From an uncultured Nitrospiraceae bacterium (GTDB taxonomy: Bacteria > Nitrospirota > Thermodesulfovibrionia > Thermodesulfovibrionales > SM23-35), in the NCBI GenBank assembly GCA_963727775.1, contig CAVSHB010000003.1:314400-378399 (forward strand): a stretch of DNA of 64,000 bases, written 5' to 3'. The notes below the pieces were generated by a model, which was given only the letters and a program-made list of their open reading frames with translations, was not told the DNA's origin and ran no database searches. This document shows, in pieces, positions 1 through 64,000 of the stretch; position 1 is the stretch's first letter, and the number at the start of each line of letters is the position of its first letter. The translations under genes were made by a program, and so were the position numbers.

Positions 1-812
1 ATACAGGCGCTGTGCCGGTATTTGTTGATGTTGAGCCGGACACATTGAATATAGACGTCAAACAGATAGAAGCACATATAACGAAAAAGACAAAGTCAAT
101 CTTGCCCGTACACCTCTTCGGCCATCCTGCGGATATGGAAAAGATTCTGGAGATAGCAAAGAAGTACAGGCTTAAAGTGATAGAGGATTGCGCGCAATCT
201 TTTGGAGCAGAGCTTAACGGCAGAAAAGCCGGTAGTTTCGGTGATGCCGGGTGCTTCAGTTTCTATCCGAGCAAAAACCTTGGCGGCTACGGTGACGGCG
301 GTATGATAACCCTTAACAACCCGAAAGTGGCCGAGAAGATCAGGGAGCTGAGAAACCATGGTTCGAGTGGCGCATACAGGCATAAACGGGTCGGCTTTAA
401 CAGCCGGCTGGACGAGATACAGGCAGGCATCCTGCTTGTAAAGTTTAAGCACATAGACGAATATAACAGTCAAAGAAGACGGAATGCGGCGCGTTACAAT
501 GCACTTCTCTCAGACAAGATAATTTGCCCCACTGAAAAAAAAGGCGCATATCATGTCTATCACCAGTACACAATCATGAGCAGGAAAAGGAATAAGATAC
601 AGCAGAGTCTCAGGGAAAAGGGCATTTCGTCGGTTGTTTATTATCCGGTTCCTCTCCACCTGCAAGGGGCACTGAAATTCTTAGGCTATAAAAAAGGGGA
701 TTTTCCGGTTGCCGAGAAGGCTGCCAGGGAAGTGCTTTCGCTGCCGATGTATCCTGAGCTTGAAGAGCCGACAATAATAAAGATAGCAAAGATTATTAAG
801 GGTATTGTTTAA
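1..812 (+). CDS. DegT/DnrJ/EryC1/StrS-family PLP-dependent sugar aminotransferase, 5-prime end outside window
   Basis: ORF 12..812 stays open to the window edge; family-typical C-terminal half (PVFVDVEPDT, EDCAQSFGA, FSFYPSKNLG, RNHG, FNSRLDEIQA). Confidence 0.85.
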   Translation, partial: TGAVPVFVDVEPDTLNIDVKQIEAHITKKTKSILPVHLFGHPADMEKILEIAKKYRLKVIEDCAQSFGAELNGRKAGSFGDAGCFSFYPSKNLGGYGDGGMITLNNPKVAEKIRELRNHGSSGAYRHKRVGFNSRLDEIQAGILLVKFKHIDEYNSQRRRNAARYNALLSDKIICPTEKKGAYHVYHQYTIMSRKRNKIQQSLREKGISSVVYYPVPLHLQGALKFLGYKKGDFPVAEKAAREVLSLPMYPELEEPTIIKIAKIIKGIV

Positions 813-827
813 TTTGGAATTCAGAAA

Positions 828-976
828 AGACAGGCATACACGCAGAAAAAACTTCACAATTCGCAATTCGGCATTTAATGAAATCTAATTGCTATTAGTG
901 AAAAACACAGGTAGTTGATAATCGGATGTCTTACAACGGTAGCGAAGTAAAGTTTTTTCTGCGTATATGCCCGTCT
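828..976. repeat. long inverted repeat, 27-nt arms (828-854 / 950-976) around a 95-nt spacer
   Basis: AGACAGGCATACACGCAGAAAAAACTT pairs with AAGTTTTTTCTGCGTATATGCCCGTCT at 25/27 positions; both mismatches become G-U on the minus strand. Confidence 0.6.
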
Positions 977-1095
977 CATGACCAAAAAAATGCATTGAAC
1001 AATGTCCGCATTATTTGGGATAAACCGGGAACGGAAATTCACAACATCTGTATTATCGGCATTATACTAATTGTGTTAATCCGATCCCAATTAAA

Positions 1096-2310
1096 ATGAT
1101 GAAATCCAGCAAGATAGCTACTATTATGATAGTCTCGGGTGAAAGCTCAGGTGAATTGTATGGTTCGCTTCTTGCAAAAACGCTGAAAATCAAATGGCCT
1201 GATGTACGCATCATGGGTGTCGGGGGTGACAGGATGCAAATGGCAGGTGTAGAGCTTGTCTCGCGCACATCGGATGCATTTGGCATTGTGGAGGCTGTTT
1301 CGGCGTACAAAAAGATAAAAACCGCATTTGATAAAACAGTTGGAGCTATCAAGAAGTTTATACCGGATGTCCTTGTCCTTATCGATTATCCCGATTTTAA
1401 TCTAAAGGTTGCAGAGGTGGCTAAATCCCTCGGCATAAAAATTTTATATTATGTAAGCCCGCAGGTATGGGCATGGCGCAAAGGCAGGGTTAAGAAGATA
1501 GCGGGTATTGTAGACAGGATGGCTGTTATTCTGCCTTTCGAAGCGGAAATATACAGAAAAGCGGGTGTTTCGTCTGAATTTGTAGGGCATCCTATACTCG
1601 AAGAGATCGAGTCCGTCTTACGCTCAGAAATCGGGAAATTACCCTTTTCCGATCCTGCCCTTACTATAACGCCTGAACTCCGATCTCACTTTAAATCCAT
1701 TCTCGGCTTCAATGCAGAGAAACCTTTACTGTCCCTTCTCCCCGGAAGCAGGCCGAGTGAATTGAGCAGGTTATTGCCATTAATGACGACTGTTGTCAGG
1801 CTGTTCAAAAGCAGATTTACAGATTATCAATTTTGCGTCCCGTTGTCCCCGAATACCGACGAAAACAAGTACCGCTCCTCTCTTGAAGCCCTTAGAAAAG
1901 ACGGCGTTTCCATTAAAAAAGGGGAATCCGTAAGGGCATTGGCAGCATCTGATATGGCAGTGGTAGCTTCAGGCACGGCAACCCTCCAGACCGCTTTCCT
2001 CGAAGTTCCGATGGTGGTAGTCTATAAGCTTTCCCCTATAACCTATCTGCTCGGCAGAATGATCCTTGATGTAAAACATATATCATTGGTCAATATCCTT
2101 TCCGGCACAGAGGTCGTAAAAGAGCTGATCCAGGGAAAAGCTGATCCCGAACGGATAATTAAAGAACTGAATAGGATTATGGCTGATACGGAATACCGTG
2201 AAACAATGCTCGCTTATTACAGGTTGATCAAAGAACCTTTCCTGAATAAAAAAGCTTCGGACAGGGTTGCAGAAATAGTAATTGAAATGTCCGGAAATAA
2301 AGAAGAGTAA
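1096..2310 (+). CDS. lpxB: lipid-A-disaccharide synthase
   Basis: 404 aa; N-terminal IMIVSGESSGELYG and overall LpxB-like layout; sits in a lipid A cluster with waaA and lpxK. Confidence 0.9.
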   Translation: MMKSSKIATIMIVSGESSGELYGSLLAKTLKIKWPDVRIMGVGGDRMQMAGVELVSRTSDAFGIVEAVSAYKKIKTAFDKTVGAIKKFIPDVLVLIDYPDFNLKVAEVAKSLGIKILYYVSPQVWAWRKGRVKKIAGIVDRMAVILPFEAEIYRKAGVSSEFVGHPILEEIESVLRSEIGKLPFSDPALTITPELRSHFKSILGFNAEKPLLSLLPGSRPSELSRLLPLMTTVVRLFKSRFTDYQFCVPLSPNTDENKYRSSLEALRKDGVSIKKGESVRALAASDMAVVASGTATLQTAFLEVPMVVVYKLSPITYLLGRMILDVKHISLVNILSGTEVVKELIQGKADPERIIKELNRIMADTEYRETMLAYYRLIKEPFLNKKASDRVAEIVIEMSGNKEE

Positions 2311-2318
2311 ATTATACA

Positions 2319-3581
2319 ATGTATTTTCTTTATAGCCTCATATATATAGTCGTGCTGCTTTTTATATTTCCGTTCGAGTATTTAAAAAGACCAAAAGAGA
2401 TCAGAAAAAGATGGCTGAGGGAAAAATTCGGGCTTCTCGATTCACTGATTACACCCCGATATTCATCTTCCGTCTGGGTCCATGCCGTGTCGGTCGGAGA
2501 AGTGACGGCAGCGCTGCCATTGTTAAAAAATCTGAAGGAGCGGTATCCGGCAAAAGCTATTGTCTTTTCAACGATCACCGACTCCGGACAAAAGGTGGCA
2601 AGTGACAGAGCGCCTGAAGGCACAAAGATCGTTTACCTTCCATTTGATATTGCACCAATCATTCAATCTGTCCTTAGGAAAACAAAGCCGGAAATTCTCA
2701 TTATAATCGAGACGGAATTATGGCCGAATTTGATAAAAGTATTCAGAGAAAACACGATACCTGTAATACTGCTGAACGGAAGGATATCTGAAAATTCATT
2801 TAACGGGTATAAGAGAATATCTTTTTTTATGAAAAGGGTTCTTTCCTATATAGACTTTTTCGGTATGCAGGGCGAAGAATATGCTGAAAGGATTAAAGAA
2901 CTTGGTGTCCGGGGAGATAGGACCATGAATTTGGGAAATTTTAAATTTGATACGAGACCTACCGCGCAGATACCGGGATGGACAGGACACATAAAAGGCC
3001 CTGTTATCACAGCAGGAAGCACACATGAAGGAGAGGAAGAATTAATGGCCTCAATATACACCGAACTGAAAAAAGATTTTCCTGATCTGAATCTCATAAT
3101 CGCCCCCAGACATCCTGAGAGGTTTAAAGCGGTAGAAGATATGCTCTCGTCGAAAGGTCTGATTTTTATTAAACGTTCAGGCATCGGCGCAGAGTCTGCC
3201 GGGGTGAAAAGGGTAAACGGAGAAATAATTCTTCTCGATACCATCGGTGAGCTATCCGCTGTTTATGGCATATCCGATATTACAGTCATCGGCAAAAGCT
3301 TTATGGGCCGTGGAGGTCAGAATCCGTTGGAACCGGCGTATTGGGGAAAAACCATTGTGTGCGGCCCGCACATGGAGAACTTCCCGGTAATCAAGGACTT
3401 CTATAATGCAGGCGCGGCCTTTGAAGTAAATGAGGCAAAGCTTTATTCAAAACTGAGAGAACTTCTGGCTTCTCCTGAAAAAGCAAAAGAAGCGGGATCA
3501 AAGGCAAAGGAATTATACGGGAAAAATTCCGGCGCTGTCAAAAGGGCGATTGAGATCATCGGAAGATACATCTCTCAGTAG
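2319..3581 (+). CDS. waaA: 3-deoxy-D-manno-octulosonic acid (Kdo) transferase
   Basis: 420 aa; WVHAVSVGEV motif and N-terminal membrane anchor typical of WaaA/KdtA. Confidence 0.9.
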   Translation: MYFLYSLIYIVVLLFIFPFEYLKRPKEIRKRWLREKFGLLDSLITPRYSSSVWVHAVSVGEVTAALPLLKNLKERYPAKAIVFSTITDSGQKVASDRAPEGTKIVYLPFDIAPIIQSVLRKTKPEILIIIETELWPNLIKVFRENTIPVILLNGRISENSFNGYKRISFFMKRVLSYIDFFGMQGEEYAERIKELGVRGDRTMNLGNFKFDTRPTAQIPGWTGHIKGPVITAGSTHEGEEELMASIYTELKKDFPDLNLIIAPRHPERFKAVEDMLSSKGLIFIKRSGIGAESAGVKRVNGEIILLDTIGELSAVYGISDITVIGKSFMGRGGQNPLEPAYWGKTIVCGPHMENFPVIKDFYNAGAAFEVNEAKLYSKLRELLASPEKAKEAGSKAKELYGKNSGAVKRAIEIIGRYISQ

Positions 3582-3602
3582 CGAATTTTCTTAACCTGGA
3601 GA

Positions 3603-4529
3603 ATGCATTTGATGAAATACCTGATTATTCTTTCCTTACTCCTGCATGCCGTTTTTTTCCCGCATACCGCTCATGCCCGCTTAGAAGAAATTCGGACAAA
3701 TGATGCGGTAGTATCCTTTGACCATACTGCCGGGACCGCAGCCGCAATGCTTCTGGAGATATATCCGGGTATCAAATCTGACCTCGCTGCAACACTCGGG
3801 TGGAAAGTGGATTTCAGGCCTGAGATCCGTCTCATCAAAGACAGGGACACCATGAAAAGAACAGCCGGCAATGATCTGTCCGTTGCTCTTGCAATCCCTG
3901 ATCGCAATCTTATCCTTCTCGATACCTCACGGGTGTATGATAAGCCTTTTTCATTAAAGACAGCTCTCCGACATGAGGTATGTCATCTCCTTCTGCACCG
4001 CAATATCAGGAATGAGGACCTGCCAAGGTGGTTTGATGAAGGGGTCTGCCAGTGGGCGAGCGGAGGCATTGCCGAGATAATGACGGACAGCGGGGATGAT
4101 CTGCTTTCAAAGGCCGTTATATCCGGCAAGCTCATAAGCATCGATGAACTCAGCAGATTTCCGTCTGATCAATGGCCTCTCCTCCTTGCATATGAAGAGA
4201 GTAAAAGCCTCGTGGAATATATCGTAGAAAAATACGGGAAATCAGGAATGCTGCGGCTGCTCAAATTCTTGAAAGAAGGGCATTCAATGGAAGAATCCTT
4301 TAGGGAAGTACTCTCTGTTTCTCCTTATGAGCTTGAAATAAATTGGCGGGCTTCTCTTAAAACAAAATATACAAGGTTTTCTTATTTGAGCCGGAACCTA
4401 TATGAAATACTTTTTTCAGTCGCGGCGCTGCTCACTGTTTACGGCTTCTTCAGGATGCTGAAGAAAAAAAGGGAATATGTGGATAATGAAGAGGACGATG
4501 TGAGTAATGGCAAAACCGGCAGAGAGTAA
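3603..4529 (+). CDS. peptidase MA-like metalloprotein with signal peptide and C-terminal TM helix
   Basis: HEVCH (HExxH) followed by WFDEGVCQW; N-terminal signal-like and C-terminal hydrophobic segments. Confidence 0.6.
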   Translation: MHLMKYLIILSLLLHAVFFPHTAHARLEEIRTNDAVVSFDHTAGTAAAMLLEIYPGIKSDLAATLGWKVDFRPEIRLIKDRDTMKRTAGNDLSVALAIPDRNLILLDTSRVYDKPFSLKTALRHEVCHLLLHRNIRNEDLPRWFDEGVCQWASGGIAEIMTDSGDDLLSKAVISGKLISIDELSRFPSDQWPLLLAYEESKSLVEYIVEKYGKSGMLRLLKFLKEGHSMEESFREVLSVSPYELEINWRASLKTKYTRFSYLSRNLYEILFSVAALLTVYGFFRMLKKKREYVDNEEDDVSNGKTGRE

Positions 4530-4615
4530 AATTTATTCCTGGAAAAAAGTATAATGAAAGGGCCAAGAAAGTAGTTTTATAGTTTAGATGTGTTTAAAAG
4601 CGACCTTATCGGATT

Positions 4616-5056
4616 ATGAAATATCTCACAAAAATAAAGGACTTTGTAGTCAGATTCAGCAAGAAGGGGCTGTCCCCGCATGAGATTGCCGCCGGCATAG
4701 CACTCGGTAATTTCATCGGGTGTATTCCGGTAATGGGGACGCACACAATAATCGCTATTGGGTTTGCATATATCCTGAGGCTCAACACATTGGTTGTCCT
4801 GCTCGGCACACAGATATCAAATCCCTTATCCTACCCTTTTCAGCTTTTTGTCAGTGCTGAGGTCGGAAATCTTATACTGAAGGGTAGTTTTCTTGAGATC
4901 AAGGGTTCACGGGAGATAAGCTTTCTTATTAATCACTATTTAAGGCCAATTCTCGTGGGCAGTCTTGCGCTCGGGACTGTTATATCCGTACTTTCTTATA
5001 TTCTTGTAAAAGGTTTCCTCAACAGAAGGCAGCGCTTAAAACAGGAGGGTATCTGA
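4616..5056 (+). CDS. DUF2062-family membrane protein
   Basis: 146 aa; GLSPHEIAAGIALGNFIGCIPVMGTH and NPLSYP segments resemble DUF2062. Confidence 0.7.
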   Translation: MKYLTKIKDFVVRFSKKGLSPHEIAAGIALGNFIGCIPVMGTHTIIAIGFAYILRLNTLVVLLGTQISNPLSYPFQLFVSAEVGNLILKGSFLEIKGSREISFLINHYLRPILVGSLALGTVISVLSYILVKGFLNRRQRLKQEGI

Positions 5057-5080
5057 GGGAAGATACTAACCAAGGATAAT

Positions 5081-6091
5081 ATGACACCTCCTGAATTTCT
5101 CTATTATCTCGGCTATTCAATCAAAAAGCGCTATGTAACGGGGAACCTGCAGAGACTCCCGAACAAAGTTGTAAGCATAGGGAATATAACATGCGGCGGC
5201 ACCGGCAAGACGCCTGCGGCAATAGCCCTGGCAAATGAAGCGAAGAAAAGGGGCTTTCGCCCGTGTGTTTTAACAAGGGGATACAGGGGAAAAGCCAAGA
5301 GCCCCTGTTTCGTAAGCATGGGAGAAGGCCCGTTGCTGGATGAATATCAGGCAGGAGATGAGGCCTTGCTTTTAGCGGAAAAATTAAAGGGAATTCCCGT
5401 GGTAAAGGGAAAAAACCGTTATGAAGCGGGCATGTTCGCGCTCCGCTCCCTGCTCCCGGACCTCCGTCCCGACCTTTTTATACTCGATGACGGCTTCCAG
5501 CATTGGAGTCTTCACAGAGACAAGGACATTCTGCTTATAGATAGTCTAAGCCCGTTTGGAAACAGGAGGCTATTGCCTCTGGGCCCATTGAGAGAGCCCC
5601 TCGGCGCCTTAGACAGAGCGGACATTATCGTAATAACAAAAACTGACAAAGCAGTCATGCGGATGAATAAGGGTAACGGTTTGATTGAAGAAATAAAAAA
5701 GTATAATGCACGGGCCCCGATATTTTTTACTGCTCACAAACCTTCAGCATTCATAACGATGAAAGGCGATATATTCCCCATAGAATGGGCGCGCAATAAG
5801 AATTTCTTTGGGTTCTGCGGCATAGGGAATCCCCAATCGTTCAGGGATACCCTCTCATCTGCGGGAGTGAAGATAACCGGACTAAGGCATTTTAGAGACC
5901 ATTATCGATATAGTGCCGGTGATATTAAGGCGATAACAGGCAAGGCAAAAACCAAAGGGGCAGAGTGGATTGTTACAACAGAAAAAGATATAATGAGACT
6001 CAAAGGACTGGCAATGCCGCAGAATATTGTCGCACTGGCAATTGAATTTACAGCCGATGAAGAATTTTATAATGAAGCCTTTAACTCTTGA
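5081..6091 (+). CDS. lpxK: tetraacyldisaccharide 4-prime-kinase
   Basis: 336 aa; P-loop GNITCGGTGKTP and LpxK-like length. Confidence 0.9.
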   Translation: MTPPEFLYYLGYSIKKRYVTGNLQRLPNKVVSIGNITCGGTGKTPAAIALANEAKKRGFRPCVLTRGYRGKAKSPCFVSMGEGPLLDEYQAGDEALLLAEKLKGIPVVKGKNRYEAGMFALRSLLPDLRPDLFILDDGFQHWSLHRDKDILLIDSLSPFGNRRLLPLGPLREPLGALDRADIIVITKTDKAVMRMNKGNGLIEEIKKYNARAPIFFTAHKPSAFITMKGDIFPIEWARNKNFFGFCGIGNPQSFRDTLSSAGVKITGLRHFRDHYRYSAGDIKAITGKAKTKGAEWIVTTEKDIMRLKGLAMPQNIVALAIEFTADEEFYNEAFNS

Positions 6092-6121
6092 ACCGGGAAA
6101 TTTTCCTAATGTGGAGGTTTT

Positions 6122-6517
6122 ATGGTCAGGTATATAAATGTCAGGAGCAGATCACGGATCGAATTCATCGATATTACCGAGATAGTGCAGGATGTTGTAA
6201 AAGAGGCAGCAATCGAGAAAGGGGTTTGCTATTTATATGTTCCTCATACAACCGCCGGGATTACAATTAACGAAGGCGCAGACCCGAGCGTGCAGCGCGA
6301 CATACAGAATACACTGAGCAGGATCATACCACATGAGTTGAACTATGCCCATAGAGAAGGCAATGCCGATGCCCATATAAAATCAACCCTCGTCGGTACG
6401 TCCGTCAACGTGATTATCGACGAAGGCAAATTACTCCTGGGTACCTGGCAATCGATATTTTTCTGCGATTTTGACGGGCCAAGACACAGGAGAATAGCAA
6501 TCAAATTCATACAGTGA
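6122..6517 (+). CDS. yjbQ: YjbQ/UPF0047 family protein (secondary thiamine-phosphate synthase-like)
   Basis: 131 aa; VPHTTAGITINEGADPSV and HIKS motifs. Confidence 0.85.
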   Translation: MVRYINVRSRSRIEFIDITEIVQDVVKEAAIEKGVCYLYVPHTTAGITINEGADPSVQRDIQNTLSRIIPHELNYAHREGNADAHIKSTLVGTSVNVIIDEGKLLLGTWQSIFFCDFDGPRHRRIAIKFIQ

Positions 6518-7344
6518 TGCCGGAAACCGGCGGTGAAACTGAATCTCTCCGTAACGAGATACAAAGACTCAGGAAATCGCTCTCGGAGCTTACTCCTCCC
6601 TTAGAAGTACTTTTAAGGCGCAGGGGTTTCAGAATTTACAAAAAAGAACCTTCAGACGATCTTCTCCTGCCGGAAGAAAAATTTATCGGCGGCTTTTATG
6701 AAATGATGAAAAAATATTCTTTCCGCCTGTTTCTGCGCGATGTTATCAAACATCAGAAATTCTTCAGGCTTGAGGATGTCGCCAGGTATGCGACGGCAGA
6801 CGTTACGCATGACTACCTTGAATATATTAAAGACATCGGCCTTATTGAAAAAAAATCTGACGGCTTCAGACTTGCGATCAGCCCTATAAAGAGCTTCGGT
6901 GAAACACTCGAATGGTTTGTAACCGAGCTGTTCAGAATTGAATTTGCGGCAGAGGCGATATGGGGTATACGGTTCAAAAGGCCGCGGGTCGGGGGTGACT
7001 ACGACCTCATCGCCAAGACAGACGGTTCGATACTATACATGGAGATTAAATCTTCCCCTCCGAAACAGATATACCAAAACGAGATCTCGGCTTTTTTCGA
7101 CAGGGTATCAGACCTGCATCCTGAAATAAGTGTTTTTTTAATGGACACAGAACTAAGGATGAAGGACAAGATAGTGCCGATGTTTGAGGAAGAGCTCGGG
7201 AAAAGATACGATGATCACCCCAAAGCGGTCCGAATGGAGAAAGAACTTTTTCAAATATGGAACAAAATGTTTATTATAAATGCAAAGGACAGCATCACTG
7301 CAAATATCGAGAAGGTATTAGTTCGGTTTTTCAGGAACCAATAA
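6514..7344 (+). CDS. hypothetical protein with a central winged-helix-like region and a C-terminal PD-(D/E)xK-like motif
   Basis: 276 aa; start overlaps the yjbQ stop by 4 nt; GGDYDLIAKTDGSILYMEIKSS fits a D...ExK nuclease-fold signature. Confidence 0.55.
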   Translation: MMPETGGETESLRNEIQRLRKSLSELTPPLEVLLRRRGFRIYKKEPSDDLLLPEEKFIGGFYEMMKKYSFRLFLRDVIKHQKFFRLEDVARYATADVTHDYLEYIKDIGLIEKKSDGFRLAISPIKSFGETLEWFVTELFRIEFAAEAIWGIRFKRPRVGGDYDLIAKTDGSILYMEIKSSPPKQIYQNEISAFFDRVSDLHPEISVFLMDTELRMKDKIVPMFEEELGKRYDDHPKAVRMEKELFQIWNKMFIINAKDSITANIEKVLVRFFRNQ

Positions 7345-7620
7345 ATTGTATATTCCGGCCACCTATTCCGGTGCAAACTGTTCACCTCTATCAGGGGAAG
7401 CCTTGGCTTCGCCCCAAAATGTGCACTGAGGTTTTCTTCTCGAAGTCCGCAACATTGAAACCTGAGACTGCTGCTCTGGCTTAGGAGCCCATCAATCAGC
7501 GAGTATCTTTAATGTTAGTCGCTAAATCGAAATGGTCTTTTTATTTTCTTTTATTATCAATAGGTTATAATTTTATGCTTGCATTTTCCCGCAGAATCGA
7601 GTTTCATTTATAAAGGAAGG

Positions 7621-7658
7621 CCGCAAAAAGAAAGGCTGAAGAATTTCTTCTCCAGCCT
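7621..7658 (-). terminator. rho-independent terminator downstream of the 19-aa ORF
   Basis: minus strand reads AGGCTGGAGAAGAAATTCTTCAGCCT followed by TTCTTTTT. Confidence 0.5.
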
Positions 7659-7687
7659 AAAAAATGTGTGTGTGCATGTTAAAAAAA

Positions 7688-7747
7688 CTATTTCTTTTTT
7701 GCGGTCTTCTTTGCTGCCTTTTTTGCTGGAGCTTTCTTTGCTGGCAT
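7688..7747 (-). CDS. candidate 19-aa lysine/alanine-rich peptide MPAKKAPAKKAAKKTAKKK
   Basis: ATG about 8 nt downstream of AAGGAGGTG; own candidate promoter and terminator; below the ORF-track length cutoff. Confidence 0.4.
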   Translation of the reverse strand: MPAKKAPAKKAAKKTAKKK

Positions 7748-7807
7748 TATTTAATCACCTCCTTCCTTTACCTTTAAAGCGACGATAATAATTCTCCGCT
7801 TATATTA

Positions 7808-7836
7808 TTCATATATCATCTATTTCATTTTGTCAA
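7808..7836 (-). promoter_or_regulatory. candidate sigma-70 promoter for the 19-aa ORF
   Basis: minus strand TTGACA, 17 nt, TATGAA, about 60 nt upstream of the ATG. Confidence 0.35.
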
Positions 7837-7890
7837 TGGGAAAATCACTTTTTAGAACAATTGATGCATTTTTGTGAACGATAAATTGTT

Positions 7891-7903
7891 TTATGTGAAG
7901 TAA
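7891..7903 (+). repeat. isolated copy of the RIT-end half-site TTATGTGAAGTAA
   Basis: 13-nt identity to the inner part of the RIT left terminal repeat (27615-27627). Confidence 0.5.
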
Positions 7904-8022
7904 TCAAAAAGAGGTGTTTCTTGCTCAACTATTCAGAAGTCGCAGCTTGAGTGGAGGTGGAAAAGTCCGCAATGGTGTCGGGATTTTGATTCCTGCCTTA
8001 TATTCAAAAACTAACCTACTGG

Positions 8023-8055
8023 AAAAAAGTGCCTCCACATAGTAAGCAGAGGCAC
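8023..8055 (-). terminator. rho-independent terminator of the cupin gene
   Basis: minus strand GTGCCTC-13 nt-GAGGCAC followed by TTTTTT. Confidence 0.65.
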
Positions 8056-8086
8056 TCCCGATTTCGATAAGCTATTTTGCTTAGCT

Positions 8087-8428
8087 TTATACAGGAGGAG
8101 CAATTGTAACTATTACCCTCATATCATTTATTGCAAGAATGCCATGTGGCTCACGTATATCTGAAATCAAAACATCACCGGTATTAGCAGGCAGTGTTAA
8201 TCCATCCTTGCCTAAGAATTCTCCCTCTCCTTCAAGAACAGCAATGCTTAACTGTCCCTCTACATCGTGAGAATGAATTCCTAATTCCTGACCACTTTTG
8301 AAATTAAAGTTTATTACCCTGAAATATGGGGAATCATGAATTAGAAACTTTTGCATGCCTTTATCACTAAATCCACTTTCTTTGAATACTTCAATCCGTT
8401 TCATCATGGTCGTTTCTCCTTTTAGCAT
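8087..8428 (-). CDS. cupin domain protein
   Basis: 113 aa; GIHSHDVEGQLSIAVLEGEGEF and HGI motifs typical of small cupins. Confidence 0.75.
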   Translation of the reverse strand: MLKGETTMMKRIEVFKESGFSDKGMQKFLIHDSPYFRVINFNFKSGQELGIHSHDVEGQLSIAVLEGEGEFLGKDGLTLPANTGDVLISDIREPHGILAINDMRVIVTIAPPV

Positions 8429-8502
8429 ATGAGATTTTATTGTTTGATTTTTTTAAATGGTACACCATCAATTATAATTTGTTTTGGGTTATTATTTAAT
8501 AT

Positions 8503-8784
8503 ATGGACAAAGAACTAATACAAATATTGCCATTAGCATTCCTTATTGGATTAATCCCTGCCTTTATAGCCCGAAACAAAGGGAAAAACTTTTTCTTATG
8601 GTGGTTTTATGGTGCTATGTTTTTTATCGTGGCGTTGCCTCATTCATTATGGATTAAACCTGGCAATCAAGAGGTAGGACAAGAGCAGATGTCAGCGGGA
8701 ATGAAGAAATGTTTTTATTGTGCTGAACTTATAAAACGGGAAGCTAAAGTTTGTCAGTATTGTGGGAAATTGCTTCATGATTAA
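8503..8784 (+). CDS. small membrane protein with C-terminal zinc-ribbon
   Basis: two hydrophobic helices, then CFYC...CQYC. Confidence 0.6.
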   Translation: MDKELIQILPLAFLIGLIPAFIARNKGKNFFLWWFYGAMFFIVALPHSLWIKPGNQEVGQEQMSAGMKKCFYCAELIKREAKVCQYCGKLLHD

Positions 8785-8810
8785 AAAAGGAGTTTGGCTG
8801 AGCATACCCA

Positions 8811-8989
8811 ATGAATTTTCTATCATCCTTGAATACCTTCCCAGCGGAGAACCTCGGAACTTTTAAACAGCTTTATCCTGAAATACTCAGAGATCGCTTT
8901 CTCCCTTGTTGAAGCCAACACTGTGGCTTTTTTGTGCAGACGCAAGGTTTCCCCCGGAATCAAACGTTCTTCTGGCCGATGTCGAGTGA
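8811..8989 (+). pseudogene. decayed minimal nucleotidyltransferase (MNT-like) remnant
   Basis: two frames joined read LGTFKQLYPEILRDRF..LWLFCADARFPPESNVLLADVE, resembling LWLFGSxARGxxxxxSDVDLLV with catalytic residues lost and a frameshift near 8905. Confidence 0.3.
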
Positions 8990-9095
8990 GGTGTACCTCT
9001 CCAAACATGCATGCCCAATTGCTTATTTGAATAATCAAAAGCACATTTGAAAACAATAATAAATGAAGCTTATGCTCGCAAGTCTTTATTCACCT

Positions 9096-10550
9096 TTATG
9101 ATAAATTCATTGATACATAAAAAGTCTGTATTCCCCTCTTCATCAAAAAAATTATGGGTTTGCCTTTTTCTGTTTTTAACATAATGGATTCATAGTCGTT
9201 CTTATTTCTTACGGGTTTGCGGTTTACCTCTTTAATAATATCTCCTGCGTGTATACCGGCCTCAGCTGCTGGGCTGTCAGGTGAAATCTCGATCACAACA
9301 ATGCCGGCATTATCTTTAAGCCTGAACGCATTCTTCCACTGCGGTTTTATGTCGTCAACCGTCATTCCGAGGTTTTTCTCAGGTATATTCATTTGAGATG
9401 CCACACGTTCCTCTGACATCTCTGCCACAGTAATATTCAAGACTATCTCCTTTCCATCCCTTATCACTTTAACAGGTACTTTTTCCCCTATAGGTGTTTC
9501 AGCAACCCTGCGTGGAAGATCTGGCATGTTCTGAATATCTTTTCCATCGAATGAAATAATAATATCCCCCCTTTTGATTCCTCCAGCATCAGCAGGTCCG
9601 CCCGGGACAACATCACCAATAAGGGCGCCTTTTCTATCTTTCAACCCGAAAGCCTGCGCTATCTCAGGGGTTACAGATTGTATGGATATACCTATCCAGC
9701 CGCGGGTTACCTTGCCTTTGTCTTTTAGCTGTGAGACTACAGATTTTGCCATATTGCTCGGAATGGCGAACCCGATTCCCTGGCCTCCCGCGATTATGCT
9801 GCTATTGATCCCGATTACCTCGCCTTTCAGGTTGACCAAGGGCCCGCCACTATTCCCCGGGTTGATGGGTGCATCCGTCTGGAGGAAGTTGTCATAAGCC
9901 CCTGATCCAAGAGCTCTGCCACTTGCACTTATGATGCCCTGGGTTACCGTATGTTCCAGACCAAAGGGGTTCCCGACGGCAAGCACCCAGTCTCCAACCC
10001 TGATATTGTCCGAATTACCCAGCAAAAGGATTGGAAGGTCTTTAAACAAAGAAGAAATTTTTATTAAGGCAATGTCAGTCTTCGGGTCTCTTCCTACAAC
10101 CTTTGCTTTGAATTCCCTTCCGTCTATTAATTTTACTTTTATCTCTTCTGCACCTTCTACAACATGATTATTGGTGATAATGTAGCCATCCTTATCAATG
10201 ATGAAGCCGGAACCCAGACTCTGCTGTTTTAAAGCCCTATCCGGAATATTACCAAAAAACTGTTTGAAAAAGTCCCCGAAAGGACCTTCTTCACCAGGCC
10301 CGAAAAAGTGTCTGAACGGGCTTCCGGGTATCCGTAACGTTGTTGTGGTACTGATATTCACAACAGCAGGCTTTACCTTTTCTGCAAGATCGGCAAAAGA
10401 TTGTGGAAACCCGATAACCTCTGAACCATCCTTTTTCTTACATCCTGCAAAGACACAAAATATACCAGCAATAAGTGATATAAGAATAATGAGTGTCAGT
10501 CTATTCAAAATGTCCTTTTTCATAGTTTCCTCCTCTGATGGCTTCTTCAA
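9096..10550 (-). CDS. htrA: Do/HtrA-family periplasmic serine protease with two PDZ domains
   Basis: 484 aa; NNHVV, DIALIK and GNSGGPLVN catalytic triad context; two PDZ-like C-terminal regions. Confidence 0.9.
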   Translation of the reverse strand: MKKPSEEETMKKDILNRLTLIILISLIAGIFCVFAGCKKKDGSEVIGFPQSFADLAEKVKPAVVNISTTTTLRIPGSPFRHFFGPGEEGPFGDFFKQFFGNIPDRALKQQSLGSGFIIDKDGYIITNNHVVEGAEEIKVKLIDGREFKAKVVGRDPKTDIALIKISSLFKDLPILLLGNSDNIRVGDWVLAVGNPFGLEHTVTQGIISASGRALGSGAYDNFLQTDAPINPGNSGGPLVNLKGEVIGINSSIIAGGQGIGFAIPSNMAKSVVSQLKDKGKVTRGWIGISIQSVTPEIAQAFGLKDRKGALIGDVVPGGPADAGGIKRGDIIISFDGKDIQNMPDLPRRVAETPIGEKVPVKVIRDGKEIVLNITVAEMSEERVASQMNIPEKNLGMTVDDIKPQWKNAFRLKDNAGIVVIEISPDSPAAEAGIHAGDIIKEVNRKPVRNKNDYESIMLKTEKGKPIIFLMKRGIQTFYVSMNLS

Positions 10551-10931
10551 GTTTTTTTGTCCGTGCCTGATTGAACAAGCATTGAACTCTACTTTTCACA
10601 ATAATTATATCAAATAATAAAGTCGTAGGAAGAAGGATATTGACCTGTGAGGTATAACATGGCAATCTTCACTTTGGATCAAGACACAAGTTGACAATCT
10701 TTAATGGTAGTAATCGCATAAAAAAGGACAAAGTGAAGTTAGAACTGATATAGGTTAAGGAGCATGGAAAGTGTTTCAGAGATAGTAAAAAAGAATGATT
10801 AAGAAATTGATTCCCTGCAAAAGTATATCAGGCAGGAAGTGAAACAAACTCGATTTCTCGGAGACAAGTATGTTGAATGATATAATCAATATGTCTGTGG
10901 ATTTAAATAGTTACATAGAAGGATATAAATC

Positions 10932-13571
10932 ATGAACAACCCCTGGCACTCTTTAAAACTTGATGAAGTATTTAGAGTCCTGAACACATCTCCGGAGGGT
11001 CTTTTACAGTCTGCGGCTTCTGAGCGACTTAAGCGCTATGGGCCCAATAAAATAGCAGAGCCTGAAAAGGTCTCTGCCCTTAAAATACTCATTGATGAAC
11101 TTACAGGATTTTTTAATATCATCCTTTTCTTTTCAGCCTTTGTTGCCCTATCAGTGGGTTTTCTTCCAGGACATATTCCGAAATATCATGAAGTAATTTT
11201 TATATTTGCGATTATAATCCTCAACACGATCATTAGTTCTCTTGAAGAATATAAAGCCGCCCAGAGTATTCAATCCCTCCATAAGGTAATGAAAATAAAA
11301 GCAAGAGTTTTGAGGGATGGACAGGAAGCAGAGATTGATTCCAGCGAGATAATCCCTGGAGATATCCTTATTCTTTCTGAAGGAGATAAGGTGCCTGCTG
11401 ATGGAAGAATCACGGAGGGATTTGGATTAAAGGTGGATGAATCAGTATTAACTGGTGAGAGCGTCAGCGCAGACAAGAGTAATATGGAAGTGTCTCAAGA
11501 AGCTATACTCGCTGAAAGAACAGATATGGTCTATTCCGGAACATATGTGACACGAGGAAATGCAAAGGTTGCGGTATCAGCAACAGGGATGTCAACAGAG
11601 ATAGGAAAAATCGCGACTGACCTCTATGAGATAACAGAGCAACCAACATCTTTTCAACTGGAGGTTGCAAAGCTTGGCAAGCAGATTACCATTAGTATTG
11701 CTGCAATTGTAGCAGTCATAGCCGTAACCTATTATTTTTTTGAACACCTGAGTTTCTATGATGTGCTCATCAATTCTATCAGTCTTGGGGTAGCTGCTGT
11801 ACCTGCAAGCCTCCCTGTGGTTATGACATTTGCATTGGCTATGGGCACAAGGAAGATGCTTGAGAAGAATGCACTTGTAAGACATCTGAGTGTTGTAGAA
11901 AGCCTCGGTTCTGTAGATGTAATATGCACTGACAAGACAGGGACCCTGACAGAAAACAGGATGACGGTACAGAAGATATATGTTTTTGACAGGATATCAA
12001 AGACGGAGGATGAGGGTACAGGTTTCGGCACGCAGGCCGTATCATTATTATTAAAGGCATCTGTTCTTTGTAACGAGGCGAAGATTAACACAGACGAAAA
12101 AGATCGTGAAACCTATCTCGGTGATCCAACAGAACTAAGCCTTCTGCTTTTAGCAAGTGAGAAAGGCCTTAATCCCCGGGCCGAGAGAAAGAAATATCCA
12201 AAGATAGGTGAAATACCCTTTTCTTCCGAGACAAAGAGGATGACTACTATCCACAAGATAGATGAAAAGACTGTAGCATATTCCAAAGGTGCAGTGAGTG
12301 CTATTTTGAGTGGCTGTGATCAAATCCTGAAAGGCGATCATACAATGCCATTAACTTCAGGTGATAGGGACAAGATCATGGCGGCAGCAGATTCTATGGC
12401 AGGAGAGGCATTAAGGGTCCTGGCATTCTCCTACAAAGAAGTGTCATCTGTAGAGGCACCGGAGCAAGATGCTGAAAAAGGGATGGTATTCCTGGGACTT
12501 GAAGGTATGATGGACCCTCCAAGAAAAAAGGTTAGGCAGTCCATACAGATAGCCCGTGAAGCGGGAATAAAGATTGTCATGATTACCGGTGATAATAAAA
12601 AGACCGCACAAGCTATAGCCGGAGAGGTTGGGATCGGCAGTAATGCAGTGGAAGGTGAGGATATTGATAAACATGCTGTCGAAGAATTATCAAGAGATGT
12701 TGAGGCAATAGACATCGTAGCACGGGCAACCCCTCAGACAAAATACAAAATAACGCAGGCCTTACAGAAAAACGGCCATTATGTTGCAATGACAGGAGAC
12801 GGTGTTAACGATGCTTCGGCCATTAAGCAGTCTGATGTTGGGATAGCTATGGGATTGAGGGGAACAGACGTGGCAAAAGAATCCTCAGACATGATTCTGC
12901 TGGATGATAATTTCAAGACAATAGTAGATGCTGTTGAAGAAGGAAGAAGGATATTCGATAACATCAAGAAATTTGTGAATTATCTTCTCAGTGCCAACCT
13001 GTCAGAGGTTTTTGTTATATTGATTCTGTCATTCTTTGGCTATATACCGCTGACAGGTATTATGGTCCTATGGGTCAATATGGTAACAGATATCATGCCT
13101 GCAAGTGCCCTTGCTGTAGATCCAGCTAACCCGGGCATTATCAGGAGACAACCCAGAAAGGCAGGAGAGCCGGTACTCAATAGGGGTGTAAAGACGCTAA
13201 TCGCATTCAGTGGAATAAAAAAGGTTATTGTACTTCTTATCATTTTTTATATCGGGTTTCATATGGGAGGGATTAAATTGGCACAGACAATGGTCTTTAC
13301 CAGTGTAATATTATTTTCATTTGTCCGGATAATGATTGTTCGGCAGATGGATAAACTGTCTATATGGTCAAATAAATGGCTTCTCCTCGCAATGGCAGCA
13401 GGTATCAGTTTGCAACTTATAGTCCTCTATACACCTTTCTTAAGAAACTTCTTCAATGTAATTCCCCTGGGTTACATCCACTGGGTAATTCTTTTGCCTA
13501 TAGTAGTTTCCTCAGCCTTTTTAGGAGTATTCGGTGCAAGGATCATCATGAGATTTGTTCCGGCAATCTAA
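10932..13571 (+). CDS. cation-translocating P-type ATPase (type II, Ca2+/Mg2+-like)
   Basis: 879 aa; TGES, DKTGTLT, MITGDN and TGDGVNDA motifs with 10 TM-like segments. Confidence 0.9.
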   Translation: MNNPWHSLKLDEVFRVLNTSPEGLLQSAASERLKRYGPNKIAEPEKVSALKILIDELTGFFNIILFFSAFVALSVGFLPGHIPKYHEVIFIFAIIILNTIISSLEEYKAAQSIQSLHKVMKIKARVLRDGQEAEIDSSEIIPGDILILSEGDKVPADGRITEGFGLKVDESVLTGESVSADKSNMEVSQEAILAERTDMVYSGTYVTRGNAKVAVSATGMSTEIGKIATDLYEITEQPTSFQLEVAKLGKQITISIAAIVAVIAVTYYFFEHLSFYDVLINSISLGVAAVPASLPVVMTFALAMGTRKMLEKNALVRHLSVVESLGSVDVICTDKTGTLTENRMTVQKIYVFDRISKTEDEGTGFGTQAVSLLLKASVLCNEAKINTDEKDRETYLGDPTELSLLLLASEKGLNPRAERKKYPKIGEIPFSSETKRMTTIHKIDEKTVAYSKGAVSAILSGCDQILKGDHTMPLTSGDRDKIMAAADSMAGEALRVLAFSYKEVSSVEAPEQDAEKGMVFLGLEGMMDPPRKKVRQSIQIAREAGIKIVMITGDNKKTAQAIAGEVGIGSNAVEGEDIDKHAVEELSRDVEAIDIVARATPQTKYKITQALQKNGHYVAMTGDGVNDASAIKQSDVGIAMGLRGTDVAKESSDMILLDDNFKTIVDAVEEGRRIFDNIKKFVNYLLSANLSEVFVILILSFFGYIPLTGIMVLWVNMVTDIMPASALAVDPANPGIIRRQPRKAGEPVLNRGVKTLIAFSGIKKVIVLLIIFYIGFHMGGIKLAQTMVFTSVILFSFVRIMIVRQMDKLSIWSNKWLLLAMAAGISLQLIVLYTPFLRNFFNVIPLGYIHWVILLPIVVSSAFLGVFGARIIMRFVPAI

Positions 13572-13613
13572 AAAATAAAAATTAATCTGATTGCTTTAAC
13601 TATAATGCTTAAC

Positions 13614-14091
13614 TTACGTATGTTTATTTATGTCATCAAGCAGCATCTTATAATCCTGCGGTGTCAAATGCCAGGCTCCTGGCCTGAAGGGATTATCAAG
13701 GTCATCAATAACAATGTAGATCGTATATGCTAATACCCCGATGCTTAATGTGAAAATATAATCGATCCAGGGATTATTTACGCCGATGAAAAGGGAAAGA
13801 AGAATCAATAACACATCGGCGAAGATGAGAGTATTTTTTAAGATGTGAGGAATGTGAATTGCACTTTGGTAAAGTCTTCTATTGCGATTTTTTACGATAT
13901 CATAAAAAAGAGGTGCAAACTTCATTCTTCCTTTTTCTTCTGTCAGCCGTGCTATTTTATTTCGGAGAGTGTCTAAAATAATTTCCTCTGGCTCACTTCT
14001 TTTCCCTTGTTCCATTATAGGCCATCCTACTTGAATAGTGGAAAGATAGTCCTTTATACATTTAAGAATATTCCCCTGGATATCATTTAAT
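13614..14091 (-). pseudogene. C-terminal fragment of a membrane-protein gene (DUF4239-like, tentative) split by an IS
   Basis: ORF 13614..14171 takes its first ~27 codons from the IS end; genuine part starts near LNDIQGNILK and ends with DDLDNPFRPGAWHLTP. Confidence 0.6.
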
Positions 14092-15725
14092 CCTAAAAAA
14101 AGCGGTACGGGATACACATAAGGGGCGAAGCATGCAATAATAAACGGAAAAAGAGTGGCAGGAGGGTTCACCTAATGGGTGAGGCAAAACGGCGTGCGAT
14201 AGCAAGGAGCAACTCAGTAGGAATTGATACATATGCGGGGAAGATACACGTAGAATGGGACCCTGATGCAGCTGTTACCCCATTGGGGCAGTTGCCATTT
14301 TTCATAGAATTTCTGAAAGTCAGCGGGTTGTTTGATTCCTTTGTAAAAGAGTGTCCCCTCTCCTATAGCAGCCCGAATGCGCCGAAGAAGAGAAACGTGT
14401 TAGGCACTCTCATGCTTTCGATACTTGCGGGACATAAGCGATATGCACATATCGCAGCGATACGAAGTGATGGAGTGAATCCCGAGTTATTGGGGATGGA
14501 TAAGATAATCAGTGAAGATGCGGCGCGTCGGGCCTTATTGCAGATAGAAGAAGGGACTGGGATACAATGGCTTGAATCAGAGCTTGCACGCTGCACGATG
14601 CCTGTATTATCGGCAGTATCAGGCCCCTCCTGGATACTTGATACGGACACGACGGTAAAGTGTCTGTATGGCAAACAAGAGGGGGCAGTTGTGGGATATA
14701 ATCCTAAGAAACCTGGGCGGCCCTCACACAGTTACCACAGTTATTTTATGGCAAACACACGATTAGCGTTAAAGGTAGAAGTGAAGGCGGGCAATGAGAC
14801 CGCATCGAGTCACAGCACGGCTGGATTATGGGAATTGGTAGAGAGTATTCCCCGGGATAATCGGCCGGCCTTCATCCGTGGAGATATAGCGTTTGGAGTA
14901 GAGGGAGTGTTATCAGAGGCAGAAAAACGTAGTATACATTATGTCACAAAGCTGAGGATTACGAAGAATGTAAAAAGATTGATCGAGAGAATGTTTGAGA
15001 TGGAAGAATGGGTAAAAGCCGGTGCCGGATACTATGGAATGGAGTCAGAGCTGAAGTTATTTGGGTGGAGCCGTAGTCGCCGGGTGATCGTGCTGCGCCG
15101 ACCTATACCTGGGGATATTCTTTTGCAGAAAAAAGGGAAAGATCAAATGGAGATGAGTTTCATCGAGACACAAGGGGGAGTGGCTAAGTATGAGTACACG
15201 GTGCTGGTGACTTCTCTTTCTGATGAGGTATCAAGTATTGCACAGCATTACCGGGATCGTGCAGACAGTGAAAATATCTTTGACGAGTTAAAGAATCAGT
15301 GGGGCTGGGGCGGATATACGACAAAGGATTTGAAGCGATGCCGCATGATTAGTCGCATGGTAGCTCTTGTATATAACTGGTGGTCGCTGTTTGTGCGCCT
15401 GGCCAATCCAAATAAACATCATGAGGCAATAACGAGCAGACCGTTGCTGTTACACGCAGTTGCGAAACAGACAAAACATGGGGGACAGACTTTTCTGACT
15501 ATTACCAGTCCTCATGCAAAGGCTGAAAAGGTGCGGGGAGCATTGTTACGACTATCACTGTTCCTCGGGGATATTAGGACCACTGCGGAGCAGTTGAATA
15601 TCGCTGAGCGGATGAGGATTGTAGCAATGCATGCTTTTAGAAAAATCATCGGCCCTTTGAACATAAATTCAGGGAAATTGCTCCCTCAAACTGGTGTGGC
15701 ATGATCTCTAACTGCTTTTTTTAGG
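14092..15725 (+). mobile_element. IS1380-family-like insertion sequence, copy 1 (1634 bp)
   Basis: imperfect terminal IRs CCTAAAAAAAGCGGTACGGGAT / CCTAAAAAAAGCAGTTAGAGAT; flanking 5-bp TTAAT / TTGAT; single DDE transposase ORF. Confidence 0.75.
14175..15704 (+). CDS. IS1380-family DDE transposase
   Basis: 509 aa; YGKQEGAVVGYNPKKPGRPSHSYH and ADSENIFDELKNQWGW motifs. Confidence 0.85.
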   Translation: MGEAKRRAIARSNSVGIDTYAGKIHVEWDPDAAVTPLGQLPFFIEFLKVSGLFDSFVKECPLSYSSPNAPKKRNVLGTLMLSILAGHKRYAHIAAIRSDGVNPELLGMDKIISEDAARRALLQIEEGTGIQWLESELARCTMPVLSAVSGPSWILDTDTTVKCLYGKQEGAVVGYNPKKPGRPSHSYHSYFMANTRLALKVEVKAGNETASSHSTAGLWELVESIPRDNRPAFIRGDIAFGVEGVLSEAEKRSIHYVTKLRITKNVKRLIERMFEMEEWVKAGAGYYGMESELKLFGWSRSRRVIVLRRPIPGDILLQKKGKDQMEMSFIETQGGVAKYEYTVLVTSLSDEVSSIAQHYRDRADSENIFDELKNQWGWGGYTTKDLKRCRMISRMVALVYNWWSLFVRLANPNKHHEAITSRPLLLHAVAKQTKHGGQTFLTITSPHAKAEKVRGALLRLSLFLGDIRTTAEQLNIAERMRIVAMHAFRKIIGPLNINSGKLLPQTGVA

Positions 15726-15999
15726 TTGATAGATGCCGGGAAAAAAGCCATAACTCGCGGATGGCATCTGCTTCTCCCTTGATAGATTCAACGAGATGAT
15801 TCCAGTTTTCCCACTCTTTCTGAATGGTAAAGGCAGCAAGGATGCTGAAGATAAGACATATGGCTGAGTAGAGCTAGGGTATCCCGCCTAAATCCCGTAA
15901 ATCCAATAATAGAATTCTTCCGTGATCAATTGTTCGCATCAACCAGAATACTAAAGAAAAAATAATAAAAAAGAGAATTATTTTTGGAATAAATTTCAT
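15726..15999 (-). pseudogene. N-terminal fragment of the IS-split membrane-protein gene, with an additional in-frame TAG
   Basis: minus strand reads MKFIPKIILFF...GGIP*LYSAICLIFSILAAFTIQKEWENWNHLVESIKGEADAIRELWLFSRHLS; removing the IS plus one 5-bp copy joins it in frame to 13614-14091. Confidence 0.55.
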
Positions 16000-16009
16000 T
16001 TAGGAGGTC

Positions 16010-16441
16010 TTAAGGCTTTGAACTGAAGCCTCTCCTCATCATGCGTCCTTTCCAAAGAGGCATGCAGGAAGAATCCCTGAGAGGCGTGATCTTCCCAGTC
16101 GAAAGATTTTTGAGACGGCTCGCGACGATATATAGATTTCCATCACGAGCGATATATTTCGATCCGGTAACTTCATAGGATATTCCGGATCTGAACTCAA
16201 TGCCTTCCCTGGCGATGTACCACGGCGGTGCGGTGACGACTCTATAATCCTTAACTCCGGATTTAAGAATTATAATCACCGGACCTCTCATCTCCCGCAT
16301 AACTTCTCGCACTGTCCCTTTTATAGTTACCTCGGTATTTTCATCGTACCCTTCTCCGCCTTCGCTTTCCGCATAAGCAGCAGAAAAGAGAAAAAATATT
16401 AAAAAATAAGCCAGCAAACCACTTTTTGTGTAACTGTTCAT
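16010..16441 (-). CDS. secreted hypothetical protein, last gene of the ZraP-like unit
   Basis: 143 aa; N-terminal signal peptide; no family recognised with confidence. Confidence 0.55.
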   Translation of the reverse strand: MNSYTKSGLLAYFLIFFLFSAAYAESEGGEGYDENTEVTIKGTVREVMREMRGPVIIILKSGVKDYRVVTAPPWYIAREGIEFRSGISYEVTGSKYIARDGNLYIVASRLKNLSTGKITPLRDSSCMPLWKGRMMRRGFSSKP

Positions 16442-16546
16442 GCTTTCCCTAATAATACCTGATTTTGATCTTGCGTTTTGTTCTTTAACGCGAAGATGGC
16501 GAGGACACAGATTGCGTGTACTCTCTGTGTCCTCCCTTTGTTCCTG

Positions 16547-16954
16547 CTAAATCCTGCCCATTCCGCCCATGTGTCCTGAGCCATATCCGCAAGTACCGCA
16601 TCCACCGCTAAAACCGCTTGTCGCCGCCCTTTTCTGTATTTCGGTCCTTACGTCAACCATCTCCTTCCGTTTGGCCGAAATTGCGTTCCAATCAGTCGGC
16701 GTCTGCGTTCGCAGAGTCATCAGTTCCGTCCTGAGTTGAAGCATCTTCTGCTTCAGCGGCAGGATGTCTGTTTGAAACTTGGCGAACTTCTGGGACTGCT
16801 CAGGCGTTACGGTCGCTGCCGCCCCTGGGCATGTCCCGTAACCTGCGCCCATTCCCCGGCCATAGCCAGGGCCGAAAGCAAAGGCTGCGGTGACGACTAT
16901 TGCGACTATTGCGACTACTAACCCTGCAATAAGACCTCTTTTCATGCTGATCAC
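16547..16954 (-). CDS. Spy/CpxP/ZraP-family periplasmic protein
   Basis: 135 aa; signal peptide, Gly/Met-rich ends, central LTPEQ-type helices (TPEQSQKFAKFQTDILPLKQKMLQLRTEL). Confidence 0.75.
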   Translation of the reverse strand: MISMKRGLIAGLVVAIVAIVVTAAFAFGPGYGRGMGAGYGTCPGAAATVTPEQSQKFAKFQTDILPLKQKMLQLRTELMTLRTQTPTDWNAISAKRKEMVDVRTEIQKRAATSGFSGGCGTCGYGSGHMGGMGRI

Positions 16955-16990
16955 CCCTTTCTGTGGTCAATTTCATCCTGACCATAGTAA

Positions 16991-17007
16991 AGCAATCATC
17001 ATGCCGG
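16991..17007 (-). promoter_or_regulatory. sigma-54 (-24/-12) promoter
   Basis: minus strand CGGCAT-GATGA-TTGCT with GG-N10-GC spacing, about 40 nt upstream of the 16954 start. Confidence 0.55.
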
Positions 17008-17059
17008 AATAAAACGTACTGATTTATTGAGTTTTTTTCAACAAAGCATCTGTTTGTCT

Positions 17060-17092
17060 GCAAATATTGCGCTAAATTAGTGCAATATTTGC
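17060..17092. promoter_or_regulatory. candidate enhancer (UAS): two 11-bp near-palindromes 22 bp apart
   Basis: GCAAATATTGC ... GCAATATTTGC, about 60-100 nt upstream of the sigma-54 promoter and next to the activator gene. Confidence 0.45.
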
Positions 17093-17101
17093 GTCACGAC
17101 A

Positions 17102-18433
17102 TCATGTGATGTCATATTCCTTAATCTTGTACTGAAGAGACCTTAGGGATATGCCGAGCATCTCAGCCGCCCTCCTCCTATTCCCACCCGTACGGGAAAG
17201 TGTATTACTTATCGCTTCCTTTTCGATGGCCTTCAAATCTCCGCTGATTATTCGCTCGTGAGCCGGCTCGGAAATATAACCCATGCCGGAGATATGCAAC
17301 TCCGGGCCTTTACTCACAATGATCGCACGCTCGATAACATTTTCCAGTTCGCGTATATTGCCTGGCCATGCATATTCCATCATCTCCTTCATGGCCGCGT
17401 CAGGAATGGTTTTCGGCTCCCTTCCAATCTTTCTTGAGATGATGTCGAGAAGATAATGCGTAATCTTTTCAAAATACTCCCTGCGTTCTCTCAGTGGTGG
17501 AACTGAGATGGGGAAGACATTCAGACGATAAAAGAGGTCTTCCCTGAACTTTCCTTCTCTTACCATCAGCTTTAGATCCCTATTCGTAGCCGCGATAATC
17601 CGTGTATTTGTTTTGATCGTAATGAGTCCTCCGAGTCGTTCAAAGGTTCTTTCTTGGATGATCTTCAGGAGCTTGGCCTGCAGAGTCAGGCTTATCTCCG
17701 ATAATTCATCCAGCAGTATAGTGCCGTCATTGGCGAGCTCAAATTTGCCCTTTTTCTGAGCCAGTGCGCCTGTGAATGCGCCCTTCTCGTGACCGAAGAG
17801 CTCCGACTCGAGCAGATTTTCAGGAATGGCGGCGCAGTTGATATTCACAAAGGGCCCCTTCCTTCCGCTCAGGCGATGCAGAATCTTTGCCACCAGCGTC
17901 TTGCCTGTTCCAGTCTCGCCGTAAAGCATAACCGTAGTATCCGTCGGAGCAACATCCTTTACCTCCCTTAACACGCTGTCCATTCCGGCAAACACGATCT
18001 CGATGGAAGGAATGTCTTCAAGAAGGGCTGATTTCAAGAGAGCATTCTCGCTGAGGAGAACCTGATGCTCAAAGACTTTGGCTACCGCAATCCTAAGCTG
18101 GTCCGGATCTTTGAGGGGCTTGGTAATGTAATCCACAGCGCCTCTTTTCATGGCTATGACCGCTGTCTCGACAGTAGCAAAGGCAGTAACCATGATGAAA
18201 TCGACTTTGCTGCCTTTCTTAACCTCTTCCATAAACCGGATGCCGTCCATCTTCGGCATTTTCAAATCAGAAATGATCAGATTGGGGTCGAAGGAATCCA
18301 GGACTTTCAGTGCGTCTTCGGGATCAGAGCGTCCCTTGACTGTATACCCCTCACCTTCAAGAATTTTTGTCATCAGAAGAAGAAAGGATTTTTCATCATC
18401 TACGATAAGTATCCTGAAATTCTCCTTATTCAT
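17102..18433 (-). CDS. sigma-54-dependent response regulator (NtrC/ZraR type)
   Basis: 443 aa; receiver domain, AAA+ GETGTGKT, GAFTGA loop (EKGAFTGA), C-terminal HTH. Confidence 0.9.
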   Translation of the reverse strand: MNKENFRILIVDDEKSFLLLMTKILEGEGYTVKGRSDPEDALKVLDSFDPNLIISDLKMPKMDGIRFMEEVKKGSKVDFIMVTAFATVETAVIAMKRGAVDYITKPLKDPDQLRIAVAKVFEHQVLLSENALLKSALLEDIPSIEIVFAGMDSVLREVKDVAPTDTTVMLYGETGTGKTLVAKILHRLSGRKGPFVNINCAAIPENLLESELFGHEKGAFTGALAQKKGKFELANDGTILLDELSEISLTLQAKLLKIIQERTFERLGGLITIKTNTRIIAATNRDLKLMVREGKFREDLFYRLNVFPISVPPLRERREYFEKITHYLLDIISRKIGREPKTIPDAAMKEMMEYAWPGNIRELENVIERAIIVSKGPELHISGMGYISEPAHERIISGDLKAIEKEAISNTLSRTGGNRRRAAEMLGISLRSLQYKIKEYDIT

Positions 18434-19712
18434 ATCGCCCCTTATTCAGTGCCGCGGGAAGCTCTATCCTGAAGACCGTCCCATTGGCTGGTTTGCTATC
18501 GAGTTCTATCCGCCCTCCCAGAACCTTTGTAAGCTTGTCGACGATTGCAAGCCCCAGGCCGGTCCCTTTCGCTTTAGTAGTAAAAAATGAGGCGAAAGCC
18601 ATGGACTTCGTCTTTTCGTCCATGCCGCAACCGTTATCGCTGATTATTATAATGATTTTCACTCCCGCCTGCAGTGCCCTTAGTTCGATAATGCCCCCCT
18701 CATTAATAGCATCAGCAGCGTTCTGGAGTATGTTGGAAAGTATCTGATTTAGCTTTTCCCTATCCGATACAATCATAATGTCCCCGGGGACTGCGGTATT
18801 GACCGTTATCGCAGTCTGCTTCACCCGGTCCGATTCTTGTAATACTTTCACCGATTCATTAGCCAACTCACGCAGACTGAATTCTTCTATCCTGGCTTCT
18901 GAAGGTTTTGCATACAAAAGTAGATCCTCCGTCAGACGTTCGAGTCTTCTTGCTTCATCGACAATAATACCGAGTTCTTCTTTGCCTTCCGCACTTTTTT
19001 CCGTAAGATACTGGGCGAACCCCTTGATACTTCCTATAGGATTTCTGATTTCATGAGCAAGAACCGCAGCCATTTCTCCGATAACGGCAAGTCTCTCTTT
19101 GTCCGCCATCAAGACAGTGAGTTCGTCGGACCGTCTAACTGCCTTGATAAAGAAAAAACCCATGACCCACAGGACGACTATCGTTATAAGGATACTTATG
19201 GCCTGGAGCCTGGCCTGCCGCGTAATGTTCTGTGCGGGATAGGGATGAAGGGCAAGTCTCAGGACCTTGACGGAATCCGGCGTATGTATCGGATAATTGA
19301 GCATGAAGATCTCCTCGCCGGTCCCAAGAATCATGTGGCCAAATACCGGCTTTCCGTCGCCGGCTGATCTCTTGATATCCGGCGAATCAATGCGTTGCCC
19401 GACCAGATTTTCATTCGAGTGAAGAAGGGTCAACCCGCTCTTGTCATAGAGCGCAATAAAGGCAATCCCTTCCCACGACGAATCTGTGACAATCTCCTTG
19501 AAAATGCCTTCCTTTACTTGTGCCGCCTGCACGGAAGGTTCGAGGCTCGCCGCTATGCCCAGTGCCTGAAGCTTAAGGGATTCTTCCGCTGCCCTAACGG
19601 AATTCCGGTAGATGATGAGAGTGCTAAACAGCGTTGCAAGGGATGCGACTGCTATAATAATGATGAAATAAACATGGGTCTTTTTAGGTTTCTTTTCGCC
19701 TGCATCGGGCAT
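18426..19712 (-). CDS. sensor histidine kinase (ZraS-like)
   Basis: 428 aa; two TM segments, H-box HEIRNPIGSI, N/G boxes; overlaps the regulator gene by 8 nt. Confidence 0.85.
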   Translation of the reverse strand: MPDAGEKKPKKTHVYFIIIIAVASLATLFSTLIIYRNSVRAAEESLKLQALGIAASLEPSVQAAQVKEGIFKEIVTDSSWEGIAFIALYDKSGLTLLHSNENLVGQRIDSPDIKRSAGDGKPVFGHMILGTGEEIFMLNYPIHTPDSVKVLRLALHPYPAQNITRQARLQAISILITIVVLWVMGFFFIKAVRRSDELTVLMADKERLAVIGEMAAVLAHEIRNPIGSIKGFAQYLTEKSAEGKEELGIIVDEARRLERLTEDLLLYAKPSEARIEEFSLRELANESVKVLQESDRVKQTAITVNTAVPGDIMIVSDREKLNQILSNILQNAADAINEGGIIELRALQAGVKIIIIISDNGCGMDEKTKSMAFASFFTTKAKGTGLGLAIVDKLTKVLGGRIELDSKPANGTVFRIELPAALNKGRYE

Positions 19713-19989
19713 ATATTTGAATTATACACCAAAAAGTTTGATCTGACTCATGCCGCCTTTTGCTCTCCGAATAGAGACAAGAATTCTGACAACTGACGAT
19801 GAATTGAACGTCAAATGTGGCTATGGCTGTGACTTTGGGGCTCAAACTTAGAAGTGGCTGACATTTTCAGCTTTGTCAAATCATCAGGCTATGAATCATG
19901 CAGTAGCACTTCAATAATTCGCACATAAGGAAACAATTTCACTTAGTGTTTTAGCCGCCATCTTACATCTTCACAATTTTTTAACATTA

Positions 19990-20013
19990 TCTTCATCGAT
20001 TCTTCATAATTTT
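19990..20013 (+). promoter_or_regulatory. direct-repeat box TCTTCAT-CGAT-TCTTCAT-AATTTT
   Basis: 7-nt direct repeat at 11-bp periodicity; near-identical copy at 22555. Confidence 0.3.
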
Positions 20014-20437
20014 CTCTTATCCTAAATCCATTAGTAAATCCTTTTGACTGGCAGCCAGTCCTCCCCCCTATAGACTGGCTGCCCTCCCTCCCTTAGTATT
20101 TCTCAACTGATATGCTTGGAAACGCCTTGTAATGTACCGATAGAGGGCACGCTTTCACATAGAAGTCTAAAACTCAGACCTCTGCTGATTACTGGAAAAA
20201 ACTCACAACTCAATACTCCAATAATCGGGGGAAGCGCTGTCTCAAAATGAGTTATTAATATTTATCCACGTATCCATTTTTTCATTTGATAATGAACCTC
20301 CCCGCCGCAGAGACGGCGGGGTATCTCGGAAAACTCTCACCAGCGATGGCATCTTTAAATTTTGAACAGTTTTAGCTGACCTGTGCGCCGCTCTATTTCA
20401 GACTTATCCAAAGTCTGATTCCTTATGTATCGCTTAA

Positions 20438-22058
20438 CCCAAAAAGTGCAGTTGACCTAAAATAATATCCCCGAAGAAATTCTCCTTTCGTATTAGAATC
20501 AATAGGTTTGAGCGACCATCAACTCTAAACGAAAGGAGAATAGAAATATGCAGTCAAAATGTAGCACAAACATCGAAATAAATAAAGTAAGGATTGGATT
20601 TACGGAGAAGAAGATGACGGCATATGGGGGATTCAGTTTATTGGCGGCATTTTTTGAAAAGATCAAATTGAGAGGAATTTTGCAAGAGGTGATCCCGGTC
20701 CACGAGAGTTCTCCCAATGGAATGGGGATATACAGCAAGGTATTGGCGTACATCCTTCTGATCTATGCGGGAGGCAGCAGGTTTTCTCATTTACTTTATC
20801 TTGGTTGGCAGGAGATTTTCACAGATCTTTTTGCAGTGAAGAGGCTTCCTTTGGCCTCTACGACATTGGGCAGGCTTTTCAGGAAAATCAGGAAGCTGAA
20901 GGAAGTGGAAACGATGTCGGAAGGGCTATGGGGATATTTGAAGAGATTGATTCCATGGGAGGAGATCAAAGAGGACTGGCTGACGTTTGATTCTACAGTG
21001 CTTGAGCGATATGGCAAACAGGAGGGGGCAAAGAGGGGATATAACCCGAAGAAGAAAGGGCGTGGGAGCCATAGCCCGCTTCTGGCATTTCTTAACAGAA
21101 GCAAGTATGTGATACATCTGTGGAACCGTCCCGGCAATGTGATGTCATGGAATAATATCATTGGATTTTTCGAGTCCACATGGCACAGGATTAGCGGGCA
21201 TATCGATATTAAGGGCGTTATTGCGGACAGCGGATTTTATCTCAGAGAATTTATCGAACTTTTGGAGCGGAGAAAATTAATCTATATCATAGCCGCTCGC
21301 CTATACCGTCCTTTGCAGAGGATGGTTTATGCACAACAAAACTGGAAGCGGATAGAAGAGGGGATATGGATCACGGAGTTCTTTTTCCAGCATGTCGATT
21401 GGATAACCGACAGGAGATTCATTGCAGTCCGGCAGGATATAAAGAAGAGGCCGCATGCGATGGGGAAGGAGTTATCTCTTTTTAGAGATGAGTTTGATAC
21501 AGGGAATTATCGTTACAGCGTATGGATAACCAATTCACATGATCCCGCATATGATGTATGGAAGCAGTGCAGGCCGAGGGCAAACGATGAGAATACCATC
21601 AAGGAACTGAAAGAGGATTTTGCGCTTGGAGGGTTCTCGATGAAGTATTTCTATTCAACAGAGGCGGCAATGCTTATTCGGGTATTCATCTACAATCTGT
21701 TTGTCCTGTTTCGACATCAGATACTGGGCCAGAAAGAAAAGATAGAACGCTTGAAGACCTTGCGGTATAAGTATTTTGTACTACCCGCCCAATTGGGAGG
21801 AAACGGCAGAACGCTGGTATTGAGGATCTCCGTCTTTACACAGAAAGTACGATCAAAACTTTTATACCTCTTTAGCCGCATAGGACAATACTTTCCGCCA
21901 GGTCTGGATACCTGCACTGCAGTTGCAAGATGACAATAAACTTCAAAAGGAGGCGGATCAAGAAACAGTGTAAAGATTAGCTTTGCTAATGCTAATTCCG
22001 GGATTGCCTTGATAGGCTTGGATCTATAGGCATGTCTTTTCCAATTGCACTTTTCGGG
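20438..22058 (+). mobile_element. IS1380-family-like insertion sequence, copy 2 (about 1621 bp), nested
   Basis: IRs CCCAAAAAGTGCAGTTG / CCCGAAAAGTGCAATTG, flanked on both sides by TTAA. Confidence 0.7.
20548..21933 (+). CDS. IS1380-family DDE transposase
   Basis: 461 aa; YGKQEGAKRGYNPKKKGRGSHSP and NDENTIKELKEDF motifs; paralogous to 14175..15704. Confidence 0.85.
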   Translation: MQSKCSTNIEINKVRIGFTEKKMTAYGGFSLLAAFFEKIKLRGILQEVIPVHESSPNGMGIYSKVLAYILLIYAGGSRFSHLLYLGWQEIFTDLFAVKRLPLASTTLGRLFRKIRKLKEVETMSEGLWGYLKRLIPWEEIKEDWLTFDSTVLERYGKQEGAKRGYNPKKKGRGSHSPLLAFLNRSKYVIHLWNRPGNVMSWNNIIGFFESTWHRISGHIDIKGVIADSGFYLREFIELLERRKLIYIIAARLYRPLQRMVYAQQNWKRIEEGIWITEFFFQHVDWITDRRFIAVRQDIKKRPHAMGKELSLFRDEFDTGNYRYSVWITNSHDPAYDVWKQCRPRANDENTIKELKEDFALGGFSMKYFYSTEAAMLIRVFIYNLFVLFRHQILGQKEKIERLKTLRYKYFVLPAQLGGNGRTLVLRISVFTQKVRSKLLYLFSRIGQYFPPGLDTCTAVAR

Positions 22059-22456
22059 TTAATCACTTCTTCATTTGTTGCATCCCCGACCGTTCCTATG
22101 TCCTTGCCGTCACTCCAGAATTCTCCACCCCACAATTCTACTTTCTTCATCTTCGGAAATTCTTCGAATACTCGTTTCGCCGTTATCGACTTAATTACGT
22201 TCAGCACCTGACTCGGGCTATATTGCGGTTGAGCACCGCAGAAGATATGTATATGATCCTCATCAAATCCAATTTCATCGATTACAATATTGTACCGTTC
22301 AGTAATTCCCCTCATTGTCTCTCTGATACATTTCTCAACTTCCTCATTCAACAAAACCTTACGGTACTTTACAGCAGTCACCAAATGGTATCGAATCTTA
22401 TAGACCGCATGAGGCCTCTTTCCCAGTTCCATTGTAACAGCATTATAATCCCCCAA
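21992..22456 (-). CDS. tnpA: IS200/IS605 Y1 transposase TnpA with a displaced 3-prime end, probably inactive
   Basis: HUH motif HIHIF; last 22 codons are read from the nested IS end; the position aligned to the catalytic Tyr of copy 2 (GYYIAT) reads GKDIGT. Confidence 0.8.
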   Translation of the reverse strand: MGDYNAVTMELGKRPHAVYKIRYHLVTAVKYRKVLLNEEVEKCIRETMRGITERYNIVIDEIGFDEDHIHIFCGAQPQYSPSQVLNVIKSITAKRVFEEFPKMKKVELWGGEFWSDGKDIGTVGDATNEEVINPKSAIGKDMPIDPSLSRQSRN

Positions 22457-22554
22457 ACCCCCTTTTCAAAAGGGGGTTCACGGTTTCCCCGCCGCAGAGA
22501 CAGCGGGGTATATAATTTAATCAATATAAAAACTATGTTCAGATTTTCATATTT

Positions 22555-22589
22555 TCTTCATCACTTCTTCATAATTTTGAGACTAAAAT
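22555..22589 (+). promoter_or_regulatory. direct-repeat box TCTTCAT-CACT-TCTTCAT plus TAAAAT -10 element
   Basis: box ends 11 nt upstream of TAAAAT, about 40 nt upstream of the 22626 start; layout resembles OmpR/PhoB-type activated promoters. Confidence 0.35.
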
Positions 22590-22625
22590 TAGAACGAAAA
22601 AAAGAAAAACGAAAAGAGGTAAGAC

Positions 22626-23708
22626 ATGAACAAAGCTGTACTGGAGACACCGTCGCCGGAAGAATGTGCGAGTACCGTCTTTGAAATTAGCGGCACAAAA
22701 TTTGATCCGGATATTGCTGCTGATCTTTGGTCAAAAATATTGCAGCATAAATGGCTCATGTCTGAAAAACTCGGCCGTGATGTGGGAGTGCGGATTGCTT
22801 GTATCGACTTTCTCGAAAACATGGAGCAGGCCCTTAAGGAATATATGGACTATAAGAGAAAAGATATCTTAACTGAGTTGGGAGCTCAGATCGTTAGCAG
22901 AGAAATATGGGACACTATATCCCATTCCCAGCCTCCGAAGCAATTGGTTCAACGGAGAATTATTCTACCTTTAAAAGAAGAGGGCCTTTCTAAAAAGCAT
23001 GGTGTAATTCCTCCAAAGACCATCATTTTCTTTGGGCCTCCAGGCACTGGAAAAACCCATTTTGTAAAGGCCATAGCAGGTATTTTGTCATGGTGGTATA
23101 TCGAAATTTTGCCCAGCATGCTCATGGCGGATGGTGTCGAAAAGATTGGAGTTAATTTACACAAAATAATGGAGAAGGCCCGAAATCTGGAAGAAGTAGT
23201 TATTTTTATTGACGAGTTTGAAGAGATTGCGGCCAGCCGGGATATAGCAACACGTGTTGACAAGTCAATTACAAATGAATTTCTTAAACAGGTCCCTCTA
23301 CTCAAAAATCAGGGAAACAAAGTCTTACTCGTGTGTGCCACCAACTATATCCGACAATTGGATGCCGCGCTGCTTCGACCGGGAAGGTTTGATTGCATTA
23401 TACCTGTTGGTGGTCTGGACGAAGCTGGAAGAAGAACGATCTTGGAACATTACATGTCCAAGCTCAATACGGAAGAGATCGATCTGAATCTAATTATCAA
23501 TATGACATCAAGGTTTACTCCTGCAGATATAGAGTATCTTTTTCAGCAGGTGGCTCAATTTGCTTTTGAGCAGGAATATACAAACGGACGAGATTATCAG
23601 GTAACCACAGATACCTTTATCCAAATTTTACCCAAAATACGACCCTCTCTGACAGACGAAATTATTGAAGAGTTTCAAAAGGACAGTATTACATATTCCC
23701 GAACCTAA
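22626..23708 (+). CDS. classic-clade AAA+ ATPase with a ~130-aa N-terminal DUF4032-like domain
   Basis: Walker A GPPGTGKT, Walker B VIFIDEFE, sensor-1 CATN, RPGRFD; N-terminal WSKILQHKWLMSEKLGRDVG resembles DUF4032 (from memory). Confidence 0.8.
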   Translation: MNKAVLETPSPEECASTVFEISGTKFDPDIAADLWSKILQHKWLMSEKLGRDVGVRIACIDFLENMEQALKEYMDYKRKDILTELGAQIVSREIWDTISHSQPPKQLVQRRIILPLKEEGLSKKHGVIPPKTIIFFGPPGTGKTHFVKAIAGILSWWYIEILPSMLMADGVEKIGVNLHKIMEKARNLEEVVIFIDEFEEIAASRDIATRVDKSITNEFLKQVPLLKNQGNKVLLVCATNYIRQLDAALLRPGRFDCIIPVGGLDEAGRRTILEHYMSKLNTEEIDLNLIINMTSRFTPADIEYLFQQVAQFAFEQEYTNGRDYQVTTDTFIQILPKIRPSLTDEIIEEFQKDSITYSRT

Positions 23709-23841
23709 ACGAATGAAGAAGATACGGGAGATTATGATTATTCTTTAAATCACTTTGGAAGAAATACTCGGAGGCGATAAAGCATAACCGTGACCTTAAG
23801 AATGATAAGACTTTAACGCAATATGGTATAAGTAAAGGTAT

Positions 23842-24882
23842 ATGAGTATAAAACTTCTAGCATTTTCAAAAAAGACATCTGCAATATTTGCTTTTATATC
23901 ACTATTCCTCATTGGATATCTCAATTATATAACGGGACATGAGTTCTATCTGTCTGCATTTTATTTAATGCCTGTCACACTTGTTGCGTTGAAATTCAGC
24001 AGGCCCATAGGAATTTCTGCCGCTGTAATAAGCGCTATTGTGGAAACGACGGTCAATATTTTAGGGGGAGGTTTTTATTATTCTCATCCACTGATTCATT
24101 TTTGGAACATGGCGATTCTCATGGCAATATATATTGTTGTTGCCACTCTGATATCCCTATTAAGAGACGCACATGACAAGGAGAGTGTGAGAGCGGTAGA
24201 GTTAGCACGTTCAAATGCAGATCTTAAGGCGTTTGCCCATATTGTTTCACATGACCTAAAAGAACCTTTAAGAGTCATTACAGGGTTTTTGGCGTTGCTG
24301 GAGAAGCGTTATAAAGACAAACTCGATAATAAAGGGATGGAGTATATCCAGTTTACCGTCGATGGTGCCAAAAGAATGGATGAGCTTATTAAAGACATTT
24401 TGGAATATTCACAAGTCGGGGCTAAAGACAAAGAATTCAAACCTGTAGATTGTTTAGCCGTTTTGAATAAGGCAATTTTCAATTTGCAGGTTGCTATCCA
24501 GGAAAGCGAGGCCGTAGTGACACATGACAGTTTACCTACAGTAATGGTTGATTCCACACTATTGACCAGTCTTTTCCAGAATCTCTTAGGTAACGCCATA
24601 AAGTTCCATGGCGATGAAGCTCCCAACGTTCATATTTCGGCTGAAAGAAAAGAGGACGAATGGGTTTTTTCGGTCCGTGATAATGGTATCGGAATAGACC
24701 CGCAATTTCAAGAACAGATTTTTGCCGCTTTCCGGCGTTTGCACACAAGAGATGAGTATCCTGGCACCGGCATAGGCCTTGCCACCTGCAAAAAAATTGT
24801 AGAGTATCACGGTGGAAGAATTTGGGTGAAGTCAGAGACCGGAAAGGGCGCAACATTTTACTTCACAATTCCCACCCTATAA
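23842..24882 (+). CDS. membrane sensor histidine kinase, no cognate regulator adjacent
   Basis: 346 aa; 4 TM N-terminus, H-box SHDLKEPLR, HATPase N/G boxes. Confidence 0.85.
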   Translation: MSIKLLAFSKKTSAIFAFISLFLIGYLNYITGHEFYLSAFYLMPVTLVALKFSRPIGISAAVISAIVETTVNILGGGFYYSHPLIHFWNMAILMAIYIVVATLISLLRDAHDKESVRAVELARSNADLKAFAHIVSHDLKEPLRVITGFLALLEKRYKDKLDNKGMEYIQFTVDGAKRMDELIKDILEYSQVGAKDKEFKPVDCLAVLNKAIFNLQVAIQESEAVVTHDSLPTVMVDSTLLTSLFQNLLGNAIKFHGDEAPNVHISAERKEDEWVFSVRDNGIGIDPQFQEQIFAAFRRLHTRDEYPGTGIGLATCKKIVEYHGGRIWVKSETGKGATFYFTIPTL

Positions 24883-25028
24883 ATCCCATTAGTAATAATT
24901 TTCGGAAAAGGACAGGCATGATATACTCGTTTGCGGTTGTGTAATGCGCACTGAATACTGATCAGTCAAGATGCAGACTTGATGAAGTAGTAATGAAAAT
25001 ATTTGGACTCTCATGATCGTTTATTTGT

Positions 25029-25058
25029 GGCTGTTATGTGGAGCTTCACATAACAGCC
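25029..25058. repeat. perfect palindrome GGCTGTTATGTG-GAGCTT-CACATAACAGCC (candidate tyrosine-recombinase core site)
   Basis: 12-bp inverted arms around a 6-bp spacer; built from the two half-sites TTATGTGGAG and TTATGTGAAG also found at the RIT ends. Confidence 0.55.
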
Positions 25059-25192
25059 ATTGAACTAAGCCGCTGACGCGGCAGGATGAACAGTCAAAGC
25101 TATAAGGCCCTCCGCCATAAGTAATCTCACAATTTATTCCTCCAGCAGGTATTCATACAATATTCCTATAACCCAAAACGAGGAGGTATTGT

Positions 25193-26056
25193 ATGAAACC
25201 GTTACGTCACAAGATGCTCAACGACATGAAACTAAGGAGGTTTGCACCGAGTACGCAGGAAGCGTACGTGTCGGCTGTAGCAGGCCTGGCCAAGTACTAT
25301 AAGCAGTCACCGGACCTGCTTGACAAGGAAAAGATACAGGCATATCTTCTGCATCTCCTGGATAAACGGAAACTTTCATGGGGCACCTGCAATGTCGTCG
25401 TATCGGGGCTAAGGTTTTTCTACACGCAAACGCTGGGAATAGACTCGATGCATCTGGGGATCCCGCCTATGAAAACGCAGACAAAGCTTCCCGAGGTTCT
25501 TAGTGTCGAGGAGCTTACAAGATTGTTCCAATGCACTCGAAACCTTAAACACAGGGCGATATTGATGACCACATATGCGGCCGGGCTACGCGTAAGTGAA
25601 GTAGTAAATCTGAAGCTTAAAGACATAGACAGTGGCAGGATGATGATCAGGGTATGTCAGAGCAAGGGGAACAAAGACCGCTATACGATTCTGTCACCCC
25701 GTTTATTGACGGAACTGCGAGCTTACTGGAGAAAGTACAAACCCCTTTTCTGGCTTTTCCCCGGGGCATTCTCTGATAGGCCGATGAACAGAGCTACGCC
25801 AGAGAGAATATACTACAGTGCAAAAGAGAGGGCAGGGATAACTAAGGGGGGTTGTATTCATAGCCTGCGCCATTGCTTTGCATCGCATCTTCTTGAAGCT
25901 GGAGTGGATTTGAGAACCATCCAGTTGTTGATGGGTCATTCCTCGATAACGACCACGACGCGCTATATGCGGATAACCAGCAAGAAGCTGTCCGCCACAA
26001 AGAGCCCGCTGGACCTTATAGAGATACCTGACACAAGGAGATTGACTGAAGTGTAA
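25193..26056 (+). CDS. tyrosine recombinase/integrase paired with an IS91-family transposase
   Basis: 287 aa; R (AAGLRVSE), HxxR (HSLRHCFASH), H..Y (GHSSITTTTRY). Confidence 0.85.
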   Translation: MKPLRHKMLNDMKLRRFAPSTQEAYVSAVAGLAKYYKQSPDLLDKEKIQAYLLHLLDKRKLSWGTCNVVVSGLRFFYTQTLGIDSMHLGIPPMKTQTKLPEVLSVEELTRLFQCTRNLKHRAILMTTYAAGLRVSEVVNLKLKDIDSGRMMIRVCQSKGNKDRYTILSPRLLTELRAYWRKYKPLFWLFPGAFSDRPMNRATPERIYYSAKERAGITKGGCIHSLRHCFASHLLEAGVDLRTIQLLMGHSSITTTTRYMRITSKKLSATKSPLDLIEIPDTRRLTEV

Positions 26057-26061
26057 TCTCC

Positions 26062-27291
26062 ATGTCGTCGTCCACGGAAGCCCTGCTGTCGGAGGTAGTA
26101 AAGAAGTGGGAAGTAGCCGATATCTTCCGGGAATTCGGAAAGGTCTATAGGCGTGAGAACTCAGTGCCTTATGCTCAGCGTAAAGTTATGCGGGCAATTG
26201 CCGTATGCCGGACCTCATATCTCGGTGGTCATGTGGAGAAGTGCAACAAATGCGGATTCGAGCAACACGCATACAACTCCTGCCGCAACCGTCATTGCCC
26301 AAAGTGTCAGTGTCTGACAAAAGCACGATGGCTTGAAGACCGCAAGGCTGAGCTTCTGCCGGTGCCGTACTTCCACAATGTCTTTACCCTGCCACATGAA
26401 TTGAATCCTATTGCCCTCAGTAACAGGAAAGCGATCTTCTCTATCCTGTTCAAGGCAGTCTCCGAAACCCTTCTTCAATTCGGCATCAACAATCTTGGTG
26501 GCACGCTTGGCTTTACAGCCATACTGCACACATGGGACCAGAGACTTCTGGGCCATATTCATCTGCATTGTGTAATAGCGGGAGGCGCCCTGTCGCTGGA
26601 CAAAACAAGGTGGATACCCTCGGCAGAAAACTATCTCTTCAATGTAGAAGCTCTCTCTCTGGTATTCAGGGGAAAGTTCATTGAAAACCTGCAGAAGACC
26701 TACGCAAAGGGTGAGCTGGATTTCCCGGGAACCATTGCAAAGTATGCAACTCCTGAGGGGTTTTCGGGGTTGATAAAAGACCTCAGGGCAAAGAACTGGG
26801 TCGTATTTTCCAAAAAGCCCTTTGCGGGGCCTCAACAGGTTCTCGAGTATATTGGCAGATATACACACAGGGTGGCCATATCGAATAACCGCATAGTGGG
26901 TGTTCAGAACGGTATGGTCACCTTTACCTACAGAGACAGAAAAGATAACAATACCCTTAAATTGACGACAGTAGACTCAGGAGAATTCATCAGACGGTTT
27001 CTTCTTCATGTGCTTCCTCCCGGGTTCATGAAGATACGGCATTTCGGTTTTCTGGCCAACAAGCAAAAGAAAGAGACTATACAGCTCTGCAGAGAACTGA
27101 TAGGCGACAACACTCAACGTCCCGAACGAGAAAAGAAAACCGCAACTGAACTGATGATCGAGCTTACGGGCATAGATATTACCAGATGCCCCTGCTGCAG
27201 GGAAGGCACCATGATCACCGTGATGGAAATGCCATATCCTTCAAGAAGATCATATCGTTATTCCCATAGCGGTTACAAGGACTCATCGTGA
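26062..27291 (+). CDS. IS91-family (HUH, Y2) rolling-circle transposase
   Basis: 409 aa; N-terminal Cys-rich zinc-binding region, HUH HLHCVI, YIGRYTHRVAISN. Confidence 0.85.
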   Translation: MSSSTEALLSEVVKKWEVADIFREFGKVYRRENSVPYAQRKVMRAIAVCRTSYLGGHVEKCNKCGFEQHAYNSCRNRHCPKCQCLTKARWLEDRKAELLPVPYFHNVFTLPHELNPIALSNRKAIFSILFKAVSETLLQFGINNLGGTLGFTAILHTWDQRLLGHIHLHCVIAGGALSLDKTRWIPSAENYLFNVEALSLVFRGKFIENLQKTYAKGELDFPGTIAKYATPEGFSGLIKDLRAKNWVVFSKKPFAGPQQVLEYIGRYTHRVAISNNRIVGVQNGMVTFTYRDRKDNNTLKLTTVDSGEFIRRFLLHVLPPGFMKIRHFGFLANKQKKETIQLCRELIGDNTQRPEREKKTATELMIELTGIDITRCPCCREGTMITVMEMPYPSRRSYRYSHSGYKDSS

Positions 27292-27551
27292 TTATGGATA
27301 TTGTCTCTCGGAAACGGAAGAACCGAAAAGGCTTTGGAACAAGTCACCGAAAAGTTCTGTCTCCTCAGCCTACTTTTCAGCAAACAGTCTCTATTCCCGG
27401 TGGCGTCAAAGCTGATATCCAGTCTATAAGTTCGAGAACCTCAGCGAAAATATTCCTTATAGCCACCAAATACTGCTTCATAGAATAATTCTCATCCTTT
27501 ACAATCCCCATACTCTTTGTTCACACTCCCCCGGGCGGCTCAGCTCAATTT

Positions 27552-27589
27552 GTTTTATCCGCAATGCCTTTCGGCACTACGGATAAAAC
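27552..27589. repeat. extended hairpin GTTTTATCCG...CGGATAAAAC, candidate IS91 end structure
   Basis: 10-bp outer stem plus inner TGCC/GGCA stem; 5 nt from the RIT terminal repeat. Confidence 0.4.
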
Positions 27590-27688
27590 ACTATTCATTA
27601 TGTGGAGTTCCCCGTTATGTGAAGTAAACCTTGCAAGTATATGAATCACAATAATTATCGCTCAATCTACTTCACATAACGGGTAGGC

Positions 27689-28702
27689 TTACAGTGATTC
27701 AAGCCAGCCTATGATATCATTGTTGTGTTTGATAAGATGCTGCAGGTTCTCGACCTTGCATGCTGGCGCACAAGTCGAAAGGGCCTTACGTTTCATCTCA
27801 AGATCGATTTCCACATATGCATGGGTAGTATCGAGATTGACATGGCCGAGCCAGTTTTTGATTACAGTGAGATCAACCCCCGACTGGAGCAAATGCATAG
27901 CCGTTGTGTGGCGGAACGTATGGGGGCCAACTTTCTTTTTAGCGAGACTGGGACATTGCTCTGTGGCGGCAGAAATTCGCGCCCGGATTATATAGCGCAC
28001 TCCGAACCGCGTCAACGGGTATCCTCTGGAGTTTATGAAGACGTTATTCAGAGCAACTGTAAAATGTCCCCGCTCTGCAATATATGATTTTAACAGCGTT
28101 GCTGTTTCAGGCCACAGAGGAACTTGTCTGGTTTTACGACCCTTGCCGGTAATAATCGCGAGCGGCGGCGGTTCGAAATGAACATGCTCCATGCAAAGAT
28201 CGCAAGCCTCCTGGACGCGGGCTCCCGTATTATAGAGGAAGTTTAACAGAGCATAGTCTCGCCTGCCGGATGCTTTTTTGCGGTCAATGCAGTCTATGAC
28301 AGCCTTTACTTCATTAATCTCAAGATACTCCATCATTGGATGAGAAGATTGTTTAAGTGGGATCGAGATAACTCTTTGATATTGGCTGGCATGCAGAGTG
28401 TCTTGCGTTATAAGATATTCGAAAAAGGTGCGCAAAGCGCTGAGCCGAAGATTTCTGGTTGCTACAGTGCACCGGCGTGTTTTCTCTATATGGATCAAGA
28501 ACGCAAGAACGTTTTCGGCACTCAGATCATCAAGCGATAGTTTTGAGGTGCGGCTTTGGATATGCTTTGATAAAAAGGCCAGAAAAAGTTTGATCGCATC
28601 CCTATAGGCCAAGACGGTATTACTGCTGAGTCCGCGATGGGCTTTGAGATAATCCTGGAAGAACTTTTGGACGTAATGCATCAATATTTCAGATTTGTTC
28701 AT
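27689..28702 (-). CDS. tyrosine recombinase, third gene of the trio
   Basis: 337 aa; ARVQE, HTFRHTTAMH, GHVNLDTTHAY. Confidence 0.85.
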   Translation of the reverse strand: MNKSEILMHYVQKFFQDYLKAHRGLSSNTVLAYRDAIKLFLAFLSKHIQSRTSKLSLDDLSAENVLAFLIHIEKTRRCTVATRNLRLSALRTFFEYLITQDTLHASQYQRVISIPLKQSSHPMMEYLEINEVKAVIDCIDRKKASGRRDYALLNFLYNTGARVQEACDLCMEHVHFEPPPLAIITGKGRKTRQVPLWPETATLLKSYIAERGHFTVALNNVFINSRGYPLTRFGVRYIIRARISAATEQCPSLAKKKVGPHTFRHTTAMHLLQSGVDLTVIKNWLGHVNLDTTHAYVEIDLEMKRKALSTCAPACKVENLQHLIKHNNDIIGWLESL

Positions 28703-29694
28703 TGCCGACCTCCTCTCAGAAGATTGTCTGATTTATAGACATGTTCGTAAAACTTCTTCCCGGCGGTTGCTAAAAGATCGGCCGCTGGATGCAAATAAAC
28801 CTGGGTGTCCCTGATATGGACATGCCCAAGGTATGTTGCAAGTAAAGGCAGAGAGGCGTTAGGATCCTTTCCTTGCTGGTAAACTTCATTCAGATATCTG
28901 GTAGCGAATGCATGCCTGAAATCGTGCAGGCGAGGGGTATTGCCTTGAGCAGTTATGATGCCTGATTGTCGTATCAGAACTATGAACGTGGACTCGACGC
29001 CACTGTAGGAGCATCTCTTTGAATGTATATTTATAAAGAAGGGAGCACCGGGTCTTTGGTCATAGCCGTGTTCTGCACGAAGTTGTCTGTATGTTTCAAG
29101 AGCAGCGGCAGAAGATAGTGTCAACGGGACAAGTCGTGACTTGAAGAATTTGCTTTCCCGGATATGCAAAACAGCGTTGTCCGTATCAACGTCTTCTAAA
29201 TTCAGCTTCAGAGCTTCTCTAATCCGCAGGCCGGATACCCACAAAAGCGAAATCAATGTGCTATAGGTGTGGGGGCGCAATGAACCACGAGGATTAAGCA
29301 TTCTTGCCAACCTGATCAATTTCATTGCCTCTTCAGTCGTATAGATATGGGGCAGTCTGATAGTTGGCCCTCGTTTAATCAATCTTGATTCTGGAACGTA
29401 ATTATCCGGGTTGAGCTGAAATAGGAACCGGCAGAACTGGCGCAAATGTATAAACCGAAGATATAAGGTAGATGCATGCAGGTGTTTGGCCGCTTGAAGG
29501 TAGCTGACTATCATTGGCTTCGTCACAGTTTTCGCATCTGGAAAGTATCGGGCTAAATAGAAATTGAATTTATTCAGGGTGTACTCGGCGTCTTTAAGAA
29601 TACGGCCAAGTGACCGGCGCAGCTGCAGATATTGGTTAATAAAAATACTGAATGGTCCGTTTGATAGTTTTTTCATGACAAAACCTCCAGCCAT
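28699..29694 (-). CDS. tyrosine recombinase, second gene of the trio
   Basis: 331 aa; GLRIREA, HDFRHAFATR, GHVHIRDTQVY; 4-nt overlap with the next gene. Confidence 0.85.
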   Translation of the reverse strand: MAGGFVMKKLSNGPFSIFINQYLQLRRSLGRILKDAEYTLNKFNFYLARYFPDAKTVTKPMIVSYLQAAKHLHASTLYLRFIHLRQFCRFLFQLNPDNYVPESRLIKRGPTIRLPHIYTTEEAMKLIRLARMLNPRGSLRPHTYSTLISLLWVSGLRIREALKLNLEDVDTDNAVLHIRESKFFKSRLVPLTLSSAAALETYRQLRAEHGYDQRPGAPFFINIHSKRCSYSGVESTFIVLIRQSGIITAQGNTPRLHDFRHAFATRYLNEVYQQGKDPNASLPLLATYLGHVHIRDTQVYLHPAADLLATAGKKFYEHVYKSDNLLRGGRQ

Positions 29695-30611
29695 TCACAC
29701 GCCACAAGACGAAGGTGTTTGAGATCGACTTTTGTATAGATGAAGGTGGTGTTTATAGATTTATGCCCCAACAAATCAGCTATCGTCTTGATAGGGGTTT
29801 CATGTTCCATCAGTCGTGTCGCAAAGGCATGCCGTATGGCATGTGCACTCGCAGCGATACCTGCACTACGGAAAAATCTCTGCATTAAGACCGAAAGAGC
29901 AACGGCCCTCAGAGGCATAAGGTTATCAATAGTAAGAAACACTTCTGGATAGGTAGCCTTACCACGTGTTTCCCGTATATAGGCAAGCAGCGCATCTGCA
30001 ACCTTTGGGTAAAGAGGGAAAGTTAAAGGGTTACCGCCCTTGCTCGGCTGAATATGGATTAAGCCTTTACGCCAGTTTATGTCCTGCAACAGGAGTTTTA
30101 CTACCTGACCTATTCGCACCCCATATGTCGCCAATAGTTGTAATACTGCATAAGTCCTTCTGCCACGATGAGTTTCACGATCGGTACCAGCAAGAAGTTT
30201 TTCGACAGACTCCCATGGGATACTGCGAGGAACTCTCCCTAATTTGGGGGTTACAATAACTGGGACAGCGTCTGTAAGGTTTTGATGGACATATCCTTTG
30301 AAATGGCAAAACTTTAAGAAGCTTCGAATTGATGTAACAACATGTTTTTGACTTGGACGGTTCATGTGTTTAGCCGTCTTGATAACGTAATCGTGAATCT
30401 CCTTTCCTGATATCTTCCCGATATCTTCCGAATCATTTTGTAGTCTCAGTGATCTCAGAAAAGGCCCAACATCATTCCTTCGAAAACGGATGGTCTTTTC
30501 TGAAATGCCCCGATGCTTGAACAAAAAATCCAGATACTCACTGAGCAGCTTCGATTGGTACGCCCCAACGCAGATACATTCCTTTTGCTCTTGAGACACA
30601 ACCATATGCAC
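29673..30611 (-). CDS. tyrosine recombinase, first gene of the trio
   Basis: 312 aa; GVRIGQV, HAIRHAFATR, GHKSINTTFIY. Confidence 0.85.
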   Translation of the reverse strand: MHMVVSQEQKECICVGAYQSKLLSEYLDFLFKHRGISEKTIRFRRNDVGPFLRSLRLQNDSEDIGKISGKEIHDYVIKTAKHMNRPSQKHVVTSIRSFLKFCHFKGYVHQNLTDAVPVIVTPKLGRVPRSIPWESVEKLLAGTDRETHRGRRTYAVLQLLATYGVRIGQVVKLLLQDINWRKGLIHIQPSKGGNPLTFPLYPKVADALLAYIRETRGKATYPEVFLTIDNLMPLRAVALSVLMQRFFRSAGIAASAHAIRHAFATRLMEHETPIKTIADLLGHKSINTTFIYTKVDLKHLRLVACEWLEVLS

Positions 30612-31062
30612 CTCCTCGTTAATGTAGATATTTCAGTGAGGAGTATATCTATTATCAACTTATTATTATGTGGAGTAAATTTTTTCAGAATACTTATTTG
30701 ATAAGGAGTTAAGGCTGCTACTTCACATAACGGGGAACTCCACATAATGGCTGAAAGAGAGATTTTGAAATCGGACCCGATTGTGTTTCTTTCTGGATGT
30801 ACTGCGCCGCAATGATTTTTTCTCGGGTGTGAGGATTTCTTTTGAAAAGTGTGAGGGCCCTGATTCGACCGTGGTGTCAGGTAGTAGGTGTTACCAACAA
30901 AGGGATGGTGCATGGTACGGAGAAAAACATAGAGCCTCGCCTTGTTAAAGGCTTCGGTCTGTTCCTTTGGCCGAACCTGGCAACCTCTCGCCGGAATAGG
31001 TGGCCGGATTCGTCGGAATCTCCATAAGTTCGCTGTTAACCCGATTCATAAAATTTTCGTCT

Positions 31063-31171
31063 GCCGACAAATACAGTATTTGCGCTCATTCTCGGCCCGG
31101 TACAAATCGGGCTTCCGAGGTAAATTCTTTCTTCGAAAGAATATAGCCGCTTAAATACTGCATCTGTCGGC
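31063..31171 (-). repeat. structured palindromic repeat, copy in minus orientation
   Basis: reverse complement carries the AGTATTT..GCGG..ATTCTTTC-GAA-GAAAGAATTT-ACCTCGGAA-hairpin-CGAGAATGAGCGCAAATACT core. Confidence 0.7.
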
Positions 31172-31192
31172 AATCTTAATGAATAATGTAGG

Positions 31193-31975
31193 TTAATAAT
31201 TAGTTTGGAGCGGCGACAAAACGGTTTGTTCTACTGTTTTACATATTTGAGAGGCTGTCTTTTCCCGGTACTCTTCGATAGTTACAGGATCATGTAAAAA
31301 CACCCTGACGTGAATCTTTTTTTGAGAGCTGACCCTAATCGCATTTTCTTTAAAAGATTGAGGCTTGTTCCACGCAATTTCCCTTTCTTCTTTATAATGG
31401 AGGGTCACCGGCAATAAAGAAATATTCGGGTTGAGTTCGACTACCTTAAAAATACCTCTATTAAAAGATATCTTTTCCTGAATGCCGCTGGTCGTTCCCT
31501 GCGGGAAAACAGCAAGTATCCGTCCTGAACAACCGCCGGCAATAGCATTAATCACTCTGAGTCTTTCCCTTGAAGAACTGCGTTCAAAAAAAATAACGCC
31601 TGCCAGTCCTGCGATCTGTCCGATTATCGGATAATACCTTACTTCCGCTTTGCTTACGAACACAGAGCCGAATAAAGCCGATAGAACAAAAATATCGAGA
31701 AAGCTAACGTGGTTTGAAACTATTATAAGGTCCTTTCTTTGCCGGGGAATTCGTGAATCAGCTCCGTATTCAATCTTGACCCGAAAAACTGAGAGGCAGA
31801 TTTTTGAATAAAACTGCACAAGCTTCGGACCGACACCATATCGCCACCTGTAGAAGATGAACAATATCAGAAAATAAAATGGCGCTAGGATAAGGGTAAT
31901 AATCAGACACAAAGCCGTCTTCCAATAAAACATCCACAGACTGTTTTGTATATTTTCCTGCTCCGGCTCCGTCAC
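31193..31975 (-). CDS. lysophospholipid (1-acyl-sn-glycerol-3-phosphate) acyltransferase family protein
   Basis: 260 aa; HX4D motif NHVSFLDI and FPQGTTS. Confidence 0.75.
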   Translation of the reverse strand: MTEPEQENIQNSLWMFYWKTALCLIITLILAPFYFLILFIFYRWRYGVGPKLVQFYSKICLSVFRVKIEYGADSRIPRQRKDLIIVSNHVSFLDIFVLSALFGSVFVSKAEVRYYPIIGQIAGLAGVIFFERSSSRERLRVINAIAGGCSGRILAVFPQGTTSGIQEKISFNRGIFKVVELNPNISLLPVTLHYKEEREIAWNKPQSFKENAIRVSSQKKIHVRVFLHDPVTIEEYREKTASQICKTVEQTVLSPLQTNY

Positions 31976-32187
31976 GTTGACTATTTACCTTCCCATAATC
32001 ATCCCTCTCGGGCGATATTGATAGCTGCGAGTATGCAGTATTTTAATCCATTGAACGACCGATAATAAATCGCCTGCAAATATATCGCACGTCAGACTTA
32101 CGGTGTAAATAAGGAAGAAGGGGTATCCCGTACTTTGAGGATAAAGAATAATCAGGTATACTTTTATAAACTAACCATTTATAACTT

Positions 32188-32640
32188 ATGAGAGAATGTC
32201 ATTTTTCATCAAAGTTAAGCAGCAAATATTATAAAGCTCTTGAGAAATTGCTATTTTTTAACAAGAAACAAGCATTTCTTATTAGAGATATTGAAAAAAG
32301 TATTGAAGAATATGGCGTCCCCAGGATAGTTGCTGATGGAGAAACTTTCCGTATTAAGACTGGTTCAATTAATGATGTCCAAAATTTATTTGCTTTTGAT
32401 AGTGAAACTGAAGATGCTGACCTCATTGGATTTATACTATACTATCGTCCTACTTTAAATAAGATAATTATTCTACACATTGCAGTTGATGAAAACTATG
32501 CTTTTGATGGAAAATTCTCAGATCAGACATTAACAATACAGTTGATCAACAAGGTCAAGGAAATTGCTCTTAAAATCAGAGGTATTGAATTATTAAGCAT
32601 TGCTTATGGAAAAGACTTTACTATTCCTATAAGAGAATAA
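32188..32640 (+). CDS. hypothetical protein in an AT-rich island
   Basis: 150-aa ORF, no family recognised; local GC visibly lower than flanks. Confidence 0.4.
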   Translation: MRECHFSSKLSSKYYKALEKLLFFNKKQAFLIRDIEKSIEEYGVPRIVADGETFRIKTGSINDVQNLFAFDSETEDADLIGFILYYRPTLNKIIILHIAVDENYAFDGKFSDQTLTIQLINKVKEIALKIRGIELLSIAYGKDFTIPIRE

Positions 32641-32987
32641 AATAAATATTCCATATGTCTGTATTTATCAGATCTCATGTTTTCGTTTGAAATATTGCAT
32701 TGAATGTTTCAATTTCAAATCACAACTTCTTCAGAAGAGGAAGGAAGTCGCCCGGCATTAATCGCTGAATATTTCCTCCTGAATTAAACGGGGCATATTT
32801 GAGGGCTGCACCTTATAAATTCGTCTTTATGTGAGTTTCAGATGTATAACTAAGTTTGCAATCCAGTCTCCCATCTTTGTCTCAGTTAGAACATATAAAA
32901 GCGAAACTATAATTATTGTTAAAATAGTCGATAGTAAAAGTAGAAATAATAATATGTTTGATCATATTTCCCATCTTTTTTGTAAGT

Positions 32988-33227
32988 TCAAGCCTCTTTT
33001 TTACAGTTTAGATTTAAGTTCTTTTTTTCAAAATAGTCTCTAATTTCCTCTTCAGTAAACTGGAAATGCTTTAATACTAAGTAGCTGTCCATCCCTTCCT
33101 TTTTTGAAGCCTCAAAAACAATCTCTATCATTTTTTCCACTGGTATATGGGTAGGACAATCTCGGTCAAGTTCAATAGAGATTTCTTTATTAAATTTATC
33201 TTTAAATGATTCCTTCAGATTTTTCAA
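32988..33227 (-). CDS. hypothetical 79-aa protein (TTG start)
   Basis: ORF track; GAGGTG 5 nt upstream of the TTG; follows a 50-aa ORF on the same strand. Confidence 0.35.
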   Translation of the reverse strand: MKNLKESFKDKFNKEISIELDRDCPTHIPVEKMIEIVFEASKKEGMDSYLVLKHFQFTEEEIRDYFEKKNLNLNCKKEA

Positions 33228-33262
33228 GCAGCCACCTCTCTTACCAATTAAACACTACCTCC

Positions 33263-33415
33263 TCATTCTTGTTGTTCCGATAAAAAGTGATATTCTTCTA
33301 TTATCTTTTTAATCAATAAATGTCTCTCGCTTAAAGGGACCGCCAAATAGAAACGCGAATCCATCAAAATTGTTATCACTTCTTTTGTCTTATTTTTGTA
33401 AGTTAGCTTTTCCAT
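33263..33415 (-). CDS. candidate 50-aa ORF MEKLTYKNKTKEVITILMDSRFYLAVPLSERHLLIKKIIEEYHFLSEQQE
   Basis: hand-translated; ends 35 nt upstream of the 79-aa ORF; below the ORF-track cutoff. Confidence 0.25.
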   Translation of the reverse strand: MEKLTYKNKTKEVITILMDSRFYLAVPLSERHLLIKKIIEEYHFLSEQQE

Positions 33416-33670
33416 ATTTGTTCTTAGCAATATCCGAAGAACTCATATACTTATTATTGTCCTTTATGCATAAAAAAGATGTCGGTATCTGTCTGATTTT
33501 ATTATCGGTATTTATGTCATTCTTCTGTAAGTGCATGTCCTACATACGGTGCGCATAAAAGGGAATCCTGATAAGTATTTAGGTGGGTTGTTTCCTGGGC
33601 TGAATGTGGCGTACTTCCTCTTCTAAGGAAGTTATTGAGAGGGGTAGGTAAAAAAGAGAGAACCTATTCT

Positions 33671-33708
33671 AATTAAATAGAAGTGCCTCCACTTATTAGA
33701 AGAGGCAC
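33671..33708 (-). terminator. terminator hairpin downstream of the HU gene
   Basis: minus strand GTGCCTC-12 nt-GAGGCAC, then TTCTATTTAATT; stem sequence shared with the terminator at 8023-8055. Confidence 0.5.
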
Positions 33709-33727
33709 CTTATTAAATTACAATAAA

Positions 33728-34000
33728 TTATTTTACTGCGTCCTTTAAAGCCTTCCCCGCTGTAAATTTAGGTGCTTTCCGAGCAGCAATCTTAATTATT
33801 GCACCTGTTTGAGGATTACGCCCCTTCCGTGCCTTCCTCTTTGAAACCGAGAAAGTCCCGAAGCCCACAAGGGCTACCTTGTTCCCTTTCTTCAGCGTCT
33901 TGGCAACTGCATCAATAAATGATTTAAGAGCCTTTTCCGCTACTGCCTTTGACGCCCCTGAGTCGTTAGCCATTTTTTCTACAAGTTCTGCTTTTGTCAT
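33728..34000 (-). CDS. hup: HU-family DNA-binding protein
   Basis: 90 aa; [11 protein letters not shown]..., [16 protein letters not shown] arm. Confidence 0.92.
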
Positions 34001-34172
34001 AGAGACCCTCCGTTAATATTTATTGTTAGAAAGTATACCATGCCTGCGTTGAAAAATAGCTATCAGAAACCGGTACAGCCTGCGGGCAATATTCCTTGCC
34101 GGTGCGGCAAATTGACTGAGGGCTCTGATCTGCCCTCATTAAAAACCACAAGAAATTAACAAGTTGCAAAAA

Positions 34173-34188
34173 TGGTATCTATTTTGCG
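34173..34188 (+). promoter_or_regulatory. candidate sigma-54 promoter
   Basis: TGGTAT-CTATT-TTGCG with GG-N10-GC spacing, about 48 nt upstream of the 34235 start. Confidence 0.35.
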
Positions 34189-34234
34189 AGGATGGGGTAA
34201 AATAGAAAAAATCCAATATTAAAAGGAGGTATTT

Positions 34235-35332
34235 ATGATGAGTACATTTCAGAGTAATTGGTACAGGAACTTATGTGCTCTTACATTAGCTTTAACAATG
34301 GTTTTGTTATCGGGCTTATCGGTTTATGCCGCCGGCAACTCCTACCACCAAGATAATCTGGTATCTGATAAAACTGGAGTGGCAGATCATATCGATTTAA
34401 GTCTCGTCAACGCCTGGGGAATTGCCTTTCATCCTAACGGGGTTGCGTGGGTTGCCGACAATGGCACGGGCAAGGCAACAGCCTATGATGGCTTGGGAAA
34501 CAAGGTGACCGAAATAACTGTCCCGCCGCCGGCCGGGAGTCCTCAGGGAACAACGTCAGCACCCACCGGCATAGTCTTCAGTTTTTCAGACTTCGCGGTA
34601 ACCAAGAATAATATTTCCGGTTTGAGCACCTTCATTATTGCGACGGAGGACGGAACTATATCGGGGTGGAATCAAGCCGTCGATGCTGCTAACGCTATAC
34701 TCGCGGTAGACAATTCTTCGACAGGCGCGGTTTATAAGGGGATTGCCATAGCTGCCAACGGAACAGACCGCTTTCTCTATGCTACCGATTTCCACAACAA
34801 CAAGATTGATGTTTTTGATAAAGACTTTAAATCAGCTACACTGCCATGTTCATTCAGCGATCCGAAAATACCGGCCGGCTTTGCGCCCTTCGGTATCCAC
34901 AATGTCAGAGGCAACCTGTATGTTACTTATGCTAAACAAAATGCAGTAAAACATGATGACGTTGCGGGCAGAGGCCTAGGGTTCGTCGATGTTTATAATG
35001 CAAACGGCTGCCTCATCCAGCGCGTTATTAGGCGTGGGCAGCTCAATGCACCATGGGGGGTTGCAGTGGCTCCCGCAGATTTCGGCAAATTCAGCAATAC
35101 GTTGCTGATCGGTAACTTTGGGGATGGCGGTATCAATGCATTTGACATCGGATCGGGTAATTTCCGGGGTACGCTGAGGAGGCCGAGCAACGGGCAACCT
35201 CTTGTGATAGACGGACTATGGGGAATAGCCTTCGGCAACGGTGTCAACAATCAACCGATTAACTCACTGTTTTTTACGGCTGGCCCCAATGGCGAAAGCG
35301 ATGGGCTCTTTGGAACGGTAGAGGCTGAATAA
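34235..35332 (+). CDS. secreted TIGR03118-like repeat protein
   Basis: 365 aa; signal peptide; NAWGIAF, WVADNGTG and LFFTAGPNGESDGLFG segments. Confidence 0.7.
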   Translation: MMSTFQSNWYRNLCALTLALTMVLLSGLSVYAAGNSYHQDNLVSDKTGVADHIDLSLVNAWGIAFHPNGVAWVADNGTGKATAYDGLGNKVTEITVPPPAGSPQGTTSAPTGIVFSFSDFAVTKNNISGLSTFIIATEDGTISGWNQAVDAANAILAVDNSSTGAVYKGIAIAANGTDRFLYATDFHNNKIDVFDKDFKSATLPCSFSDPKIPAGFAPFGIHNVRGNLYVTYAKQNAVKHDDVAGRGLGFVDVYNANGCLIQRVIRRGQLNAPWGVAVAPADFGKFSNTLLIGNFGDGGINAFDIGSGNFRGTLRRPSNGQPLVIDGLWGIAFGNGVNNQPINSLFFTAGPNGESDGLFGTVEAE

Positions 35333-35342
35333 TAGGCCAAAA

Positions 35343-35378
35343 GGGCAGTGTCGAAAAACCACTGCCCTTTTCTTTTTT
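35343..35378 (+). terminator. rho-independent terminator
   Basis: GGGCAGTG-10 nt-CACTGCCC followed by TTTTCTTTTTT. Confidence 0.75.
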
Positions 35379-35427
35379 CCACCGTTCTGTCGAGCACTTG
35401 TGCAACAAATAATCTGAATTAGAGGCT

Positions 35428-36588
35428 TTACGGAAAAGTTGTTTTGACTCTCCTCCCTCTCATTTTTTTCTTTAATTTTGCAATTGCCAATTCAACCGCG
35501 ACTTTCCGTGGATTACAATTGCATTTCAGACTATCTTTCAAAATCATTCTCACATTGTGCGTAATTTTTCTTCTCACGAGATCAAACATCATTTGAGGGT
35601 TGTAACCTATGTATTCCGCGTAAGAAGAGAGTACGCCGCCGGCATTTACCACGATATCAGGCACAACGAGGATTCCTCTCCTAAAAAGTTCTTCTTCTAT
35701 TTCTTCCCGCATCGGTATATTCGCTCCTTCAACAATGATCCCGGCCTTTATTGAGTTTTTATTCCCATCATTTATAACGTCCGTTACTGAAGCGGGTATC
35801 AGGATATCAACGGGCAAACCAAAAATGTCATCATGCTTCAATTTTTCCCCACCGGAATAGGAAGTTACAAACTTGCCTTCTTCCCTTAATACGGTCAGCT
35901 TTCCCTCGTCTAATCCTTTTTCGTGATAAACTGTGCCTTTGATATCGGACACGGCAACGATGTGAGCGCCGAGTTGTCTCAGATATTTAAAAACAAAGCT
36001 TCCCACGTTGCCGAATCCTTCTATCGCCACTTTTGCTTTTTTGATATCCACTCCCGATATCTCGGCTGCAGCTTTTACCGCATGGGCAACACCGAGACCC
36101 GTGCTTCCGAACTCATGAGGTATGCCGCACTTCTTCTCTGAACGCCTGAAGCTTTTCATACACAGATCAGCCGGCTTACCCGTCGCGCTCTGCCAATTTC
36201 CCGCAGCTTCTGCAAACCATTTCATCTCTTTCTCTCCGGTGTTGACATCAGGGCCTGCAACATATTTTAGAGGAGTAAACATCTTGATCGCCCTCGCAAA
36301 ACTCTGGATCAATTCCTTCTTATCTTTTCCGCTCCCGGGATCGTACCTTATGCCTGATTTTGCCCCGCCAAAGGGAATGTCCACCAGGACATTCTTCCAC
36401 GTCATTGCCCTTGCAAGGCGGAAAACTTCCTCTTCCGTAATATCCGGTGTCATTCTGATTCCACCTTTGCCGGGGCCTGATACAGTATTATCGATAATCA
36501 GAATTCCCTCCATCCCGACTATAGAATCATAGACCCTCAGCACATATTCCGGGCCCCAATTATCGGCCATCAAGAAATTATGAATCAT
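35428..36588 (-). CDS. Glu/Leu/Phe/Val-family amino-acid dehydrogenase
   Basis: 386 aa; GPGKGGIRM and PFGGAKSGI motifs, Rossmann GFGNVG. Confidence 0.85.
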   Translation of the reverse strand: MIHNFLMADNWGPEYVLRVYDSIVGMEGILIIDNTVSGPGKGGIRMTPDITEEEVFRLARAMTWKNVLVDIPFGGAKSGIRYDPGSGKDKKELIQSFARAIKMFTPLKYVAGPDVNTGEKEMKWFAEAAGNWQSATGKPADLCMKSFRRSEKKCGIPHEFGSTGLGVAHAVKAAAEISGVDIKKAKVAIEGFGNVGSFVFKYLRQLGAHIVAVSDIKGTVYHEKGLDEGKLTVLREEGKFVTSYSGGEKLKHDDIFGLPVDILIPASVTDVINDGNKNSIKAGIIVEGANIPMREEIEEELFRRGILVVPDIVVNAGGVLSSYAEYIGYNPQMMFDLVRRKITHNVRMILKDSLKCNCNPRKVAVELAIAKLKKKMRGRRVKTTFP

Positions 36589-37304
36589 GAGATGCCCCTT
36601 TGTTTTATTAACTGCATCTTTGCATCGAGTATCATTGCACCCCGAGGATAGAGCGCCACCGGATTCAGATCTATCTCGGCTATCAGGCCGCTGGCCATCA
36701 ATTCTGAAACCAGAACGATAATTCGCAATAGGACATCAAGATCCAGCGCCGGCCTGCCCCTGTAACCCTCAAAAAGCTTAAACGCCTTGAAACGTCTTAC
36801 GAAACTCAGGGCTTCTTCCTTCGTTAAAGGGGCGAGCGCAAAAAGAACGTCCCTAAAGAATTCGACGAAAAGGCCGCCCAGCCCCAGCATCACAACAGGT
36901 CCGAATTGCTCATCAAGCATACCCCCAACGATCAGTTCAAGTCCCGAAGGGGCCATCTCCTCTATGTAAACTCCCTCTGCGTTCTCAAACCGGAGCAGTT
37001 CAATAATTGCATCCTTGAGTTCATGCTTGCTACGGAGGCCGACCTTCACTCCTCCTATGTCACTTTTTGATACTATTTTTGCTGAGGATACCTTAGCGAC
37101 AAGCGGGTAAATAATATCCGGCAGATCAGGCATTCCTGCCGCCTGGTCCCTCGGCACAATTATTCCTTTGGGAATAGGAAGGCCAAGTTCTTTCAGCAAA
37201 GCTTTCACCTTGTATTCGACGAGGAATTCTTCCCCCTTATTCTTTCCAAGGAATTCTTTAAGTGCTTCAAAGGCGGCACCTTTCTCTATCACGCCGGGCA
37301 TCAT
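36585..37304 (-). CDS. ADP-forming acyl-CoA synthetase, beta (ATP-grasp) subunit
   Basis: 239 aa; ATP-grasp-like PLVAKVSS..SDIGGVKVGL; follows the CoA-binding alpha subunit. Confidence 0.8.
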   Translation of the reverse strand: MMPGVIEKGAAFEALKEFLGKNKGEEFLVEYKVKALLKELGLPIPKGIIVPRDQAAGMPDLPDIIYPLVAKVSSAKIVSKSDIGGVKVGLRSKHELKDAIIELLRFENAEGVYIEEMAPSGLELIVGGMLDEQFGPVVMLGLGGLFVEFFRDVLFALAPLTKEEALSFVRRFKAFKLFEGYRGRPALDLDVLLRIIVLVSELMASGLIAEIDLNPVALYPRGAMILDAKMQLIKQRGIS

Positions 37305-37354
37305 AACCCCACCCTTCCTCCCCTTATCTTAAGGGGAGGGGAGGAGGGGTTATG
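37304..37354. repeat. GC-rich imperfect palindrome between the alpha and beta subunit genes
   Basis: ATAACCCCACCCTTCCTCCCCTT-ATCTT-AAGGGGAGGGGAGGAGGGGTTAT. Confidence 0.5.
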
Positions 37355-37424
37355 TCTTCCGTCACGCGCACCAGAATTAAACCCTGTCGATTTACATGAT
37401 TTGTCAACATGTTTGCCTCCTTCC

Positions 37425-38771
37425 TCACACGACATTTGGATTGAGCAACCTTCTTAATCCCCTCGCCGCACACTCCGGCGAAGAGAAAGCAGGTATTTTT
37501 GCCTTCTCAACAATGCCGATCAGTTTCCCTGATTCGCTGCTGCACGACGTATGAAATACCATCGGCTTGTCGGTCTTCTCTTTGAAACTCCTCAGGAGTT
37601 TGCCCACTCTTGCCGTGATCCCGACAACGCCTGTCAGGGCTATGATAAGAAAGCCGTCGTAATCATCCTTCAACTCCTCGAGCGCGGTGAGATAATCCTC
37701 GTCTTTCACCTGTGCCGTGAGATCAAGAGGATTGTTCACGCCGTAGAAGTAGGGAAAAGCCTGCTTGAGCCTTACCTTCTTTTGCTCGGGAAGCTGCGGT
37801 ATCTCCAGCCCCTGCCTGAGACACTCGTCAGCTGCGAGGACACCTGAACCGCCTCCGTTCGTCACGATCAGGACGCGATTGCCGCTGACAGGTTTTTGAT
37901 AAGAAAGCGCCTTCACCGTATCGATAAGATCGTCGAAGTCACGGGCTTCTTTGATCCCGTACTGTTCAAGCATGGACCTGAAAACTTCATACCTTCCCGC
38001 GAGTCTGCCGGTATGGGAATATGCTGCGATTCGGCCTCCGGAACGTTTTCCCGCTTTAAGAATAACGAGGTGTTTCTTCTCTGAGAGTTGTTTCGCCTTC
38101 TTGAGAAATTCTCTGCCGTTGCCCACTGACTCGATATAAGAGATGACGACGTCCGTCTTCCTATCGCTCATATAGTATTCGTAAAGGTCCGTCTCATCGA
38201 TATCAATGGCATTCCCATATGTGACAGCGCTGGAGACTCCCATATTGGAGTCCCGCATGGTCCCGAATAGACAATGCATGATAGCCCCGCTTTGGGACAC
38301 AATCGCCACATTGCCTTTTTTAGGTCTTGCCACTCTGTCGGGGGAAAGAAAGAATGTATCAAAGCTCCTGTAAGGGTTGAAGATACCCATGCAGTTCGGA
38401 CCGAGCATTCTGAGACCGAGCTTTGTCCCCAGATGTCTGATCTCCTCTTGCAGTTCTCCCTCTCCGATCTCGGCAAAGCCCGAGCTCATAATCACTACAC
38501 CCTTTGCCCTGCCTTCGTGTTCCTTAAGGAGATCGACTATTTCCGGAGCAGGCCTCAGAATCAACGAGAGGTCGACAAACTCCGGCACTTCTTTAATGGA
38601 CGGATACGTCTTTAATCCCATTAAGTTGTTGTATTTGGGATTTACGGGATAGACCTTCCCCTTGAATCTGAGCAGGTTTTTGAGGACTATTCCCCCCAGC
38701 TTCTCTTCGGCATGGGAAGCCCCTATCAAAGCCACCGTTTTCGGATTGAAAAGAAAGTTCAGATGGCTCAT
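37425..38771 (-). CDS. ADP-forming acyl-CoA synthetase, alpha (CoA-binding) subunit
   Basis: 448 aa; CoA-binding N-terminus, GPNCMGI, SQSGA, phosphohistidine context SHTGRLAG. Confidence 0.8.
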   Translation of the reverse strand: MSHLNFLFNPKTVALIGASHAEEKLGGIVLKNLLRFKGKVYPVNPKYNNLMGLKTYPSIKEVPEFVDLSLILRPAPEIVDLLKEHEGRAKGVVIMSSGFAEIGEGELQEEIRHLGTKLGLRMLGPNCMGIFNPYRSFDTFFLSPDRVARPKKGNVAIVSQSGAIMHCLFGTMRDSNMGVSSAVTYGNAIDIDETDLYEYYMSDRKTDVVISYIESVGNGREFLKKAKQLSEKKHLVILKAGKRSGGRIAAYSHTGRLAGRYEVFRSMLEQYGIKEARDFDDLIDTVKALSYQKPVSGNRVLIVTNGGGSGVLAADECLRQGLEIPQLPEQKKVRLKQAFPYFYGVNNPLDLTAQVKDEDYLTALEELKDDYDGFLIIALTGVVGITARVGKLLRSFKEKTDKPMVFHTSCSSESGKLIGIVEKAKIPAFSSPECAARGLRRLLNPNVV

Positions 38772-38803
38772 GTGCGGTAATCCTTCGCCGGAGCGTCGCC
38801 GAT

Positions 38804-38913
38804 GCGGCGGGTATAGTATTTTCGCGGATTTAAATTCTGTGCAGATTCATCGGAACAGAATTTACCTCGGAGGGCGATAGCCCGAGAATGAGCGACAATA
38901 CTTTGTCTGTCGC
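38804..38913 (+). repeat. structured palindromic repeat, plus orientation, between E2 and the synthetase alpha gene
   Basis: AGTATTTTCGCGG-ATTT-AAATTCTGT..ACAGAATTT-ACCTCGGAG-GGC-GATA-GCC-CGAGAATGAGCGACAATACT. Confidence 0.7.
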
Positions 38914-38931
38914 GTTTCACTGAAGCGTTAC

Positions 38932-40113
38932 TCATGTGCTCTCTATAAACAGCAGTCCCGGATCTTCGAGATACCTGACTATTTTAGATATAAACTTGGT
39001 GGCATCGACGCCGTCGGTCACCCTGTGGTCAAAAGTCAACGAGAGCGGAAGGATTCTTCTGATGGCGATCTTTCCATCCACCACCCAGGGTTTCTCGGAA
39101 ATCTTTCCCGTGCCGAGGATTGCAACATCCGGGTAGTCGATTATCGGCGTCGCAAACCCTCCCCCGAAGGCGCCATAATTCGTAATGCTGAATGTGCTTC
39201 CTCTCATTTCTTCGAGCTTGATCTTTCTCTCCCTCGCCTTCTTGCTCAAATTCTGGATCTCCTCCGCCAGTTCCAGGATAGATTTTTTGTCGACATTCGT
39301 TACAACGGGCACCATAAGGCCGTCGGGTGTGTCCACTGCAATGCCGAAATTAAAGTATTTCTTGACTACGATCTCCTCTTTTTCCTCATCCACCGAAGCA
39401 TTCAGAAGCTGATGCTCCCGCAATGCATGCTGGGCCGCCTTAATAAAGAAAGGCATGAAGGTCAGATGGATGTTTTTTTCAAGCAGCGATTTCTTCTCCC
39501 TCTCCCTTACCGACCAAAGCTCGGTGACATCGGCCTCTTCCATGGCGGTAACAAAGGCAGTTGTCCTCTGGGAGGTGATGAGATTTTTTGCGATAGTTCT
39601 TCTAATCCCCCTGATAGGAATTCTCTCAATTCCTCCGTATTGGTCCGGGGCCTCTTTACTCCTCGGTTTTTCAGAGACTTTCAGCACGTCCGTTGTCGTG
39701 ATGCTTCCTCCAGGGCCGGAACCCTCGACTGTCTTCAGGTCTATGCCGGACTCCTTTGCGAGGGCCCTCACGGCAGGCGTTGCGAGCACTTCTTCTCCCG
39801 CTTCAGGCAGAACGCCGATGACGGTCACCGACTTGGGACGCTCCTCCGCTTTCGGTTTTTCTTCCGCGGCTTCGCCCATTGCGAGGATTGTCATCAGAGT
39901 CTCTCCGACCTTTGCGATCTCGCCTTCCTGTTTCCCGATCTTAATGACCGTTCCTTTTTTGGGGGACGGCACTTCGACAACCGCCTTATCGGTTTCAACT
40001 TCAAGGACCGTCTGGTGTTCTTCCACGGCGTCGCCTTCCTTTACAAGCCAGGCCCGTATCTCGCCTTCGACTATCCCTTCTCCTAAATCGGGCAATACAA
40101 ATTCATAGGGCAT
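38932..40113 (-). CDS. 2-oxoacid dehydrogenase E2 dihydrolipoamide acyltransferase
   Basis: 393 aa; lipoyl domain VETDKA, E3-binding region, catalytic DHRVTDG. Confidence 0.9.
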   Translation of the reverse strand: MPYEFVLPDLGEGIVEGEIRAWLVKEGDAVEEHQTVLEVETDKAVVEVPSPKKGTVIKIGKQEGEIAKVGETLMTILAMGEAAEEKPKAEERPKSVTVIGVLPEAGEEVLATPAVRALAKESGIDLKTVEGSGPGGSITTTDVLKVSEKPRSKEAPDQYGGIERIPIRGIRRTIAKNLITSQRTTAFVTAMEEADVTELWSVREREKKSLLEKNIHLTFMPFFIKAAQHALREHQLLNASVDEEKEEIVVKKYFNFGIAVDTPDGLMVPVVTNVDKKSILELAEEIQNLSKKARERKIKLEEMRGSTFSITNYGAFGGGFATPIIDYPDVAILGTGKISEKPWVVDGKIAIRRILPLSLTFDHRVTDGVDATKFISKIVRYLEDPGLLFIEST

Positions 40114-40129
40114 ATTTTTACTCCTTTAT

Positions 40130-41089
40130 CTAATATTTCAATACCTCATTGACGGCTTTTTGTATCCTTTCCACGTTCGGCAAATAGTGGTCTTCGAGCT
40201 TCGGAAGGGGCATCACGATGTCATAGCCGGTGACCCTCATGATCGGGGCTTTGAGATAGAGCATAGTTTCCTCCGCGAGTGACGCGGCGAGTTCCGCGCC
40301 CAGACCGCATGTCTTGGGAGCTTCATGCACGATTACCACCCTTCCGGTTTTTTTCACGGAATTATAGATGGTCTCTTCATCAAAGGGATGAAGAGTCATA
40401 AGATCAATAATTTCCGACTCAGGGCCCACCGCCTCAAGAACTCTGTGGAGCATGCTTCCCCAGGCGATAACGGTCACATCTTTTCCCTCCTGGACCACCC
40501 TGGCCTTACCGAGCTCAATTAAATACTCTCCCTCGGGGACCTCCTCTTTTATCAGACGGTAAAGCCTTGTCGGTTCCAGAAAAATGACGGGACCGGGGTC
40601 TCTGATCGATGCCGTCAACAGTCCCTTCGCATAATAAGGTGAGGGAGGCACAACCACCTTCAGGCCCGGCATATGACAAAAGAATGCCTCAGTGCTGTCC
40701 GAATGGTGCTCCAATGCCTTCACCCCCGCGCCGTATGGCGTTCTGATAACTAAGGGGCAGGTATATCTTCCGCGTGATCGGGAAAGGATCTTTGTCGCGT
40801 GGCTGAAGATATGATCAATTGCAGGATAGATAAAGCCCATGAACTGGATCTCCGCCACAGGCCTCAGTCCATAAACGGCCATTCCGATGGCAGCGCCGAC
40901 GATCGCCGATTCCGATAAAGGGGTATCGACAACACGTTCCTCACCGAATTTTTCGAGCAGTCCGTCGGTAGTCCTGAATACGCCGCCATCTTTGCCCACA
41001 TCCTCCCCGAGAACGACTACACTCCGGTCACGCTCCATCTCTTCCCTGAGGGCAAGGGTTATCGCCTGGACCATATTCATTTTCGCCAT
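40130..41089 (-). CDS. 2-oxoacid dehydrogenase E1 beta subunit
   Basis: 319 aa; transketolase-like pyrimidine-binding and C-terminal domains. Confidence 0.9.
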   Translation of the reverse strand: MAKMNMVQAITLALREEMERDRSVVVLGEDVGKDGGVFRTTDGLLEKFGEERVVDTPLSESAIVGAAIGMAVYGLRPVAEIQFMGFIYPAIDHIFSHATKILSRSRGRYTCPLVIRTPYGAGVKALEHHSDSTEAFFCHMPGLKVVVPPSPYYAKGLLTASIRDPGPVIFLEPTRLYRLIKEEVPEGEYLIELGKARVVQEGKDVTVIAWGSMLHRVLEAVGPESEIIDLMTLHPFDEETIYNSVKKTGRVVIVHEAPKTCGLGAELAASLAEETMLYLKAPIMRVTGYDIVMPLPKLEDHYLPNVERIQKAVNEVLKY

Positions 41090-41090
41090 A

Positions 41091-42146
41091 TTAAAAACCC
41101 TCCATCTGTTTAAGCTGCCTTTGTGAAAGAGTTTTGTATGTATAGAGGAATATCTCTCGCGGAGAAGCCGGTTCTACAGATTCCATCTTTTTTATTTCAT
41201 CTTCGATAGTCTTCTTTAAATTTTCTTCGGTTTCTCTCTGCAGCTGCTCGTTCCAGAGTCCTTTTCTTTCCATGAAAAGTCTCATCCTCAGGATCGGGTC
41301 CTTATCTTTCCATTTTTCCACTTCCTCTTTCGGCCTGTATCTCTCCGCGTCGTCGGCTGTCGTATGGTCTGTCATCCTATAGGTAAAACACTCGATAAAA
41401 GTCGGCCCTTTCCCTTCTTTTGCTTTTTTGACGGCATCCTGCGTGCTCTTGAAGACCGCGAAAATATCGTTTCCGTCCACCTGGATCCCTTCGAAGCCAT
41501 AGGCAATGGCCTTCTGGGCAAGGGTTTGCGAGGCCGTCTGCCTTTCCCGGGGCACCGAGATGGCCCACTGGTTGTTCTCACATATGGCGACTACCGGCAG
41601 CCTGAAAACTCCCGCCATATTAAGACCTTCATGGAAGTCACCCTTCGAAGTGCCCCCGTCGCCGAAATAGGTGATAACAGCGATTGCTTCCTTTTTCAGC
41701 TTAGCTCCCATGGCTGCGCCCGCTGCATGGGGCACGTGGGTCCCGACCGGTATACAGAAAGGGAAAATATTTAAATCATCCGGAATTTTGAGCCCTCTTT
41801 CGTCTCCTGACCAGTACTGTAGGAGCAAGTGCAGCGGATATCCCATTGCCAGATACACTCCGAGTTCTCTGTATGTTGGGAAAACCCAATCGGACTTTCC
41901 TATCGCAAAGGCGCTTCCCACCTGTGCAGCTTCCTGCCCGAACACGGGCGGATAGGTGCCGATACGGCCTTCTCTTTGAAGGCTCAGGGCATACTGGTCC
42001 GACAACCTCGTGAAGAGGAGCATCCGGTACATTTCTGTTATCTGTTCGTCTTTCAGAGGCGGCATAAGTAACTCGTCAATACCGCCCTTCTCGTCAAGTA
42101 TACTCAAATGCTTCACACTAAAATCAGCAATCACTCTTTCAGGCAT
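41091..42146 (-). CDS. 2-oxoacid dehydrogenase E1 alpha subunit (TPP-dependent)
   Basis: 351 aa; TPP-binding GDGGTSKGDF...ENN motif. Confidence 0.9.
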   Translation of the reverse strand: MPERVIADFSVKHLSILDEKGGIDELLMPPLKDEQITEMYRMLLFTRLSDQYALSLQREGRIGTYPPVFGQEAAQVGSAFAIGKSDWVFPTYRELGVYLAMGYPLHLLLQYWSGDERGLKIPDDLNIFPFCIPVGTHVPHAAGAAMGAKLKKEAIAVITYFGDGGTSKGDFHEGLNMAGVFRLPVVAICENNQWAISVPRERQTASQTLAQKAIAYGFEGIQVDGNDIFAVFKSTQDAVKKAKEGKGPTFIECFTYRMTDHTTADDAERYRPKEEVEKWKDKDPILRMRLFMERKGLWNEQLQRETEENLKKTIEDEIKKMESVEPASPREIFLYTYKTLSQRQLKQMEGF

Positions 42147-42267
42147 AGGTCCTCCCCAAAATATGTATTATTACGGATACCTCCAAATTTTCCCGCCGCT
42201 TTTAGATCTTGATTAAACAATAATATGTTTATACGCCTTCGTCAATTCCTTATGCTAAAATTCAATT

Positions 42268-42609
42268 ATGCGTGAGGAAAAAACGAGACTTGTTTATTCG
42301 ACTGATACTGCAATTCCGCGCAAAAAGAATACCGCAGAGGAAGCACCTCAAGAAACAAATCAACCTTCCCGGCAGAAGGTCTATGTCCGTCTTGACAGGA
42401 AAGGCAGGGGCGGAAAGACCGTTACAGTCATCGAAGGTCTCCAGATGCAGCGGAGGGAAATAGAGGAACTGCTCAGGGAACTGAAGGCGAAGCTCGGCAC
42501 GGGTGGTACAATTAAGTATCCCTCTCTCGAAATTCAGGGTGACCATCGGGACATGGTAATGTCAGCATTGAAGGGGATGGGCTTCGCGCCAAAGCGCTCA
42601 GGCGGCTGA
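42268..42609 (+). CDS. yciH: SUI1/YciH-family translation initiation factor
   Basis: 113 aa; VYVRLDRKGRGGKTVTVIEGL. Confidence 0.85.
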   Translation: MREEKTRLVYSTDTAIPRKKNTAEEAPQETNQPSRQKVYVRLDRKGRGGKTVTVIEGLQMQRREIEELLRELKAKLGTGGTIKYPSLEIQGDHRDMVMSALKGMGFAPKRSGG

Positions 42610-43029
42610 GGTCAATTACATGCTATTTGTTTTTCAACATTAGGGCTCTGAAATGAAATTTCCACTGCTCCCCTGAAATGCTCGTCCTATATGCAAATAT
42701 GTTATGCTCAAACATGAATTGTAAAGCATTAAAGCATAAGATCAATAATGTTAGAAGACCTTCCGCAGTTGAATGATGATGGACTATTGATCCCTGAAGT
42801 TGGATCTTGGGCAGAGCGTAAATATCGGATACTTTGGAACTATGCAAAAATGTTTACAACAGGCACGAAAAATAAATGGCATGAACGAATATACATTGAT
42901 TTATATGCTGGCGCTGGTTTTGCGAGAATTAGAGAGAGTTCGATTATAGTTCCTGCATCACCACTGCTTGCACTTGATATCCCAGATAAATTTGATAAAT
43001 ATATTTTTTGTGAGCAAGAGGAAGTGAAG

Positions 43030-43599
43030 AACCCTGCGGCAGAGACCGCAGGGCGTCAGAAGTCAAACAACCTCAACTGCCCAACATCCTTCTCTCTGCC
43101 TTGGTTCTTTATGTATTTCTCAATCACTCCTTTATTCCCTTTACCGCTGATCGTTGCTATGTAGTACCCATCTGTCCAGAACTCACCACCCCAAAGTTCT
43201 TTTTTTACCTCGGGGGCCTCTTCATATACTCTTTTCCCACTTATACTCTTTATTATCTTGATCACCTCCCCCCCAGAATACTTCGATAAATATCGACACA
43301 GAATATGCACATGGTTTCGATCAAATCCAACTGTATTGATCTCTATCGCATACCTTTCTTTCAATCCTTTCAGCGCTCCAACTATAGCCCCTTCTACTTC
43401 TTTACTCAAAAGTGACTTGCGGTATTTCACCGTTATTTGAATGTGATAGTAACACTCCGATATATTGTGATACCATCGCCATATATCGTCGTCAAGAGTT
43501 ACCATCGTCTCTTTATTCTATCAGTCTACAGGTCTTTCCCTCCATTTACTCTACATACATCGGATCCTGCGGCAGAGACCGCAGGGTGTATCAATTATT
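43030..43599 (-). mobile_element. IS200/IS605-family element, copy 2 (about 570 bp)
   Basis: subterminal hairpins CCCTGCGG-CAGAGA-CCGCAGGG (43032-43053) and CCTGCGG-CAGAGA-CCGCAGG (43566-43585) flank tnpA. Confidence 0.75.
43056..43505 (-). CDS. tnpA: IS200/IS605 Y1 transposase TnpA
   Basis: 149 aa; HUH HVHIL; Tyr context FWTDGYYIAT. Confidence 0.85.
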   Translation of the reverse strand: MVTLDDDIWRWYHNISECYYHIQITVKYRKSLLSKEVEGAIVGALKGLKERYAIEINTVGFDRNHVHILCRYLSKYSGGEVIKIIKSISGKRVYEEAPEVKKELWGGEFWTDGYYIATISGKGNKGVIEKYIKNQGREKDVGQLRLFDF

Positions 43600-44179
43600 A
43601 AACTTGAAGCCTTAAAGCAAAGAATAAGATTGAAGCACTCTGATGTAAATACAATATATATCCACGGCGATGTAACAGAAAACATTGATAGAATTATCTC
43701 AGCGGTGTCAAAGCACAGTCCGTCGCATAAGGTTCTTTCATTCTGCTTTATAGATCCGTATAAAATAGATAATTTTAATTTTCAGATAATACAAAAGCTC
43801 TCATGTAAATATGTTGATTTTTTGATTCTTATTCCATCTTATATGGACGCGCATAGAAATGTGGTCAAGTATTCTGAAGATACGCACGTTTCTGTAGAGG
43901 ATTTTACGGGCGTTAAAAACTGGAAAGAGCTATGGGGCATTGAAAAACAAAGAGGAACGGACTTTGGAGTATTTTTACCTGAGTTGTTTTGCAAATCCAT
44001 GGAAAACTTAGAGTATATTTCTACTGGAGTAAGCAATACAATTTTAATACGCTCAGACAAGAAAAATCTTCCTCTTTACCATCTTGCTTTTTTCAGCAGA
44101 CATTCCTTAGGCATAAAGTACTGGAAAGAGGCTCTTAAATATAGTTCAGACCAAAGAGAGCTTTTTTAATGACTTTTAT

Positions 44180-44932
44180 TTGATTATAATAAAACAAATG
44201 GCACAGACATCAAAGATAGAATGGACTGAGACAACATGGAACCCTGTCACTGGTTGTACGAAAATCAGCGAAGGCTGCCTAAATTGCTATGCTGAGAGAA
44301 TGGCAAATCGTCTATATGCAATGGATAATCCACGGTATAAAAATGGCTTCCGTCTTACTTTGCATCCTGATCTTATTGAAATACCGCTAAAGTGGAAAAA
44401 AACGCGGCTTATTTTCGTAAACTCCATGAGTGATCTATTTCATAAAGATGTGCCCTTTTCTTTTATTGATCAGATATTCCGCACAATGGAAAAAGCTCAC
44501 TGGCATACCTTTCAGATTGTTACCAAGCGGTCTGAAAGACTTCTTGAATTATCTTCTAAACTCAACTGGCCATCAAATATTTGGATGGGGGTAACTGTTG
44601 AATCGGATAGGTATTTAAAAAGAATAAATGACCTCAGCAAGGTGCCATGTATGGTCAAGTTTCTTTCTATGGAGCCGCTCTTGTCAGATTTTCCAGCACT
44701 TCCTATTGCTGGAATGGACTGGGTTATTGTAGGCGGGGAATCCGGACCCAGAAGCAGGCCGATGCAGAAGAGCTGGGTTAGAAATATACGAGAACACTGT
44801 CTATCGAGAAATGTTCCTTTCTTTTTCAAACAATGGGGTGGAGTTAATAAGAAGAAAAATGGTAGAGTGCTGGATGGCAGAATGTGGGGTGAAATGCCTG
44901 AACCAGTACACCAAAGTAATGCTACCCTTTAA
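44180..44932 (+). CDS. DUF5131 / phage Gp37-Gp68 family three-Cys-motif protein
   Basis: [28 protein letters not shown]; likely true start at the internal ATG (MAQTSKIEW, about 44198). Confidence 0.8.
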
Positions 44933-45270
44933 TGTTTTCTGTTGTTAATTAGTAATTCACTCACGCCTCTATCCTTTAACTTTGAGGGAGATGTTACCTT
45001 CTCAATAACTTCTTGAAACATGCATCTGAGCTATGACCCTTTGGTCTGTCAGTTGCGTCCTAAAATCAACAAGAAATTACTAGTGCTCGGAATCTTCTTC
45101 GCATTCTCCCTCCTTTAGGTAGCTTCGTATCTACTGATAGCTGCGCATTTGTTATGGTTGGGAAAACTTTTCATGGATTGGAGATTACCCTCAAAATCCC
45201 TCCTTTTCATTGAAAGCCATTATAGCCATAACAAGCGTATTTAGTAAAACATAAGGGCTTTGCAAACTTT

Positions 45271-45318
45271 CGAATAAGCGTCAGTCCGCTGCGGCAGTTG
45301 CGGACTAACGCATATTCG
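45271..45318. terminator. 19-bp-stem hairpin between convergent genes
   Basis: CGAATAAGCGTCAGTCCGC-10 nt-GCGGACTAACGCATATTCG, 17/19 paired. Confidence 0.4.
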
Positions 45319-45378
45319 TTACCCGCACCCGACCTCGAAGATAATGCCTTCCGAACTATTCGATTGATTCCCGTGGCC

Positions 45379-46077
45379 TCATCGCTCCCAATCACGGTAA
45401 TAAAATTTAACCAGCTTGTCGGGCCGGACACCTAAATGATAAAGGCCCCTTAACATCCAGTTCCTCAATGTGCAGTAAAGGACCCCTTCTTTTTCCCACC
45501 TCCTCGGGGATGTCTTCACCTTCTGCGGCATGATGCAGATCTTGTGTCCGGCTCTTTTCATGCGCATCATAAACTCCAGATCTTCCATCAATGGAATTTC
45601 TTTAAATCCGTTCAGCTCATCAAATAGCTTCTTTTTGACGAATATGGCCTGATCACCGTAAGGAATTCCGGTAAAATGAGAACGGATGTTGGCCATTTTT
45701 TCTATAAGCCTGAAAACAATCCTTTCGGATTTTATTTCTAAATCAAAAGCCCCGCCCGCGCATTGATTTTTGTCCACTGCGGCAAGGATTGCGCTGTAGG
45801 CATCTGCCGGAAGTTCGGTGTCTGTGTGCAGAAATAAAAGAATTTCGCCTTTGGCCGCGGAGGCCCCTTTATTCATCTGCATACCGCGGCCCTTTGAAGA
45901 TAGAACTTTTATTACATCATTTTTTTGTATTGCATTTATCGTTGCTCCGCCCGGTCCACCATCAACGACTATCACTTCAAAATCAAACCCGGAACCTGTC
46001 AGATAAACATTTTCAACGGTTTGGTTGATTATTGATGGTTCATTTAATACGGGGATTATAATAGAAAAAGAACACAT
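45379..46077 (-). CDS. family-2 glycosyltransferase (TIGR04283-like, rSAM/selenodomain-associated transferase 2)
   Basis: 232 aa; SIIIPVLNE, DGGPGG, HTDT; paired with a DUF2064 gene. Confidence 0.7.
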   Translation of the reverse strand: MCSFSIIIPVLNEPSIINQTVENVYLTGSGFDFEVIVVDGGPGGATINAIQKNDVIKVLSSKGRGMQMNKGASAAKGEILLFLHTDTELPADAYSAILAAVDKNQCAGGAFDLEIKSERIVFRLIEKMANIRSHFTGIPYGDQAIFVKKKLFDELNGFKEIPLMEDLEFMMRMKRAGHKICIMPQKVKTSPRRWEKEGVLYCTLRNWMLRGLYHLGVRPDKLVKFYYRDWER

Positions 46078-46094
46078 TTTTTTATCAAATAAAC

Positions 46095-46790
46095 CTACGC
46101 AAAAAGCCTTTTCATATTGCCCGATATAAACCGCATAGTTCTTGAATCCGCAAATTCGGTATGTTTATTTCTCTCGGCCAATGCCCTTAAATCATCAAGA
46201 CTGTCCACATCCCTCCATTTCTGAAGGATATGTACTTCATGATTATATTTATTGAATATCTCCATTGTCCTCCCGAATACCTCGTCCGTACTCCATGGTA
46301 TCCCATCAAATATTTCCGGAAGGAAAGTGTTATGGTTAAAACCTATCAGATAATACCCTCCGTCGAAGGCCGGGCCGATCACCGCATGGTCATTACATAA
46401 CTCGAGCGCCTTATCCAATAACGTATTGGGCAAATCAGGCACATCACTGCCGATTATCAATATGTTTGAAAATCCCTCTGTAAAAGACTCTGTAAAGGCG
46501 TTCTTCATTCTTTCACCTACATCCCGACCCTTCTGGGGCATATATTGATAGTCCTTCCCGAGCCAGTCCGAGAACTTTCCTTTTGAATCCGGCGGGGTAA
46601 AACAGATTTCAAAAGAATATCCGCCCTTTTTAAGCGTATCCACAAGGTCGAGCACAAAATTTTTGTAGAGAGCAAGAACGATAGTTTCATCCAAATTTAT
46701 TGAAAGCCGGGATTTTACTTTTCCCTTTTCAGGGAGTTTGACAAACAGGAGCACACATCCATCAGGGAGCGTCTTTGTCTTTCGAATCAC
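46095..46790 (-). CDS. DUF2064 / TIGR04282-like transferase 1
   Basis: 231 aa; LLFVKLPEKGKVKSRLS and DGGYYLIG motifs. Confidence 0.7.
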   Translation of the reverse strand: MIRKTKTLPDGCVLLFVKLPEKGKVKSRLSINLDETIVLALYKNFVLDLVDTLKKGGYSFEICFTPPDSKGKFSDWLGKDYQYMPQKGRDVGERMKNAFTESFTEGFSNILIIGSDVPDLPNTLLDKALELCNDHAVIGPAFDGGYYLIGFNHNTFLPEIFDGIPWSTDEVFGRTMEIFNKYNHEVHILQKWRDVDSLDDLRALAERNKHTEFADSRTMRFISGNMKRLFA

Positions 46791-46828
46791 TATGATATAG
46801 TATCATAATATAGCTGCATAATCAGCCC

Positions 46829-46950
46829 TAAATAATGGCGGAGACGGTATTTGAGCGGTTTTAAATTCTGTGAAGATTTATCGGAACAGAATTTACCTCG
46901 GAGGGCGACAGCCCGAGAATGAGCGAAAATACCGTGTCCGCCATTATTTA
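46829..46950 (+). repeat. structured palindromic repeat, plus orientation
   Basis: TAAATAATGGCGGAGACGGTATTTGAGCGG-TTTT-AAATTCTGT..ACAGAATTT-ACCTCGGAG-GGC-GACA-GCC-CGAGAATGAGCGAAAATACCGTGTCCGCCATTATTTA. Confidence 0.7.
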
Positions 46951-46958
46951 CAAATACG

Positions 46959-47384
46959 TCATGAATAATAAGGGGCGGTATTCAATAACTTTGTCAACAC
47001 AGGAATCAGTTCGGTACCCATTTTCCTCTTTGGTATATAGGCATTGGCCCCCGCTACAGCAGCGCCGGCCCGGTATGTGGAATCTTCATATATGCTCAGC
47101 ATTACTACCTGTGCCTTCGGAACAGCATCCCTAATGAGCCGGGTTGCGTCGATGCCGCTCATTCCGGGTAACATAATATCCATCAGGACGACGTCGGGCT
47201 GCATTTCCAGGACTTTGGCCAGGGCCTCTTCCGCGCTTTTTGACTGTAGAACACTACTGTCCCGGAAAACGGCGCCAAGCCACTTTTGTAATGATTCCCG
47301 CAGTGCATCATGATCTTCAATAATAAGGATAACGGGCTTCGTAATTTTGCAAATATCCCTGACATCGCCCATGATAAGATTCAA
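46959..47384 (-). CDS. single-domain response regulator (CheY-like receiver)
   Basis: 141 aa; DVVLMDIMLPGMSG, receiver fold only. Confidence 0.85.
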   Translation of the reverse strand: MNLIMGDVRDICKITKPVILIIEDHDALRESLQKWLGAVFRDSSVLQSKSAEEALAKVLEMQPDVVLMDIMLPGMSGIDATRLIRDAVPKAQVVMLSIYEDSTYRAGAAVAGANAYIPKRKMGTELIPVLTKLLNTAPYYS

Positions 47385-47476
47385 CCTCCCGATATAAACC
47401 TTAACTGATAGTTTAATTCCATTTTATCCAAATGTCTGTCAGGGAACTTTGACTTTTCTTGTAAGGTTTGTTTGAT

Positions 47477-48130
47477 TTATTTTATTGTTGTCAGACCGTG
47501 CTGGAGGGCAAACTTGACCAAACCGGGAATATCTTTGATGTTGAGTTTTTCCATGAAGCGGCACCTGTATGTCTCAACAGTCTTGACGGACAGGGAAAGG
47601 ACGTCGGCAATCTCGGAGCTGGATTTCCCCTCAACCACAAGCTGCAATATCTCCCTTTCCCTTGAAGTGAGCCGTTCCAGGGGACTCTGGCCCGCCGCGG
47701 GCTCACGCTCACATATGTAATCGTCGATTATAGTTTCAGTAATATATTGCGATAAATATCGACGCCCTGCATATACGGTACGGACAGCGGTGATTACTTC
47801 AGCGCCGGCTGATTCTTTTAACAAATAGCCCTTAGCCCCTGCCTTAAACGCATGGAAGATATGCTCGTTGGACGCATACATCGAGAGAATAATGGTGCGT
47901 GTAGAATGGCAGTGGTCCCGGATCTGCCGGGTTGCATCAATGCCGTTGAGTTCCGGCATTGCGATATCCATAATTACTACATCGGGGCACAGGCGTTTTA
48001 CCTCATGCACAGCCTTGCGTCCGTCCGCTGCTTCGCCGACAACGGAAATGTCCTTCTGGGTCTCTAACAGTAATCGCAGTCCTTCCCGCACAACCGCATG
48101 GTCATCGGCAAGAAAAACTCTTATAGCCAT
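47477..48130 (-). CDS. NarL/FixJ (LuxR) family response regulator
   Basis: 217 aa; receiver plus LTSREREILQLVVEGKSSSEIA HTH. Confidence 0.9.
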   Translation of the reverse strand: MAIRVFLADDHAVVREGLRLLLETQKDISVVGEAADGRKAVHEVKRLCPDVVIMDIAMPELNGIDATRQIRDHCHSTRTIILSMYASNEHIFHAFKAGAKGYLLKESAGAEVITAVRTVYAGRRYLSQYITETIIDDYICEREPAAGQSPLERLTSREREILQLVVEGKSSSEIADVLSLSVKTVETYRCRFMEKLNIKDIPGLVKFALQHGLTTIK

Positions 48131-48134
48131 AGGT

Positions 48135-49554
48135 TCATCTCTTTATCTCAATTTCGAGCCTCGTCCCTTTTCCCGGCTCGGACTTAATAATCAATTTCCC
48201 ATCTATTGCCTTCGTCCTCTCCTGTATATTGAGCAGCCCCCATCCGGAGCGCTCACTTAATCTGTTAACAGCCGCCGGGTCAAAGCCCACTCCATTATCA
48301 GTGACGGTCAAATGCGCTTTACCGTTATTTTCATCCAGCCTTATGGTAACCTGTGTAGCACCGGCATGTTTAACTACATTGGTCAAAACCTCCTGAACGA
48401 TGCGGAATAAAGTTGTCTCTACCTCTGACGGCAGACGAGGCACCAATTCTTCACCTTGTATATTGATTTGCAGCCCCATTCGCCTCGAGAACTGTGCTCC
48501 ATACCATCGTAATACCGCAAGCAGCCCATAATCATCCAGAACAGAAGGCCGCAAGTCAGCCATTAAGTCCCGGACCCGCCTCATGGTTTCTTCCAATATG
48601 CTCAACATGTCGGTCAAAAGCGCCTCTATCTCGCCTGTCAGGCAGCCGGATAATTTATTGCGCAGCATATTCAGATTAATGCCGAGCGCAGTCAGGTTCT
48701 GGCCGATCTGATCATGCAGTTCCCTGGAAAATCTTTGACGGTCGGTCTCTTCCGCCTTTGAGAGTCGCTTGGTAAGCGCACTCGAGCTGATCTCTTGACC
48801 TTATGAGCGCCTCTTCCGCGTTCTTAAGGTCAGTGATGTCGCGCCCTACCGACTGAAATTCCACTATCTGTCCTTTTTCGTCGAATATGGCCCTGTTGGT
48901 CCACTGCTGCCACCGGATATCACCATTGGGCATAATTGCACGATGCTCCATTAGGGCAACAGGTTGCTCACGGGTCAAAACAGGAATGCGTTTCTTCAGC
49001 TCCTCTGCAGGCATAAAAGGTATAGAGGAATGCCCTATAAGTTCCTCGCAGGATTTCCCGACATAACGACAACAAACTTCATTAACATAGGTAATTGTTC
49101 CGTCGGGCATCCAGCGGCAGATCAGTTCAGTCTGATCTTCAACTATGGCGCGGTATTTTTCTTCTGATTTCCGCAGATGCCTTATTTCTATCGCACGTGC
49201 CACCACAGGCCGTAGTATTTTCCAGTCCAGCGGTTTTGTTATATAATCAAATGCGCCGATCTTCATCGCCTCAACCGCGGTCTGGACTGTACCGTGCCCG
49301 GTTATGATAATGCATACCAGATGCCGGTCTTTCTTTAAGGCGGTCCTAAAAAGAGTGATGCCGTCTATTTCGGGCATCATAAGATCGGTAATGAGCAGGT
49401 CAAAATCCTGCTTGCTTAAGGCCTCTAATGCGTCTTTGGCCGACATAAATCGTATGACCTCATAGCCCGATTCCGTCAAGAAATCAGATAAAGGGGTTAC
49501 GACGTCAATTTCGTCATCAACAATCATTATTTTTTCTGAACGAATGTTATTCAT
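48135..49554 (-). pseudogene. REC-PAS-HisKA_3-HATPase hybrid sensor kinase with a frameshift near 48781
   Basis: ORF 48712..49554 (REC+PAS) and the frame open over 48135..48801 (SALTKRLSKAEETDRQRFSRELHDQIGQNLTAL, then ATPase) are in different frames and overlap. Confidence 0.7.
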
Positions 49555-49566
49555 CTTTCAGGCAAC

Positions 49567-49591
49567 AGGCTATAGGCTATAGGCTATAGGC
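49567..49591. repeat. 3.5 tandem copies of AGGCTAT
   Basis: AGGCTATAGGCTATAGGCTATAGGC, 13 nt upstream of the 49554 start codon. Confidence 0.8.
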
Positions 49592-49657
49592 GGGATGAAG
49601 GTCGTAACAGCAGATTTTTCGAAACGGATGGAGGAATTATTATACAAATCTTCTCCG

Positions 49658-51058
49658 TTAACCGGATGCTGATAAGGCTGTTTTTATTCCCCTGACAAGG
49701 ACCTCAACATCGCTGTCTCCCACTGTTCTTGCATCTATTATTAAGGAGTCTTCTTTTATTCTCGTGATAATAGGCGGACTGCCCTTTCTTAATCTCTCCT
49801 CAAGTTCATTAACGGATATCTTTGTAGTCCCTATAGATACCGCATAGGTAGGCAGATCTTCTTCCGGCAACGCCCCGCCGCCGGCCCTGGATGAATCCCC
49901 CATGACATGAACGTCGAGACTCTTTATCTCTTTTCTCAGCCTTCGCGCTATTCTGTTCGCCTGTTTTTTTATCTCTTCAGGCCTCTGCAACAACATCCGG
50001 AGCGTCGGAATGTTTTTAACGGCCTTTTCTTCGTCAATGTATTCCATGAGTGTCGCTTCAAAACCGGCGAGTGTCAGCTTGTCTATTCTCATGGCTCTTG
50101 TCATCGGGTTTTTCTGGATCCTTTCGATGTATTTTCTTTTCCCTACGATAACCCCTCCCTGCGGCCCTCCAAGGAGTTTGTCGCCGCTGAAGGTTGTCAG
50201 ATCAACCTCTGAATTCACGATATCTTTTACTACCGGTTCATTGTGAATGCCGAACGGCTTCAAATCAATAAGACATCCGCTGCCGAGATCGAACATCACC
50301 GGCAGGTGATGTTTTTGTCCGAGTGTAACGAGGTCCTGCGTGTATACTTCGTCGGTAAATCCGACAATCTTATAATTGGATTTATGGATCTTCAGAATAA
50401 GCGAGGTGTTTTCATTTATCGCTTTTTCATAGTCGTACAGATGTGTCTTATTCGTTGTGCCTACTTCGCGGAGTACGGCGCCGCTTGCCGCCATGACATC
50501 GGGCAATCTGAAAGATCCTCCTATTTCAACAAGTTCACCCCTTGAAACAATGACCTCTTTGCCCTTTGATAATGTGTTAAGGCAGAGCAGCACTGCTGCA
50601 GCATTGTTGTTCACAACGAGCGCATCTTCAGCATTCGTTACTTCCCTTAGAATCCTCTTGATATGGGTATATCTTTTCCCGCGTTTCCCTTTGTCAATGT
50701 CGTATTCAAGGTTGGAATAACTTTCTGAAACCCGTCTGATATTTTCGAGCGCCCGTTCAGAGAGGATAGACCGCCCAAGGTTTGTATGGATTACGACGCC
50801 TGTCGCATTGATCAAAGGCTTCAGGCTGTAAGAAGAAAGTCTTTGAATTATACGCTCGATATCGGCCATCATAATATCTTCTGAGAGATCGGTGGAAAGA
50901 CCTTCGAGGATCTCTCTCCTCCTGCGGTCGATCCCATCTCTTATGGCCTGTATGACATACCTTCTTTGATAGGTATTGAGCCATTCGGCGCCTCGCCGGC
51001 TCTTCAGTAATTCATCGACTGAGGGAAGATTAGAGAGCAGTTTCTGTTTTTCGTCCAT
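49658..51058 (-). CDS. selA: L-seryl-tRNA(Sec) selenium transferase
   Basis: 466 aa; SelA N-terminal domain, PLP-lysine context FSGDKLLGGPQGG. Confidence 0.9.
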   Translation of the reverse strand: MDEKQKLLSNLPSVDELLKSRRGAEWLNTYQRRYVIQAIRDGIDRRRREILEGLSTDLSEDIMMADIERIIQRLSSYSLKPLINATGVVIHTNLGRSILSERALENIRRVSESYSNLEYDIDKGKRGKRYTHIKRILREVTNAEDALVVNNNAAAVLLCLNTLSKGKEVIVSRGELVEIGGSFRLPDVMAASGAVLREVGTTNKTHLYDYEKAINENTSLILKIHKSNYKIVGFTDEVYTQDLVTLGQKHHLPVMFDLGSGCLIDLKPFGIHNEPVVKDIVNSEVDLTTFSGDKLLGGPQGGVIVGKRKYIERIQKNPMTRAMRIDKLTLAGFEATLMEYIDEEKAVKNIPTLRMLLQRPEEIKKQANRIARRLRKEIKSLDVHVMGDSSRAGGGALPEEDLPTYAVSIGTTKISVNELEERLRKGSPPIITRIKEDSLIIDARTVGDSDVEVLVRGIKTALSASG

Positions 51059-51130
51059 CTATTTTTCTACCACAGAATGAAAATAAGGTCAATGCATTTT
51101 CTCCTACCCCACTTAATTCACACAATTGTG

Positions 51131-51243
51131 ATTACCGGCAGATATAGTATTTGCGCGGTTTTAAATTCTTTCTTTGAAAGAATTTACCTCGGAGTCCGCC
51201 ACGGCGGACGAGAATGAGCGCAAGTACTATATCTGTCGGTAAT
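51131..51243 (+). repeat. structured palindromic repeat, plus orientation, upstream of purF
   Basis: ATTACCGGCAGATATAGTATTTGCGCGG-TTTT-AAATTCTTTC-TTT-GAAAGAATTT-ACCTCGGAG-TCCGC-CACG-GCGGA-CGAGAATGAGCGCAAGTACTATATCTGTCGGTAAT. Confidence 0.75.
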
Positions 51244-51309
51244 CCTTAATTATTATACACGGGAGTATAGAATCATTGAAGATTAGATATATGTTAAACT
51301 AATTTAATC

Positions 51310-52710
51310 ATGTTCCACGACATCCACGAAGAATGCGGCGTATTCGGGATATATGGACATCCCGAGGCGGCGAACCTCACCTATCTCGGGCTTTATGCCT
51401 TGCAGCACAGGGGCCAGGAAGGCGCGGGCATCTGTTCATCCGATGGGAGACAGGTCTTTCTTGAGAAATCCATGGGACTTATTGCCGATGTCTTCAGCGA
51501 AAAAAGGCTGAAACGTTTGCCGGGCTATATCGCCATAGGCCACAACAGATATTCCACGGCCGGCACCAGTGTGTTGAAAAACGTTCAGCCCCTCGTTGCG
51601 AATTTCGCTCTCGGCACACTTGCGATAGCGCACAACGGAAATCTCGTCAGCGCAGTAGATCTCAGGGCCTCACTTGAAGAAGAAGGCGCAATATTCCAGT
51701 CCTCATCGGACAGTGAAGTTATAGTGCATCTTATCGCCCATTCAAAAGGTAACGAATTCTGTGAAAGAGTGGCCCATGCGGTCTCACAGATAAGCGGTTC
51801 CTTCAGCCTTCTTATAATGAGAGAAAAAGAACTTATCGCAATTAGAGACCCTTACGGCGTAAGGCCTCTCAGCCTCGGCATGAAAGACGGTGCATATGTC
51901 GTGGCTTCCGAGACATGCTCGTTCGACCTCATCGGGGCCACGTATATACGCGACGTGGAGCCGGGTGAAGTCCTTATCATAAACGAGCAGGGGCTCGAAT
52001 CTCTCAAGATATTCAACAGCCAGAGGAAGGCATTCTGTGTATTCGAATTTATTTATTTTTCGAGGCCCGACAGCAACATCTTCGGTGGGGTGAATGTCAA
52101 TGAGATGAGGAAAGAATTCGGCAGGCAACTCGCACGGGAGTCCTTTACAGATGCCGATCTTGTCATACCTGTTCCTGATTCCGGAGTTCCGGCAGCGATA
52201 GGTTTTTCGGAGGAAAGCGGGATCCCTTTTGATTTTGGCCTCATCAGGAACCATTACGTCGGAAGGACTTTTATAGAACCGAAACACAGCATAAGACATT
52301 TCGGCGTCAAGATCAAACTTAATCCCGTAAGAAAGCTCCTTGAAGGTAAAAGACTGATTGTAATAGACGATTCGATTGTCAGAGGTACAACAAGCAAAAA
52401 GATCGTCAAGATGCTGAGAGAAGGTGGAGGCGCCAGGGAAGTGCATTTAAAAATTAGCTCGCCGCCGACCATCGGTCCCTGCTTTTACGGGATAGACACT
52501 CCTACAAGGCGAGAACTTATAGCCTCAACTCATCTCATCGACGAGATCAAGAAATATGTCACCGCCGATTCCCTGTCTTATCTCAGCCTTGAAGGTCTTA
52601 AAAAAATAGTCCCGGAATCCCATAATTACTGCACCGCCTGTTTTGATTGCAACTATCCTATAAGCTTTCCGGGCGCGCACCTCAAACAGATGGAATTTTT
52701 GTTCAGGTAG
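51310..52710 (+). CDS. purF: amidophosphoribosyltransferase
   Basis: 466 aa; N-terminal Cys (ECGVFG), PRTase motif [12 protein letters not shown]-terminal Cys cluster. Confidence 0.95.
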
Positions 52711-52723
52711 AAAAATCAAAAAC

Positions 52724-53851
52724 TTGGTGACCTGCGCATTAAGAGACATTTTCACGATTAACCTCGGAGTACAAAGACATGAGAAAGTCCTTCTGTTTGG
52801 TGACAGGGTTTCCCAAAGGGAGCATGTAAATGAAACCGACAGAGAAAGAAGGACCAAGCTCAGATGCGTTGCCATGCTTGCGGCTGAAATAGGTCGAAGT
52901 CTCTGCAAAGAAATCCTTTATTTCGAATATCCGGCTACCGGCTCTCACGGTGCGGAACCTCCGGTGGAACTGTGGAAGCTTGCATTCGGGGAAAAAGCAA
53001 TAGAAACTTTAAAGGCAGAGCGGCTTCTTATGCCTATTCTCAGAAAAAGTACAAAAGATGAGGATATCGATAGGGCGGAAGGCGTAATTGAAAAACATAA
53101 AAAAAATGCCGTGGATTGTGTTATTGCACTCTCAAACTATTCCACAAGTCATACAAGGTTCAGGGATTTCCTGACAAAGATTTGCGGGAGCAGATATGCG
53201 AGCATGCCTTTATTCGATATATCCATGCTTGAGGGCGCCATGAACATTGACTGGAAGGCCCTCGCTAAAAGGACAACGGCGATGGCAAGAATAATAAACA
53301 AAGCTGAATGCTTTGAGATTAAAACGCCTAACGGCACGCATCTTTCTTTCTCGAAGAAAGGGAGAAAGGCTTTAGCGGATACGGGTCTACTGACAAAACC
53401 GGGATCTTTCAGCAATCTGCCTGCTGGCGAGGTTTTCCTTGCACCCGTTGAAGGTACGGCCCACGGGAGACTTGTTCTGGAATGGGCCCCGATGAGACAC
53501 CTTGATTCTCCAGCAACTCTAACGATCAAAAATGGCAGTGTTGCGAATATCTCCGGGAAGGATGAGTACGCTGAAACCCTAAGAATGAAACTCGCGGAGA
53601 GAAAAGAAAATGGAAATATTGCCGAGCTTGGCATCGGAACGAATAACGCGGCAAAAAGGCCTGACAATATCCTCGAATCGGAAAAAATACTCGGTACAAT
53701 CCACGTAGCCCTGGGTGATAACAGTTCATTCGGAGGGAAGGTCCAAACCCCTTTTCATCAGGATTTTGTATTTTTTAAACCGACGGTAACCTTGATCCAT
53801 AAAGACGGCAGCAGAAAAGACATTCTGAAGACCGGAAAATTGCTCTGTTAG
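52724..53851 (+). CDS. aminopeptidase, M29-like (tentative)
   Basis: 375 aa; layout and the GTIHVALGDN segment resemble the aminopeptidase T/S family. Confidence 0.6.
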   Translation: MVTCALRDIFTINLGVQRHEKVLLFGDRVSQREHVNETDRERRTKLRCVAMLAAEIGRSLCKEILYFEYPATGSHGAEPPVELWKLAFGEKAIETLKAERLLMPILRKSTKDEDIDRAEGVIEKHKKNAVDCVIALSNYSTSHTRFRDFLTKICGSRYASMPLFDISMLEGAMNIDWKALAKRTTAMARIINKAECFEIKTPNGTHLSFSKKGRKALADTGLLTKPGSFSNLPAGEVFLAPVEGTAHGRLVLEWAPMRHLDSPATLTIKNGSVANISGKDEYAETLRMKLAERKENGNIAELGIGTNNAAKRPDNILESEKILGTIHVALGDNSSFGGKVQTPFHQDFVFFKPTVTLIHKDGSRKDILKTGKLLC

Positions 53852-53887
53852 TAAAATTGTGCAGACATTTAAGGAATAATTATTGAT

Positions 53888-55765
53888 ATGCGTTATATAA
53901 TCCTTGGAACCGCAGGCCACATCGATCACGGCAAGAGTGCGCTTGTTAAAGCGCTGACCGGCATAGACCCCGACAGACTGAAAGAGGAGAAAGAGCGGGG
54001 CATCACTATTGATCTCGGGTTTGCAGACCTTCATTATCCCGAGGGTCTTACTGTGGGTATAGTTGACGTACCCGGACATGAAAGGCTTGTTAAGAACATG
54101 CTCGCGGGCGCCGGAGGGATCGATCTTGTTCTCCTTGTCATTGCGGCGGATGAAGGGATCATGCCGCAGAGCCGTGAGCATCTTCATATCTGCAACCTTC
54201 TCAAGATTAAATCCGGTCTTATAGCAATCACAAAGGCAGATCTTGTTGACGGGGAATGGCTTCAGCTTGTTGAAGATGATGTAAAAAATTTTGTCAAAGG
54301 CAGTTTCCTTGAAAGGACTGCCATTGTCCCGGTATCATCAAAAACAATGCTTAATATCGACCTCCTGAAAGAAAAGATCAGAGAAGCGGCTTTAAACGTA
54401 GAACCAAAACCGACGAAAGGGCTTTTCAGACTTCCTATCGACAGGGTTTTTACTTTAAAAGGGTTTGGGACCGTAGTCACGGGGACTGCAATTTCGGGGA
54501 GCATATCCATTGACGACGACGTGGAAATCCTCCCGAGCAACATAAAAAGTAAGGTCCGCGGTCTCCACAGCCACGGCAAACCGATACAGACGGCATATGC
54601 AGGCCAGAGGGTTGCGATAAACCTTCAGGGGATAGATAAAGATGAATTAAACCGAGGAGATTCCGTTGTCGTACCTGAAAAGTTAACACCGACAAAAAAG
54701 ATCGACGCCAACATAGAAATGCTTGAGGATACGCCGGTTCTTAAAAGTAAAAGTCTTGTCCATTTTCACCTCGGCACATCCGAGACCGTGGCCCGGATAA
54801 TCCTTTACGGACGGAACGAGATCAAGGCCGGTGAGCATTGCTACTGCCAGTTCAGGCTTAAGGAGCCGGTTATTGCCATGGCAGGGGACAGATATATCAT
54901 AAGAAGGTTTTCCCCGGTTGTGACCATAGGCGGCGGAGAGGTGCTCGATCCATTGTCGTTCAGAAGGAGTTTTAAAGAAGGCACGTCTGATTTAAGTATA
55001 TTTGAAGCGGGCACTCCACCTGAAAAGATAGCCATGAAGGTGCAAAAATCCGGAATACAGGGGATTAAAATCTCATTGATTGAGGGATGGATGAAGGCAG
55101 AGCTTACCTCGATAAAAGATTCAATAAAAAGCCTGAAAGAAAAAAGCATACTCGCACAATTCGAAGATGTCCTCATTCATAACAGCGCATTAATTTCTTT
55201 TCAGGAGACCGTTAAAAACATTATGAATGATTTTCATAAAAAAAACCCTCTGAAGCCCGGAATGTCTAAAGAGGAGCTAAGGGCCAATTTCAAAATTGAC
55301 CCGCGGCTTTTCGGTAATCTGATAACTTCACTGAAAGATATTGTCATCGAAAAGGAGCTTGTCCGTCTTTCATCTTTTAGAATAGCTTTGTCACAGGTGG
55401 ATGAGACAGTAAAGACAAGAATCCTCGAGCTCCTTGAAAAAAGCGGATTTCAGCCCCCGACAAAAGAAGAACTGGCACAGTCTTTAAACATGGATGTAAA
55501 GCGTTTTTCGGATATCCTGAAACTGATGTCCAAAGAAGGTAGTCTTGTAAGGATCAGCGACTCGACGCACATAACAGCTTCCACATATAAAATGATAATC
55601 GATAACCTGAAGAACTTTTTCAGTAAAAAACCCGAAATGACCGTTGCAGAGTTCAGGAACGTCCTCGGCACTTCAAGGAAGTATGCCCTGCCCTTTCTCG
55701 AATACCTGGACTCGAATAAGATTACTATGAGAGTGGGAGATGTAAGAAAGTTCCTGCTGAAGTAA
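53888..55765 (+). CDS. selB: selenocysteine-specific elongation factor
   Basis: 625 aa; GTPase [21 protein letters not shown]; long winged-helix C-terminal extension. Confidence 0.9.
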
Positions 55766-55766
55766 G

Positions 55767-56267
55767 CTATTCAATACGCTTCAGCAAACACACTGCTTGA
55801 GCCGCAATGCCTTCGCCGCGGCCTATAAATCCCATCCCTTCGTTTGTCTTTGTTTTTATATTGATCTTTCCGGAAAAAATTCCCCATTGTGATAGCGCCT
55901 CCTTCATGGATTCTATGTACGGAGACAGCTTAGGCTCCTCGGCTATGATGGTTGCGTCTATCCATGACACCTCATACCCGCTTGCCCCTGCAAGTCCGAC
56001 AATATATTTCAGGAGTTCAACACTTGATGCGTCCTTCCATTTCGGGTCTGTGTCGGGGAAATGGACGCCGATATCGCCGATTCCGAGCGCACCGATAATA
56101 GAGTCTATAATCGCGTGGCATAAGACATCCGCATCAGAATGACCGAGGAGCCCCTTTTCAAACGGGATGTTTACCCCGCCGATTATCAGCTTCCTACCCG
56201 AAGCAAGCTTATGAGAATCATAACCAATGCCTATACGCATAGCTTTAACAATGCTTCGGCAATACAA
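55767..56267 (-). CDS. ispF: 2-C-methyl-D-erythritol 2,4-cyclodiphosphate synthase
   Basis: MRIGIGYDSHKL, GHSDADV; probable true start at the internal Met near 56240. Confidence 0.9.
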   Translation of the reverse strand: MYCRSIVKAMRIGIGYDSHKLASGRKLIIGGVNIPFEKGLLGHSDADVLCHAIIDSIIGALGIGDIGVHFPDTDPKWKDASSVELLKYIVGLAGASGYEVSWIDATIIAEEPKLSPYIESMKEALSQWGIFSGKINIKTKTNEGMGFIGRGEGIAAQAVCLLKRIE

Positions 56268-56983
56268 ATATCTTCGGGAGTTGTGATCTTGAGATTCAAG
56301 TATGAACCCATCACAACCTTTATCTTCCCGCCATATCTTTCTATAAGCGCCGCATCATCTGTTGAGTAAAACCCTTCATTCATCGCCTTATCATATGCCG
56401 CGGCAATACTCCCGTACAGGAAAACCTGCGGTGTCTGGATAGCCCAGAGAGAACTTCTTTTAAGGGTCCTTTTTATAATTCCGTCTTCCGTCTCTTTTAT
56501 CGTATCTTTCACCGGGACTGCAAGGACCACCCCGTCGACCCTGTTTAACTTTCCCTCAATATCCGTGTCTGAAGACAAGGCATGGGGGGACAGCATTTCT
56601 TTTATCGCATTTTCAATAAGAACTTTCTCAATAAGAGGTCTCACTCCATCATGTATAAGCACCAGACAATTTTTGTCCTCTATAAGCTTAAGCCCGTTAT
56701 ATACTGAATCCTGGCGTTCTCTGCCGCCGGGTGCTATCCTTTGTATCTTGGAAAGCCCGAACTCTTCAATAATCTTCTGCCCCGGCTCCATATCTTCCGG
56801 TTTAAGAACAGGAATTATTTCCGTTATTTCAGAAACACCCTGCAATGCCTGCAAAGATAATGTAATAAGAGGTTTACCGCCAAGTGTTTGAAACGGTTTG
56901 TTGGTTCCCGGGCCAAATCTCTTGCCCAGCCCGGCAGCCGGTAAGATCGCAATGACCTTCACTTTTTTCCGGAGCTGTTTCAT
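56231..56983 (-). CDS. ispD: 2-C-methyl-D-erythritol 4-phosphate cytidylyltransferase
   Basis: 250 aa; AILPAAGLGKRFG and IHDGVRP motifs. Confidence 0.9.
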   Translation of the reverse strand: MKQLRKKVKVIAILPAAGLGKRFGPGTNKPFQTLGGKPLITLSLQALQGVSEITEIIPVLKPEDMEPGQKIIEEFGLSKIQRIAPGGRERQDSVYNGLKLIEDKNCLVLIHDGVRPLIEKVLIENAIKEMLSPHALSSDTDIEGKLNRVDGVVLAVPVKDTIKETEDGIIKRTLKRSSLWAIQTPQVFLYGSIAAAYDKAMNEGFYSTDDAALIERYGGKIKVVMGSYLNLKITTPEDICIAEALLKLCV

Positions 56984-57988
56984 TTACTTTGCCGCCTTCA
57001 ACTCGTCCCTGTCATAATCTTCTTTGAGCTTCGAGAATATCATCCTGCCTGCGGTTGTCTGCAGCACGCTTGTAACAGTCACATCCGTATTTTTTCCTAT
57101 GAATCTCCTTGCATTTTCTACAACGACCATAGTCCCGTCATCAAGGTACGCAATCCCCTGATTGTACTCTTTTCCTTCCTTCAGTACAAAAACCTTCATT
57201 GCCTCACCGGGGAGTACAACAGGCTTCAGGGAATTAGCCAGCTCATTTATATTAAGGACCGATACACCCTGAAGTTCTGCGACCTTATTCAGGTTAAAAT
57301 CATTCGTAACAACTTTTGCGTTCATGAGTTTTGCCAATGCAACAAGTTTTGCATCGACCTCTTTTATCTTTGGAAAATCCTCATCAACAATCCTCACTGT
57401 TATGCGGGACATCTTCTGAATCTTATGAAGGATATCAAGCCCCCGTCTCCCTCTTGCCCGTTTCATCGAATCGGCGGCATCTGCAATGTGCTGCAACTCC
57501 TGAAGGATAAACTGGGGAAGAATAAAAACCCCTTCGAGGAATCCGGTCTCACAAACATCCGCGATCCGTCCGTCTATGATTACGCTTGTATCGAGAATTT
57601 TAAGATGCTCTTCCATCCCCTGACCTTGAAAGAGCCTGAAAATGCCGGCAACAGATAATGATTTGCCCCTGCCCAGGCCGAGCAATAACCCGCCGTAGCC
57701 GAATACCGCCATTAATCCGAAAGATACTGCTTTAACGTCTTCACCAAGATATAGCCATAAGGGGAGCATAAGAAGGTATGCAAATAAAAGCCCGCAGGAA
57801 ATTCCCAATAACCCGCCGATGATTGTACCGAGTTCTATCTTCTTAAATTTTATTTCTGCAGCGATCGCAATAAGACCCAAAGCCGCGCCGGCCAAAACAC
57901 CGTATATCATGTAATTATATTTAATGCCGATCATATAACCTGAAAAAGCAAAAAGGATTAAAACAATAAGCCTGTAAACAATAAACAT
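56984..57988 (-). CDS. membrane-anchored PIN plus TRAM domain protein (YacL-like)
   Basis: 334 aa; 4 TM N-terminus, PIN (LDTSVIIDGRI), C-terminal TRAM-like barrel. Confidence 0.75.
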   Translation of the reverse strand: MFIVYRLIVLILFAFSGYMIGIKYNYMIYGVLAGAALGLIAIAAEIKFKKIELGTIIGGLLGISCGLLFAYLLMLPLWLYLGEDVKAVSFGLMAVFGYGGLLLGLGRGKSLSVAGIFRLFQGQGMEEHLKILDTSVIIDGRIADVCETGFLEGVFILPQFILQELQHIADAADSMKRARGRRGLDILHKIQKMSRITVRIVDEDFPKIKEVDAKLVALAKLMNAKVVTNDFNLNKVAELQGVSVLNINELANSLKPVVLPGEAMKVFVLKEGKEYNQGIAYLDDGTMVVVENARRFIGKNTDVTVTSVLQTTAGRMIFSKLKEDYDRDELKAAK

Positions 57989-58090
57989 TTTTCAACACCT
58001 CCTTTCCTATAATTTTCAAGAGTAATAAGAGCGGGTATGATGATCGCTGAAGATTAGAGGGACAACCGAACCTAATACATTGATTTGTCT

Positions 58091-59560
58091 TTAAGATGCC
58101 TTGAGAATAACATAAAATTTTTTACCGCTCCTGTTGACAAAAAGAAGGACCGGCTCACTACTTCTTAAGGTTGCGGCAATCCTGTTAAAATCCTCGACGG
58201 TACCTATTTCTTTTTTATTTATCTCCTTTATTATATCGCCCTTTTTAACCTCGGCTTCATCAGCCGGACTTCCCGGCTCTACCCTTGCAACAACAACTCC
58301 TTTCTCGTCTCTGTTAAACCCGAGTTGCCTTACAATCTCTTTGGTCAGATTCATAACTGTGAGGCCCGTAAGTACCTTTGCATCTGAATCATCCGGTAAA
58401 TGGTTCGGCACGACTTCCGCAACTTCCCTCGGCAATTCAACAATCCCTACCTTAACCGTAAATTCTTTACCCGCCCGGAGTATCCTCATTGTTATTTCAT
58501 TCCCTGTTTTACTCTGTGCAACCATATTTCGAAGACTGCTTACATCTTTTACTTCCTTGCCGTTGAATTCAAGAATTACATCGCCTCTTATAATCCCCGC
58601 TCTTGCCGCAGGGCTGTCTTTTGCGACATCGCTGACGAGGGCCCCCTTTGATCTCTTAAGCCCGAACTCCTGGGCAAGCTCGGGAGTAAGTTCCTGGATA
58701 GTAACCCCGATCCACCCACGCGTAACTTTTCCCTTCTGAACAAGCTGGTCCATGACAAGACGCACCATATTGCTGGGTACCGCAAACCCTATCCCCTGAT
58801 AACCCCCTGTCCTTGAAAATATGGCTGTGTTTATCCCGATAAGCTCTCCTTTTATGTTCACCAGCGGCCCGCCTGAATTCCCGGGATTTATCGCGGCGTC
58901 TGTCTGGATAAAGTCTTCATAATCCGCAATTCCAACATTGGCCCTTCCAACCGCGCTTATTATCCCCATAGTTACGGTATTGCTCAGACCATAAGGGCTT
59001 CCTATCGCAAGAACAAATTCACCGACCTGCAGCTTATCCGAATCTCCCCATGACAATGTTGGAAGATTGTTTGCGTCGATTCTTATTATCGCAACGTCTG
59101 TCTTGGGGTCGGCGCCTACTATACGCCCCTTGAAGGTCCTCCTGTCAAGCAGGGTCACTTTTATCTCGTCCGACTTTTCAACAACATGGTTATTGGTAAT
59201 TATGTAACCGTCAGGAGAGACGATGACGCCGGAGCCGAGACTGCGTTCCTTCCATTTCTTCGGCATTCCAAACTCATGGAAAGGGCTGAAAAAATCAAAA
59301 AAGGGATCTTCAAAAAATGGACCTGTATCCCGTTTCATAACCTTCGTTGTAGATATATTCACAACAGAAGGAGAGACGGCGGTGACTATCTCCGAAAATG
59401 CCCTGCCAGTTTCCATAATCTGGCGGGAAACATTTGGGGCAACAGTACGCGGCATATACTTGTATTGGCCTGTAAATTTACCGAGTGCGTAAAATGTGAT
59501 CCCCCCCAGGAGAAACCCGATGAGGAGAATGGAGATGCTGATAAGTATTTTCTTCTTCAC
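58091..59560 (-). CDS. Do/HtrA-family serine protease, second paralog
   Basis: 489 aa; NNHVV, DVAIIR, GNSGGPLVN, two PDZ domains. Confidence 0.9.
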   Translation of the reverse strand: MKKKILISISILLIGFLLGGITFYALGKFTGQYKYMPRTVAPNVSRQIMETGRAFSEIVTAVSPSVVNISTTKVMKRDTGPFFEDPFFDFFSPFHEFGMPKKWKERSLGSGVIVSPDGYIITNNHVVEKSDEIKVTLLDRRTFKGRIVGADPKTDVAIIRIDANNLPTLSWGDSDKLQVGEFVLAIGSPYGLSNTVTMGIISAVGRANVGIADYEDFIQTDAAINPGNSGGPLVNIKGELIGINTAIFSRTGGYQGIGFAVPSNMVRLVMDQLVQKGKVTRGWIGVTIQELTPELAQEFGLKRSKGALVSDVAKDSPAARAGIIRGDVILEFNGKEVKDVSSLRNMVAQSKTGNEITMRILRAGKEFTVKVGIVELPREVAEVVPNHLPDDSDAKVLTGLTVMNLTKEIVRQLGFNRDEKGVVVARVEPGSPADEAEVKKGDIIKEINKKEIGTVEDFNRIAATLRSSEPVLLFVNRSGKKFYVILKAS

Positions 59561-59694
59561 TATAATTAATTATAATAGTGGCATTTTATATTGTAAAGTA
59601 GTTGCCCTTGACCAAATACCCATTATTGTGCTAATTTCCAAAGTCTGGCTAATCTATAAAATTAATAAATAATGAGGTCTTTCAGGAGGTTTTA

Positions 59695-60834
59695 ATGTTA
59701 AAACGTTATTTATTGGCGCCTGGCCCAACGCCGGTTCCATCAGAAGTATTGCTTTCTATGGCGGCCCCGATTATACACCACCGTTCGCCTGATTTTTTGC
59801 CTGTGCTCGAGTCGGCAAAGAAAGGTCTTCAGTGGTTATATCAGACCAAGAATGATGTGCTTATATTGAGTTCAACGGGTACCGGTGGAATGGTAGGGGC
59901 GGTCAATAATTTTTTCAATCAGGGAGACCGTGTTATTGTCGTAAATGGCGGGAAATTCGGAGAAAGATGGACAAAGATATGCCAAGCTTATGGCCTTGAG
60001 GTTGAAGAGATTTCCGTTGAATGGGGTTATCCGGTTAAGCCTGCAGTAGTTGCGGAGAAGCTTAAAAAGGACAAGAACATAAAAGGGGTCTTTGTCCAGG
60101 CCTCTGAAACATCAACCGGCGTTTACCACGATATAAAAACGCTGGCGTCAATTGTTAAGAACTATAAAGATACGCTTTTCATCGTCGATGCTATCAGCGC
60201 CCTTGTCGCGCATGACCTGAGGACGGATGAATGGGGTATCGATATTATGGTGGGCGGGTCACAAAAAGGCGTTATGCTGCCCCCAGGCATTGCCTTTGTA
60301 AGTGTTAGTGAAAAGGCATGGGCAAAGGCGGAGACCTCAAAATTACCCAAGTTTTACTTCAATTTTAAGAAAGAACGCGATAATCTTGCCAAAAACCAGA
60401 CCAACTTCACTTCTCCGGTTACGCTGATTATCGGGCTCAATGAAAGCCTGAAGATGCTGCAGACTGAAGGTCTGGAGAAGGTTTTTAAAAGACACGAAAC
60501 CCTTGCGAACGCGATGAGAAAGGCCGTTCTGGCCATAGGGTTAGAGCTTTTTCCTAAGGAGTCTCCCTCAAATGCTGTGACGGCTATCGTGGCGCCTGCC
60601 GGGATAGACGGTCAGGCAGTATATAAAAATCTCCGCGAGAAATACGGGATCACAACAGCGGGAGGGCAGGACAGGATAAAGGGGAAAGTATTTAGAATTG
60701 CACACTTGGGTTATTCAGACCGCTTCGATGTCATAACAGCGGTTGCAGGGATCGAGATGGTATTAAAAGGAATGGGATATCCGGTAAAGCTCGGCGCGGG
60801 TGTGGCCGTTGCGCAGGAACTTTTAATGGTTTAG
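59695..60834 (+). CDS. class V aminotransferase (serine-pyruvate / phosphoserine aminotransferase type)
   Basis: 379 aa; PLP-lysine context GSQKGVM; immediately upstream of serA. Confidence 0.8.
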   Translation: MLKRYLLAPGPTPVPSEVLLSMAAPIIHHRSPDFLPVLESAKKGLQWLYQTKNDVLILSSTGTGGMVGAVNNFFNQGDRVIVVNGGKFGERWTKICQAYGLEVEEISVEWGYPVKPAVVAEKLKKDKNIKGVFVQASETSTGVYHDIKTLASIVKNYKDTLFIVDAISALVAHDLRTDEWGIDIMVGGSQKGVMLPPGIAFVSVSEKAWAKAETSKLPKFYFNFKKERDNLAKNQTNFTSPVTLIIGLNESLKMLQTEGLEKVFKRHETLANAMRKAVLAIGLELFPKESPSNAVTAIVAPAGIDGQAVYKNLREKYGITTAGGQDRIKGKVFRIAHLGYSDRFDVITAVAGIEMVLKGMGYPVKLGAGVAVAQELLMV

Positions 60835-60843
60835 GGAGGATAA

Positions 60844-63725
<2,882 letters not shown>

Positions 63726-63741
63726 TTAAAGAACGGTTCTG

Positions 63742-64000
63742 ATGGAAAGAAAACGGGGATATCAAAGGTATCCGAGGTTTACAAAAAGGCTTGAAGCCGC
63801 ATTCAGTTCCGGCGACCTAAGTTTTAGGGGGATCCTCAGCAATATTTCCTCAAATGGTTTATTTATAAGGACCAACCGGGGATTTACACCTGGAACCGCT
63901 ATTGACATCGAAATCATGATGCCGGACAATAAGGTATCTTTACTCAAAGGTATCGTAAAAAGAACGACCAAGACACCTTTATCATTAATGAAAAACGGCA
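63742..64000 (+). CDS. PilZ-domain protein, 3-prime end outside window
   Basis: hand-translated open frame MERKRGYQRYPRF...GILSNISSNGLFIRT; RxxxR and N-x-S-x-x-G resemble c-di-GMP-binding PilZ motifs; not in the ORF track because no stop lies in the window. Confidence 0.5.
   Translation, partial: MERKRGYQRYPRFTKRLEAAFSSGDLSFRGILSNISSNGLFIRTNRGFTPGTAIDIEIMMPDNKVSLLKGIVKRTTKTPLSLMKNG

Follow-up and report, generated by a model that had tools for sequence, protein, structure and literature searches.

The 64-kb window (the whole stretch of DNA analysed) holds exactly four copies of a structured repeat of about 110 nt, spaced 4–8 kb apart, in both orientations, and flanked by housekeeping genes encoding an acyltransferase, a 2-oxoacid dehydrogenase E2, a CoA ligase, a DUF2064 protein, response regulators, SelA and PurF. 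The four positions and strands of the original prediction were re-found with a covariance model of 49 relatives, at 88–106 bits, and the shared core motifs are present as it gave them; the same model, run with filters off, returned no fifth copy in the 64 kb. The length of about 110 nt proposed for the repeat covers only the inner two-thirds of a longer unit, which in most relatives measures about 155–170 nt, has inverted ends, encloses the fold and carries no gene of its own. The copies, referred to here by their position in kilobases, and the parts of the 51-kb copy are listed below.

31040–31192, minus strand: 31-kb copy, complete unit with both terminal inverted repeats (153 nt)
31061–31172, minus strand: 31-kb copy, core (covariance model, 96.9 bits)
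31193–31196, unstranded: 31-kb copy, left TTAA target-site duplication (sequence)
31036–31039, unstranded: 31-kb copy, right TTAA target-site duplication (sequence; pattern family-wide)
38802–38916, plus strand: 38-kb copy, core only (covariance model, 87.7 bits)
46826–46975, plus strand: 46-kb copy with end remnants (sequence)
46833–46947, plus strand: 46-kb copy, core (covariance model, 104.7 bits)
51107–51266, plus strand: 51-kb copy, whole inserted unit (sequence; segment absent from the selA–purF spacers of six relatives)
51107–51122, plus strand: left end remnant, CCCCACTTAATTCACA (sequence)
51133–51242, plus strand: core, three-way junction (covariance model, 106.2 bits, E 1.9e-24)
51130–51156, plus strand: 5' arm of the outer stem P1 (pairs with 51218–51244 in the minimum-energy fold)
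51157–51162, plus strand: GG and TTTT ahead of P2
51163–51185, plus strand: hairpin P2, AAATTCTTTC-TTT-GAAAGAATTT (fold and alignment)
51186–51188, plus strand: ACC after P2
51188–51212, plus strand: hairpin P3 (base CTC/GAG conserved; variable tip GTCCGCC-ACG-GCGGAC)
51191–51193, plus strand: conserved GGA bulge of P3
51213–51217, plus strand: conserved joining strand AATGA, from P3 to P1
51218–51244, plus strand: 3' arm of P1 (minimum-energy fold)
51247–51266, plus strand: right end remnant, TTAATTATTATACACGGGAG (sequence)

End remnants are present in three of the four copies. The 31-kb copy has the inverted ends CCTACATTATTCAT / ATGAATCGGG, and the TAA of its left TTAA is the stop codon of the acyltransferase ORF (31193–31975, minus strand). 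Terminal repeats are not recognisable in the 38-kb copy, which sits between the stop of the 2-oxoacid dehydrogenase E2 gene (38932–40113, minus strand) and the start of the CoA-ligase gene (37425–38771, minus strand), antisense to both; no orthologously retained copy was found beside relatives of the adjacent CoA-ligase gene (at most 63% identity). The 46-kb copy, also antisense to both of its flanking genes, retains the end remnants CCCTAAATAAT (46826–46836) and ATGAATAATAAGGGG (46961–46975). The stop and last few codons of a response-regulator ORF (46959–47384, minus strand) lie inside the right-end remnant of this copy (46959–46975), and the insertion seems to have given that gene its present C-terminus and stop.

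The 51-kb copy occupies the spacer between the divergent genes selA and purF, the SelA of the window being about 80% identical to that of Thermodesulfovibrionia MAGs, which places the window in that group. Empty sites in related genomes, which the original prediction had named as something to look for, are found here: the selA–purF spacers of six relatives (L094, L095, L096, L098, L100 and L102) lack the segment, with the flanks AATAAGGTCAA... and ...GATATATGTTAAA still aligning. The element's 5' half survives as a remnant, GGCAGGATATAGTATCTGAGCGGTTTCTTTTGCCGCTGCC, in the selA–purF spacer of a further relative, L101 (about 2780–2900, reverse strand); this may be an independent insertion or a decayed one.

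Each window copy is predicted to fold into a long outer stem closing two inner hairpins, with z-scores between -4.4 and -11.4 (-66.7 kcal/mol and z -11.4 for the 51-kb core), and in all four the sense strand as originally assigned is more stable than its complement by 6–15 kcal/mol. Covariation was measured in an alignment of 49 copies mutually less than 90% identical, where standard pairs fill 96% of 1812 cells, as against 34–49% when the 3' partners are slid by 1–3 columns, and where 22 of 37 pairs (247 cells) change on both sides; no measure was reached by any of 500 shuffles. All three helices covary. The claim that the outer stem differs between copies and stays paired through compensatory changes is borne out in this set, with 18 of the 20 P1 pairs changing on both sides, as do three of the four pairs of the P3 tip; the hairpin following CTCGGAR does have three unrelated sequences in the window, as had been observed, one of them shared by the 38-kb and 46-kb copies. 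The seeming invariance of P2 is an effect of the search pattern, which fixed P2, and in bystander copies (L074:6892, L059:4476, L248:5177 and L131) P2 is swapped for unrelated helices between the same joining strands.

The fixed parts of the junction are GAGCGG-NUUU before P2, ACC between P2 and P3, the CUC/GAG base of P3 with its GGA bulge, and GAAUGA before the return strand of P1. The joining strand AATGA is invariant in alignment A2, with G changed to A in a few copies recovered by a 5'-anchored scan. The tandem GA/GA adjoining the junction is replaced by Watson–Crick pairs in the 51-kb and 38-kb window copies and in the subfamily of chromosome OY970295.1, and thus simply belongs to P1. 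The three-way junction with conserved joining strands that had been proposed from the four window copies is thus genuine, and it covaries. This is unusual for an element of the class to which the repeat belongs (see below); the conserved part is the asymmetric interior rather than the ends.

Two departures from this architecture were observed. A variant subfamily (L009 134–237; L238 1725–1854; L249 259–387) has one more short hairpin, placed between CGAG and (A)AGCG in the final joining strand, which makes the junction four-way. A G+C-rich distant relative in a Nitrospiraceae MAG (L131 1542–1674, minus strand; 43.8 bits) has an entirely different P1 and P2 and keeps the motifs GAGCG, UCGGAGG and CGAGAAUGA(A)GCG, which suggests that the junction motif predates the AT-rich subfamilies.

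As the original prediction held, the fold belongs to no known RNA family: Rfam gave no hit in the window at gathering threshold (best sub-threshold score 21.8 bits, against a cutoff of 76), and permissive E-values on a copy also returned nothing. The hammerhead ribozyme, whose core is CUGANGA/GAAA, was rejected by eye, the junction strands not matching that core. A small protein was likewise rejected: frames opening with AUG are short, lack conservation and are interrupted by indels, and helix lengths differ among subfamilies by non-multiples of three, so that no reading frame is conserved. No sigma-70-like promoter beyond chance was found in or beside the copies, nor a canonical terminator by a terminator scan that is blind to branched stems.

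The complete unit has terminal inverted repeats (CCCAYWTWATTCAYAAA...), which read CCCATATTATTCATAAA ... TTTATGAATTAAGTGGG in 40 full copies, with variants in other genomes; the ends are of the type CCCAYWTWATTCA, the inverted repeats measure 17–25 nt, and the consensus unit spans 166 nt, flanks included. The flanking tetranucleotide is YTAR and is identical on both sides in 25 of the 40 full copies (TTAG in 13, CTAA in 7, TTAA in 5), compared with a mean of 9.7 and a maximum of 18 under shuffled pairing. TTAG is never paired with its reverse complement CTAA, which marks the flanks as direct repeats produced by target-site duplication and not as a continuation of the stem. Insertion often uses the TAA or TAG of a gene's stop codon. 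One copy lies within the TTAA of another copy's end (L056), and other repeat families are nested inside some copies.

The inverted ends, the duplicated 4-bp YTAR target, the orthologous sites that lack the element, the insertion of copies into one another and the bursts that yielded dozens of copies together identify the repeats as copies of a non-autonomous DNA transposon, a MITE of about 155–170 nt, with every structural hallmark of the class except an identified autonomous partner. This anatomy does not support reading the repeats as an independent family of RNA genes or as a simple palindrome. A match to a MITE had been named as an outcome that would explain the element away; the anatomy is indeed that of a MITE, and the strand-specific fold survives as a genuine and unexplained property. 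The duplication YTAR is that of the IS5 family (PMC5009759), whose members and MITE derivatives also share short inverted ends with the new element; the new element, however, lacks a transposase gene, and it is the target signature that links it to IS5. By that signature, the MITE is putatively mobilised in trans by an IS5-type DDE transposase. No cognate transposase had been evident in the window, and the wider search agrees: in about 0.9 Mb of fetched loci, neither an IS with the ends of this MITE nor a partner transposase or longer parent element was found by examining orphan ends, intra-genome repeats of at least 300 bp, all-against-all BLAST and ORFs beside truncated copies. Candidates for a parent IS proved to be truncated or diverged copies, nested repeats or toxin–antitoxin-like genes. 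One truncated MITE end (L047 3285–6855) stands beside a run of small ORFs that we take, by eye, to be toxin–antitoxin-like (PIN-like, RelE-like and DUF2283-like).

The family is confined to Thermodesulfovibrionales. When 185,579 species-representative genomes were scanned for an exact pattern, more than 93 loci were recovered, almost all of them in Thermodesulfovibrionales or Nitrospirota MAGs, and a second, complete, 5'-anchored scan returned 45 loci, all from the Thermodesulfovibrionales/Nitrospirota clade, with the 3' motif mostly, not always, intact; most copies were found with patterns fixing part of the core, so that some of the conservation at those bases is built in by the search. One MAG contains a burst of at least 53 near-identical copies, many of them where contigs end, and the complete 3.6-Mb chromosome OY970295.1 carries at least 13 copies of a different subfamily. 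Copies on L002 (labelled Elusimicrobiales) and L003 (labelled as a Nitrososphaerales archaeon) are near-identical to those of a Thermodesulfovibrionales MAG from the same Kamchatka sampling, and these short contigs are probably mis-binned. No copies were found in viral contigs, phage records or plasmid records. An earlier description of this repeat family was not found in the literature searched; the class of MITEs is already known, and the family is a previously undescribed member of it.

The outer stems of the window copies had been described as having G-T rather than A-C at nearly all non-Watson–Crick positions, with four, two and two such pairs in three copies; the absence of A-C mismatches holds, the counts being two (31 kb), six (38 kb), none (46 kb) and three (51 kb). 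The bias extends to the larger set, where G-U or U-G occupies 91 paired positions and A-C or C-A 20, with G-U in excess in 38 of 49 sequences and the reverse in two. Each G-T becomes an A-C when read on the opposite strand, and selection on duplex DNA or on a cruciform is symmetric, so neither can give rise to the ratio of 91:20. Since old copies lie mostly antisense to genes, the usual mutation biases linked to transcription or replication would be expected to favour the other strand, and unpaired columns have no matching excess of C>T or A>G. With duplex selection and mutation bias failing to explain it, the excess of G-U implies that one strand is selected to fold on its own. To this extent the claim of selection on a single-stranded, probably RNA, fold stands, in the one-strand fold and its bias; that the strand is RNA rather than single-stranded DNA is something we infer.

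The 53-copy burst was used to tally departures from consensus at paired positions. Variants common to at least two copies comprise 13 of G-U and two of A-C type, compared with five and eight among singletons (Fisher p = 0.016, with small numbers and shared variants that are partly non-independent), and the four commonest variants, found in 10–19 copies each, are all of G-U type. Shared variants descend from a source copy that kept transposing and singletons most likely arose once a copy was in place, a contrast suggesting that the fold matters for multiplying and not for residing at a locus. In the orthologous pair L054/L057 the whole region is so similar that purifying selection does not stand out.

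Orientation relative to genes was assigned using ORFs of 100 aa or more that do not overlap, in place of annotation, for copies lying between two genes of the same direction. Burst copies divide into 11 antisense and 13 sense, compared with 32 antisense and four sense in other genomes (42 and eight with the second scan, p about 1e-6; burst against other genomes, p = 0.002). Copies outside the burst are usually few per genome and have decayed ends. The sequence around the target is symmetric, so insertion is unoriented and the antisense bias must develop after it. In the antisense class, a few tens of bases at most usually separate the 3' end of the copy from the stop codon of the upstream gene. 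Within the window, the 38-kb and 46-kb copies belong to this class, the 31-kb copy is sense, and the 51-kb copy stands between divergent genes. Local GC skew, examined for a link between copy orientation and replication, follows the gene strand, and copies have no consistent position or orientation with respect to any gene family.

The reading favoured here, which we hold to be probable, is that of a MITE with a sense-strand fold, probably formed as RNA, that is needed in spreading lineages. Transcription crossing a copy in the sense direction would generate the fold, most likely as RNA, and the fold would be required in lineages that keep multiplying; spreading variants tolerate G-U and not A-C, while private mutations in resident copies are unbiased, which is the ground for tying the fold to spread. 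Copies co-transcribed in the sense direction would be lost with age, either by staying mobile and leaving or through disturbance of the host mRNA by the folded RNA, and immobile antisense copies would remain as fossils; such a loss would explain why the old 38-kb and 46-kb copies lie antisense to their operons. The fold could serve as a processing site, a binding site or a cofactor for mobilisation; we know of no DDE transposase that needs a single-stranded fold. G-T is better tolerated than A-C in DNA as well, so the ratio of 91:20 does not by itself prove RNA, and in a rough apportioning RNA stands slightly better than an even chance of being the folding strand, displaced or single-stranded DNA takes a clear minority share, and the rest falls to other forms.

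That the selected fold is single-stranded DNA, exposed at a replication fork or transcription bubble and recognised by a mobilising enzyme or host factor, is possible but doubtful. The lesser disruption caused by G-T than by A-C in DNA accommodates the 91:20 ratio, the variants preserving the fold are those that spread, and depletion with age of sense-co-transcribed copies is expected if the displaced non-template strand must fold for excision; terminal inverted repeats and a YTAR duplication, however, indicate a DDE mechanism acting on double-stranded DNA, no duplication is made by the known single-strand transposons (IS200/IS605, REP/RAYT), and both copy orientations are present within 20 kb of the window. 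An origin of the core as a remnant of the mRNA leader of a parent IS transposase, in which fold-back hides the ribosome-binding site (GGAGG in ACCUCGGAGG) and the AUG (in GAGAAUGAGCG), would place selection in the parent, with the MITE inheriting the result. GGAGG and AUG are invariant in the core, and strand-specific selection seen in spreading lineages and not in residents is the pattern expected of inheritance from a selected parent. This origin is nonetheless unlikely: a parent element with these ends was not found in about 0.9 Mb of loci, the frame after the AUG is not conserved and has stops in some subfamilies (L073, for example), the 3' arm of P1 mirrors the 5' arm over about 20 bp, unlike coding sequence, and all subfamilies would have to inherit the same deletion junction.

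An ordinary palindromic MITE, its arms kept by duplex protein binding or hairpin-templated repair and its G-U excess artefactual, would have no single-strand function at all. MITEs are generally predicted to form long hairpins (PMC10969869). The relatedness of the copies, which makes the counts non-independent, also speaks for such an element. Duplex recognition and cruciforms are symmetric, though, and cannot yield 91:20; known mutation biases favour the opposite strand, unpaired columns are without asymmetry, and it is the asymmetric junction rather than the ends that is conserved, so that this explanation is disfavoured and distinctly unlikely. Co-option of old copies by the host as terminators or 3'-end stabilisers, in their antisense form in host mRNA, would fit the old copies placed directly after stop codons and antisense to genes, and the ten A-rich nucleotides before P1 do provide modestly more U after the antisense hairpin (mean 4.5, compared with 3.3; p = 0.001). 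It is improbable in view of the scan, in which a canonical terminator was not found, of the 38-kb copy, which lies inside an operon and has no U tract, and of the G-U bias itself, since antisense selection predicts tolerance of A-C on the sense strand and the opposite is seen. A conserved junction, covarying helices and a strand bias would befit an immobile multi-copy small-RNA gene or riboswitch-like regulator, which is contradicted by terminal repeats, target duplications, empty sites and nested insertions, by the lack of a consistent gene-family position or orientation and by the promoter scan, where none was found, and is very improbable.

Under the favoured reading, a fold needed for the spread of the MITE would tie the mobility of a classical inverted-repeat transposon to the direction of transcription, and would offer a compact junction motif, 70 nt long, in which to look for binding, cleavage or processing. 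A bolder and decidedly tentative proposal is that the three-way junction may be a new functional nucleic-acid motif needed by a DDE-type MITE, with terminal inverted repeats and a target-site duplication, in order to multiply, acting as an RNA or displaced-strand cofactor or as a catalytic or processing RNA, with its formation dependent on transcription direction. If true, a cut- or copy-and-paste element would have a strand-specific, structure-dependent step. To our knowledge, such a step has until now been known only in RNA-guided elements and in those of HUH type (IS200/IS605, REP/RAYT).

Several known families resemble the new one in part. ERIC, or IRU, a 127-bp MITE of enterobacteria and Yersinia, is likewise small, intergenic and imperfectly palindromic, has terminal repeats, duplicates a short AT-rich target and is predicted to fold as RNA (PMC10969869). 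What it does to adjacent mRNA varies with its orientation: 3'-end insertions unmask an RNase E site (PMC10969869). There is, however, no sequence similarity; ERIC forms essentially one long hairpin in place of a conserved asymmetric three-way junction, and the new MITE differs in its 4-bp YTAR duplication and in its Nitrospirota host clade. Correia elements (NEMIS) of Neisseria are also many-copy MITEs, often adjoining genes, whose transcripts form a long duplex processed by RNase III at the paired ends, with altered expression (PMC10969869). The function of Correia elements maps instead to paired terminal repeats and to promoter and IHF sites. We know of no description in them of a conserved internal junction covarying across an order-level clade.

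REPINs, doublets of REP sequences mobilised by RAYT tyrosine transposases, are mobile hairpin repeats of about 100 nt in which compensatory changes keep the hairpin (PMC3116915), and their single-stranded form is thought to be a transposition intermediate (PMC3116915). They are the closest precedent for the proposed fold-dependent spread; they differ, however, in having no target duplication or YTAR and in consisting of two short REP palindromes tied to a RAYT. Membership of the REPIN/REP-RAYT group was rejected on the duplication, on ends reading CCCA.../...TGGG and on the lack of a REP-type unit or tags, and an IS200/IS605-type element on the inverted ends and on a flanking tetranucleotide that varies yet matches on both sides. 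An integron attC site, suggested by CTAAC/GTTAG-like ends, was rejected on the 4–8-kb spacing, both orientations and housekeeping neighbours of the copies.

The MITE offers a natural case in which the interior of a transposon, not its ends, has RNA-like covariation and a strand bias, and in which recent and old copies differ in orientation. Having the family named and delimited matters for assembly and binning: it fragments Thermodesulfovibrionales metagenome assemblies, many contigs ending inside it, and two contigs that bear it were binned in unrelated phyla. It also explains the four puzzling structured repeats of the window.

Other repeats and hairpins were observed alongside the family. 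A second, unrelated repeat of about 185 bp (L002 147–335) is nested in several MITE copies of the Kamchatka MAG and stands alone in L013 (minus strand, about 560–750) and L003; its sequence, TTTACGAAAACTGCCAGAATGCCCC...GGCAGTTTTCGTAAA, precedes three short G+C-rich hairpins. Within the window, a 72-nt hairpin at 27612–27683 (minus strand) has a perfect 20-bp stem, the ends CCCGTTATGTGAA.../...TTCACATAACGGG and an internal TTGAGCG, and scores weakly with the covariance model (16.7 bits, E 0.07); this may be either a relative that has lost its interior or an unrelated palindrome. A separate, bidirectional terminator-like hairpin lies at about 27545–27585, and an isolated intergenic hairpin at 45270–45320 has an 18-bp stem (-33 kcal/mol, z -4.9) and a sequence unrelated to the MITE. 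A solitary CTTATATTATTCATATA at 7798–7815, with no core nearby, resembles the MITE terminal repeat, perhaps as a solo end or perhaps by chance.

Chromosome OY970295.1 contains a third repeat, about 230 nt long (L240, about 147–375; L235 1312–1480; L245 4810–4982; L233, upstream of 5498), with the ends TTAACCCGAAAAATGC ... GCAGTTTTTGGGTTAA, P1-like internal arms GGCAGGCATAGTG/CACTATGCC and no Rfam match. The MITE is inserted at the same TTAG inside this repeat at at least four loci, and the composite of the two may itself have been copied. In L235, an RNase P RNA gene (1857–2219; 237 bits) lies about 220 nt downstream of a composite MITE insertion.
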